The translations under genes were made by a program, and so were the position numbers. A stretch of DNA of 62,104 bases, the filler included, from Sluysia triapertura (taxonomy: Eukaryota), in NCBI GenBank assembly GCA_046118255.1. It is 4 parts of 4 records of this genome, joined end to end, with 100 filler letters (N's around TTAATTAATTAA, not from the genome) between each part and the next. Parts side by side here need not be neighbours in the genome. Positions count along the whole stretch, not along the records: positions 37,723 to 49,417 come from JBJNIA010178697.1; 3 more parts are not named here. One strand, written 5' to 3'. Each line of letters opens with the position of its first letter. Position 1 is the first letter of the stretch. The notes beneath the pieces were generated by a model. That model saw nothing but the letters and a program-made list of their open reading frames with translations. It was not told the DNA's origin and did no database searches. Shown in pieces: positions 1 to 62,104 of this stretch.

Positions 1-51
<51 letters not shown>

Positions 52-72
52 GTTATTATTATTATTATTATT
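1..72. repeat. (ATT)n microsatellite
   Basis: Near-perfect ATT run at the window start. Confidence 0.95.
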
Positions 73-2699
73 ACTAGTCAAAATGTCACTGTACTTTATA
101 AGCTAATATATAATATAAAATCGGATGTAATTAATGCATAATTTTCCAAATTACTGTAAAACTAATTTTGATAAAATTTAAAACTATCATCGAATAAGCT
201 TCCGATATGAAAATAGCACAAGTAAATTCAAAGTAAGTATCATTGCTAGAAGTAACAATTTCCTACTTTTTAAATTATAAATAAATACAGTTTTGATATT
301 TTCATAATAAATGATTTGTTTTGGAAATAGTATAAAGTTTTCTGAAATAACCGATAAATTACAATAATTAACACATTACCAACAATCTTTACATACTAAA
401 TCAAATCGAGTAAATCTTCTAATTCTTTATAGTCAAACCTTTTTAAAGACCCAGAATGTTTTGTGGAAATCACATCAAACCACATCCAACATCTTTCTTT
501 GAAAGAGCATCATTATAATAAATATTGCTACAAAATAATGTTTAATTATTTCAAAGAAAATTTTTGAAACACGAATAGTTTTATCTCACATGATAATAAA
601 GAACAATAAATTAAAACTCACACAAAATAAATAAAAATATTAATTTTAATGTATACGGATATTTTTGTAACTAATTTTCTGAATGATTTAATCATAAATT
701 TTTATTACACTTTCATAACGAAATTTTAAAACCTTTACTTACAACTTTTATTTAATGTGATCGTGAAATAATTAAAAATTTATTATAATTAAAATATTAT
801 TAAGATTAAGTTTAATTATGTGTAAACAAGATTTCTCATAGACTACACAACTTATAGATCCGCAAATAAATCTGTGTGCGATTGTGTAATCTAAGTTGTA
901 ATGTAAAATTATTCATACAATATAAACGATAAACAATAAAATTAATACACGTGTATGATTAATATACACATATTTTCACTGTTTAAGATTCGAATATACA
1001 GTGATCATAAAATACATAGTTTTAAATATCATTGTTTTTTACTATTTTACAATATGAAAAGTCTTCCAAAATCAAAGAGTATGCATTAAATTTCATAAAT
1101 TTTAAATATTTATTAATATTGCCTTATTTTTTCATCATCACATGAAGGGATTTTTAAGCTTGTCATGATTCTTTAAATTTTGAAATATATTTCCATTACT
1201 CTGATTATTGACTCGTATCTCATCTTACAAATTATAATCTCTGTACACGAAAGTATATTCATTTTAAATGCGACCAAAAATAAAAATAGAAACTAATACA
1301 AATGAAATACAGATTTATTTAATTTTAACAAAACCTTTTTGTTTTGTGATTTCACATTGTAAAAATTATTAAAATTTATAACACCTAATAACTGCACATA
1401 AAGCTTGAATATATCATAGAAAATATATAGAAATACACATTTAAGGAAAGAACATAAATAAATAAAATTCCAACGTGCTTCGAAGAGGGTATAGAAGCAC
1501 GTCGACAATATAATTTTGTCGTGTTCATACTGATCCCAACTGAACTAACAATATAGATGGTAATTTCACACTTCATCAAAATCATATGAATAAATTATGT
1601 CCCATAGAAAGTATTCCAAATCTAACGATTTGAATTGCGTTTCTTCGGGAATCTATTGTTTAAGTGTTTAGTTTGAGTGAATATTGGACATTAACACTAA
1701 TCGTATCATGACCGTTCTTAGTATTTACTTTAAAAAATACTCTGAAATTGTATTGTTTTTTACCATTTTTTCAAATGACCGGTAATGCAGTTTTTGGCAC
1801 ACAACTTAAAAAATTATCATTAAAAATAGTTTAGGAAACTAACACAAATAACAGAAGTTTATTTATTATGACTTTTGAATAAATAAAAAATTATTATTAT
1901 AATAAAACTTAAAATATTTTTTATATTTTCGAATTGAAAGCCAAAATAAAACAGTAATAAAAATGTTATAAAGATCGCACATAGCATTATATTATCATCG
2001 ATATAATTTCAAAACAGCAAATTCATTCAGAATTTTAAATGTTTTACAATAAGTAAAATATATTATAAATTTATGTATTAAGCTAAACTTTGATAAAGTA
2101 CTCCAAAATATTAGTCGCATTAAACATTACTTAACTCTTCAGTTTTTTTATTTACTAAGTTTATTTGTTCTTTGTTCGAATGATAGAATGAATACCAAAA
2201 TGGAAAATTAATAAAGCACTTCATAATACTTTTTACATTTAAGACAACTTAACATTGTGTCACGAAAAATGACATGAATACGTTCGGTTTCCTAATTAAA
2301 AACCAAGTATATTTTAACAATGTGGACGCGATGTGATATTCCATTCCACTAGTCTAGTACAGCTGAGTTCGAATTTTATGCTTGTACAACTTTGTACAAA
2401 TATTCATTGTATCATAAGTAAAAAGTAATCGCGCTAAATAACGGTAAAACCTCAGTAATAAATTCATACATCACATGGCCTTTCAACTGAAAATTTAATT
2501 CTACATAATTATATTGAATATTGTCTTGTTTATAAACTTATATTTCGTTGGTTCAATTCAAAACACCTGATTTGATTAAAGAATAAGCATGTATTAAATT
2601 TTTAACTAATAAGATTTAACAAATTTCTCAATTTAAATCACATATTCCTTAATCACTCCATAGCCCTTTATATATTCTATACCTCACAACCTTTATAAT

Positions 2700-3850
2700 C
2701 AAGCAATAAAGCATTTTAACTCGAAACCATTTAACAATAACGTTACACTAGACTAGTAGATCTTACAGATCCTCTGCAGGTAGTGGAGGTTTAGGTTTAT
2801 TAAGATAGTATTTCAGAAGTTGATAAGATTTAGCAGACAGTGTAGCGGTATGTCGGAATCCAAAAAAGTTTCTAAAAGGACTTAAAAAACAAAGTGTAAC
2901 CTTTTATTTTGGTTCTACTGAGAGTACAACTCGGAAATTTCGTAGTGTTGCTGTTAAAAAGGTCTATAATACATCTGTGGTCGTATTACAACATAATGCT
3001 CATTCAAACAGTTTTGTATATGAGGCAAGTTATAATTTCTTAGTTATTAAGGATTGAAAATAAAGCCTATTAAAAAATTGTCATATTTATAAAATTTATA
3101 TTATTTTAACAATCTCCAATAACGTTCCATCTTCACAGATAGGCTGATCTTAGTGAACTTCATGCATCGGAATCTGAACTTACCAGAATTGTTACCAAAA
3201 TAAAAATAAAAATGTACAAATGCTTCGTGCTTATGTAAAGCATATTAATTTATTGTTAGAGAGTACATAAGTATTTGGCTCGTATGGTGTCTAATCCAAT
3301 AACGCATGACTAAGGGCAGTTTCTAATGTCACCGCCAATTTGCGATCCAAAATGTCGACTAAGTTTGTAATTATGACAACTACGGGTAAACCACGACTCA
3401 CATAACGGTATTGGTATATCTAAAGACCAGCTTGATACAACGAACTATACCTTTAATTTTCGTATATAAAACTGCTATACTACTCAGCATTTTCCATTTT
3501 ATTCTCACTCGAGTCAACAACAAAATATGACGTTAGTAATAGTAATTCTACTTATCAATCGGCACTATTAAATAATTTAGATGACTTTTGATGAAAACTT
3601 ATGCTAGATATTGGTGCTGCTATATGTTTGCATTTGCTAGAAAGTTCTTCGAAAAATCAATTAGGCAATGTGCAACAATGTAACTAACGAATGTTAATTT
3701 GTATAAAAGTTTTATGAAAGTTTATGAAAGTTTCATTAAATCAAATTTATTATAATTTATGATTATTACTAAGAAGCCTGTCCTTCATTAATGCAAATGG
3801 TACAATAGTACGCCAAGAAAATCTTAACAAAACAAAGTTTAATCTTAATC
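2700..3850 (+). mobile_element. Highly decayed LTR-retrotransposon gag/protease remnant
   Basis: MLDIGAAIC at ~3601 (cf. protease LDTGA) followed by FINANGTI at ~3785 (cf. AANGT). Many stops; boundaries approximate. Confidence 0.35.
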
Positions 3851-6800
3851 AAGTCAAGTACCAAGTACCCGATAAATATTTGTCAACAAGTTAAGAAGTA
3901 AATTAAAAATAACAGTAAAGGTATCATTACATGACTTAAGAATAAATAGGATACTAGATGAAACAGTACATTTAAGCATCTTTAATAAGAATAACTTTTA
4001 GTGTACATTTAAATATTAATAAAGTTTCACATCTTACAACTTCAGCTTTAATCCAGAACTAAAGCATCCTATATACAAAGCCATCTTGTAATATAACTCT
4101 TTTTTAATAATACTGAATATGTTACTTAATGAATAAATCCTAAATTTTTTAGGAAATAATTGATATTTTAAAATGTACCCTAAAAATGTGTTACACTTAA
4201 GGTGTACATGTCCGTTTTTGATTTGATAAAAAGTATTGTTTTATTGAATCAACTATTGTGTTAATTTCATTTGTAACTAATTTTTACAAATTAACAAATA
4301 TAGAAACTATTTATGATACATCACCGAATGACAATTCGGTTAAAGAAAATATAGAAGTAATTTATAAAACTATTTTAAAAAATTTATAAAAATTAATAAC
4401 TTAATCTAAACTCTCATCAAAAATAACAAATCTGCATTCATATGGCCTGTAACATTTGTTTAAAGTAATGAAAAATATTTAAAATAAATTAAAATTTCCA
4501 TTCATTAAATTATTTTATCTTTTAATTAAATATGTTTCAATAATCTACGGCTTATTCAGGAAACTTGAAGTTACACTGTCACATATACATGAAGTGGTAG
4601 ATTTTACATCTAATCCGAAAGAATGTTATGAAATTTACTAAAAACAAAATTAGAAAGAACGTAGAATAAATACTGAAATAATTCAACTTAGTCATGAATA
4701 ACAAACGAAATTTTCTGAGCATAGTTTAATAATTTCAAAAATAAAAAGAAAGCTTCCAAAATAGAATCTTCTAACACTAAAATATATAAAGAAAAATAAA
4801 TGGTAGGTAAATATTTCAGTTACTTGCTATTTTAAATGCAATTTATTCGGGCTTCATGCACTCATACAATATATAAATTCAAATTTCATTTTATAACAAT
4901 GGTAAATTATGTTATCCGATGGTATAAAGTAATATTAGTTATGCTGTAGTTTTTTTTGTAACATTTAACCTACGTCAAAATATTTGTTAGCAGGGTCCCA
5001 TTACAGTAAACGATTTATAATGTATAGTGGGCGTTCCTGTAACTTTAAGTTATTAATAATAATAATAATAATAATAATAGTTCTGGTAAACAAAATTAAG
5101 TTATTCTTCCTTATCAAAGAATGTGAATTATTCTTTCTATAATTTATTCTTTTTTATAATTATTTTCAACGAAACAAAAAATTTCACAAACGCTTATATA
5201 AATATGCAAACTATTTAATAATTTTACAAAATGTTCTATTACATTAATTATAATACTAAAAGCAGAAGACAGAGTGATACAAATTTATAATTAAAACAGC
5301 AAAGGTCTTTAATTACTTTGTTGAATCAATATAAATTTAAGTAGATTAAGGCCCTCAATATATCAGGTTACTAAATATGTGTTTTAAAAATGTATTTTAA
5401 TTTTCAGAAAAATTAATATTTAAATAAAAATATCTTACAAATTGCATGGAATATTGTTCCCGAATAATCGCGGAGTAGATGCCTGGATCAAATTGCTATA
5501 TTAGAGCAAAGAAAATTCTATTCTATTTTTGGAAAATAAATTTCTTTTTTGGAAAAATAAGATTTTTTAAATAATTTTCAAGATTGTAGTGGTATTTTTG
5601 AATGACTTTTTTAAAATAAAGATAGCTTTGTCAACTATGTTACAATTGCTCCATACTATATAAATACCAATCTTAGCAGACATTTTTATGATATTAAAAA
5701 TTAGCTACTGATCGATAAAAGCAGTAGCTAAAAATCTAGAAGTGGAATTAAATTAAAGACATCAAGATCATCTAATAATGTCCCGTTTTTCGATATTTTT
5801 TCAATATTTGAGATTTCATAGTATCTTGCTGAATTAAAATTTCATTATTGTTGACTATTTGTGGATACGATAAATCATTATAGCTTTATAAGTCTGACCT
5901 AGCAGATAAACCATCGGAAATAAATTCTAAGAGAACTGATATAATAGCAACGTTTTTTAAAAAAATTTACAATTTTAAATAACGACTGACCAATATCACA
6001 TTTAATTTACCATTTTTTCATATTATTTGTTATGATAATATATCCACTTTCGTTACAAATTTCAGATATTTGCAAACCTGAATTTATTCTTAATGATTTT
6101 AATTTGTCAGGTTATAATAACAAATTGTAAATAAAATAATAATAATGATAATATTGATAAATATAATAAAAATAATATTCTGCTATGATGATAATAATAA
6201 TAATAATCATAATCATAATAATAGTTTTAATTAGGCTTTCTAGCCTATGTTAGTTAAAAACAGAAGTATTTGTACTGAAGACTAATAAAATACCCAAATA
6301 ACGATCAATGAAGAGTACGTATGTTAGCCAATAAAAATGAGTGCATATACACTCAATTAAAATGATATAAAATAAGCATAAAAGCATATTTAGAATTACA
6401 TTTTGTCTCATTGCTTGCACACAAGGATTGAAAACATGTCCACTTTAGTCATACAAAGCTCTTTAAAAAGTTTTTAAACGATTATGTTTTTTTTAAATTA
6501 AGATGAACGAAAAATAGATGATTCTATATTCATAAGAGAATTATAAAATGTGTCTTGAGTCCGATTTTGCTTAAATAAATTATGCTCATACTTACCATGA
6601 CTTTAAAGCATGGTAGATCAGATTCCGATGTAGTTGATAGATTTGATGCAATAATTTCTTTACGGAGCAATATAAAGATGATATAGATTTAAAAATTGTA
6701 TTAAGTCTAGAGTTCATTGATTTAATCAGAAAAGTGAGATTGAACGATTGGGTGCAGATCAAATAATATCTGTCAAATGTGGAAAGCAAAATAAGGTTTG

Positions 6801-7169
6801 AATAACAAAGGGAAGAAAAAGAAATCACATTGGATGAATTTAAAGATATTAGATAGTAAGATAATGCCAAAAAACGTTTGAAAAGGAAAAGGAAAAATAA
6901 TTACAATAATAATGATAACACTTGTATATTTATTATGTTTATTAATATAAAATTGGTGACATTTATTACGAAATTTTATCGTGAAAATTATTACAAAAGT
7001 TATTATAGAAGTTATTATTTGTCGAATATATTATATAACGATAAAGATTATAATTTTAACTCAAGTTTTGATAAGATATAAATCGTAATAATAATAATGA
7101 CAGTTCATGATAGTTAAATGAGATGGTCGTGTTTACTTTTGAATGAGTTTAATAGTTCGTTTAATAGTT

Positions 7170-7282
7170 TGTGTATGCGTGTATCGTTTTTAAGTGATGA
7201 GTTGTGATGAATTAAATGAGATGAGTTATGGTGAATATTGTGTGATGGATTATGGTGAATACCATATGACGAGTTCCCTACA
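7170..7282. repeat. Degenerate short tandem repeat (GATGAGTT/ATGGTGAAT units)
   Basis: Repeated gatgagtt..atggtgaat motifs, resembling subterminal repeats of DNA transposons. Confidence 0.4.
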
Positions 7283-8184
7283 CTAACAATAATTTAATTT
7301 ATAAACTATGAAATTTATAGCTTTAAACCTACAGCATGATTTTATTATGTTCTTTAGATTATTAAAGTTTAATTTAGGTGTAAGGCCGTGAGTATAACTA
7401 GTTAAATTATAAATTATTTTGGAAATACAATAAATTTTTTGTCTATTTTTCGGATATTGACATTGTTTAACGTTAAATAAAATTCTAATATATTACTTGA
7501 AAGATTAAACGTCCACTTAAGGCCGTAAAATAACTATTAAATTTTAATGTGAACACAACTAAAAATAAAAAACAATAAAAGTTACTTTTAAAAAATCATG
7601 ATAAAACACATTTAATTTTATCATATGGGTCCATAACTTTTAATATTGATACAAAAGTTTACAAAAATTAACAAATATTGTAATATTGGTTAGACAAAGT
7701 TGATTATTACACATAATAAGTAAGTAAAATTTTAGCATATATTTATATCATGATTTGAATTGTTGCCTACACTTTAAATAATTGTTAAATGTTCGTTTGA
7801 GAAATAAAAAATTTAATAAGAGAGAGCAACGAACTAAAAGGCATTATAAATAACGAAAAAATTGCAATAAATCTAGCTACTTTTATTCCACTTCAATGAG
7901 GAAAAAGTCAAACATAGAAGTGCACAATTTAATATAATGAGAAAAATTTTAATTTTCATTTCTACGTTAGCACAAATATTGAATTTTCTTTTTAATAAGT
8001 TAATACCCCATTCTATACGTTTGGTTATCATATTAAATCCTTTATTGTAAAAACATAAGTCGCATGTGTTTAACATAAATAAAGATAAAGCTAAATAGTT
8101 AATCGTACATAAAAAGGTAACGGTATAATTATATTTCAGATTAAACATTTGCTGACATGTATTAACGTTATATAAGAAGATAAA

Positions 8185-9130
8185 CTAACCAAATGGTAAA
8201 ATGTTAATAGTAATAAATTGCCAGAATTTGACTTGGAAATTATTTATAAACCCGGAAATTTAAATAACGGAGTTCACTATGTGTCTTAATTAACAAATGT
8301 GGATGTTAAAGTTAATATCAACTTCATACAAATTATAACTATATCTCATAAAACGCAAAACACCAAAGAGAAGACAAAGAAATTTCAACTATTTTAGATG
8401 CAATGACTAAAGGAACGTTAAATTAAACACATGCTAAACGATTACCTATTATGGATGAAATACTAAGATTTAAAGATGATTTGAAAACTATAGTACCGGA
8501 TCCTCTAATTATACCTATAATGATACAGTTACATGATGTGCGATTGGGAGGTCATTTATCAATGAGGAAAACTTTGTCCAGAATAAAGAACAAATATTAT
8601 TAGGAAAACATGGAATCATATGTTAAAAAGTGGTGAAACGTTTGCTCCATATGTTGTAGACGTAAAAACACTGGACAAAAGACAAAAGTACCACTATAAC
8701 ATATGCCGGTACTATAATCGCCTATGGAATTTACGGCTATGTATATTATGGGTCCTCTCCTCAAAACAATTAATGGAAATAAATATATAATTGTATTTGC
8801 TGATACTTAACCAAATGGCCAGAGGCTTATCCTATGCCAAATCAAAAGACAAAAACAGTACGGTACGCCTCGGAAATTATTAAGAGACCAACGTAATCAA
8901 ATCAGTCCATAAACTCATGGACTAGTAAAGCGATTAAATCGAACTCATATTAATATGATTCAATCTTATGTAAATGACCGAAGCACAAACTAGGATTTTT
9001 ATATTGCTCTATGTCTGTGTCCTTACAGAAGCTCTGTGGATCAAACACTTAATTTCACTCCTTTCTATTTAATGTATGGAAGACATTGTAATATGCCTGT
9101 GGATTTGGTTTGGGTACCACCATCTCAATA
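8185..9130 (+). mobile_element. Ty3/Gypsy integrase pseudogene
   Basis: Manual translation gives LPEFDLEIIYKPG; HHCC zinc finger LHDVRLGGHLSMRKTLSRIKNKYYW..CSIC; core IMGPLLKTINGNKYIIVFAD..TKWPEAYP; GLVKRLNRT; TPFYLMYGR. Contains stops and frameshifts. Confidence 0.9.
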
Positions 9131-12100
9131 TTTAGAAATTCCAGAGTATCTAACGCTAACAACCAATCAAATATCCTCAGGAAATATATAAAGATAGCTG
9201 TAGTATAATGTTTATTTTGGGGTATTATAAGATATTTTTATATAAAAAGTAAATAAGTTAAAATTAATTTTCACAGTTTTTCTTGAAATAAAAATTAAAA
9301 CTTTGTTACTGTATTTTATAAATTTAACGAAATAAAATTTTATTAAATAAAGATCAAATTGCTTATTTATTATAACTTTTTCAAAATAAAAAGACATTAA
9401 ATAAAATTCTAAGTGTCTATTAAACGTTAAACTACATGAACATGTAAAATTATTATAAATTGTAATTTTGTGGACTAAAATCTGAAGGTGGCTTACATAT
9501 TGGTGTGGCATAGGTTGCAAACAAGGAATCAACCTTAATACAAAATAAAAATTGCTATTTTAATCTAATAATTGAAATACAGTAATGTTTACTTTTGATT
9601 CTGAATCACAAGTTGAGATAACTGACTGTTCACTCTGTTAGACATGGATAGAGTAGTCATTGGTTATGAGTCTTGCACTGATGGATCCAAACTGTAATAA
9701 AGCCGTGAGATTGTTGATCCACTCCAAATTGATACAATCATTTACGTTATCCGATAGATAACTTTATGTAAAATAATTAGAGGTGATGCATAATTATAAT
9801 TCGAAGTTAAAAAAGAGTCACATAATTCTGTATAATTATTTTTTATATTAGTTTATCGTTTTATATTTGATGGGGCACAGGCATCGTATAAAAAACCACA
9901 CGTATCAGAATTTGAGTATATATAAGTGCGATCATGATCATGATTGTGGTGGCCAACCCAGTAATTTGAAGTTTTATATCAACAAAATACACAACAAAAT
10001 CACTTTTCAAAACATTTCATAATTCTTAATACCCGCAAACATTCTAAACATAAAATTTCATATCATCAAGATCATACTGAACATCGAAATTTGTCAAAAT
10101 ATGCCTAAAAATTAATTTAAAACATTGCAAATTTAATTCAACATATTGCACATAAAACCACATTCCATAATATTTTAACTATTTTTCCATAAAACCTTTT
10201 CATATTTTATTTCCTTTTCATTAAGTAAAACTTCTTCCTAACCTTTTCAAAACATTTCTATTTCATAACTTTATAACATTAAAAGTACATTCACTTTCGG
10301 ATTAATAACGAACATTTAAAAAATGCATTAAAAACATTTGATTCATAGTTCCATAGCAGTACAATTATACTTATGTTGGATCCCCAGATCACTAGCTGAT
10401 ATTTTCAAACATTGATTGTTGATTTATTTTGTTCAAAATTACACTATTTATATTAACAATATTTTGTTAATTTTATTTATTATATTTATCCACATTGACA
10501 CAATTTTATTTATTATTTTATTATTAACGATTTTATTTTTAACAATTTAAATGTTATAAATTGAAATAAATTTCAAAAAAATTATAAAGAAGAAATTTGA
10601 AAAAATATTTGTTTAAATAAATCAAATAGTAAGACTTGTTTAACCAATATAACGTAGGCAAATGTGGCGAATAAAAAAGACAAATACGGTAGAAATTGAG
10701 CTAATTGTCACATGAACAACAACTACGACAACAAAAAAAATAATTAGGGTGTAACATTTTTAAAGAAGATAATAATCATCAGCAAGAAGATATTTCTTTT
10801 CAATCCTTGCAGAAATAATATTCTTTTTAAGTTTAAATTAAACCCTAATTGTAATAAAATAGGGTATCTAAAACCACTACACAAAATCATCATATTTAAT
10901 CCTAGACCGTAACTGGCTAGGTCAAAATCTTTATAAAATCAAATTTTCCTCGGCTAAGGCTTAAGTCGATAAGTCGATAAAATAACTATTTATATTATAT
11001 CCATTTGATTATTCTTTTGTAATACTATTTGCTGTATCTTGTGTTTAATAAAAGTATTATTCATCGAATTTTCTAATATTATTATTTAAAATATTTCATA
11101 TTTGGCCGCACCGTAAAAAGGCTGGTTCAACGCTTAAACTATTGCATCTTTTTGTCAGACCGTGACAAGGCTGACTTAACCTCCTCATATAGTCGTAAAT
11201 CATATAAACGTATTCTTAGATATCTTGACTACAATTGTTTTTTGGTATAATATACCTAAGTACCTAAAGTAATTCCCCTTTGTATACAAATCTAATTAGG
11301 ACGTCTTCGTTCAGATTTAAAGCATACATAATTAGTCGAACTGATTTCCAGAAATATTTTGCTAGTTAAGGTTTCTTGTAAGTTAAAACCTTCGCACATT
11401 ATTATTATTTTTCATTACCTAGTTAAATTAAATTTAATTTCATAACTGTCAATCTTGACAGAACTTTATTAAAAATTTTATATCTGTCACCATTTTTCAT
11501 TATGTAACTTTAAACCTTAAAATTTCTATTATGACATTCACAATCTCATACATAAGGACACACACACACACTGCCATAATTCGTGTATTGCTAGCTGACC
11601 AATAGTACGTCTTTATAATACAATCCATATACAATTTATAATACTTACGTTTATTGGTCAGCCAACCACAAGTTACATTACAAAACTAATTAATTATTTT
11701 TATGTGGTTACTAAAAAGCAATCACAATTTATGCTTCATAGTAATTTAAAAAGTATTATTAAAAATTTTTATTTTTAGCAAGCGAAGTTAATTGTTTAGT
11801 TAAAATACGTTCTTATTAAAAGTTATTCAATTATTGTAAAAAGAAAAGGATAGTTAAAAACTTTATTGGTAAAATTAATCTTAATACTGATTTTAGCGTT
11901 TATTTTATATGTCCAATAAAAATGTTATATTTTTTAGTAAATCGGGTAATTTTGTAAAAGATTCAATTTCCCATTATATATGCCATTCGTATATGTCAGT
12001 AGAAATTTAGTATTTGACTTTGTTAAAAATGATAATGCAAAAATTGTTTACACTGTCTACTCTGTTGAATCCATGCAAATCAAAGAGTGTAAATATGAAG

Positions 12101-15100
12101 GCAGATATGATTTAGTCCAATATTTTAAAGACCAGAATAAATGTTTAATGAATATTAAACTTATTAAGTCATTGTTGATTATGAATAAAAATTTAGTTTT
12201 AGATAAGTTTTTGAATTATCAAACAAATGAAATTTATGTTAGATTATTGCAACTACAAAACATTAGTACTAAAAGTTTTACTCAACGATTTTATGCATCT
12301 TAGTATAAACAATTTAATTTAAAGCATGCTTTTATTCGAATTATAAATTGGCAAAGGAAAATAAAATTACATAAATTTCTATTAATATGTATTTAGTTTC
12401 TAATAATTTAGTTATTGCTGATATAGTAGAACTAGATTCTTATGTCATGACAAATCAAGTAACATCATCAAATGAAAGATTAGAAACTGACTATTCTAAG
12501 TTTCTCATTAGAATAGCCAGTTACAAGGTGGGTCTTTGTTTGTACTAAACAACCTAGTCTGGAGAATAAAACAAATATCGCACAATTTGTGAACTTCAAA
12601 ATATTTCTGGGTATTCAGCTTGCTTCGTTGGCCACTGTGATATGATAAAATCTACTTTATCGACTTTGGGAAGTGAACTCTATGCACGAGATCCACTCTT
12701 TTATCCTGACGATTTTACAAATGATAGCTTTACTAGAGTTCCAAACAATTCTATTATGAAGAGTTAAATGAATCATTCGTAAATATGTAAAATGGTATAA
12801 CCAGAAAACAAGACAAATTTAAACATAATTTTAATTTATGTAGATATGTTAATAATAAATAGTTTTCAAATTTATTTTTGCTCTTTACTCAATTAAAAAA
12901 AATTAATTTAAACTTTGTTCTACAGTTTTTCAAAATATATAATTTTAATAATATTATTCAATTTTTATTAACAAGTTTTTGTAAAAGTAAATTATTTTTG
13001 TCAGTGCGGATTTCAACTCTCAATAAACGTATAATACAAACATTTTTTATAAAATATGGAACTAATAGACAAAACATTCTTGAATTAATACCACCTAAAC
13101 AAACAATCAAATTAAGTTATCAGCCTAAGCTAATATCACAAACATTATACATGGATACTTTTTGCTAACGAAACAATAAATATAAACATTGGTCACGACA
13201 ATTTAATTTAGTTATACCCAATCTTAATGAAACTGTAAGTAATTAACTAAACAAAAACATGTAGTGAAATCAATGATAACAAAATATATTATTAAAATAA
13301 ATAAAATACCAAATAAACTAAAAAAAATCAGCTGTACTAACCTTAATTTTTCGAAAAATATTAGTGACCAAAATGAAATGGTTGAAATCGACATTAATCT
13401 TTCCAATGTTAGGTTCACACTTTATACTTATAGTGAATCTTCTGACTGAAGCCATAAAAATATATTTAGGGACTGCGAAGAATGACACCTATAATTAAAG
13501 TTTAAGACTGAATAATAGGTAAAAGTTACGAGTGGTCGATATTGACGGTTATTTTCTGTCCAACTTGTCACCTGACTTTAAGAAATTACTGTTCATAACT
13601 TTTGTAGTTATTAGTCAGGTACCTAATTAGACTTATTTAAACTAACCACTTCATTAATTTTAAAATATTATTATTTTATTATATTTTTATTTTTCTTCTT
13701 AAATTTTAACAATGTACTTCACTCGATGCTCCATTTTCCAGCTTTCCATGTATAAGCATTATACAAAAGCACATCATTGTTCACACAAATTTCTGTTTAA
13801 ATGTATACTCAGTCTTTTCCATTTTTTACCTACTAAGTATATGAATTATCCACTTAGTAGGACTTCAATAAGTGAAATAAAGCTATTTTATAAAGGAAAA
13901 TATAGACATACGTTTAGAAGACATTCCTTTTAATCTTATTGATCAGAATATTGAAATTCTTGAAGTAGAAGTTATCCAACCAGATTATATCATAAAGCAA
14001 CATAAGAAACATTCAATAAATATACCGCCGCCAAATTATCCTCCTGGGTTAACAAAATCCCAGAGGCATAATCGATGTGGCTGACAAATAAGACGTCTAT
14101 ATATGAAGGCCGGCTTATATAAAAAGAATAGGATAGTATAATAAATCCATTCCTTAAGAAAAATCTTCCTAAAATACATAAGTAACTAATAACTAATCGT
14201 AATATATTAAATTCTTAAATTAACATAAGTAATACAAAAAAACAAAATTGATCTTCTTTGCGGTGCAACTAGCACTGGGATTTGATGATAGGCACCATGG
14301 TGGATCATGATTTTAAGGAAGCTAAAGATTTATCAGACATCCGAACCCTTTGGCTAAATGCTTTGTATGAAAAGATTTTAGTTTATTTTCTTCCAAATAT
14401 CATAATCGACACGTTTAAGATTCCGTATGATTGGTTGCGTGGCATAATAAATCTAACTTGCACCAATCTCGTGTCACACACTTCACTCAATCGGGTATCC
14501 AGAGCCAGAACAGTTTTATGTATTCTATATCCTTTTCCATCAAAGGTCTCGTGTTTTCAAATGACCAAAAATATGATTGCGTTATTTGACATCGTGGTTA
14601 TTAAAGATTAGTCGTCCTATCACAGATATAGTCATCTCTAAACCTTCAAATTATGTTTCTGAAAATTCACCAATCTCTATTTCTCCTATACCTATCCCTT
14701 GTTCTTTTATATCTCATGAACAATCAAACGATATTTGTAACACCCATCCTTCATCATCATACACAATTTATAAAAATCTTTATCATTTTGCTACACTTAT
14801 TCCTATGACTTCTAACAATACTGATCGTAAACATAAAAATCATACATAATATATTAAACAAACAAATAAAAATAGCTCGGGTGGAAGAGAATCCAGACCT
14901 CGATGATGTAGACCCCGACGATGAACCAGTTGAAGTGGAGCTAATCGAACTGTCGAACGCAAATTATGACGATAATTTTGGTGTCGCATTATCAGAAGAT
15001 AAATATTATCTTTGACATTTTTAAATATTAATAACTATATTCTTTAATAACTATATTCTATAATAATATTTCAATACCATGATGGGAAAGGTATTGTTAG

Positions 15101-16361
15101 AAAGAATGCTTGTACATTCTTTACGATATTGATTTATGTGAATAATTATTATTATGTACGATATTTTTATATGAATAATTATTTCAAATATTGATTATTT
15201 ATGTGAATATTGGAATTGTTTGAATTATTGTTGGAAACATTTTTTATTGGAATTTTAATTAGTAAATTAAAACCGACTTAAATATATTTTTTCAAGATTA
15301 ACGGTAAATAAATTTTTTTAATTGATTTTTTAATTTGTTTACTTGAACTAAATTTAAATTGTTACATGGTCAATAGTTTCAGTATAAATAGTTATGTTTT
15401 AATAAAATTCACTCCCAACAATAATACAAGGTTTTCAACATTTCTTTAACACAATTTAACTGTTCAACTAGATCAATCCAAGTGTCGACCTTGCTCTCAG
15501 TTTTTGCTGTTTAATTTTAATAAGTTGTGCGGCATTTTAAGTCGCATAGAAAACCACAGATAAAATCTTTTTAATTTAAAATTTCAGTTAACTTTTAAAG
15601 TGTTAACTAAGAAAAATACCATTTTAATTTTGAATTAATATATTTAATTTAATTATGATTATCATGGAATAATATAGGTAAAATAATTAAATAAATTTTA
15701 CCTTACATTAAAATCCAACGGCTGGCCCTCGCTGGTAAGTCCAGTACGTTGGTGAACTCACATTAAATAAACTTTTCTTTTATTCTCTCACACAAGCAAT
15801 AAAAAAATAAGATCTTTGAAAAAATTAACAAATCAAGAAATTGATGAGGGAATTGTTTAATAAGATAATTAATAATGAAAAATTCTAAATTCTAGTTGAG
15901 CGGGGTCGGACGAACATGATAATAGTATGAAATTTACCAGTGAGAGCTTGAATAGTGTGTAATGTGTTTTTTTTTATAAATGTAATATACATTAACATCA
16001 TGATTCTGCTTTAGTTTGCTTAAACAATTTTAATTTTAGTGTAAATAAGAATTTGGTACCAATCGTGTAACAGGAAACAATGGAGAGTTTGTTTAAGGAA
16101 ATTTTTATAATAACATCTAAATTTCATGAAATGAAGTCGAACAGAGCCTTATGCTCAAATACATTGCTTAAGTGTAAAAACGCCAATAAAAAATAATCAT
16201 AAAATGTTTTATTCTAATAAAGGTAAAGCGAATGGAACCTTAAGTTCAAGTATCATTTTCAACATTCTCTAACAGCATCCTCTAAACATTCTGCATTATA
16301 AATTAATTGAATACTATATATTTTAAAAAACAAACTAAAATAAATACAAAACTACAAATAT

Positions 16362-16364
16362 TAC

Positions 16365-16409
<45 letters not shown>

Positions 16410-16410
16410 C
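16362..16410. repeat. (TAT)n microsatellite
   Basis: TAT run. Confidence 0.9.
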
Positions 16411-19400
16411 ATAATCATTTCAATCTAACAATTTATTTTCATTACATACAGTCAATTACACAATTGTTTTTAAAATTTTTAATTAAATTAAATTAATTTT
16501 TTATTTAAAAATATTTCGATATAATTATAAAAATAAATGTTGTTATGAACAATAAATAATCTTTTATTATTTCTACCTCAACAATGTAAATATGACCTAA
16601 ACTAAACTAAATTAAACTAAAACTAAACATTTCTTAAAAGTTTGACTCTCAAAGAAAAAACAAAAGGTACAAGAATTACATTTCATATTTAAATCGTAAT
16701 AATTCATGGTTTCTATTTATTCTAAGACACTTACTAAAGAAATGCAGTCCTTTTTCAAAGATAAACAAATGCTTTTTGTCAGTCTTCTTCAAATACAAAA
16801 ACCGGATGACACTGCGAAATTTAACTGCATCATACACTTTTTTAAACAATAACGTTAAAAGTATATAAACCATGTTATTAAATTAAAACAAAAATTGTAT
16901 CTTAATAACCTGCATATCAGAACGTAAAAAAATAAAATTCATCAATGTTAACAATGATATTTTGTTTCACCTAGTAAAACCTTAAAAAGCATACTTTAGT
17001 ATCATACAAAACCTTTTTTATTTTAAAAATATCTTCTGATGACATTTACTATCTTATTTATCTTTTTTGTAATATAATTGTTTTTGTAATACAAAACAAA
17101 TCAAAATATAAAACTATTTTAACACATTGAAATAATTTAGTTCAAACACAAAAGATTATTTTATTATTCCAACGTGTTAATATTTTCTATTTAAATATTG
17201 AAAATGTTTTTTAGCAAAATAAAAATAAAATAAAATTTTTTTATTGATAAATTGTTAAATATATTCAAAAATGATGACATTTCTTATTAAATTATTCAAT
17301 TTAAACGATATCGAAAATGTCATAACATATTTTATTGATTATCATGGTTATTTCGGTTTTGATCATCTAAAACTCGGTGACCTTTTATTTTTAAATAATT
17401 ACACACCTGTATTAAATACAACAATGTTCCACTTAAACTCGAATAGATAAAAGTACAATTTAATTTAAATTTAGTATAAAATTACTTTAATAAATATGTT
17501 TTAATTAGTCATGATATTTTTGAATTACGCATCGAATAATGGTTGAATTTATAATATATAGAAGCATCATAATATTTTTTGTTTTAGCAAAACCAAAGCA
17601 AAGCGGTAATTAAATTGTTAAAAGATTGTATTGATTTTAATGCAATAAATTATGATAAAATTCGCTTATTTAATGCGAAAAATAGTTTGAAAGAAAACAA
17701 TATGTTTACTATGTCAAATGAGTAGTTATTTTGTGTTATTGATAGGCCTAATTCTGCTCATAATCGATAGAATACATTATTGTTAAAGAGAATAGAATTG
17801 CAGAAACTGAAGATGATTTGTCCAATTTAGCAAGCACAGTTTGCTTTTTTGCAGAATATTCAGTTACATAAACAATTAAAAACATAACCAAAACAGTAAG
17901 TGTAAAGCGTTGAAAGATTTTATAATTACATTAAAGAAATGAAAAGGTTCATGTATTCCGAAAGTTGTTCGCATTGAACTTGATGATCTCATAGACTTAT
18001 TACTAATAATCAAAAATTATTGATGATATTATTAATCAAATAAGTATATAACATGAAATCGATAAAGTGGAAACTATCATTAAAAAACAATAAGTGATTT
18101 AAAAATAATTGTTGAAAATTAATAAAGAAGAGTAACTATTCATTATTTTCAGTATTAAAAACAATCGCAGAGCTAAGGTAAATAAACCAAAATTAATTTA
18201 AATAGAGATAGAGGTATAAAACTAAAAATATGTATTATAGAACATTATATGGATTCATGAGTGAGAATAAGTATATATCCAGAAAAGTGTTATTGCTAGC
18301 TAAATAGAATATAAAATACTAATAAATATACGACAAAATTAATTACGTACTTTCTGTAATATAGTTTAGTGTATAATAAGTACAAAAAATTGAAATTAAT
18401 AATTAATCAATTGGAGAAATCAATTTTTCAATTATACAGTTTGTAGCTAAATTAATTATCAGTGAAAATAAGAATAAAATTCAAAATGTTTACAATATTG
18501 AAATTTTGAATAAACAACGGAAATTATCTACTGATAATAAAATATATAACTAGCTGTCAGAAAATGTCAAATTTTTGGAAGATTTGAAATATTTAGAAAT
18601 ACATTGATGAATGACACATTACAACCAACCCATTAAATACCAACTTTTTTTAAATTTTTATGTATATTTTGGAAGATTATAGTAATATAACATGGTATTT
18701 TTAGTGAAAATTTATTTGTTCCCAAATGGGTACATAACAATGTCTTTTGACATGAAATCTTATCGGTATTTTGAAAAACAGCGGAATTCCAAATAGTTTA
18801 AGCTCTTATTCTTTAGTAGACATTAATTCTATGCAATATTATATATTATTATCATTATTATTAATAGTGGCATTATGAAAATAATAAGATTTCTGAAACC
18901 GAAATGAATATGTCTTTAAGATATAATAATTTATCCGGAATATACAATAGTAATCAGTTCGGTGATATTTCGTTTATGTTATATTCTAATATCAGAAATC
19001 AAAAACTGTGAAATCGTTTAACATTATGAAATATTCTTTCTATTTCAGAAATATTATAATAAATGACATATTTTAATTTCTTTTGAATTCTTAATCCAAA
19101 ATAAATATTAAATCTAAATTAATGTTGCTTTTGTTATATTTTTATATATGTATCTTTATATTAATCTGACAGTGTAAAATTTTGTAAAATTTATAATTTT
19201 GTGTAACTAAAATAAGGAAATAATAAATAATTTAGTTTTAAATAAAACTAAATAAATATTAAATAGATATTTACGAAAAAATTTAAAAATATATTTAATT
19301 GATATCAAAAAATAAAATTTATTTTTTAATTTTTTTATTTTAGTATATATTTTTTATTTTTTTACATTTCTGATTTCATATATTAATAGTAAATGAATAA

Positions 19401-22400
19401 GTAAAATCTATATTTTGAATTTGTTTATAAATAAAGGAAAAACAGTTTCATACCTTTAAGGCTTCTTCAAATTTACATTTGTTTACTTAATTTTCTAATG
19501 TAAAACATAAATAAATTATAAATTATATTATACAGACATTGCATAGCCTCCATCAATCATACAGACATTTTATTTGTTTTACTGAACGTCAATAATATCA
19601 GATAACTTTATATCAACAGAATATTATTATCGTCAATATTAATTAGATTTTTTAAATATTAATTTAAAAATAAATAAAAATCCAGCATCAATAACGCTTT
19701 CGATCCATTCGCAATTGTCTTGGTTCTTGTAACACCATAAAGTAAATTCTTGGGAAAGATAACGGTAAAATTACACAATCCAAAAAAATATTTCTGAAAT
19801 CTTTTTCAGTATTATACTAAGATACAAAATTTTTCTACAAAATCTATCTAATTTTGTAGTTGATGAGATAAGTTTAACCTCAATTTATTCCATTATTATT
19901 ATTGGAATTCGATTAATACCAGTTTCGAAACACATTTTAAAGTTATATTTATCAAAACATACTTTAACGTCTTTTAATATAATTTGATCATTTTTACAAT
20001 TATTTTATCCAAATTATTTAAAGTTAGTGATGTCTTTTATTGTCAAAATATATCGGGGAAATTAAAAAAAATCTTGGAAGATCCATATGAATCTATATAA
20101 TGTTCATAAATATTTAATCTATTTCTATTTTCAGAACGTCTAATAAAATTTAAATCACATAACTTCTTAAATTACTAAAAGTACTAATTTAAAATTATCT
20201 TATTCGAATTTTTAAAATTTTTAATCTAAAACCAAAAAAATAATTAAAATTTTGATGCTATAAAACAAAGTTTTTCTTTTATGTTTGGTTAAATATATAT
20301 TTAATAAAAAATATTTTATTAATAATAATTATTATTAGAAAACAATGTTTAATATTTACATTTTAGCTAACACATTTAATATTTTCTTTCATGTTCATTT
20401 TGAATCTGTGAAACATATTAATATTCCCTACTTTTGGTCTCATGATTATTTAAAATTAAATTTGATTCATTTATTTTATAACTTTTGGCTATCTTTATTA
20501 CTGACTTCATTGATTTTTCAAATATTTTTTAAATAAGTGTTTCTAAAATATCAAAGATTAAAACTTTTCGTAATTTTTTAATAATAAAATTTAGTTTTAG
20601 AAATTGCACAACATAACATACATTGTCATTGATTTCGGTTAGTAATTTTAATCCATTCTGATGAGTCTGGCCCATGTTAATGTTTATAAAAAAAACCTTT
20701 ATAATTATATCAATGAAATATATTCAATGGACCGCAAAGGGTTAAAAAAATAACACATGAAAAATTAAATGCTACAAAAATAGTTTCGAAAGATTTACTA
20801 AAAACGAATTAATAATATTTACATTTTAAAGCTCAAAAAAGTTAATTTTAATGACTCAAATAATAATTTAAATATCATAACTTTAATTTGTACATCTAAA
20901 AACTTCGAATTTGATTTTGTTTGCATTAGTTATAAAATCTTACGTAAATTTTTCTAAAATATTTATCGCATGATCTATTCACTTGATATATTTTATATAA
21001 ATTTATTTATAAATATTTATGTTGTTATTTAATGTATCATGTATAGTTTGTATTATTTGTATTAAAAATAATATGTGCAATTCAATGTAAATTTTATAGT
21101 AAATGTAGTCGTAAATAAACTACTGATAAAAGTTAAAGATGTTAAATAAAATAAATTTAACTTATCCATGTAAATCTATGTCAAAACTACAGTTAGTCTA
21201 AACATTCATTATTAATTATCAAATCTAAATCTTTTATTTCAATTTAATAAAATTATATGTAAAAATAAATAAAGTTTGGTATGTTTTATTAAATCATAAA
21301 TATTTATTTATTCTAAATAAACAAAATAATAAATAAAACTTACTCATTTTTTGAAAAATCAGAATAAATGAAACTGGTTTTTAAAATTAATTTTTTCGCT
21401 ATTTTAATACAATTATATCAAAATCTCTAACTTTCTATCAACATTTGTATTGGTTCTTTGTTTGAATACGTTCAAACAATAATTGTGATTGGATGTTTTC
21501 AAATTCTGTTTATTTCAACAAAACAATCTAAGGTGCCCTTTTCATTTTCTTAAACCATTAAATCCGTAAATATATGTACATATATATATTTAATAAATTA
21601 TTATGAAAATTTATTATTAATTAATTAATTAATAATAAGTATGATTAAGTATTACAACTACACATTTTTAAATAATAAATTATTTTTTATTTTGTAAATA
21701 TTAACATATTTTATACAGAAAAATGTGTACAATAATTTATGCATATTGTATTTGTAGAAAGTGCCATACAATGTGATTTTGTACATTTAATGTTACTTTT
21801 ATTTATAAATTTAAAATCTTATCATAAGCAATTAAGATTTCATAATTAATTTTGAGATTGGGAACTCTCCCGCTCTTAATTAGAATTACAATAGATGTTC
21901 TGATTGATTAGAGTAAGTATTATATTAAGTTTGGATTTGGTTAATCAATTCGTTCGATTTTTATTATGGATTAGTTCAAATGCGCGTGATAATAATTTGG
22001 GGCCCTAAAAATTTTAAATTGTTAGATTTTACAAATAAAGTTTTGTTTTTCCTTTGAATACTTCTTTGTGTCTTTTAACAATTCAAGTAATTCTATCATC
22101 TAATTCCATAATTTATGTTCTTGATGTATAACAATCATCAAGAATAAAATTCCAAAGTACATTCATAAAGAAATTATAAATGTGCACTAGAGATATTATT
22201 CTATTTGGTATTCTGCTATTTTTTAGCTGACTGCTATCACAATAGCAAAATAACAGCTAAATGTTGAAAAAATATTAACAGACATAATATTGCATTTTTG
22301 ATATAAAGAATTAAAATTTAATTTTGTTAATTTTTCTTTATTTTTGCTAAAGAATTAGAACTGTTTTTGTTCATAATATTTAATATTTATAAGAAACAAA

Positions 22401-23799
22401 AAAATACATTTTGTTATTAAAAAGGTGTTTATTTTTTTTATGAAGTTTTTTTATTAAATAAATAAAATAATAAAAAATAAATATGTTGAAATGGGGGCGC
22501 AACTTAAAAAGTTTGTTCACGTCTAGACTATATCAAGAAATTGGAAATTATTGAAACGGTCATGGATCTTAGAAAAAGAAATAAATTTGATATTTTTCTC
22601 TTTATAATGTTCATCAATATCGAGCTCTCGAATACATTAAAGTACTTCAACAGCAGGATGATAATGCGTCATTAGCCTTATATTTAGTTAACAAGAAGTT
22701 CAGTAAGGTCTTTAAGATAGCCATCAACAATGAAAGTAAAAAAACGCCAGTTTCACGATACCGATAAGTTCGAAATTAACTACTTTCAAAGTTTATTATG
22801 TATACATTACAAATTTAATTTATATTCAAAAACAATTCTCTTTTTCTTATTGTTTTTGGGATAGGTCGTTCACTGTTTATTCGAAATCAGAAAAGATAAA
22901 GTACAAATTTATAAATCAATGAAAATTCACTTAATAAGGAAAGAAACTGAAGCCATTATCTTAAAAGTGATGCAGCTGTAATTCAGTGTGAACATCTTAC
23001 ACAAAAACTAATGAAACCATATCATGTAAACATATGTAAACTATGTTCATAACGTAACTCTAAGTTTTAATGCGAAGATAAATATTATTGAATACGAATT
23101 ATTAAAACAATATAAACATAACGAATATTCTAAAATTTGTAGGAAAATAGTCATAATAATGTTTATAATGAGTTGGAGAATATTTCAAGAGTGCCATAGT
23201 GATTCGTGTCTTTATTTGGAAATATTTAAATACAACTCAACAAGTAAATTAATTTGAAATCTCAAAATATTCTCAATTATCACAATAAAGTACAAAGAAC
23301 TCTTTTATAAATTCAACAATTATAAATCACTATCTTATGTACTAAATCTGTAAAAATCGAGGGCTATTTCTTCTATTCGGTAGTAATTAGTTGGCAAAAT
23401 GAAATGATAAATGTGTCATTAAAAATGTCAGTATTGGTCCACCAATGAAATCCTTGCCATATCGATTTTGCCAAAACTGATGAAGATATTTGAATATGAA
23501 AGAAATGTCATCCAAAACACAAAACTATGTAAAATTGGTCGTTTAATTAACAAATAAATAATTAATTCCGGAATGAGGCTTTACAATGATTGGATAGGAT
23601 TCTAATCTAAACGATTCTAAGAGGCAATAGAAATTGGAATTGTAAAAATTATAAAAATTTTGCAATTTACAATGAAAAAAGCATTTTGATTAGAGTAATT
23701 AATACATATACATAATCTCATCATAAAAAAGTATAATGAAATTTGTGTTGAGATGTATTACATTTTAATGATATCACAATCCGAGTTAACTTAATATTA

Positions 23800-25400
23800 T
23801 CAAAGTAGAAATAAATATCTTTGGGATTTAATCTCAATGTTTAAAAGAAGGCATAAAAAACAAAATTTACATGAAATTTTATTTGATAAGTACATATAAA
23901 TTACAAAATTTGTGCCACGAATTGATATTGTTCCACTACCTGAATAAAAATAAAAATTTATGACGTAATTAATTTTGGTGTAAAATGTAATTACTTTAGG
24001 TTCATTTCCATTATTTCCTATCATCTCAGAATTAGTTTCACTCTTAATTATTGTTAACAGATTAAATACTGAACTTTTATTAAAATTCTCTGTCATCACT
24101 CTTAACAAATTACATTCCTTCGTTTCTTCGGTAAACTTGGGACACATTATCAAGGTACGCAAAGGTGCCAACCATCAAAAATAATGTTACGGTCATTACA
24201 TAATTCAAATAGACCGTATCGAACAAATATTAAACTATTTAAGTTAATCTCACTGATTCTTCCTTGATGATCAGGAGCACTATCAATACGCATTACTTCA
24301 ATTTGTCCCACATTACAAATGGCGTAGTCTAAAGTAATTTCATTAAGAATAAATGATAAAAACAAATTGTTAATGTTTTGAATATATAGTTTGAAACTTT
24401 TACGAGTTAAATCATAATTATGAATCAAACCAGTGCCAGATGAAATTTCTCTTTTCGAGGTTCGACTTTTCATTGTCGAATATCGAAGTTTCAAAAAATA
24501 ACTTTTGTCTGACCAACCGTCTAAAATATGATCTATTGGTTTCAGCTTTTCAGTTTCTATTTGACTACAAACACCTTTAATAAATGTCTTAAATTCATCG
24601 GTTGCTAAATCTCTAATGTCATTATGTAGACTATTACACAGTTCAAATGAAATTTTGATGATTCAATTGTAACTGGTTCTTCTCCCAACATGATTCTCAA
24701 GAATAAATCATACAGCTTCTTAATTGTTACCTCTCGTTTAAATGATAATCTATTATTTTTGTTGAATAGCTCGGTTCACTGTAAAGGAAATACCAGTGAT
24801 AAGAGAATGTGACTGAGTAGATGTATTTATATAAATTTATTGAAACCATTTGCATTTGAGAAAGCTCATATGAGATGATGCCAATCAGAATTAAATATTT
24901 CATGCATGAAACATTCAAATCGGATAGGTTACTTAGGATGATCAAACAATCTTGAATAAGTTTAGTATCTAATCTATTCATTAAACTTGCATTTTTGTTA
25001 TCGATGTTATTGGTTATATGATTACCAAGAAAATTTCCTACAATCCTATCAAAGTGATAATCACTCGATTGCGTGGGCTTATTGATACATGGAATATTTT
25101 CGTTAGGTACATTGCTTTCACAGGTATTATTTCGATTTTTATTATTAATATTGAATTTCAGATTAGGATTTGCATTCGCTATGAGCATAACTGATGATGG
25201 GTTAGTATGAACACTAAGTGTTGCTAATATATCTTCTGAATGATCGTGTCTGTGTAAATTCTCTATTTTATCGAACTGGAATCCTCCTTGATATTATTCA
25301 TTGTATAAAAGTCTAAATTTGTATTGAAAATTCTGATATTTGCGTAATTTCCATCGTCTTTATTTAATAGATTATTAACTTTGATTTTATAAAAACATAA
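23800..25400 (-). pseudogene. Disrupted long intronless reading frame of unknown origin (possibly TE or viral)
   Basis: ORFs 24727-25188, 24150-24494 and 23800-24171 plus the intervening sequence join into one protein-like frame with a few frameshifts and stops; no clear introns. Confidence 0.4.
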
Positions 25401-25907
25401 TAATGTCTTCTGAACATTCATTTTATTTTGCATTATTTCTGAGTCTTAAAAATTTTTCTGATAATGTATCCTTTTATTGGTCATCCAACCAGAAGCATTG
25501 AGATGGTCTGGTTGGATGGCCCATAGAGACGCATACAAGAGCTGACAGAAATTGGATGATTGATGTGTAAACCACTATCAGTAATTGTAAATCAATCCCG
25601 TCATCACTGGTAGCGGTAGTTACCAAATTAATAGTTCAGATAAATTAATTGAAAAATAATAAAAATTAAAAATGATCATAATAACAAAATGTTATCATCG
25701 TTATTATTATTCCAAAAAGCATAAACTCTTTATTTCTAAACTCACATGATCTGTCTTTTGAAGCTCTTGAATTTCTCAACATATTAAGAAAAGAAACGTT
25801 TTGAAAAATTGTAGTTCTAATGCTGTACGGTAATGTGTAAAACGTTTCAAATGAATTTTTAGATGTCGATTAATGTTTTTTAACTGAAGATGATGTTTGA
25901 ATATTAG

Positions 25908-26007
25908 NNNNNNNNNNNNNNNNNNNNNNNNNNNNNNNNNNNNNNNNNNNNTTAATTAATTAANNNNNNNNNNNNNNNNNNNNNNNNNNNNNNNNNNNNN
26001 NNNNNNN
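25908..26007. other. Artificial contig linker (N-TTAATTAATTAA-N)
   Basis: 100-nt N gap with a central six-frame-stop 12-mer. Confidence 0.97.
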
Positions 26008-26008
26008 A

Positions 26009-26160
26009 TACAGTGTGTCCCAAAATTAATAAAGATATTTAGGAGGTCTGAATTTTGCTTCCCATCTTCAACATGTTTGTAGCTAGTTCTTGCATAGTAA
26101 TTCTTAATCTAAAGTCATTCGCTACAATTTTAAAAATGAGGTACCAAAAGCGCACGGTGA
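26009..26160 (+). mobile_element. Possible Tc1/mariner terminal fragment
   Basis: Starts TA-CAGTGTGTCCCAAAATT, a typical Tc1/mariner TIR start at a TA site; no partner TIR found. Confidence 0.35.
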
Positions 26161-26384
26161 ACAAAAATCAAGCAAAACAAAATCAATAAAATCAACAAGC
26201 ACGTAAGAACAAAATCAATAAAATCTACTATTCTCAAAGAAAATGAATAGTACCGAATATAACATAAAATGACATAAAAGAAGAAATTACATTTGTCGTT
26301 TTTGATAAATAAAATGTTTAAATGAATCGATTAAATTTTCAACTGAAAAATATCGAATATTCTATTTTGTATTAAATAATACAG

Positions 26385-26670
26385 GTTGGTTTGTGTCGGC
26401 CTGGTGATTGTGGAAGTGATGTATCACATTTGAATCTGCACAAAACATTTTGTATCCCACACGGTGGTGGTGGACCAGGTGTCGGACCTATTGGCGTCAA
26501 GTCCCATTTGGCACCATTTCTGCCTTCTCATTCTATTCTGCCACCAACTGTCTATACTGCAGATGCAATATCAGGGAAAAATAGTTTCGGTGCCGTCACT
26601 TCTGCACCAATGGGATCTGCTTCCATATTACCTATATCATGGGCGTATATAAAATTAATGGGAGGATTGG
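26385..26670 (+). CDS. GLDC: Glycine decarboxylase (glycine cleavage P protein), internal exon with the PLP-binding lysine
   Basis: acag|GTT...G|gtaatt; [47 protein letters not shown]...[17 protein letters not shown]. Confidence 0.97.
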
Positions 26671-28916
26671 GTAATTTGATTTTTAAACACTTTCAAACGT
26701 AATCAAGTGATGTCTATTTTTTACGTATTTATCTGCTATTTTAACGACTTTTTTTAACTTTATTAATACATTAATACTAATCTTTCACACGATCTATGAA
26801 TTTACGGCTTTATTTAATATTATTTTTAAATTTCATTTCAATCGGCAGTAAATTTTCTTTGTATGACAAATTTGTATAAGATAAATTATGTTTTACTACG
26901 TAATTATTGTATGAAAAATAAACGTAAAATCATTAAGCAAAATAAAATAAATCAATAAAATAAATGTATTAAAAATATGAAAAACATGAACTATACAAAA
27001 CAAATGAATTTTCATTTTTATTTTTTTACATTATCATGTAATCACTCTTTATGGTCTGACATTTCGTCAAACACACAAACATACACACACTTATAAATAT
27101 GTATATATATTTAAACAACAATTTAAAAATGTCTTCTCTTAAAAATGTTTTACTGGTTGGTTTATCATTTCGTTTAAAAAAAGCACACAAAATGAATACT
27201 AATGAATACTGAAAGTTAAAGAAAACTTAATTTCTACTTGAAGGAAATAAAATGTGTAAATTTCCTACGGTGTACAAAGCAAAAGATGTATGTTAGTACA
27301 AATTATACATTCTCTAATTCTAAATGTAATGTAGCAATATTTCATGAACCATATAAAGTTGTTAAAAGAAATATTTTGGAATAAAAATTTCATAACGACG
27401 AAGTTAAGTTATGCAATTATTTACAAGTTCAAACAGACTTTAATAATTTGTTTTACTAATGTCGCTATTATTATTATTATTATCGTGCATGAAAATGAAA
27501 AACAAGGTCTTTTTACAACGTTCATCAAAAGACCCAGATCGGGATAATTACATTAAAAGAAGTAAATGAAGTTTGGCCAATCATTGGAAGGTAACACTTA
27601 TATTATAAATTTAAAAATTTTTATTTATGTTTTGTATACTTTTAGCAGTTTTTTGAGTTACATTGAGCAAAACAAAAGTAGGAAATTTAAATATGAAAAA
27701 ATCTGGATACACTATTGTTATCTTTATTTTTCTTGTTTCAGACAACCAGTCAACATTTTAAATAACTTATATCTGAAGGAATTCATAACGTATAATATAT
27801 GAAAATGAATTTAGGTAACAATAATAGTCAAATAAATCCCAAAATTCTAAAACTTAAATTGAAAATCAAAACTATGTAAATTAAAAAAAATGACTCGAAA
27901 TGTATGAAAATTATAAGATTTTATTTTTGAATTTATTTTTAATCCAATCCAATTACTAAGAAAATAAAAACAGAAGATGAATCGAAGATGACTCAAACAT
28001 GTGATCAAATTTACGAACTTGAAATATAACGATTTTCATTGGTCCAAATGAAACAAATTGTTCAACCTGTTTGTCCATTACAGATGCAGTCAGAAAAATA
28101 ATATTTGAAATTTGTTTTTGTTATAAAGCATCTATTTTTATAGTTTCGAAAAGCAAATAATTTATGAAAATAATAATATTCGATGGAAAATATTCAAAAG
28201 ATTGTATTTCGGTTGAATACACAGACAGTTGAAATATATAGGATGATAAATAACATGGACTTTCACTGAAAAATTAATCCTTACTCATTCTAGAGAGCAA
28301 CGATATAATGAGTATTCAATCACTGGAAGAAAATGTTTACTTGTTGACGAAAATGTTATATATATTAAAAAATAAAACTTATTAATCATTATAATCATTC
28401 AATTCATGATTAACAGCACTAACGCCAGAAGAAATCAACTATTATAGAAACATGAGAGAATTCTTTTTTGTCTGCAATAACCTCAAAATAATCTTTGGGA
28501 TTTCTTTTTGTATACACAGATCCTAGACTTTCTACAAATCCACTTAATAATGCATCTTCATATTTAAGACAAACTTTGACTTTAAACGGAATCCACAAAG
28601 GGTGGAATAAAATAAAATTTATTTTAACTGAAGTAAAAAATTTCAAAGTTGATCTTATCATTAATAAAAAACATTTGTTATTTTAAATAACAAAAAATAT
28701 GTACAAACGTTTATAAAATTAAACTAAAAAAGATTCTTTTAATAAAGATCCCTTTTAGTTCTATTTGTTGCAGGATTGGAATAAAATAATATCTGAAACA
28801 TTCTTAATCAATGCCTAACTTATTATTACTAATTAACTCTACCTAATTCTTTATGTTTCGTTAATTAATTTTTAATTTATTTGACTATTACCTTTTAATA
28901 TCAATGTATAAATTTT

Positions 28917-29862
28917 TTAGGGTAAGTGACTGTCAATTAGAGTATTTATTTTGCTAGCAATTTCATACGCTTTTAATCTACCTTCTGAAATGTTTTCCAG
29001 TTCTTGAGCATATTCGTACAACTTTACTTGCAACTGTTTACGATTCTTTTTCGGCTTTGTATTATCACTTCGATTACGACGATTGGCAAACCACGAATTT
29101 ACCTATTTATTCGTAAGTATTATTAAATATAAATTACTTTATTTGAATCTTATTTTGGTTTGGAAAAATATGAATTATTTAGCATCAATTGAAATATACT
29201 ATGTACAGAACGATGAAACAAACAATTACAGTAAGTTTATTCAACAATTAGAAGTTTAAAAACATTATAGATCAAATCACATAACTTACTTGAGTTATTT
29301 GAATATTTCCTTCCGTAGAAAATCGCTTTTTCAATGAATTTGATGGATATGGATATTCAATATTGTTAGTATACCATTCTTCCATTAACCGAATTGCGGT
29401 TTCATTCAAGGGCTTATTTCGTCTAAATAGTACACAGTGATTAATTATTAAAAGTACTTTATAAATAATTTCATTTAGGGTTAGAAAATTAACCATAAGT
29501 ATCAGTAAAAATTCGCTAAATATAAAGTCCAGAAAAAAGTTTATTTATTGGATAATTATAATAATAGTAATTAAAATTTGTGCTTAATTCAGTACAAAAA
29601 ATGATATTCAAATAAAATTTAAAATTTTATGAATTTGGTTACATAATAATACTAACCTATCGTCACAATTTCGTTTCTGTGATTTAGGTGATCGTAATGA
29701 TCTGTAAGCTCCTATATTATCTTCATTAACAATTAATTCCGAATTCAAGAAACTATTTTTCGTTATTATATCCTCTTTTACAACATTATCACCATTATTA
29801 TTATTACTATTTTTATTATTATCATCATCAATATCTTTATTATTGCCGCAGCTGTAATCCAT
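28917..29862 (-). CDS. TALE-class homeobox protein (exons 29862-29657, 29422-29290, 29102-28917)
   Basis: GT-AG splicing in frame gives RRNKPLNETAIRLMEEWYTNNIEYPYPSNSLKKRFSTEGNIQITQ|VNSWFANRRNR...DSHLP*, with the PYP loop and WFxN helix 3. The start ATG at 29862 is tentative. Confidence 0.9.
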
Positions 29863-30677
29863 ATAAGAAAAATTTATTTCGTTGTTCGAATTCAATTAAA
29901 TAAAATTTGTTGAGTCAAAGTAAGATTTAATCTTTCAATGTGTATGTTATCTTTAAACTTATTCATAGTATCTATTATTACTTGACATATTTTATCAATT
30001 TATAAAAAGTATCGATTGGTTTTTATTCAGAGTTATTATATAACACGTGAAGACAACGGTTTGTTTTTATTCTCAATCCGATTGAATTTAATCTATCTTT
30101 GTTTTCGCATTCGTATTATAATAATAATTACGATTAGACTATTTAAAAATTCGATAATTTTGTTATATTTTAAAAACGCCACAAGTAATATATCAATATT
30201 TAAGTTTTTCTTTGTTTAAATGTAAATTTGTAATTATTGTTTATAATAATAATGTATGGTAATAGAAAAATTTTATTGAAATTTTCATTTTACACAATTT
30301 AATAAATTATAAGCATTGTTTTAGTTATAAATTTTGTCATTAGTTTTCTAAAAGAATTTTATTTAAATAATAATCTTATCGAAATAACAAGCAAGATTGT
30401 ACTACTGTTTTGGTGCCTAGTAATGCTCCAAAAATAATTTTTTCTTGTAAATCGAAATATGAAATTTTATAGTATGTTTTGTTAGTATAATAGTACAATG
30501 ATTGATAATTAATTAATCAAAGTTATAATGATTTCGAAGGATATTAAACTGGTTTAATATGATTGTTATGCATATAAATCATTTTATATAATGTTATTCT
30601 GGGTTTCACTAATGTTTCACAGATAATCAACAAAGACAAATATGATTGTTATTTAAAGTTTGTATTTACATATTAAG

Positions 30678-30866
30678 GCCTAAAACATGCTACAGAAGTA
30701 GCTATTTTGAATGCTAATTATATGTTGAAACGATTGGCTGGTTATTATCGAACAAAATTTGTTAATGAAAATGGTTTGTGTGCTCACGAGTTTATTATTG
30801 ATTGTAGTCCATTTAAAAGTGTCGGAATTGAAGTTATTGATATATCCAAACGACTTATGGACTATG
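30678..30866 (+). CDS. GLDC: Glycine decarboxylase, next exon
   Basis: taag|GC...G|gttagt, phase-compatible with the previous exon; (G)[23 protein letters not shown]...[30 protein letters not shown]. Confidence 0.96.
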
Positions 30867-31289
30867 GTTAGTTATTTTTTATATAATTTTAAATATTATA
30901 GTCTTTATCTATAAATTACTGTTTTTCGATTTAAAATAGAAATGCTGATGCTATAAATAAAGTTACATTTTTCAGTATCTACATATTGTATTATAATATA
31001 AACCGGATCTAAGTCATAAAGAACAATAATAGTTTATTTTTTACTAAATATATTTTGCATCAGACATTATTTTGTATATTTCAACGATTTAAATGATAAA
31101 AAATGATATTTTACTATTATTAAAATAAGAATAAGAACAAAGACGTTAAATAAAAATACTTTTAGTGTGTTTTCATGATTGATGCTCTTAAATGTATATT
31201 TTATTTTAGTTGTACAATACAGATTAAGCATATCTACGACTATTTACAATCTATGTTGATAATATATCGATAGATTATACAGTACGAAA

Positions 31290-31560
31290 ATAACAGTGTC
31301 TTCTGAAAAACATGTACAGTTAAAACGACTTCGTTGTTTAAACTTAATGTTGAAATAAAGGAAGAATTGATAAAACATTGTTGGAATAAGAATGAATTGA
31401 AGAATACCTTGTGAGATGTCGTAAACCTTGGGGAAGATTGAGATTGGTTTGAAAACATTAGAATACCTTTGAACTTGTGAATCTTGTGACCATTTAAACT
31501 CTTTTAAACATTTAAGAGGCTGTAAAACCTTGATAAGCGTTTAATATCTTTGAATGTTTG
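31290..31560. repeat. Dispersed repeat family A, partial copy 1 (LTR-like)
   Basis: Shares attgttggaataagaat, ttgaaaac, ctttgaacttg, accttgataagc blocks with 56350-56685 and 60227-60575. Confidence 0.7.
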
Positions 31561-33169
31561 GGAAACGAGGTCATTGTTACTCATATTAGAGAAATAGGAA
31601 AATGATCAGATGGTGTACCCATAGTATAAAAATAACGGTAACGACTGATTTCGAAAAATTTGGAAATCCGAATGAAAGTAATGAAGCGACGAGACTAGTA
31701 AATTATTTATCCATAATCATAGTTTAGGACTTACTAATTTTAAGTTCGGAGTAAACGTGATACAAACAAATCTAAAATATCCTGTTACACTGTATACAAC
31801 TGATTTACCCAAATGCTATCATAAATAAACGGCGCATATATGCAGCAGCAATAAGCGTTATTGCTATTAAAACAAGTAAATTCATCAGAACGCTTATTGA
31901 TGTGACCTCTCCTTAAAGAGTTAATGATATTAATAGGAAGAACGCGGATTCAATGGATTATATTGTAGTATCGCTTTAAGATTGCATAAAATATGAATTG
32001 CTTAAGTCTATGGATGATTTGTAGTGTAACTTTGATGATTTAAATCTATCATTATAAACATAATTATAAATCTATTAAACTATAGATTCACATCATTTTA
32101 CCATTTCTTTCACATTTTTACATTCTACATTAACATTAATTATATAGTATTAAATTATTTCATATTAAATATTAAATTAAATTATTATTAACAAAGATTA
32201 AAATAATTAATTATACTTAATAATTAAAATATTTTAAATTTATATTATAATTATTATTAATATTTATGTGAAATATTTTCTCATTGTTTTATCTGAAAAT
32301 CAATCGTATAGTTTAATAATTTAAAAACGAATATTACAACTAAGTATTAATAAAAGCAGGTTTAAATTTTATTAAATTTAAATTTATTTTATTAAATTTA
32401 AAATAACTTTATGTTTTATTATTTTTGAATAAAGTTTTTTGGAGAAAACAATTTATTATTATTAAACAGATTTTATTGGACGCTACATTATGGAAATAGA
32501 AAGTATAGTTTTTCTAAAAATGTTATAATGAAGATATTCAATTGGATCTAGATAAATTATCAAAATCAAATGATACGGTGACAATGTTGCAATTAAGTGT
32601 TCATTATTTAACGTCTGTCTACAAATAAATATACTCGCATTGCATACCATGCGAGTCCATTAAACTTTAAACCAACAACATGAATAAACCCATCAGTCTA
32701 CTATGCCAAGTCAGCAAGTCAAAACAATTTTCATGTAACATATTACTAGAAAATAACTAGCGAAATTTACTCTTTGGTCCATTGGACAAGTGAATTATCA
32801 TTGTACAAATGCTATTATAGAAATGACAAATTTAAAACAGAAGCTTCTAAAGGATTAAACAAATTATTTCGTGTTAAATTAACATAGCCGCCAATTTTTC
32901 TTTTTAATGAATGAAGAGGAAAAAACGTATGCGTAAACGTATTAACTGAATTGAATCTTTCGGAAGGTATCTTGCATCCATTTTATGCAAATGCTATAAA
33001 ATTTTATAAATTACATATTCAATTTTTATTGCAATCATGTGTTTATAAGAAACCAGAAATAAATGAAATACTTATAGAGTATTTTACATTATTTCCCAAT
33101 AATTTAATATAAAATAATAATATAATATATATTAATTTATATTGCGCTCATATCTACTGTGTAAGTACT

Positions 33170-33498
33170 CAAAAGCGCTTAACGTAAATAATTCACCGTA
33201 GTATTTCTGAAGCAGAAATAACTTTGCCTTTTTCTTAAATATTTCATAATCTTCCAATAATTTGACATTCTCTGGTAACTTATTGCATATTTTTGAAACA
33301 TAAACAGTATACAACCTATCACCTAGCTTGTTATCACTGTGGATTCTGTATATATTATTATGTCTCAATGACATTCATCTTGGTTTCCAATTTTTTATTA
33401 TTTCTAAAAGATATTCAGGACTTCCGTAATGTAAGCATTTGTAAATTATTGTCATGATTTTGAAATCTATTCCTAATTTACATGAGATCTTCTTCCCA
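33170..33498 (-). mobile_element. Non-LTR retrotransposon (CR1/L2 group) ORF2 3' fragment, copy 1
   Basis: IDFKIMTIIYKCLHYGSPEYL..SLRH...ICNKLPENVK..FKKKAKLFL; closely similar to 55080-55585. Confidence 0.8.
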
Positions 33499-34375
33499 CA
33501 TAATAATGAATATATTATTCAGAAAATATAATCAATTGAAGAAAATGCTACTAAACAAAATTTATAAGATCTATATATAATCAACATATTAAGATTGCTT
33601 TTTATGCTGTTACAACAATTTAAAATGATTTTAATGCTAACATTAAATCAGCGGAAATAAGATAATAATTTTAGCCTTTATTTTAAACCTAACGTTAAGT
33701 AAGGGAAAACTCATAAATTAAAACTTAAAAATTTTACACTAACGAATTGAAAGATGAATTTAAATATGGATTCTGAAATTACAAAGTTTTCGACAAATTG
33801 TAGCAACAATACCAGTAATAAATTAGCGCATTACAGTTTTACAAGCTATTTTGTAGTCCTTTGTATATTCATTACCTTATTACTGCATTTTTAATAATTC
33901 ATTTATTAATGTAATTCAAACTAGCAATCACCATTTACATTAATATGTCCATTAATTCATATTCATTAATCCAGTAATATTCGATTAATTTATTGATTCC
34001 ACATCCAGTCCTTATTCTTTCAGACGATCACATCTTTGAATCAGCGGGTCCTGCTCTTTACAATAGCACCGATTGCTATTTATGCTTTATTAATCAGTTA
34101 TTATTATTATTATTATCATTATTATTATTATTATCATCATTATTAACCATTAATTAAATATTATTAATATTTAGAACTACATTTTGAATAATAATACGTT
34201 TTCAAAGATAATGCATTTCTTTTCCAATTTACCGAAATATATCATTTATTTATTAATTAGTACAAATTAATTCTATTTAACGCTGCAGAAATAATAATAT
34301 TTGAATATAAACTTAACAATAATAATATTTACACAATACAAAAATGATAAAATAAATAAATATATATGAAATAAA

Positions 34376-34940
34376 TTAATATTTTATAATATTGTTACAA
34401 TTATAAGTGTTTCGAACCAAATTGTAGGTATTATTATTATTATCATTATCATTATTATTTTCTGAGAAACTGTTAGCTTTCACCAAATTTTCCAAATTTT
34501 TATTTCCACGTCCTATTTCGTGGCAGTTTGTTTTATCAATTCTGTAATCATAGCAACAAGTATTGCTTCTATTTTGCTGTTCTGCAATTCGTTCTACACT
34601 TGCAAAACACGGTACACGAGTTGTCGGTACATCTTGACGAATACAACTACTGTTTCCATAGTTACTTTTATAACACAATCCAAGCAACGGTAACTTAGCA
34701 ACGGTTCTTTTATAATTTTCAGAATTTGTCGATACCATATTCAGTGTCGATTTTATTAATCGCCGAACCTCGAAATTCAAGAAACAATAAATCAGAGCCA
34801 CAAAGAAACCTTGTGTCGAGGTTAAAATGGCATACAGATACATGAAGAACGATTTCATTTGTTGATGATAATGGTCAATCAAAATGACGTAGTAAAATCC
34901 AAGTAGGGGCATTAAGACTAGAGTTGCTTTGACAGCTTTT
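34376..34940 (-). CDS. Class B1 (secretin/calcitonin/CRF/PDF-receptor family) GPCR, terminal exon (TM6-TM7 and C-tail)
   Basis: tttcag| acceptor, then KAVKATLVLMPLLGFYY...LTSTQGFFVALIYCFLNFEVRR, the class B TM6 and TM7/helix 8 signatures. Confidence 0.93.
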
Positions 34941-35099
34941 CTGAAATTAAATTGTAAATATTATAAATAATGCATAATTCTACTTTGTTGATAAATTGTA
35001 GAATATTCCACTACTTTTCATTATTATTGTATTTCATTGTACGAAATATACCTTTATTTTCTAATTACATCTTCTCTAACAGTAAAGGTTGATGTGACC

Positions 35100-37260
35100 T
35101 TGAAAAAGATCATGACCATTTTAGTGGTAAGTATTTAGGTGTTTCTTGTAATAAAAATGTAATTTAAGTAGAAATATTACATCGTACATCACATATTATA
35201 ATGTACATTGAGTAAATTAATATATTGGGAAATAACTTGTATACCACAAAGTTCAAAAAAGTTTCAAGCCTTATTTGATTATACTAAATCATTCAAAAAA
35301 TTTTCAATTAAATTTATAGATAGTTTTCAATTTTTACCAAGCAGTTTAGCAAATTTAACTAGCAGAATGTCTGCACTGCCAGTAACTAGTAAAGTATGTA
35401 CAAATTGTGTAGCTAAATCAAAATGTATTTTTCCTTATCACATGGCTACTTCACTCCATGTTTTACAAAATATTGAATAATTATTGAATAAATAATAATA
35501 CAAATGACGATTATAATTTATTCGATTACGTGATGGTCTACCTAAATTTAGATCCAGTCAACTTTTTATCATTACCTGGTTTAAGTTGGGCATCGAAAAT
35601 GGTGTAGGAGGTGGAATGACACTTATCAACAATTATTTTAAAATAATACAGCATTGGTGGCCAAACTGTTAGACTAAAACAGGAAAAATATGTTTTTCTT
35701 TGGTGGCTTGGAAAAATGTGGAATAAGAAGAAATGATAGATATTTCGCGAAACTTTCTACGAATCGTAAAACTACCAGTATGACTTTGCAGAAGTAGTTA
35801 GAGATTTGCGGAATTCACGTTAGTGCCAGACAATAGTTTGCGAGCAAGCGACCCAGAAGAAAGCCTAAGTTGACACTAGGAATGATCAGCATGGACTAAG
35901 AAATACCAACATTTAACTGAGGATGAAAGGAGTCAAGTGCGTTTTAGTGACGATTCGTCCTTTCAAGTATTGAATGACAAGACCACTTATGTTAGAAGGA
36001 GACCTAATGAGAAGTTTCACCCTGATTGTGTCATAGAAACTGTGAAAAATCCAACTTTTGATTAATAGTTTCATAGTATCCTTGAAAAATGTTGAATTTT
36101 ATCACAAAAATGGTCTTTAGTCTAATAATTTATTGTACGTAGATATTAATAGTTTATATGGTTGGGTTTTATAACAATCATTATCGCACAATGGCTTCGA
36201 GTAGATTTATGATGTAAAAAATTAAATAAATTAAATGTAGATAGTATAAATAGTAAATACATTCGAAGCTGACTTGATTATTCCATCTCATGCCCACGAT
36301 AAGTTAGATGGAATTATCTTTAGCTCCACCAAATTTTAAAGTTAAAAGTTATTATTAACTCATGAACCTAAATTTAATTATATAATGCATTGTCATATTT
36401 TACAAGTGTATATAAAATGAGGAGCAACTGTTTGTAAAATTCATAGAGCAGTTGAATTTAATCAATCTTTTGTTTTTAGAAATACATATTGATTATAACT
36501 CAAATAAGCACAGTCAAGCAAAATCAAAATTCCAGAAAATATTTTACTAGTTTAAAAACAATTATCTTTATGTTAAGACTGCACTGATGTAAGATTTTGT
36601 CGTACCGCTAAAAAATTAATTACAAATAAAGACAATTTTAAAAATTCAATTAAAATTTATGTCGATATCATTTCAGATAGTAGGGTGTGTTTGAATAGAT
36701 CAAGTTGCGAAGGACAAACTGTTTTAGATTTAAATAAATTAAGAATGTATCAATTATAATATGAAGAATTAGAAAAACATCGTCAGCAATTTAATTCTAA
36801 GTTTGAAATTATGGCTGGTGATACTGGTGATGTACTAATGTTAATTTAGATACTTTATTAAATGAATTATTTGATACGTCAAATCGCGATACAAACCATC
36901 CAATATATAATATTAAATTTCAAGATGTAATAAGTAAATTTAAAGACGAAAGTCAAGGTAAGGTAAAATACATTGAATGAATATTTTTGAGACCCAAATG
37001 CTATTCCTTCTTGTCAGTACTACTGAATACAATAAGACTAAAGGAGTGACTCTAAGATGTGTTACCAAGAATGTAAAGAATGTTTTGACATTTCCGTATA
37101 TCAAACCAGAATTGTTTCCAAAAACCATCAGTTATATACAATCAAATCAAGGAAAATTGCACTCTCCAAAAACAATGACAAGAGGTTCTGGCTGGAGAAG
37201 AATCAAAGTCAAGATTATGGACATTGTTTTTTTAATAATGATGATTTTGATAACGAATTT
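35100..37260 (+). mobile_element. Polinton/Maverick (adintovirus-like) protein-primed DNA polymerase B pseudogene
   Basis: Ordered degenerate motifs: DHDHFSGKYLGVSCN; KFIDSFQFLPSSL; IFPY; LDPVNFLSLPGLSW; YVDINSLYG (motif A); KIHRAVEFNQS; KNNYLYVKT (B); AGDTGD (C); KFKDESQG; TKGV. Confidence 0.88.
35649..36125 (+). mobile_element. Tc1-family transposon fragment inserted in the polB pseudogene
   Basis: TA-CAGCATTGGTGGCCAAA start; transposase piece RPRRKPKLT..KYQHLTEDERSQVRFSDDSSFQ..YVRRRPNEKFHPDCVIETVK; partial inverted repeat TTAGACTAAA/TTTAGTCTAA. Confidence 0.85.
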
Positions 37261-37622
37261 TAAGATGTATTTATTTGTTATATTTTGCTTATCGTTCAAA
37301 TTTGCATACTAATAATTTATAGTCTTACAGACGTTTAAGATTTGTGATTGTATATCAAGGATATCAATATTAAACAATGTAACGATATAGGTGCGCGCAA
37401 GAAAACCAGTAAACTAGATAATCCTCGACCTCCTTACTCGGTTATACATTCAATCTCCAAATTATTATCGAATTTTTCAGCGTTATCTTTGTTTTAAGAT
37501 TGTTATTTTAAGATTGTTATAGGGTTTCCCGATCTATTAAGTCATTGTTGCAATCAATTAAGTCACTATTGAAAATGGGCAACTATTTAATATATTAAAA
37601 CTACAAAAATACAAAGATTTTT

Positions 37623-37722
37623 NNNNNNNNNNNNNNNNNNNNNNNNNNNNNNNNNNNNNNNNNNNNTTAATTAATTAANNNNNNNNNNNNNNNNNNNNNN
37701 NNNNNNNNNNNNNNNNNNNNNN
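37623..37722. other. Artificial contig linker
   Basis: 100-nt N gap containing TTAATTAATTAA. Confidence 0.97.
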
Positions 37723-38494
37723 ATAAGTAAATATACAAAGAGTTTAATATTAAAAGTTTAACTTTAAGATACAAAAATCACCAAATTTAGAAATTGTTGA
37801 TTAACAATTAATCGTTGATAAATTTTAAGATTCTTTAAAGGAAATAGAAGATTACTCAGAGGAATCACTTGCTTTTAAGATACCGACCCTCGCTATTCTT
37901 TAATTTTAATTGACATCTGTAATTGCGTCTTCGCTCAGATATAAAGCGCAAATTACAGACGAATCCGTTCATTGAAAAAAAATCATAATTGTTAGTTTTT
38001 ACAAAAAGAAAACGTAACAATATGAACGCATGCTTATAAATACATATAAGAATCAATCATCACAACTACGCAATCGCATAATCACGTTAATTCTAAATGT
38101 GCTTCGCACACAATACTCTTTCTGTCTTGCATCAGGCTATGATAAAAGTGGTCATAATAATAATAAGAGAAAAGTAACCAGTGTTAAGTATGTTCAAATT
38201 TTTTTCTAAAACTTCAAGAACTTTATTATTAGTATCATTATTTTTTTTATTAAACACAATTTTTACAAAACAATTACAAACGAAAGTAGGATATTATTAT
38301 ACTTTTTATTCTGTTGGGATTGGTGAAGGTTAAAAGTAGATGTAAGAGTCAGGACTAAGGATAACAGAATAAGTTCAACATTATTAAAGAATTAAGATGA
38401 GGCAATTTGATGAACTGTAATGGTAGTGTTGCGGCAAAAAGCCTAAAAGTGCCATTTGGTAAAATTGACTATAATAAAATACGTTTGTTAGACG

Positions 38495-38566
38495 GGGCTG
38501 ATAGCTTAGTGGTAGAGCATTCAAACTGCGCAGCGAAGGTCCCGGGTTTGATCCCCGGTCAGTCTA
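38495..38566 (+). tRNA. tRNA pseudogene or tRNA-derived SINE head (isotype unclear)
   Basis: Acceptor stem GGGCTGA/TCAGTCT, D arm TAGCTTAGTGGTAGAGC (A box), T arm CCGGG-TTTGATC-CCCGG (mutated B box), followed by TTTT. The anticodon stem is mismatched. Confidence 0.75.
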
Positions 38567-39881
38567 TTTTATGAAGTCTAACCGTAGGACAAGCACATAA
38601 AATATTTAAATCGAAATAAAATAATGAGAAATACAAAGAAATGACCCTTTAAAAGGTTTTATTTGTTAAAATACTAAAGTACATTTGTTAATTAACTTAA
38701 TTAAAATTTATTTAATTTAATAACTCAATAGAAATGTTTGCTCATGATATAAAGATATTAAATTTAGTGCATAATGTTGAGTTTTATTATTGGTTTTAAT
38801 GATGAAGTATTGCGAAGCATGTCAATGTCAACGTAAAAATTAGTATTTTAATTAATTTTGTAATTTAAAATTAAAGATTAGATATGTTTCATGTCTAAGT
38901 ATTAATAAAGTATATGTCAAATTAATGCTTATAGAGAGACAAATTTAAATATGTTATTGAACTTGACGTGCAACGTACGGTTGACTCACAACATTTTAAT
39001 GCGAAATACTCCTGTGAAAAATAAATTTATTATTTCATTAATTTTATCGTTAAATTAAATTGACAAATTGTGTTATTAGTATAAAAGCAATGTAACAATG
39101 ATTTTAAATTTTAATTAGGTGATATTAAGAAGATAAGGGATTGTTTTCCACAAGTCTCACTATCTTTAAATAATTGGAATGAAGTTGAACATAGACGGAA
39201 ATTTAATCGGCGAAATTAGTCGGCTTATTGCCGACTAAAAGAAAATCAACAGCTTTAATTTCCGATTTGTTTGATTTCTTATTTTTAATTTCACTAATTG
39301 CCGCTATATAAACAGCTATATTTCTGCAATAAAAACAGAAGTAAAAAGGACAATAGAACAGAGTCAGAATAAATTAAGTAAAGCAAACTTTTTATCTAGG
39401 GAAGTTGCTTTAGTTCATCTGTGGATAACGGTGAAACCAAAGTCATTTCTTTAGCAATTGACGAAAATAATCGAGTTTCTTTTTAGGACAATGGTTAGTA
39501 ATATAAGTCTTAATTTTTATATTTTGCATTGATACAAATGCTAAAGTTTAAATATGTTGTGTCACCCCTCGTTGTAATTGTTTTTAAAGAATAATTTACC
39601 TTTTTATAAAGAGTAATTTGTATTGTCATAATTTACATATATTCTATTTGTAGTTTTGTAATAATATAACGAATATATCGAGATTTTGAATTTATTTAGT
39701 TATTGAGTTTTAATTTAATAATTTGGGAAAATAAAAGTAATAAAATACACAACATTTTTATGAAACGGGAATCACCGACAAAAACTTTGTTGCTATTTAT
39801 AATGAACTGTTAAATAGATTTAGTGTTGAAGGTGAACAAGATGATGATACTATAAAATTAAAAGGTTATTTAATTTATTTA

Positions 39882-40193
39882 ATGTACGAAACACCCAAAA
39901 CTGAGACAATTAAAACTGAAGCTATGTATGATGGGTATAACAGCAAATTTAATGATGGAATGAAGCAGAAAGTGGATAGAAGAATACTAAACTGTCTTTG
40001 GTATTTAGAACGATCGAAAGAAGTAAAGTCAGGTAACAATCTTTATATATGCATGTATAAACCCGTTCGAGAGTCTCATTTCTTAGTAAAACTTGGCTCA
40101 CATTTTAATTTGGAATTACCTAATGACCTTAATAGTCTGAAGCATTTTGTATCAGTTGATATCAATAAATATCTTGTAAAAATAAAAAAATAA
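39882..40193 (+). mobile_element. Possible Polinton-type polB N-terminal region fragment
   Basis: LYICMYKPVR..GS..LELPNDLNSLKHFVSVD loosely resembles the YxPLxGSSYIxLPxxLxxKxxIINI segment of Maverick polB. Confidence 0.3.
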
Positions 40194-40862
40194 TTTACAT
40201 TCTGTTGAATAAGTCGAGATTACACAAAGCTTTACCGTGTAAATTCAACGTTGAACGAATAAAAGTGGTATACATCACCTTATTACTTTTCCTACATAAC
40301 CAGTGTCAAACGGTAAATCAAGGTTTGAAAGACTCTGATTTGAATGGCAACAATTCGAATTTCATATTCTTGAAGCAGACTACGGATGCATCGGGAACAT
40401 CGTATATGGAAAGAGTAAAATTTATTTTAGGATATTTTCGCACAATTTTATTTGACAAATACGAACTCAAAGTAAAAATGAATTCACTTGATGTTAGCGG
40501 ATCAAACATTTTTTTGACAATGTTTATTTTAAAGTAATTTTTAATCTTATCTATTTTTGTTTTAGGATTCACAATCCCGTGCAGTGGATAGCATGTCTTC
40601 AATTGAACCTGAATCAAAAAATAATAAACATTTTCATGTTATAAATATGGTATCTGTGTTCCATCTACATAAAATTATATACAATTGTTGTCATATATTT
40701 TTGATTATCAGCGAAAACTTTCAATTAATTAAAGAAAATTATTGTAATCTTGTACTTTCTTATAAAGATCGAAATAAAAAATTAAATTTTATAATAAATG
40801 AAGTAATGATTAAATCAATAAAAAATAATGTAATTTTAATAAACATTAATTATTCAAATAAA

Positions 40863-40874
40863 TGGTGTCAGGAG
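40863..40874 (+). promoter_or_regulatory. Putative primer-binding site (tRNA-Leu)
   Basis: TGGTGTCAGGAG is complementary to the 3' end of metazoan tRNA-Leu(CAG) and lies upstream of the Gypsy coding region. No clear LTR was seen. Confidence 0.45.
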
Positions 40875-41676
40875 CTAAAAAGGACGCCCTCGAATTGTGG
40901 ATATGCTATCAGACCAGGGATTGCGAATTTTCCTGAAAATTTTATTGTCACACGAAAATGCATAAACTTTATTAAATATAAATTTCAGAATAAGTTTATA
41001 AAATATATAAGCAATAATATTCATAATAACTCTAATAATATTCAATTTGCATATACTAAATATATCTTCTTAGATAACTATGTAAATCTAGATAAAATTT
41101 TTTATAAGTATATATCTACCTGCAGAAATATAATGAAAAACATACTAAAAAACCTCTTTTCAAACAACAACATCACCAAAAATACTCAACACAAACCTTC
41201 ACAACAGGATATCCATGAAATAACCACAATCACATCTTCATCTATCAATAACATAAAATCTAATAACAATCTCAATTTTAAGAACACTCAACAAAACACT
41301 ATCACTACATCTATCACTACCTCTTATTTTAAACTTAGACAACAACAAAATTAAAGAAAATAAACACGTTACCTTCAAATTACAAAATAACACACTTCAC
41401 TTCATACCTATACGTAATCAAACAAGTAATAAGTGTAAATCAAATAATAAGAAACCAACTAAAGCACAGAAAAACATCTCTAACATATCGAACAACACTA
41501 TCTTATTTCAAAACTCACCGAATAATAATAATAGTAATAAATATTTGCACCATGATATCACTGTTCAACCAACACACAGGATAATACAAACTATATCATC
41601 AAAAACAAGTAATGAATCACTTATTAAACACAAAACATAAGACCGTGTCATTAACTCACATAATAGTATAAAACCT

Positions 41677-42534
41677 TTGCAAAACTTCGTAAAGAATAAG
41701 AACAATGATATATATTCACATAATAACAATTCTGAACAATCAAAAAACAATACGACACAATCTTTACAAATATCAGAAGCAGAATCACCACATCAACCCA
41801 TCTTACAACAACAAATTACCACAAAACTCCGCAAAAATGACATATTCACTCATACAACAACATCAACATACAACATAACGTCAACTGCATTTCTAGAAAC
41901 ACTTAATAAACCTTTCCATAAAAATAAAATTCAAAAATCTTCCATACAAATATACTCCGAACAGTTAAAAACAACACCTTTCATCTGGACAAATACAATC
42001 CATAATCGTAATAAAATTTTTTGTTACGGGTTTGCTACCACACCAGCCACATCTTTGAACCACTCTACAAAGATACATCAAGCTGAAAATAACGTAACAA
42101 AAGTGTCTAAGCCAGCACAATTCACCCACGAGAATATACTACAATTGTTATGGTCCCCTAATAAGTATAAAATTAATTATAATGAATCCTTCGCACAAGT
42201 TTGCAAAGAAGGTCCCCAACGTAAATGTGCCACTAGGGCCACCTTAAACCAATGGATCAATAAATTTAACTTTATACAAGCTAATACACCCAGGAACGTA
42301 CTTAAACAATTTGACAAGAATATAAGTAACAAAGCCACCACACAAGATCAAAAGACTAATAAACTAAACTTTAAACAAGTCAATATGCCCAAGAACGCAT
42401 CGAAACAATTAGACAAGAAACCAAAAAACGAAATCAGTAAACAAAACCAAAAGCAATCTAATATCCAAAACAAACAATTGAAAACTTATTCGAATAATCA
42501 AATTCACAAAATTCAGATCACAAAAAACAAATAA
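41677..42534 (+). CDS. Low-complexity N/K/Q/T-rich ORF, probable N-terminal extension of the Gypsy Gag precursor
   Basis: 285-aa open frame with the same A/C-rich, G-poor bias as the Gypsy body; internal repeat KFNFIQANTPRNVLKQFDKN / KLNFKQVNMPKNASKQLDKK. Confidence 0.5.
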   Translation: MQNFVKNKNNDIYSHNNNSEQSKNNTTQSLQISEAESPHQPILQQQITTKLRKNDIFTHTTTSTYNITSTAFLETLNKPFHKNKIQKSSIQIYSEQLKTTPFIWTNTIHNRNKIFCYGFATTPATSLNHSTKIHQAENNVTKVSKPAQFTHENILQLLWSPNKYKINYNESFAQVCKEGPQRKCATRATLNQWINKFNFIQANTPRNVLKQFDKNISNKATTQDQKTNKLNFKQVNMPKNASKQLDKKPKNEISKQNQKQSNIQNKQLKTYSNNQIHKIQITKNK

Positions 42535-42721
42535 AACGGAACCTATTATTCCACAAAAAGTCACAAATCAGAACAATCAACCAAAGACAACTACACCCCG
42601 ATCAATTCTTAAACAAAAAGAAATTCTACCAGGAACAATAATTCATTCAACTACCGCATTCTAACGGCATGTTCATACAGAGGTGAACACATCCATCAAC
42701 AACAAAACCTAAATAAATCAA

Positions 42722-42937
42722 ATTATACCTATAAGGATTAAGTGCGTAACATGCAGCCTAAACTTGCGTCTTAAAATCAAATACTTCGATCCCATCAATT
42801 TGTTAAATAAATTAACTAAACATCATAAGGCATGGTTTACGTACCAGGCGCAACCTTTAAGTCCCCATTTAAGATTCAGCGACTACAATATCCCACAGGG
42901 GGCAATTATATCAATAAACCATCAATTACCTGGCGGT
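42722..42937 (+). CDS. Ubiquitin-like domain with C-terminal di-Gly, directly upstream of Gag
   Basis: IIPIRIKCVTCSLNLRLKIKYFDPINLLNKLTKHHKAWFTYQAQPLSPHLRFSDYNIPQGAIISINHQLPGG (72 aa). The C-terminal part aligns without gaps to ubiquitin [34 protein letters not shown]. Confidence 0.75.
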
Positions 42938-45900
42938 ACTGACGACGAACCATATCAAGTATCAGTACTCCGTCGTTGTCACAATTTTTCTTAGACGATA
43001 CTGGTTCTCCAAATATATGGTTTTTGGTTGTTGAAGCCATGTTCAAAACCAGTGCGATTAAACATCAAACTATGAAGTTTAATCATGCTCTAGCGATGTT
43101 GCCGCAGGCACTCCTAAGTAAAATTAGTCCAAAAATTCTAACATGTATTGCTTCAAAATCTCCGTATGACGAGCTCAAACAAATCGTCGTACAGCAATAC
43201 CGTCCAAATTCGGAAAAAGTCTTTCAAGACTACTTTAAGGTACAAACACTAGGTACTCTTTCACCTTCCGAATTTCTAGCAAAAATAAAAACAGACTTAG
43301 CGCCATTTGGTTGTGACATCGATAAAACCACGATATCTTAAAAAGATTATTCCTCGATGCTATGCCTCTCACAGTCCAAGGCATACTCATAGGAACTCAC
43401 AACATCAAAATCGACAAACTGGATAAGATCGCCGATAATATTATTGCAGTTTGGAACAAGAATCACCAACAACCTCTTCCAATAATCAAAAATACACTGC
43501 AACAACAACTAATATAGAAACTCAAAACCTTTTGTTACAGGTTCAAAATCTGACAAAACAAGTCGTAGATCTTACAAAAATTCTATTTTCAAAATCAAGA
43601 AAGAACTCACCAACAAGAAGAAAACGTTCTCCCACCTTCTCAACGAGTTCCTCTAATTCAAATAAATCATACAGAAATAGAAGACATTTTCAAAGAATAT
43701 ATTACTATCGCAACAGATTCCAACAACAAGCTAAATCTTGTTCATTATGATGTAGATTTCCAAACAAATCTAGAACTTTAACAATAAAAACTTATGCGTG
43801 TATCGTGCACACTTTCAATAAAGTTCCAAAAGATGCATAGATGGCTGCATCTATTTCAAACAAAATTAAAACCCTTCATCAAAAAACTAAATTTGCCAAC
43901 GATCAAAGCGGTTAGACCGAAACAATTGGCAATTAATGGTATTTTCACATTGCCGCTCACCTTTACCGATTTCAAATACACCAAATTTGATTTTCTGATA
44001 GATACTGGAGCTGCCGTATCTGTAATTCCTCAGCTCTTCATTAGAAACACACCACAGACACGTTCCTTTCTTACAGCAGCTAACGGAACAACTGCTACCT
44101 GCTACGGCTCCAGAAATCTACAATTCAAATTACCACACTTTAATAAGATCTTCGAATGGACTTTTCTAATAGCCGACTTCTAACTCACTATAAACAAAAC
44201 TTTAACAAAATCCTTCGAACAGCTAAACAATATAAAAATTAAATTAGAGGATCTCAATAACAACAATATAACACAATATATACAACAAATGCAACCCTAA
44301 ATACGTTTCTACCCAGACCACCGTGCAGACAAAGACGACGAGAACTTGCACAAAAAATACGTTCCCAGGCAGAAACAGAATTCTTTGAAATGGAAAGACA
44401 GGGAATTGTGCGACGCTCTTCTTCTTCATGGGCCACACCTCTGCAAAGCGTCAAAAAGAAAGATGGAACAATAAGGATATGTGATGACTACAGAATGCTT
44501 AATAAAGTCACTGTTCCAGACGTATATCCTGTGCCACTTATAAGACATCTTTCACAGATTGTACAATCTTCTCCTCAATAGACCTTGCCAATTCTTACCA
44601 CCAAATCCCAGTACATACTGAGGATATACCAAAAACAGCCATCACAACTCCTTTCGGCCTGTTTGAATATTTACGCATGCCTTTCGGTCTAAGAAATGCA
44701 GCACAAATCTTCCAAGGTCACATCGATCAAGGCTTAACTTTAACTACAGCCTATATCGATGACATCATAATTGCTTCCAGAGATTTCAAACAACATTAAA
44801 TACATCTGGAACAAGTATTTCAAAGACTATCCGACAATAATTTAATCATCAAAATCAACAAATGTCAATTTTTCAAAAGTAAAATCACTTTTCTAGGTAA
44901 TAACATCTCTGTTAACGGGATAGAAACCCGTACAACAGCAATAAGAGACCTACCTCAACCTAAAACAGTCACACAAATAAGAAGTTTCTTAGGCCTTGTT
45001 AATTATTGTCGACACTTCATCCCGAAACTGTCAGAAATAATAGCACCATTAACAGTATTATCATCGGGAAAGAAAAATCAACAGATCAATTGGAATACTA
45101 AATCTCTGGAATCCTTCGAACTAACAAAACAAGTTTATCATTTCCACTACAACATCTACCGTTCACCTTTAACAACAGATACTTCAAATATAACAATTGG
45201 TGTGGTACTAACTCAAAGTCCTCAAGAGACAACCAGACCCATCGAATTTTATTCCCACAAACTGTCTGCACAACAAGCTCGTTATTCGGCATTCGACCGT
45301 GAATTGCTTGCAATTTATCTTTCCATAAAACACTTCGAGTATCTCTTACTCCCAACGCAATTCACACTCATAACAGACCACAAACCGTTGTTACACATAT
45401 TCACAATGAAAAATCCCACTCCTGAGGCCTTTTGTTTCGAAAATTAATTTCTACGAAAACTATATTATTGGTCTTTAATTTTGTTATGAATTCAACTATT
45501 ATACTATTGATAATTACAATAAAAAATTTTTTATTGACCTCTGTTAGTCCTACGAACTAGCCGTAACTTGTAAGTCTATGACCGTAGGCAAACTCTTTTT
45601 ATTATTTATTGATAAGGTAATCTTTAATTTAATCCAAAAATAATTAGTTTGTGACAAACTCTTACCTAATTCAGAATAATAAAATCAAAATTTAACGTAA
45701 TGGTCATAAAAATACTTATTGAAGCAATGATACATCAACTTAAATTGAATATAAATCTATTCAAATGTAAAACTTATTTTCAATAATAATTTTTGATACA
45801 ATTAACAAGTCACTCATCAATTTCAATAATTAATGAGAATTAATTGATATATACTTTTACTGCATGTGCTCATTATAATACATAGAAATCTAACTTTATA

Positions 45901-45959
45901 ATTAATAAAATTAATTAACATACGTTAACGTATTTCACACTATCTCGGTGTTCACAACA

Positions 45960-46706
45960 CTAATAAATTTCATAACTGTATTCCGTTGTATATGGTACCT
46001 GTGTGGAGGGCAATTTATATTTTAATTTAATAAGTTTAGAATTAATTTTATTTTTATTTATATTAAAAATTATTTTAAATAAATAAATTACGACTGAATT
46101 AAAACAATTTGAAAATATTATTTTTGTCTTTATCAACATAGGCTTAAGGCCTGAAACAATTAAAAACCATAACATAATTAATAAATTTAATAAATTGACA
46201 AAATCTGTAAACATGTAAAAAATAACATTTGAACAATAATATAATAAATACATAGTTAATACTTGAATTAAAATAACCAGTTCCATAGTAACACCACTTG
46301 TAAGATTACGTACTTGATTGATATTAATTACAATATTGGAAACATTTAGGAATTCCACCAGACTATCTTTGCCTATATTTATCGCATTAATGGTAAAAAG
46401 TGGTTTTTGACTGCCATCATTAAATTCGTAGAAACACTTTGCTAGTTTAATGACAAAAGCTTCACCAATAAGTATGTAATTCAAAACCGGACTTGATTCA
46501 TTTCTTAAAATCATCTTATAAAGATCCTCATTTAATAAATTGCCATTTTTACAATCTTTTACTAAGTTTATTACCTCATATTCTCTAATTTTTTCATTCC
46601 AGTTATTAGATAAACCATTTTCATAAGTATTTAGAGCATTAACTGGTATCATAAGTAAATTATTGATACTTATAATGCTTAATAACATGAAATGTATCGG
46701 TAACAT
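45960..46706 (-). CDS. Hypothetical membrane protein (signal peptide plus hydrophobic segments), intronless
   Basis: 248-aa ATG-initiated ORF in AT-rich DNA; hydrophobic N-terminus ending near VNA, and hydrophobic stretches in the C-terminal half. Confidence 0.5.
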   Translation of the reverse strand: MLPIHFMLLSIISINNLLMIPVNALNTYENGLSNNWNEKIREYEVINLVKDCKNGNLLNEDLYKMILRNESSPVLNYILIGEAFVIKLAKCFYEFNDGSQKPLFTINAINIGKDSLVEFLNVSNIVININQVRNLTSGVTMELVILIQVLTMYLLYYCSNVIFYMFTDFVNLLNLLIMLWFLIVSGLKPMLIKTKIIFSNCFNSVVIYLFKIIFNINKNKINSKLIKLKYKLPSTQVPYTTEYSYEIY

Positions 46707-47409
46707 ATTTTAAGAGTAATTATAAAAAAATATCAATATTTATTATTAATAGCTATTAATAACTGTTTTAATTTTAAACCTACCTTTTAAATACAAAAAA
46801 CCAATTTTCAAAATAAGTGATAATTTCCAATAAAATTGTGATTACATAAAAACAATTAATTACTTAACTTTTATCATATCGATAATTGGTTGAATTAAAA
46901 TTTTTAAAAAATTCTTCAATTTAATTCATTTGCATGTATGCATTAGAAAGCATTGCTATAAAATTAATATTTGATGTGTTTATTTAAACAGTTAAACCTG
47001 ATTATCGGTGAATTATATTAATTACCAAACGTAAAAAGTAATGATTTTTTAAAATCAAATATTTTAAATTTAAAATAAATCAGAATTGTTTGCTTAATAT
47101 GTTTGTTTTTTTAAATCATAATTATTCTATATTTTAGTAATGTAGCACTGTTTAATGTAAACATTTAATTAATAAAAATTACTCCCTTTGTTCGAAGTAT
47201 GATATGTATTTCAAAAAAATCGTAGATTATCGAAAATACATGGCGATAATCGTATTAATATTGTATTCATTGACTGTCACATAAGTTAATATAAATGACG
47301 GGTGTTGCATTCGTGTAAAGTAAGAACTTGACGAGCGAAGATAATCTATGAACTGCTGTGATTTGAAAATGGCAAATTCCGAAGAAAAATTGATAAACTT
47401 AAAAAGTAA

Positions 47410-47905
47410 AGATACCAAACGTAAACAATTGACCGAAGAGTAACGCCATTTTATACTAGAATAAATATTATATCACATGAAATAGAACAAGTTACAACAC
47501 GGTACAATCAAGTAGCCCGTCTGAACATAAGTAGAATTTGGCATAAAGAACAAGCTTAATATAGAGAAGGCAAAATATGTGCCGATGTTTCTTCAAAAAA
47601 GAAAGATAAATGCGAAAGAAAACGAAAATATTTCTTTGACAATTTAGCTCAAATAAAAAATACATCATTAAATCATCGAAGAACGATTCGCAGTCCTTCT
47701 GTGGCAATTAATATTACAAAAAACTTTGTTTGATATATTTAAACATCGAAATTGTTTAAGCGAATTTATTACACAGTTAAACTTATTTTAACGGATAAAA
47801 ATAAATTATAATGATTACAGTTTTGCTTGTCGCAGGTAAATCTTACCAGTAAGAGAGACTTTCTTTTTGATGATTTACATGAATACGTTCATATTGACCA
47901 AAATT
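47410..47905 (+). mobile_element. DD39D-type (plant-like) mariner transposase fragment
   Basis: RKQLTEE; HRRTIRS; VKLILTDKNKL..LQFCLS; FDDLHEYVHIDQ (cf. VHIDEKWF). Decayed. Confidence 0.7.
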
Positions 47906-49417
47906 TAAACATTCTTATTACCTAATTATCAAGGTCATTTTAATGCGTTTCAATTCAAGGTCATAATTCATTTCAATTAATATGTCTGTATTATAAATCT
48001 AAATATAATCTCAGTTAATATGTTTGCATAATGTTATAAATCTAAAAATAAAAAAATCAATAAATATGTTTAATACTAAAATAGAAATTATTATTATTAT
48101 TGTTATAAAAATTTTTAAATAAATAAAAAATAAAATTTCAAATTAAAAAATTGTTAATTATTGTTTTATTCTTTCATCGAAAAAACCTTCAAAGTCACCA
48201 AAGTAGCTATATAAAGCTACACTAATTTTGCATTTTCACACACGATTGTTCAAGTCTAATATAATTTTTTGATTTGGACCGTTTACAATTTTGGATTGCT
48301 CACACGGATTTTCTTTGAAAAAGGTTTTTTCTAATATTTATTCTTTAGTTTAATTTTTGTATGATTCTTTTTTAATTAAGATTGTAAAATTTACGTAAAA
48401 TTTATTTAAAATTTTGTTATCTTTTTAATAGAGTTGAAAAAATTATTATTATACTATAAAATTAAAAAGTATTATAAATTAATCTGTTAATATCCATTAT
48501 TTGTCATTGTAATCCAATCGTATTTTGTTTTTGTAAAATGTATATTAAATTCGTTGCTTGCTATATTATACCATTATAGGATACTCCGTTTTTTAGTTGC
48601 GGTTGTAAAATATACTTAAACTCATTAAAGAAAGACTAATAAATGTAAGGTGCCATTTTTATAATGCAGTAGTAATATAATAGTAAAACAGTAGTAATAG
48701 TAGTAACCCATCATTTATTTTAATTGATTAAAAACTATATTTGGTTGCAAATATAATACAGGAAGGCGATTTAAGACACCATTTTTCCACATGAATTTTT
48801 CTAATTAATTATTTAATTCTTCAAAAACGGTATTGACTTTATTTTACATAAAATAACCGATCATTTAAAATCATTATTTACCTCCAATTACTACTTCTTT
48901 TGTTTGATACTTACAACTTAGCTTTTATGTGAATAAGACTAAGATAGTAATGGACTCATCACATAATTATAAATCACCAAAGTTCTTGCATAATGTTAGA
49001 CGAAGAAGAACTTGAGAGAAACTGACAAAGCAAAGATTTATAAGTGTAGGACTTTGATAATACATTAAGCATATTTTGGTACATTGAACATGTGAATATT
49101 ACTTTGTACATTGAACATTTGATATTATTTATTAATTTTATAATTTTGAATTTATTATTTTTAAAAAATTTGTAAATAATTTTTGAAATATTTTCATAAA
49201 TTTATTTGGAATTAAACAGCAATAAAAACTAACGTAAGTATTTCTGATATTTCTAATATATTATTAATTAAAATATTTTCAATAAAATTTGTTTTAATTA
49301 TTAAAAATTAATATTATTTGTCCAAGGTCAACTAAATAAGTATATAAGCATTGCACAAATGCGCTAAAAAAAACAAAAACAACAACAATATTAACAATTT
49401 TAATACAATCAATTTTT

Positions 49418-49517
49418 NNNNNNNNNNNNNNNNNNNNNNNNNNNNNNNNNNNNNNNNNNNNTTAATTAATTAANNNNNNNNNNNNNNNNNNNNNNNNNNN
49501 NNNNNNNNNNNNNNNNN
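49418..49517. other. Artificial contig linker
   Basis: 100-nt N gap containing TTAATTAATTAA. Confidence 0.97.
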
Positions 49518-49734
49518 TAATTAGTAAATATTTGTTTAAATATTTATTTGTCACGTTAAATAATTTTCTTATATATTTTTGATCATTAATAATTTCTTTT
49601 ATTGAATTTTAAAATATTTATATTTTCGAATGTAGTGTGAAATTAATTTTTCTTTATAATGTTTCTGAAATTATTATTTATTTAAGTTCTATATGTAAAT
49701 GTTTAACAAAATCTTTTAAATTAATGTAAACTAA

Positions 49735-50845
49735 ATGAGTACTCGTAATCTTACCGATAGCTTTATTTTTATGCGAAATAATGCATTGCAAAATAGACAA
49801 TATGTAGAAGATGTAATTAATTGTTTATTATGTTATGATGAATTATAGAATGAATCTGATAAAACTTCATTATTAGATCGTGAAAAAGTAATAGATAATA
49901 AATCAAGTGATGATTTACCAAATGACTAGTAAATATTTATTTATTAATTTATAATTTTAAGTAAATCTCTGGTTAAAGAAATGCAGTTAGATTTTACCAA
50001 AATACAACAAAAAGGTTTTTTTTAATTTAATTTTAAGTATTGAGATTAGTGAAGTGTCTTTTGTCACTACATGACAGGCATTTAAATAGAGCTAGTCTGG
50101 ATGACAACTTGGATGAAGATAAGCGCATTGAGGAGCAAACTAAAGAATTAACAGATGTAAAAATTTAAAATTTATATTTATTTTTAAAGTATTTTATGGA
50201 TTTACATAGAAAGTTATCACGCTTAACTGCTCTTGGTAGAAATATGCGCCTACAAGGTGGTTCTAAATACCATATTGCTAACAATATACAATCAAATATC
50301 GCACGCCAATTAATGGACTTATCAAGTGCTTTCAGGAAAGCACAAAGTCAATATTTAGGAAGTTAGTTTATTTAATAATTTCTTTATTTTATGCAGAATT
50401 AAAATCAAGAGATGAAAAATTAAAAGGATTTTTTGAATATCCAGTTACCTCAGATGTTGTAGATGATGCAGATGGTTTACCAGATTATTACAATAGACAA
50501 GTAAAATATTTTTTTGGTTAAATTATTTATTATTAGCATCAACAAGCCTCGTTAGAAGAAAATTCACAAGCATTATTAGAACGCGAAAAAGAAATAAACG
50601 AAATAGTTAGATCAATAAAAGAATTAAATTCTATATTTCGTGACTTTGACCAATTAGTAGCAGATCAAGGTTGTGTAGTCGATCGCATTGATCACAAAGT
50701 TGAACAAACTCAATTAAAAGTTAGTTAAGGTTTAGGACAATTACAGAAAGCACCTAAGTACTAAAAGAAAAATAGGAAGATGTTGATTATACTTATTTTA
50801 GCAATTATTGCTACAATTTTATCATGAGTCCTGTACGAAATGTAA
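49735..50845 (+). pseudogene. STX16: Syntaxin-16 (Qa-SNARE), seven exons, disrupted
   Basis: MSTRNLTDSFIFMRNNALQNRQ; LHDRHLNRASLDD; FRKAQSQYL; EREKEINEIVRSIKELNSIFRDFDQLVADQGCVVDRIDH; KKNRKM plus TM. Introns 49813-49848, 49929-49961, 50015-50049, 50157-50189, 50362-50396, 50501-50536. Frameshift near 50265; stops at 50726, 50762, 50825. Confidence 0.92.
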
Positions 50846-51619
50846 GGAACTTTCGACAACCAATATTCTGAAGGACAAAGAAATAATATATTATTTTATG
50901 ATTGTAACTGATTTATTTTTCTACATTATCCTTTAGTATTAACGTTTCCAATTTATGAATGATTTTATATATATAATAACCTATTTGTTGCTGTTATTGA
51001 TGATGATTTGATTGCAGTGATAATTTGATATATTTTTTAATAATGAAGGAAATTAACTTTCATGTTTATTATAACTTAAATGAGCAATTAATTTATCTTT
51101 TAATAATCGTCGTAACAAGAAGCTACCGATAAAGCAGCAAATACATTACTGATAAATTTGAATGTGTATACAATCAATAACGCCTAATATTAATGACAAT
51201 TAAGTTACCAAAAGATCAGCATAGATCCCTTTATTTAGTTCACCTGCATGTCTACCTAGCTCTTCATTTTAGCTGTAATCAAGATAAGACTATCCAGTGA
51301 TGAATTAGAACATTAGTTATAGAACAAAAATGATTTCAAATGAAAACAGTATCTATTTACATGGCGACTGAGATGTAAAGAATTTATTAAGATTTAGCGT
51401 GTATGTTTCAAATTAAATTAGTATATTATTAATTCTTCATGTTATACACACGAAACATCAGCTGAAAAGATAATGATAGTTTCCGTTAACTGTCTCAGTC
51501 TTTGTTTGACTATCTTTATATTAATTAATTTTATGGTTATTTCAGAAACTTAGTTTTTAAATATGAAATTAAAAAGAACCACGTTTATTTAATAAAATCG
51601 ATCATTTTAATTTTTCAAA

Positions 51620-52057
51620 TTAATCAGATTCACTAGTATATTCACTTTCATAGCATTCATGTCTTGGTATAATTCGGTGAGCACATAACATGTAAATAGA
51701 TCCATCTTCTGATTGTATATTCTGGCCTGTTGCAGCGTCGTATTCGATATATATTGTCTCTTCAACCCATTTACCAACTAAATCATCATCATTATCATCG
51801 TCTTCTAAATCTAGGACTGAACTTGACTTTATCATGCTAAAATTCATTGCAGAATCTTCATACGAGCGATCTGTTCCAAACATATAATCACCTCTACTTG
51901 AATTCAATGGATGATATTCTAATGGAATTGGACTTATCACCATATTTGTCTCATCAATTTCATTAATTTCACGATTATCAATAGATGGTCCTTTACGTTG
52001 ATCAAATAAATTAATTATTTTTTGAGCTACTTTATTGTCTTTACAAATTAAAAGCAA
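51620..52057 (-). CDS. Hypothetical protein, probable terminal exon (acidic)
   Basis: 145-aa frame with protein-like composition; no family recognised. Confidence 0.45.
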   Translation of the reverse strand: MLLICKDNKVAQKIINLFDQRKGPSIDNREINEIDETNMVISPIPLEYHPLNSSRGDYMFGTDRSYEDSAMNFSMIKSSSVLDLEDDDNDDDLVGKWVEETIYIEYDAATGQNIQSEDGSIYMLCAHRIIPRHECYESEYTSESD

Positions 52058-52441
52058 ATAATGAATATAGACGGTGATTTTTAAATTTTGTTCAGAAACG
52101 TTTTTTCCAAACTCATTTTTCTAATTTCAATAATGAGATTGATTTTTGTTTAGTAGGTGTTGTTTTTAAGTCCAATTAGATAGCATGCATAGCTTCATTA
52201 AGTGAACTTGCATGTGTGTGTAAATCAATAACAATTTGGAATCATTAACATTATGTAAATCGGATTATAGTAAATTTTTGATTTTATTTATCTGGTAAAT
52301 AGGTCATATGTGAGATGAAGAAGAATTTGTTTAAATCTCAAAATACAGTATTCAAATAAAGTGAAATCTATTTAATCGAAATACAAAAAAAGATTAAAAT
52401 TGAAACGATTCTTTATGTTTTTAGCATATTATTTTAATTAG

Positions 52442-53578
52442 GTGTGCATGTGTTGATCAAAGAACACAAAGAATTGATATTTACGTCATTAACTTCATTT
52501 TCAAAGATAAACAATTTGAATTCTGCCAATTGTGGTTTATAACTTCAATGACTGATCAATTAATATTAAGAAAATTTAAAGATGCACGTTCACGTCGCTT
52601 GTTCTTGAAAATTCAACCGAGGTTGGGACCTGTTCAAGCTGGTTTATTAATGAAAGAAATGGAACAATTCAAAACTGATTGCGTGCGATATGAAGTCTTA
52701 GATTCAGAAGAAACTATATGGGATAATCCAACGTTATTTAGACATTTAATACAAAATTCAGATGCTGGCATTTGTCTAATTAGTAGTTATAGTAAAAAAG
52801 TAAAGATAATTTAGTAATTGTACGTGGTTGCGAGTCTGATGTGGTGGATTTTTATGAATTTGAATTGTTAGATTTTAAATCATTTAAGGATTTTAAGTAT
52901 ATGTTTAATTTACAAAAAAATTGTAATCCAGTTCTAAACTTTATGGGTTTTGATAATGCCTACCAGAAATTCGGTTATTTGAAAAGTATTTTAATAGATT
53001 TAGTTTGTGGTCCTAATGTTACTGCGCCGGATCCAACTGGAACCAATTACACAATTAGTTTTCAATCAATTGATTCAAATTCTAAAGTAATTGTTAAGAT
53101 CAGAAATTGGTTGATAGATGGAAAAGAATTGATAGAACATAGTCCTAGTGTCGAGTCGAGGATCCTAAGAAGTCAGTTGCCTGAACCGGAAATGTGGAAA
53201 AAAGCAAATGAAGTTCCTGAACAAATACTTAAAATAAATAAACATAAAAACAGTAGTATTAATTTAGCAGTGGATTTAGAAGGTAAAGTATATCAGAGAC
53301 TATGTATGAAAGCTTTTAATAAAGTTGAGGAGATTGCGATATATGATATCTTTAACATATATGATAATTTTGAGATACTTTATGTTTTTAATATGTGTAA
53401 TAATTTTAAAATTAAATATATCAAAGGAAATAGTTATCTTTTACTTCAATTTATAATTAACGATGATTTAAATGATTTTAGTAGTTTCATAAACCTTAAG
53501 TCATATTTTACTTTAAATAGATTTCTGAAATTACATTTTAAATCTATTACAATTATACACCGGCCATTACAATTATAA
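52442..53578 (+). CDS. Hypothetical multi-exon protein
   Basis: ORFs 52530-52814 and 52841-53578 join in frame through a 35-nt GT-AG intron (52800-52834), the same size class as the STX16 introns. Confidence 0.6.
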
Positions 53579-54347
53579 GTCAAAAATTTATCACTAATTA
53601 CTGCATCACAATTTAACAAAATTAGCAACCAATTATATCAATAGAAATAAAATTTTGTAACGATACAGCAAAGGTAACATTTGAAATAACTGCAGAACTA
53701 ATAAAAATGCAACAAAAGAAAATCGCGAAAATAGCCGTGATAATTAAAAAATTTGAGTAAAATGGGTAAAATTCTGCTTAAGCAGAAATTATTAAAACTA
53801 AAGAAAATGTCTGCCAGGTTTTAATATTAAACTAAACAAGATTTTAAACGTTTGCGGCCAAGGGCTTGATCTAAACAGTGATCTGTTTACACTAAACAAA
53901 AATAACGCAATAACGACAACAATGATGTTTACAGACGAGATAAAGACCATAACTTTCTATTTAAAGATGACAATGTATGCAATCGAAATAACGGCAACGA
54001 CGATGCTTTCAGACGAAACAAAAATGATAACATACTATTTAAAGTATGTAAGGATAATGATGACCTCATCAGACCAAGTAAAGAGGAGAGAATGAAAAGA
54101 ATGGTGATTTATTCAGACGAAACAGTATCACGCTTTACCCAATTCAAATAAAGACGTTTTACATGATGATAAATACCTATTTGATACTTTCTGTATGTTA
54201 TTTGCCCTTAATTGATATGGATATTCATCCGCGTAAAATCATATTAGTTATTACATCTTATGTTACAAAACTCAAATTGAAAGGTAAAGATTAATAATTA
54301 ATTAGGCTTAAAGGTAATTAAAAATTCATTTAAAAATTCATTGGCGA

Positions 54348-54640
54348 CTGTATTTTCCGGACTATAAGGCGAATCCTAAAAAAACATTTGGTAAACCTAC
54401 TTACTTACTTCACCGAATTATAAGCCGCTACTACTAAAATTTAACTAAAAATTTTTTCTAAGATGCGCCTTATAATCCGGAAGCTATTTAAGTGCAAAAA
54501 TGATAACATATTGTTAAAAGAATTAACAATTAACAAGTAATATTGATGACGCATCTTATTCGTCCGTATCAAAAACCATCCATTCATTTTAGATTATAAA
54601 CAGGTTTTCTTCGCAGTGTTCTCCAACACTTAAAACTTAA
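54348..54640. mobile_element. pogo/Tc2-type DNA transposon end
   Basis: CTGTATTTTCCGGACTATAAGGCG, an internal direct copy (ttcaccgaattataagccg) and an inverted copy GCGCCTTATAATCCGGAA at 54465-54482. Confidence 0.65.
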
Positions 54641-55079
54641 TAATACATTCTTCTTAACATCACAAAAATGATTATAAAGTAAATTACGTAAACAAAATTA
54701 TTGATGTAATAAAATATATAAATACAAAAATCAGCAATAGAAGATAAACTTTTAAGTCTACATCATAATTCAAAAAGCATACATTTTATAAAATAAAACA
54801 TCTAAATAAATAAAAGTTTGAAAAAAAATTTCACTTTTATTGTTAATATAAGATAATAATAGTTTGCTACGTAGCATAAACTTAATTACGTAATTGAATG
54901 AAACAGTACAAAACTAACAATCGTTTACCATTATTAAACTTCTCAGTTTTTTGATTTTCTAATCTATCAATATCTTTATATTTACTCTCTACCTTCTGGA
55001 ATTCGGATAATTTTTCACTGAATAATAAAATACTACCTTAAATTTTATATAAAACGTTCAAACAGTCAAATTTATTAAT

Positions 55080-62104: not shown

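Follow-up and report, generated by a model that had tools for sequence, protein, structure and literature searches.

Gag proteins of retroelements are normally matured by the aspartic protease of the element itself. In polyubiquitin, UBA52 and RPS27A, linear Ub-GG-X fusions are processed by host deubiquitinases, and ubiquitin aids the expression of its partner. In Ty1/Copia-type elements, the gag frame starts in U5 and crosses the primer-binding site. In cytopathogenic pestiviruses, cellular ubiquitin C-terminal hydrolases cut a captured ubiquitin to provide the authentic N-terminus of NS3, and the ubiquitin of strain CP Rit lacks its first residues and follows a host-derived fragment (PMC8310069). 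The CsRn1 clade of retrotransposons is defined by the Gag signature CX2HX9CX3C (CHCC) as well as by a tRNA-Trp primer-binding site (PMC2582038). Burro/GYPSM1, a giant Gypsy-like element of planarians, encodes a polyprotein with a Ubi2/SUMO-like motif (PF11976) and many other host-derived domains (PMC6431247).

The locus described here lies in a window of 62,104 nucleotides from Sluysia triapertura, the whole stretch of DNA that was analysed, and carries a ubiquitin-like (Ubl) frame ending in Gly-Gly ahead of a Gag frame. As in bovine viral diarrhoea virus (BVDV; Osloss, CP1, CP Rit and others), host ubiquitin appears to have been captured directly 5' of a protein needing a free N-terminus. The pestiviral cases are sporadic, recent RNA-virus recombinants with near-identical ubiquitin and known cleavage, whereas the Ubl of the present family, known from sequence alone, is long-standing, clade-wide, highly diverged and part of the gag frame. 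In polyubiquitin, UBA52 and RPS27A, ubiquitin is the N-terminus and has its Met; the family Ubl, in contrast, is internal, does not retain this Met where its N-terminus is recognisable, and has a variable leader ahead. The SUMO-like motif of Burro differs in lying far 3' of Gag among accessory domains, in an element with CCHC knuckles, and neither a GG junction with Gag nor a processing role has been described for it. Ty1 shares a gag frame running from U5, but is not known to contain a ubiquitin module, and there the N-terminal residues belong to Gag itself. The CHCC signature is shared with the CsRn1 clade (CsRn1, PwRn1, AgCR and Boudicca), two near-invariant copies being present in the family alignment, whereas the primer-binding site is TGGTGTCAGAAG... 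instead of the tRNA-Trp type. The literature searched reports no Ubl in CsRn1-clade Gag, and no published description of a Ubl-GG-Gag retrotransposon family was found. We consider it probable (roughly 60%) that the captured ubiquitin provides a site at which host proteases cut, which would free Gag from an arbitrary N-terminal extension.

Structure and decay of the window copy

Table 1 Predicted features of the element in the window
Feature	Position (strand)	Remarks
Leader remnant 1 (frame mod3=0)	40566..41351 (+)	262 stop-free codons across the primer-binding site; chance ~9e-11 at 24% GC
Primer-binding-site-like motif TGGTGTCAGGAG	40863..40874 (+)	Single match in the window; 0 expected in shuffles
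Leader remnant 2 (frame mod3=1)	41257..42531 (+)	425 codons, one stop at 41638-41640; low complexity
Stretch in Ubl frame (mod3=2) directly before Ubl	42482..42721 (+)	Stops at 42662-42664 and 42710-42712
Ubl	42722..42937 (+)	72 codons, without start Met; GG at C-terminal end
Acidic linker (TDDE...)	42938..42991 (+)	Ubl to Gag frameshift inside; frames overlap at 42943-42991
Gag N-terminal capsid-like domain, Pfam DUF7041 (PF23055)	42976..43338 (+)	Premature stop at 43339-43341
Gag continuation, other frame (mod3=0)	43326..43451 (+)	tblastn with P0001 and P0020
Second CHCC zinc-knuckle remnant of Gag	43789..43866 (+)	In-frame stop
Aspartic protease region of Pol	43974..44177 (+)	Precedes reverse transcriptase
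Reverse transcriptase and RNase H	44378..45426 (+)	Split over two frames

Translation returned the 72-residue frame exactly as originally read, ending in ...HQLPGG (GG codons GGC GGT, 42932-42937) and followed by TDDEPY..., and the spacing of 13 residues between SDYNI and GG is indeed that of ubiquitin, as seen in the alignment of one relative (P0010) with ubiquitin. The Ubl frame is open only from 42713, immediately behind a stop, and is closed by the stop at 42992-42994; since it contains no ATG and is preceded by the stop at 42710-42712, the Ubl is not a protein start. The frameshift between Ubl and Gag, which had been placed near 42975, does exist; the overlap of the two frames confines it to 42943-42991, and the similarity of both frames to the linkers of relatives weakly suggests a position nearer 42950. 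The Gag frame is open from 42943 to 43338 and its DUF7041 match reached 52.2 bits (cut-off 28; E 8e-14); a TTG stands at 42976, in keeping with the observation that no ATG lies ahead of the conserved start of Gag.

Downstream, protease, reverse transcriptase and RNase H follow in the Ty3/Gypsy order, which is displayed with its integrase part in the related locus L004 (RVT_1, RT_RNaseH, Integrase_H2C2 and rve) and similarly in L003, L007 and L015; the integrase is absent from the window. The match of the window to an intact Pol ends at about residue 594 of 1120, and the integrase and the 3' LTR are therefore missing. No repeated LTR pair was found within this piece of the window. With several frameshifts and with stops within Gag, the window copy is, as judged from its reading frames, a dead, decayed and 3'-truncated relic of a Ty3/Gypsy-type LTR retrotransposon.

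The Ubl belongs to a ubiquitin-derived family

Among the 150 closest relatives of the Gag, all of which are metagenomic proteins from prokaryote-style gene calls with predicted start codons, 29 carry a Ubl-GG in frame 12-46 residues ahead of Gag, confirming that both modules share one frame in other copies. A protein search with the family alignment retrieved only five proteins, and a locus search with an eight-sequence alignment gave four loci, three of them among those found before. In L009 and L010, the Ubl-Gag cassette is joined to two unrelated long upstream ORFs.

The window Ubl alone gave no Pfam match, even at E 10, and a phmmer search of the PDB returned only three ISG15 matches of E 0.5-1.4, which are not significant and only suggestive in their register. 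An HMM built from 27 family Ubls, leaving out the window copy and two near-canonical ubiquitins, nevertheless matched the window Ubl with 30.9 bits (E 1.3e-11 in a single test), and the same profile matched ubiquitin residues 2-76 with E ~1e-13. The Pfam assignment expected for 42722-42937 was accordingly obtained through the family profile and not directly, and the window Ubl joins the ubiquitin family indirectly, from window to family profile to ubiquitin; 12 of the 30 family Ubls match PF00240 themselves. The beta-beta-alpha-like pattern noticed at first was borne out by AlphaFold with the family alignment, which contained the two near-canonical ubiquitins, giving a beta-grasp model (pLDDT 91) with the order b-b-a-b-b-3/10-b. 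The top 50 Foldseek hits of this model were all ubiquitin or Ubl structures (TM 0.78-0.85), the best being ubiquitin, NEDD8, SUMO and ISG15 (TM 0.80-0.85). The single-sequence model was poor (pLDDT 54), its N-terminal half being already b-b-a-b, and a Foldseek search with it returned nothing meaningful. A Ddi1 UBL complex and BVDV polyprotein fragments were also among the structural matches of the window Ubl.

Most family Ubls are only ~20-25% identical to ubiquitin. Two members carry a ~80%-canonical ubiquitin, and these directly identify the predicted Ubl as a capture from host ubiquitin, in agreement with the original idea of a captured and diverged domain. Core hydrophobic positions are 85-100% hydrophobic. 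In the C-terminal tail, G75-G76 occur in 30/30 sequences, although these are ~25% identical elsewhere, a figure for GG that is partly circular because the segments were chosen by their GG anchor; L73 is L/I in 29/30 and R72 is R/K/Q in 26/30. The Ile44 patch, K48 and K63 of ubiquitin are not kept. Judged from this alignment, the fold core and the R/K-L-x-G-G tail have been selectively retained in the predicted Ubls. The residue after GG is Pro in 0/30 sequences, which in a sample of 30 is not significant alone, and T in the window; family linkers open with S/N/T followed by acidic residues.

The Ubl could instead stay attached to Gag, either aiding folding or solubility or serving in cis as a ubiquitin signal that directs trafficking, budding or docking to the proteasome; we consider this unlikely. 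Cellular Ubl domains that are not cleaved are common, and Ddi1, whose UBL is among the structural matches, combines one with a retropepsin-like protease; the conserved fold core would suit such a role, and the Burro polyprotein has an internal SUMO-like motif (PMC6431247). Yet Ubl domains that are integral parts of a protein do not normally end in GG, whereas here GG, the anchor used for choosing segments, is the sole invariant feature of some 30 very divergent Ubls, with L73 and R72 next best kept. Neither the Ile44 patch, which binds receptors, nor the lysines used for chain formation have been conserved. In eukaryotic cells, a linear Ub-GG-X should be cleaved rapidly unless X is Pro.

Primer-binding site and leader

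The sequence TGGTGTCAGAAG directly follows the LTR in eight loci (L001, L002, L003, L004, L006, L007, L008 and L012), and the order of pol end, polypurine tract, LTR and primer-binding site was observed in L002, L004, L006 and L008; in L003, similarity between the two LTRs is confined to ~320 bp. The family primer-binding site, TGGTGTCAGAAG(TGGGGTTCGA), is not of the tRNA-Trp type and presumably fits the 3' end of tRNA-Leu(CAA); ARAGORN found no tRNA on the loci to match the primer. The similar motif in the window (Table 1) likely marks the 3' end of its 5' LTR.

In 7/7 loci, the frame of the Ubl is already open 5' of the primer-binding site, and an in-frame ATG lies at this site or ahead of it; the leader frames reach up to 553 codons; the chance of such open frames is 8e-4 to 1e-20. 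In five members with a recognisable ubiquitin N-terminus, Met1 of ubiquitin is replaced by F, I or Y. The Ubl is hence not the N-terminus of the polyprotein, and translation is likely to begin further 5', in U5 or at the primer-binding site. The predicted gag frame of the family accordingly comprises U5, primer-binding site and a variable leader, a Ubl ending in GG, a short acidic linker and Gag. The window has the same layout in decayed form; a 285-codon ORF within leader remnant 2 has a chance of ~3e-9 of staying open, and neither leader remnant (40566..41351 and 41257..42531) gave a Pfam match. Two other origins of the long N-terminal extensions, faulty gene calls and read-through out of neighbouring host genes, were rejected because the frames are far beyond chance length and lie inside the element, 3' of the polypurine tract, LTR and primer-binding site.

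The leaders of relatives do not align with each other: between close relatives with Gag 79-97% identical they are 20-30% identical, being unrelated even at 97%. In five family proteins, in-frame fragments of host genes precede the Ubl, namely LRRC47 (E 6e-20), HSP90 (7e-11), ARP8 (4e-5), histone H2A and SCC3/SA, all of them partial domains. These fragments, the long open leader frames and the position of the cassette behind the two unrelated ORFs of L009 and L010 would be accommodated if cleavage served the upstream product, either host-derived cargo or a leader-Ubl piece with a free GG as a conjugate or decoy, expressed in the frame of Gag. This seems improbable to us, as the host pieces are only partial domains and the leaders are unrelated among close relatives, which indicates that no leader function is conserved.

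Clade and selection

All 29 Ubl-bearing relatives and the window fall into one clade of 38 rows (SH-aLRT 97%), and in the sister clade of 30 rows a Ubl was found in none, including eight proteins with long N-termini. A reading of P0003 as a member without Ubl was rejected, its contig having half a Ubl and GG immediately before the ATG. Two independent pairs gave a dN/dS of 0.30 for the Ubl, and the Gag N-domain gave 0.05; the value of ~0.3 demonstrates purifying selection on the predicted Ubl and, together with the in-frame copies and the invariant GG, agrees with the original prediction. We propose that one Gag clade gained the Ubl at its base or close to it, and that fresh host ubiquitin has replaced it at least once. 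Chance likeness, or a host ubiquitin pseudogene fragment beside a Gag pseudogene at this single locus, might be read from the out-of-frame, decayed window copy, its lack of a Pfam match and the ISG15 hits of E 0.5-1.4, but is refuted by the same in-frame arrangement in 29 relatives, independent as far as samples have been traced, by the match to the family profile (E 1e-11), by the single Ubl clade and by purifying selection.

Proposed processing by host proteases

Returning to the Ubl as a cleavage site that frees Gag, translation would start from an AUG that lies either in U5 or where the LTR meets the primer-binding site, and the ribosome would then pass a leader that is nearly free to vary in sequence. 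Host ubiquitin-specific or Ubl-specific proteases would cut after GG, so that Gag is freed with a defined N-terminus and the leader-Ubl piece is discarded. We infer the cleavage after GG, the enzyme responsible and the benefit from the conserved features described above. Many deubiquitinases contact the Ile44 patch of ubiquitin, and with the divergence of the family Ubls and the loss of this patch, recognition by general host enzymes is not assured. In P0001, P0002, P0031 and P0003, an ATG follows directly after GG, and Gag could therefore be made there without cleavage.

If cleavage removes everything 5' of GG, the gag frame is free to begin in U5 and to include arbitrary sequence, and because an arbitrary leader is tolerated, it may have become the site of in-frame pickup of host fragments and of re-capture of ubiquitin. 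It is tentatively put forward, at less than even confidence, that throughout the clade the captured ubiquitin has become an obligatory junction at which host proteases act, with a leader that repeatedly gains in-frame host fragments and fresh ubiquitin, and that these elements constitute a natural ubiquitin-fusion cassette.

Implications

If cleavage after GG takes place, these LTR retrotransposons would have a new processing strategy in which one maturation step is handed to the host ubiquitin system, and would represent a long-lived and evolved parallel to the sporadic capture of ubiquitin by pestiviruses. The proposal offers a testable explanation for the start of gag frames within the LTR, for a Ubl without its own start codon and for hypervariable leaders with host-gene fragments. 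The diverged natural Ubl-GG sequences may serve as material for asking what deubiquitinases minimally need. The leader may also provide a possible route to fused host-exon/Gag genes, such as the chimeric host-Ubl-Gag arrangements in L009 and L010.

Identity and fold of the Ubl segment

Translation of the window confirmed the frames described in the original prediction, namely a 72-residue frame carrying the ubiquitin-like domain (Ubl), a Gag frame and one frameshift. A stop lies directly ahead of the Ubl frame, which opens only at 42713 and has no ATG; this frame overlaps the Gag frame at 42943-42991, so that the single frameshift falls within this interval.

From the window Ubl by itself, ubiquitin-like identity is borderline. 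A Pfam search with this sequence alone gave no match, and its PDB matches were only three ISG15 C-terminal domains (E 0.5-1.4), with both sequences ending on GG. A single-sequence AlphaFold prediction yielded a weak model, yet a b-b-a-b start was visible in the N-terminal half. The question of a ubiquitin-like domain in the window is settled by its relatives. Searching the Gag segment against 1.84 billion representative proteins returned 543 matches; in the top-ranking ones, a long stretch of protein precedes Gag, and the segment directly upstream of it ends on RLRGG, RLKGG, RLLGG or similar. In two of these metagenome-contig proteins (P0010 and P0013), the segment is ubiquitin itself (~80% identity, precomputed PF00240), and 12 of 30 aligned segments matched PF00240 independently. 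A profile of 27 segments, leaving out the window Ubl and the two near-canonical ubiquitins, matched ubiquitin residues 2-76 at about 1e-13, and the window Ubl matched this profile with 30.9 bits (E 1.3e-11). With the family alignment, AlphaFold gave a beta-grasp fold for the window Ubl (pLDDT 91), for which the top Foldseek matches were all ubiquitin, NEDD8, SUMO or ISG15 (TM 0.80-0.85), so both profile and structure prediction uphold the proposed fold. Matches in a viral structure library were giant-virus ubiquitins, baculovirus v-ubi and BVDV polyprotein fragments with ubiquitin inserts.

Distribution and constraint among Gag relatives

In a tree of the window and the 70 best Gag relatives (of the 543 matches), one clade of 38 rows (97% SH-aLRT) holds the window and all 29 Ubl-bearing proteins, as anticipated for other copies with a Ubl before Gag. 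The sister clade of 30 rows contains no Ubl, even though Gag is preceded by 60 or more residues in eight of its proteins. Eight members of the 38-row clade lack a called Ubl, mostly through truncated gene calls, that of P0058 beginning within the RLRGG tail and those of P0011 and P0018 in the post-GG linker. On the contig of P0003 (locus L011:180-299), the Ubl is reduced to its C-terminal half and the GG, with an ATG directly after; P0007 (L012:100-190) is the only case found on checking to be truly Ubl-less, its gag ATG overlapping the primer-binding site. These two loci may correspond to steps in Ubl loss and to the ancestral condition. P0010 and P0013, with their near-canonical ubiquitins, group within relatives (P0004, P0008 and P0019) that share a very diverged Ubl type; by parsimony, this suggests that host ubiquitin was captured a second time.

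Region-by-region comparison indicated that leaders, the parts of the reading frame ahead of the Ubl, are unrelated even at 97% Gag identity, with Ubl conservation intermediate. Nei-Gojobori dN/dS of the Ubl is 0.30 in both P0012/P0015 and P0013/P0010, and that of the Gag N-domain is 0.05. Core positions (ubiquitin numbering) are hydrophobic in 85-100%, and the GG whose conservation had been in question (G75-G76) is kept in 30/30 Ubls; position 73 is L or I in 29/30, and position 72 is R, K or Q in 26/30. GG is followed by S, N, T, M, A, D, V, K or Q but never by Pro, with acidic residues coming next. The Ile44 patch (L8, I44, H68, V70) and K48/K63 are not conserved across the family. Since core and tail are kept while the Ile44 patch and K48/K63 are lost, it is the fold and the protease-threaded tail that are preserved and not the signalling surfaces.

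Translation start and leader content

The ubiquitin Met1 is replaced in the near-canonical copies (~80% identity) at L001:717-944 (P0013) and L002:2710-2937 (P0010), its codon being ATA and TTT, respectively, and P0015, P0017 and P0035 have F or Y at this position. Seven related loci had DNA available, and in each the Ubl frame is open from upstream of the common primer-binding site (TGGTGTCAGAAG...), with its first in-frame ATG no further downstream than the site itself. The last LTR base together with the TG of the site makes an in-frame ATG in L004, L008 and L012. Open frames of this kind have chance probabilities between 8e-4 and 1e-20 across loci.

Several leaders contain in-frame host fragments: LRRC47 in P0006 (L008:533-2158, E 6e-20), HSP90 in P0002 (L007, 7e-11), ARP8 in P0001 (L006, 4e-5), histone H2A in P0041 and cohesin SCC3/SA in P0012 (L009). 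In L006, the ARP8-like part starts after the AT-rich 5' portion of the LTR and ahead of the primer-binding site. A 1.4-kb Ubl-Gag cassette (L009:2693-4115 and L010:2797-4219; 92% DNA identity, Gag dN/dS 0.05-0.17) is joined in frame to two unrelated upstream ORFs, each of >800 codons, with homology extending from about ubiquitin residue 3 to ~70 nt past the gag stop. Neither LTR nor pol was found with these cassettes, which could represent either non-autonomous derivatives or chimeric genes of the host-Ubl-Gag type.

Two further loci were of note. L004:1-10324 consists of two 5076-bp units in tandem, alike in ORF layout and each with one LTR, a Ubl-Gag of 497 aa and a Pol of 1120 aa; it has a 22-nt primer-binding site and looks intact. 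It could be a tandem array in which LTRs are shared, or the contig may have been assembled from a circular or collapsed form. L003, a 32-kb contig with a full family element, carries at 9871-12567 (-) a protein-primed family B DNA polymerase (PF03175) typical of Maverick/Polinton-type elements, consistent with a eukaryotic host. The element's LTRs (380-1110 and 6040-6760) match over only ~320 bp; the ORF start lies in the 200 bp ahead of the primer-binding site, a stretch for which the 3' LTR offers no clear counterpart.

The window copy

Pieces of the window copy were mapped by tblastn with intact relatives; neither integrase nor 3' LTR was found, and the copy is a dead relic. Its two long stop-free leader stretches have 24-32% GC, and the leader stretches across 40566-42531 are low-complexity with no Pfam match. 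The stretches from motif to Ubl look like a decayed single frame of ~2.4 kb and, together with the motif, imply that a leader of ~620 codons once shared the frame of Ubl and Gag. The tRNA match at 38495-38566 resembles by eye tRNA-Cys with a damaged anticodon arm; it could be either a tRNA pseudogene or the start of a tRNA-derived repeat.

Features of the element and its surroundings in the window
Feature	Position	Strand	Details
tRNA match	38495-38566	+	Rfam, 44.4 bits; not called by ARAGORN
Stop-free leader stretch	40566-41351		262 codons
Primer-binding-site-like motif	40863-40874		same as the family's; unique in window, none expected by chance
Leader stretch	41257-42531		one stop; longest stop-free run 297 codons
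Stretch in Ubl frame	42482-42991		two stops
Ubl frame	42722-42937		72 residues; ends ...SDYNIPQGAIISINHQLPGG, then TDDEPY...; stop at 42992-42994
Gag frame	42943-43338		open; reads ...LSQFFLDDTGSPNIW...; Pfam DUF7041 (Gag-like domain), E 8e-14
Gag N-domain	42970-43299		tblastn
Further Gag	43326-43451		tblastn; other frame
CHCC remnant	43789-43866		tblastn; with stop
Protease	43974-44177		tblastn
RT and RNase H	44378-45426		tblastn; two frames
ORF	45960-46706	-	248 codons; AT-rich flank just beyond truncated element; looks hydrophobic; no Pfam match

Proposed role and known systems

The assignment to a CsRn1-like Gag stood in part: the CX2HX9CX3C signature of CsRn1-clade Gag is present in the family, but the tRNA-Trp primer-binding site of that clade is not (PMC2582038). 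The internal SUMO-like motif of planarian Burro elements (PMC6431247) is the only ubiquitin-family motif found in the literature for Gypsy polyproteins, and nothing relevant on a ubiquitin-Gag fusion in retrotransposons was found in the literature searched, the coverage of which was not exhaustive.

The best-supported reading, as originally proposed, is that host proteases acting on ubiquitin or Ubls cleave at the Ubl-GG. Alternatively, the Ubl may be a functional domain that stays attached to Gag, or a cargo separator. Chance resemblance is excluded by the profile match (E 1.3e-11) and the 29 Ubl-bearing relatives in the window's clade. For the cleavage that we infer here, cytopathogenic pestiviruses offer a direct precedent, in which captured ubiquitin is cut by cellular ubiquitin hydrolases to provide the authentic NS3 N-terminus; one strain carries a ubiquitin that lacks its N-terminal end and has a host fragment in front of it (PMC8310069). 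Cleavage after the Ubl-GG would likewise free Gag from whatever is encoded by U5 (the LTR part before the primer-binding site), the primer-binding site and the leader.
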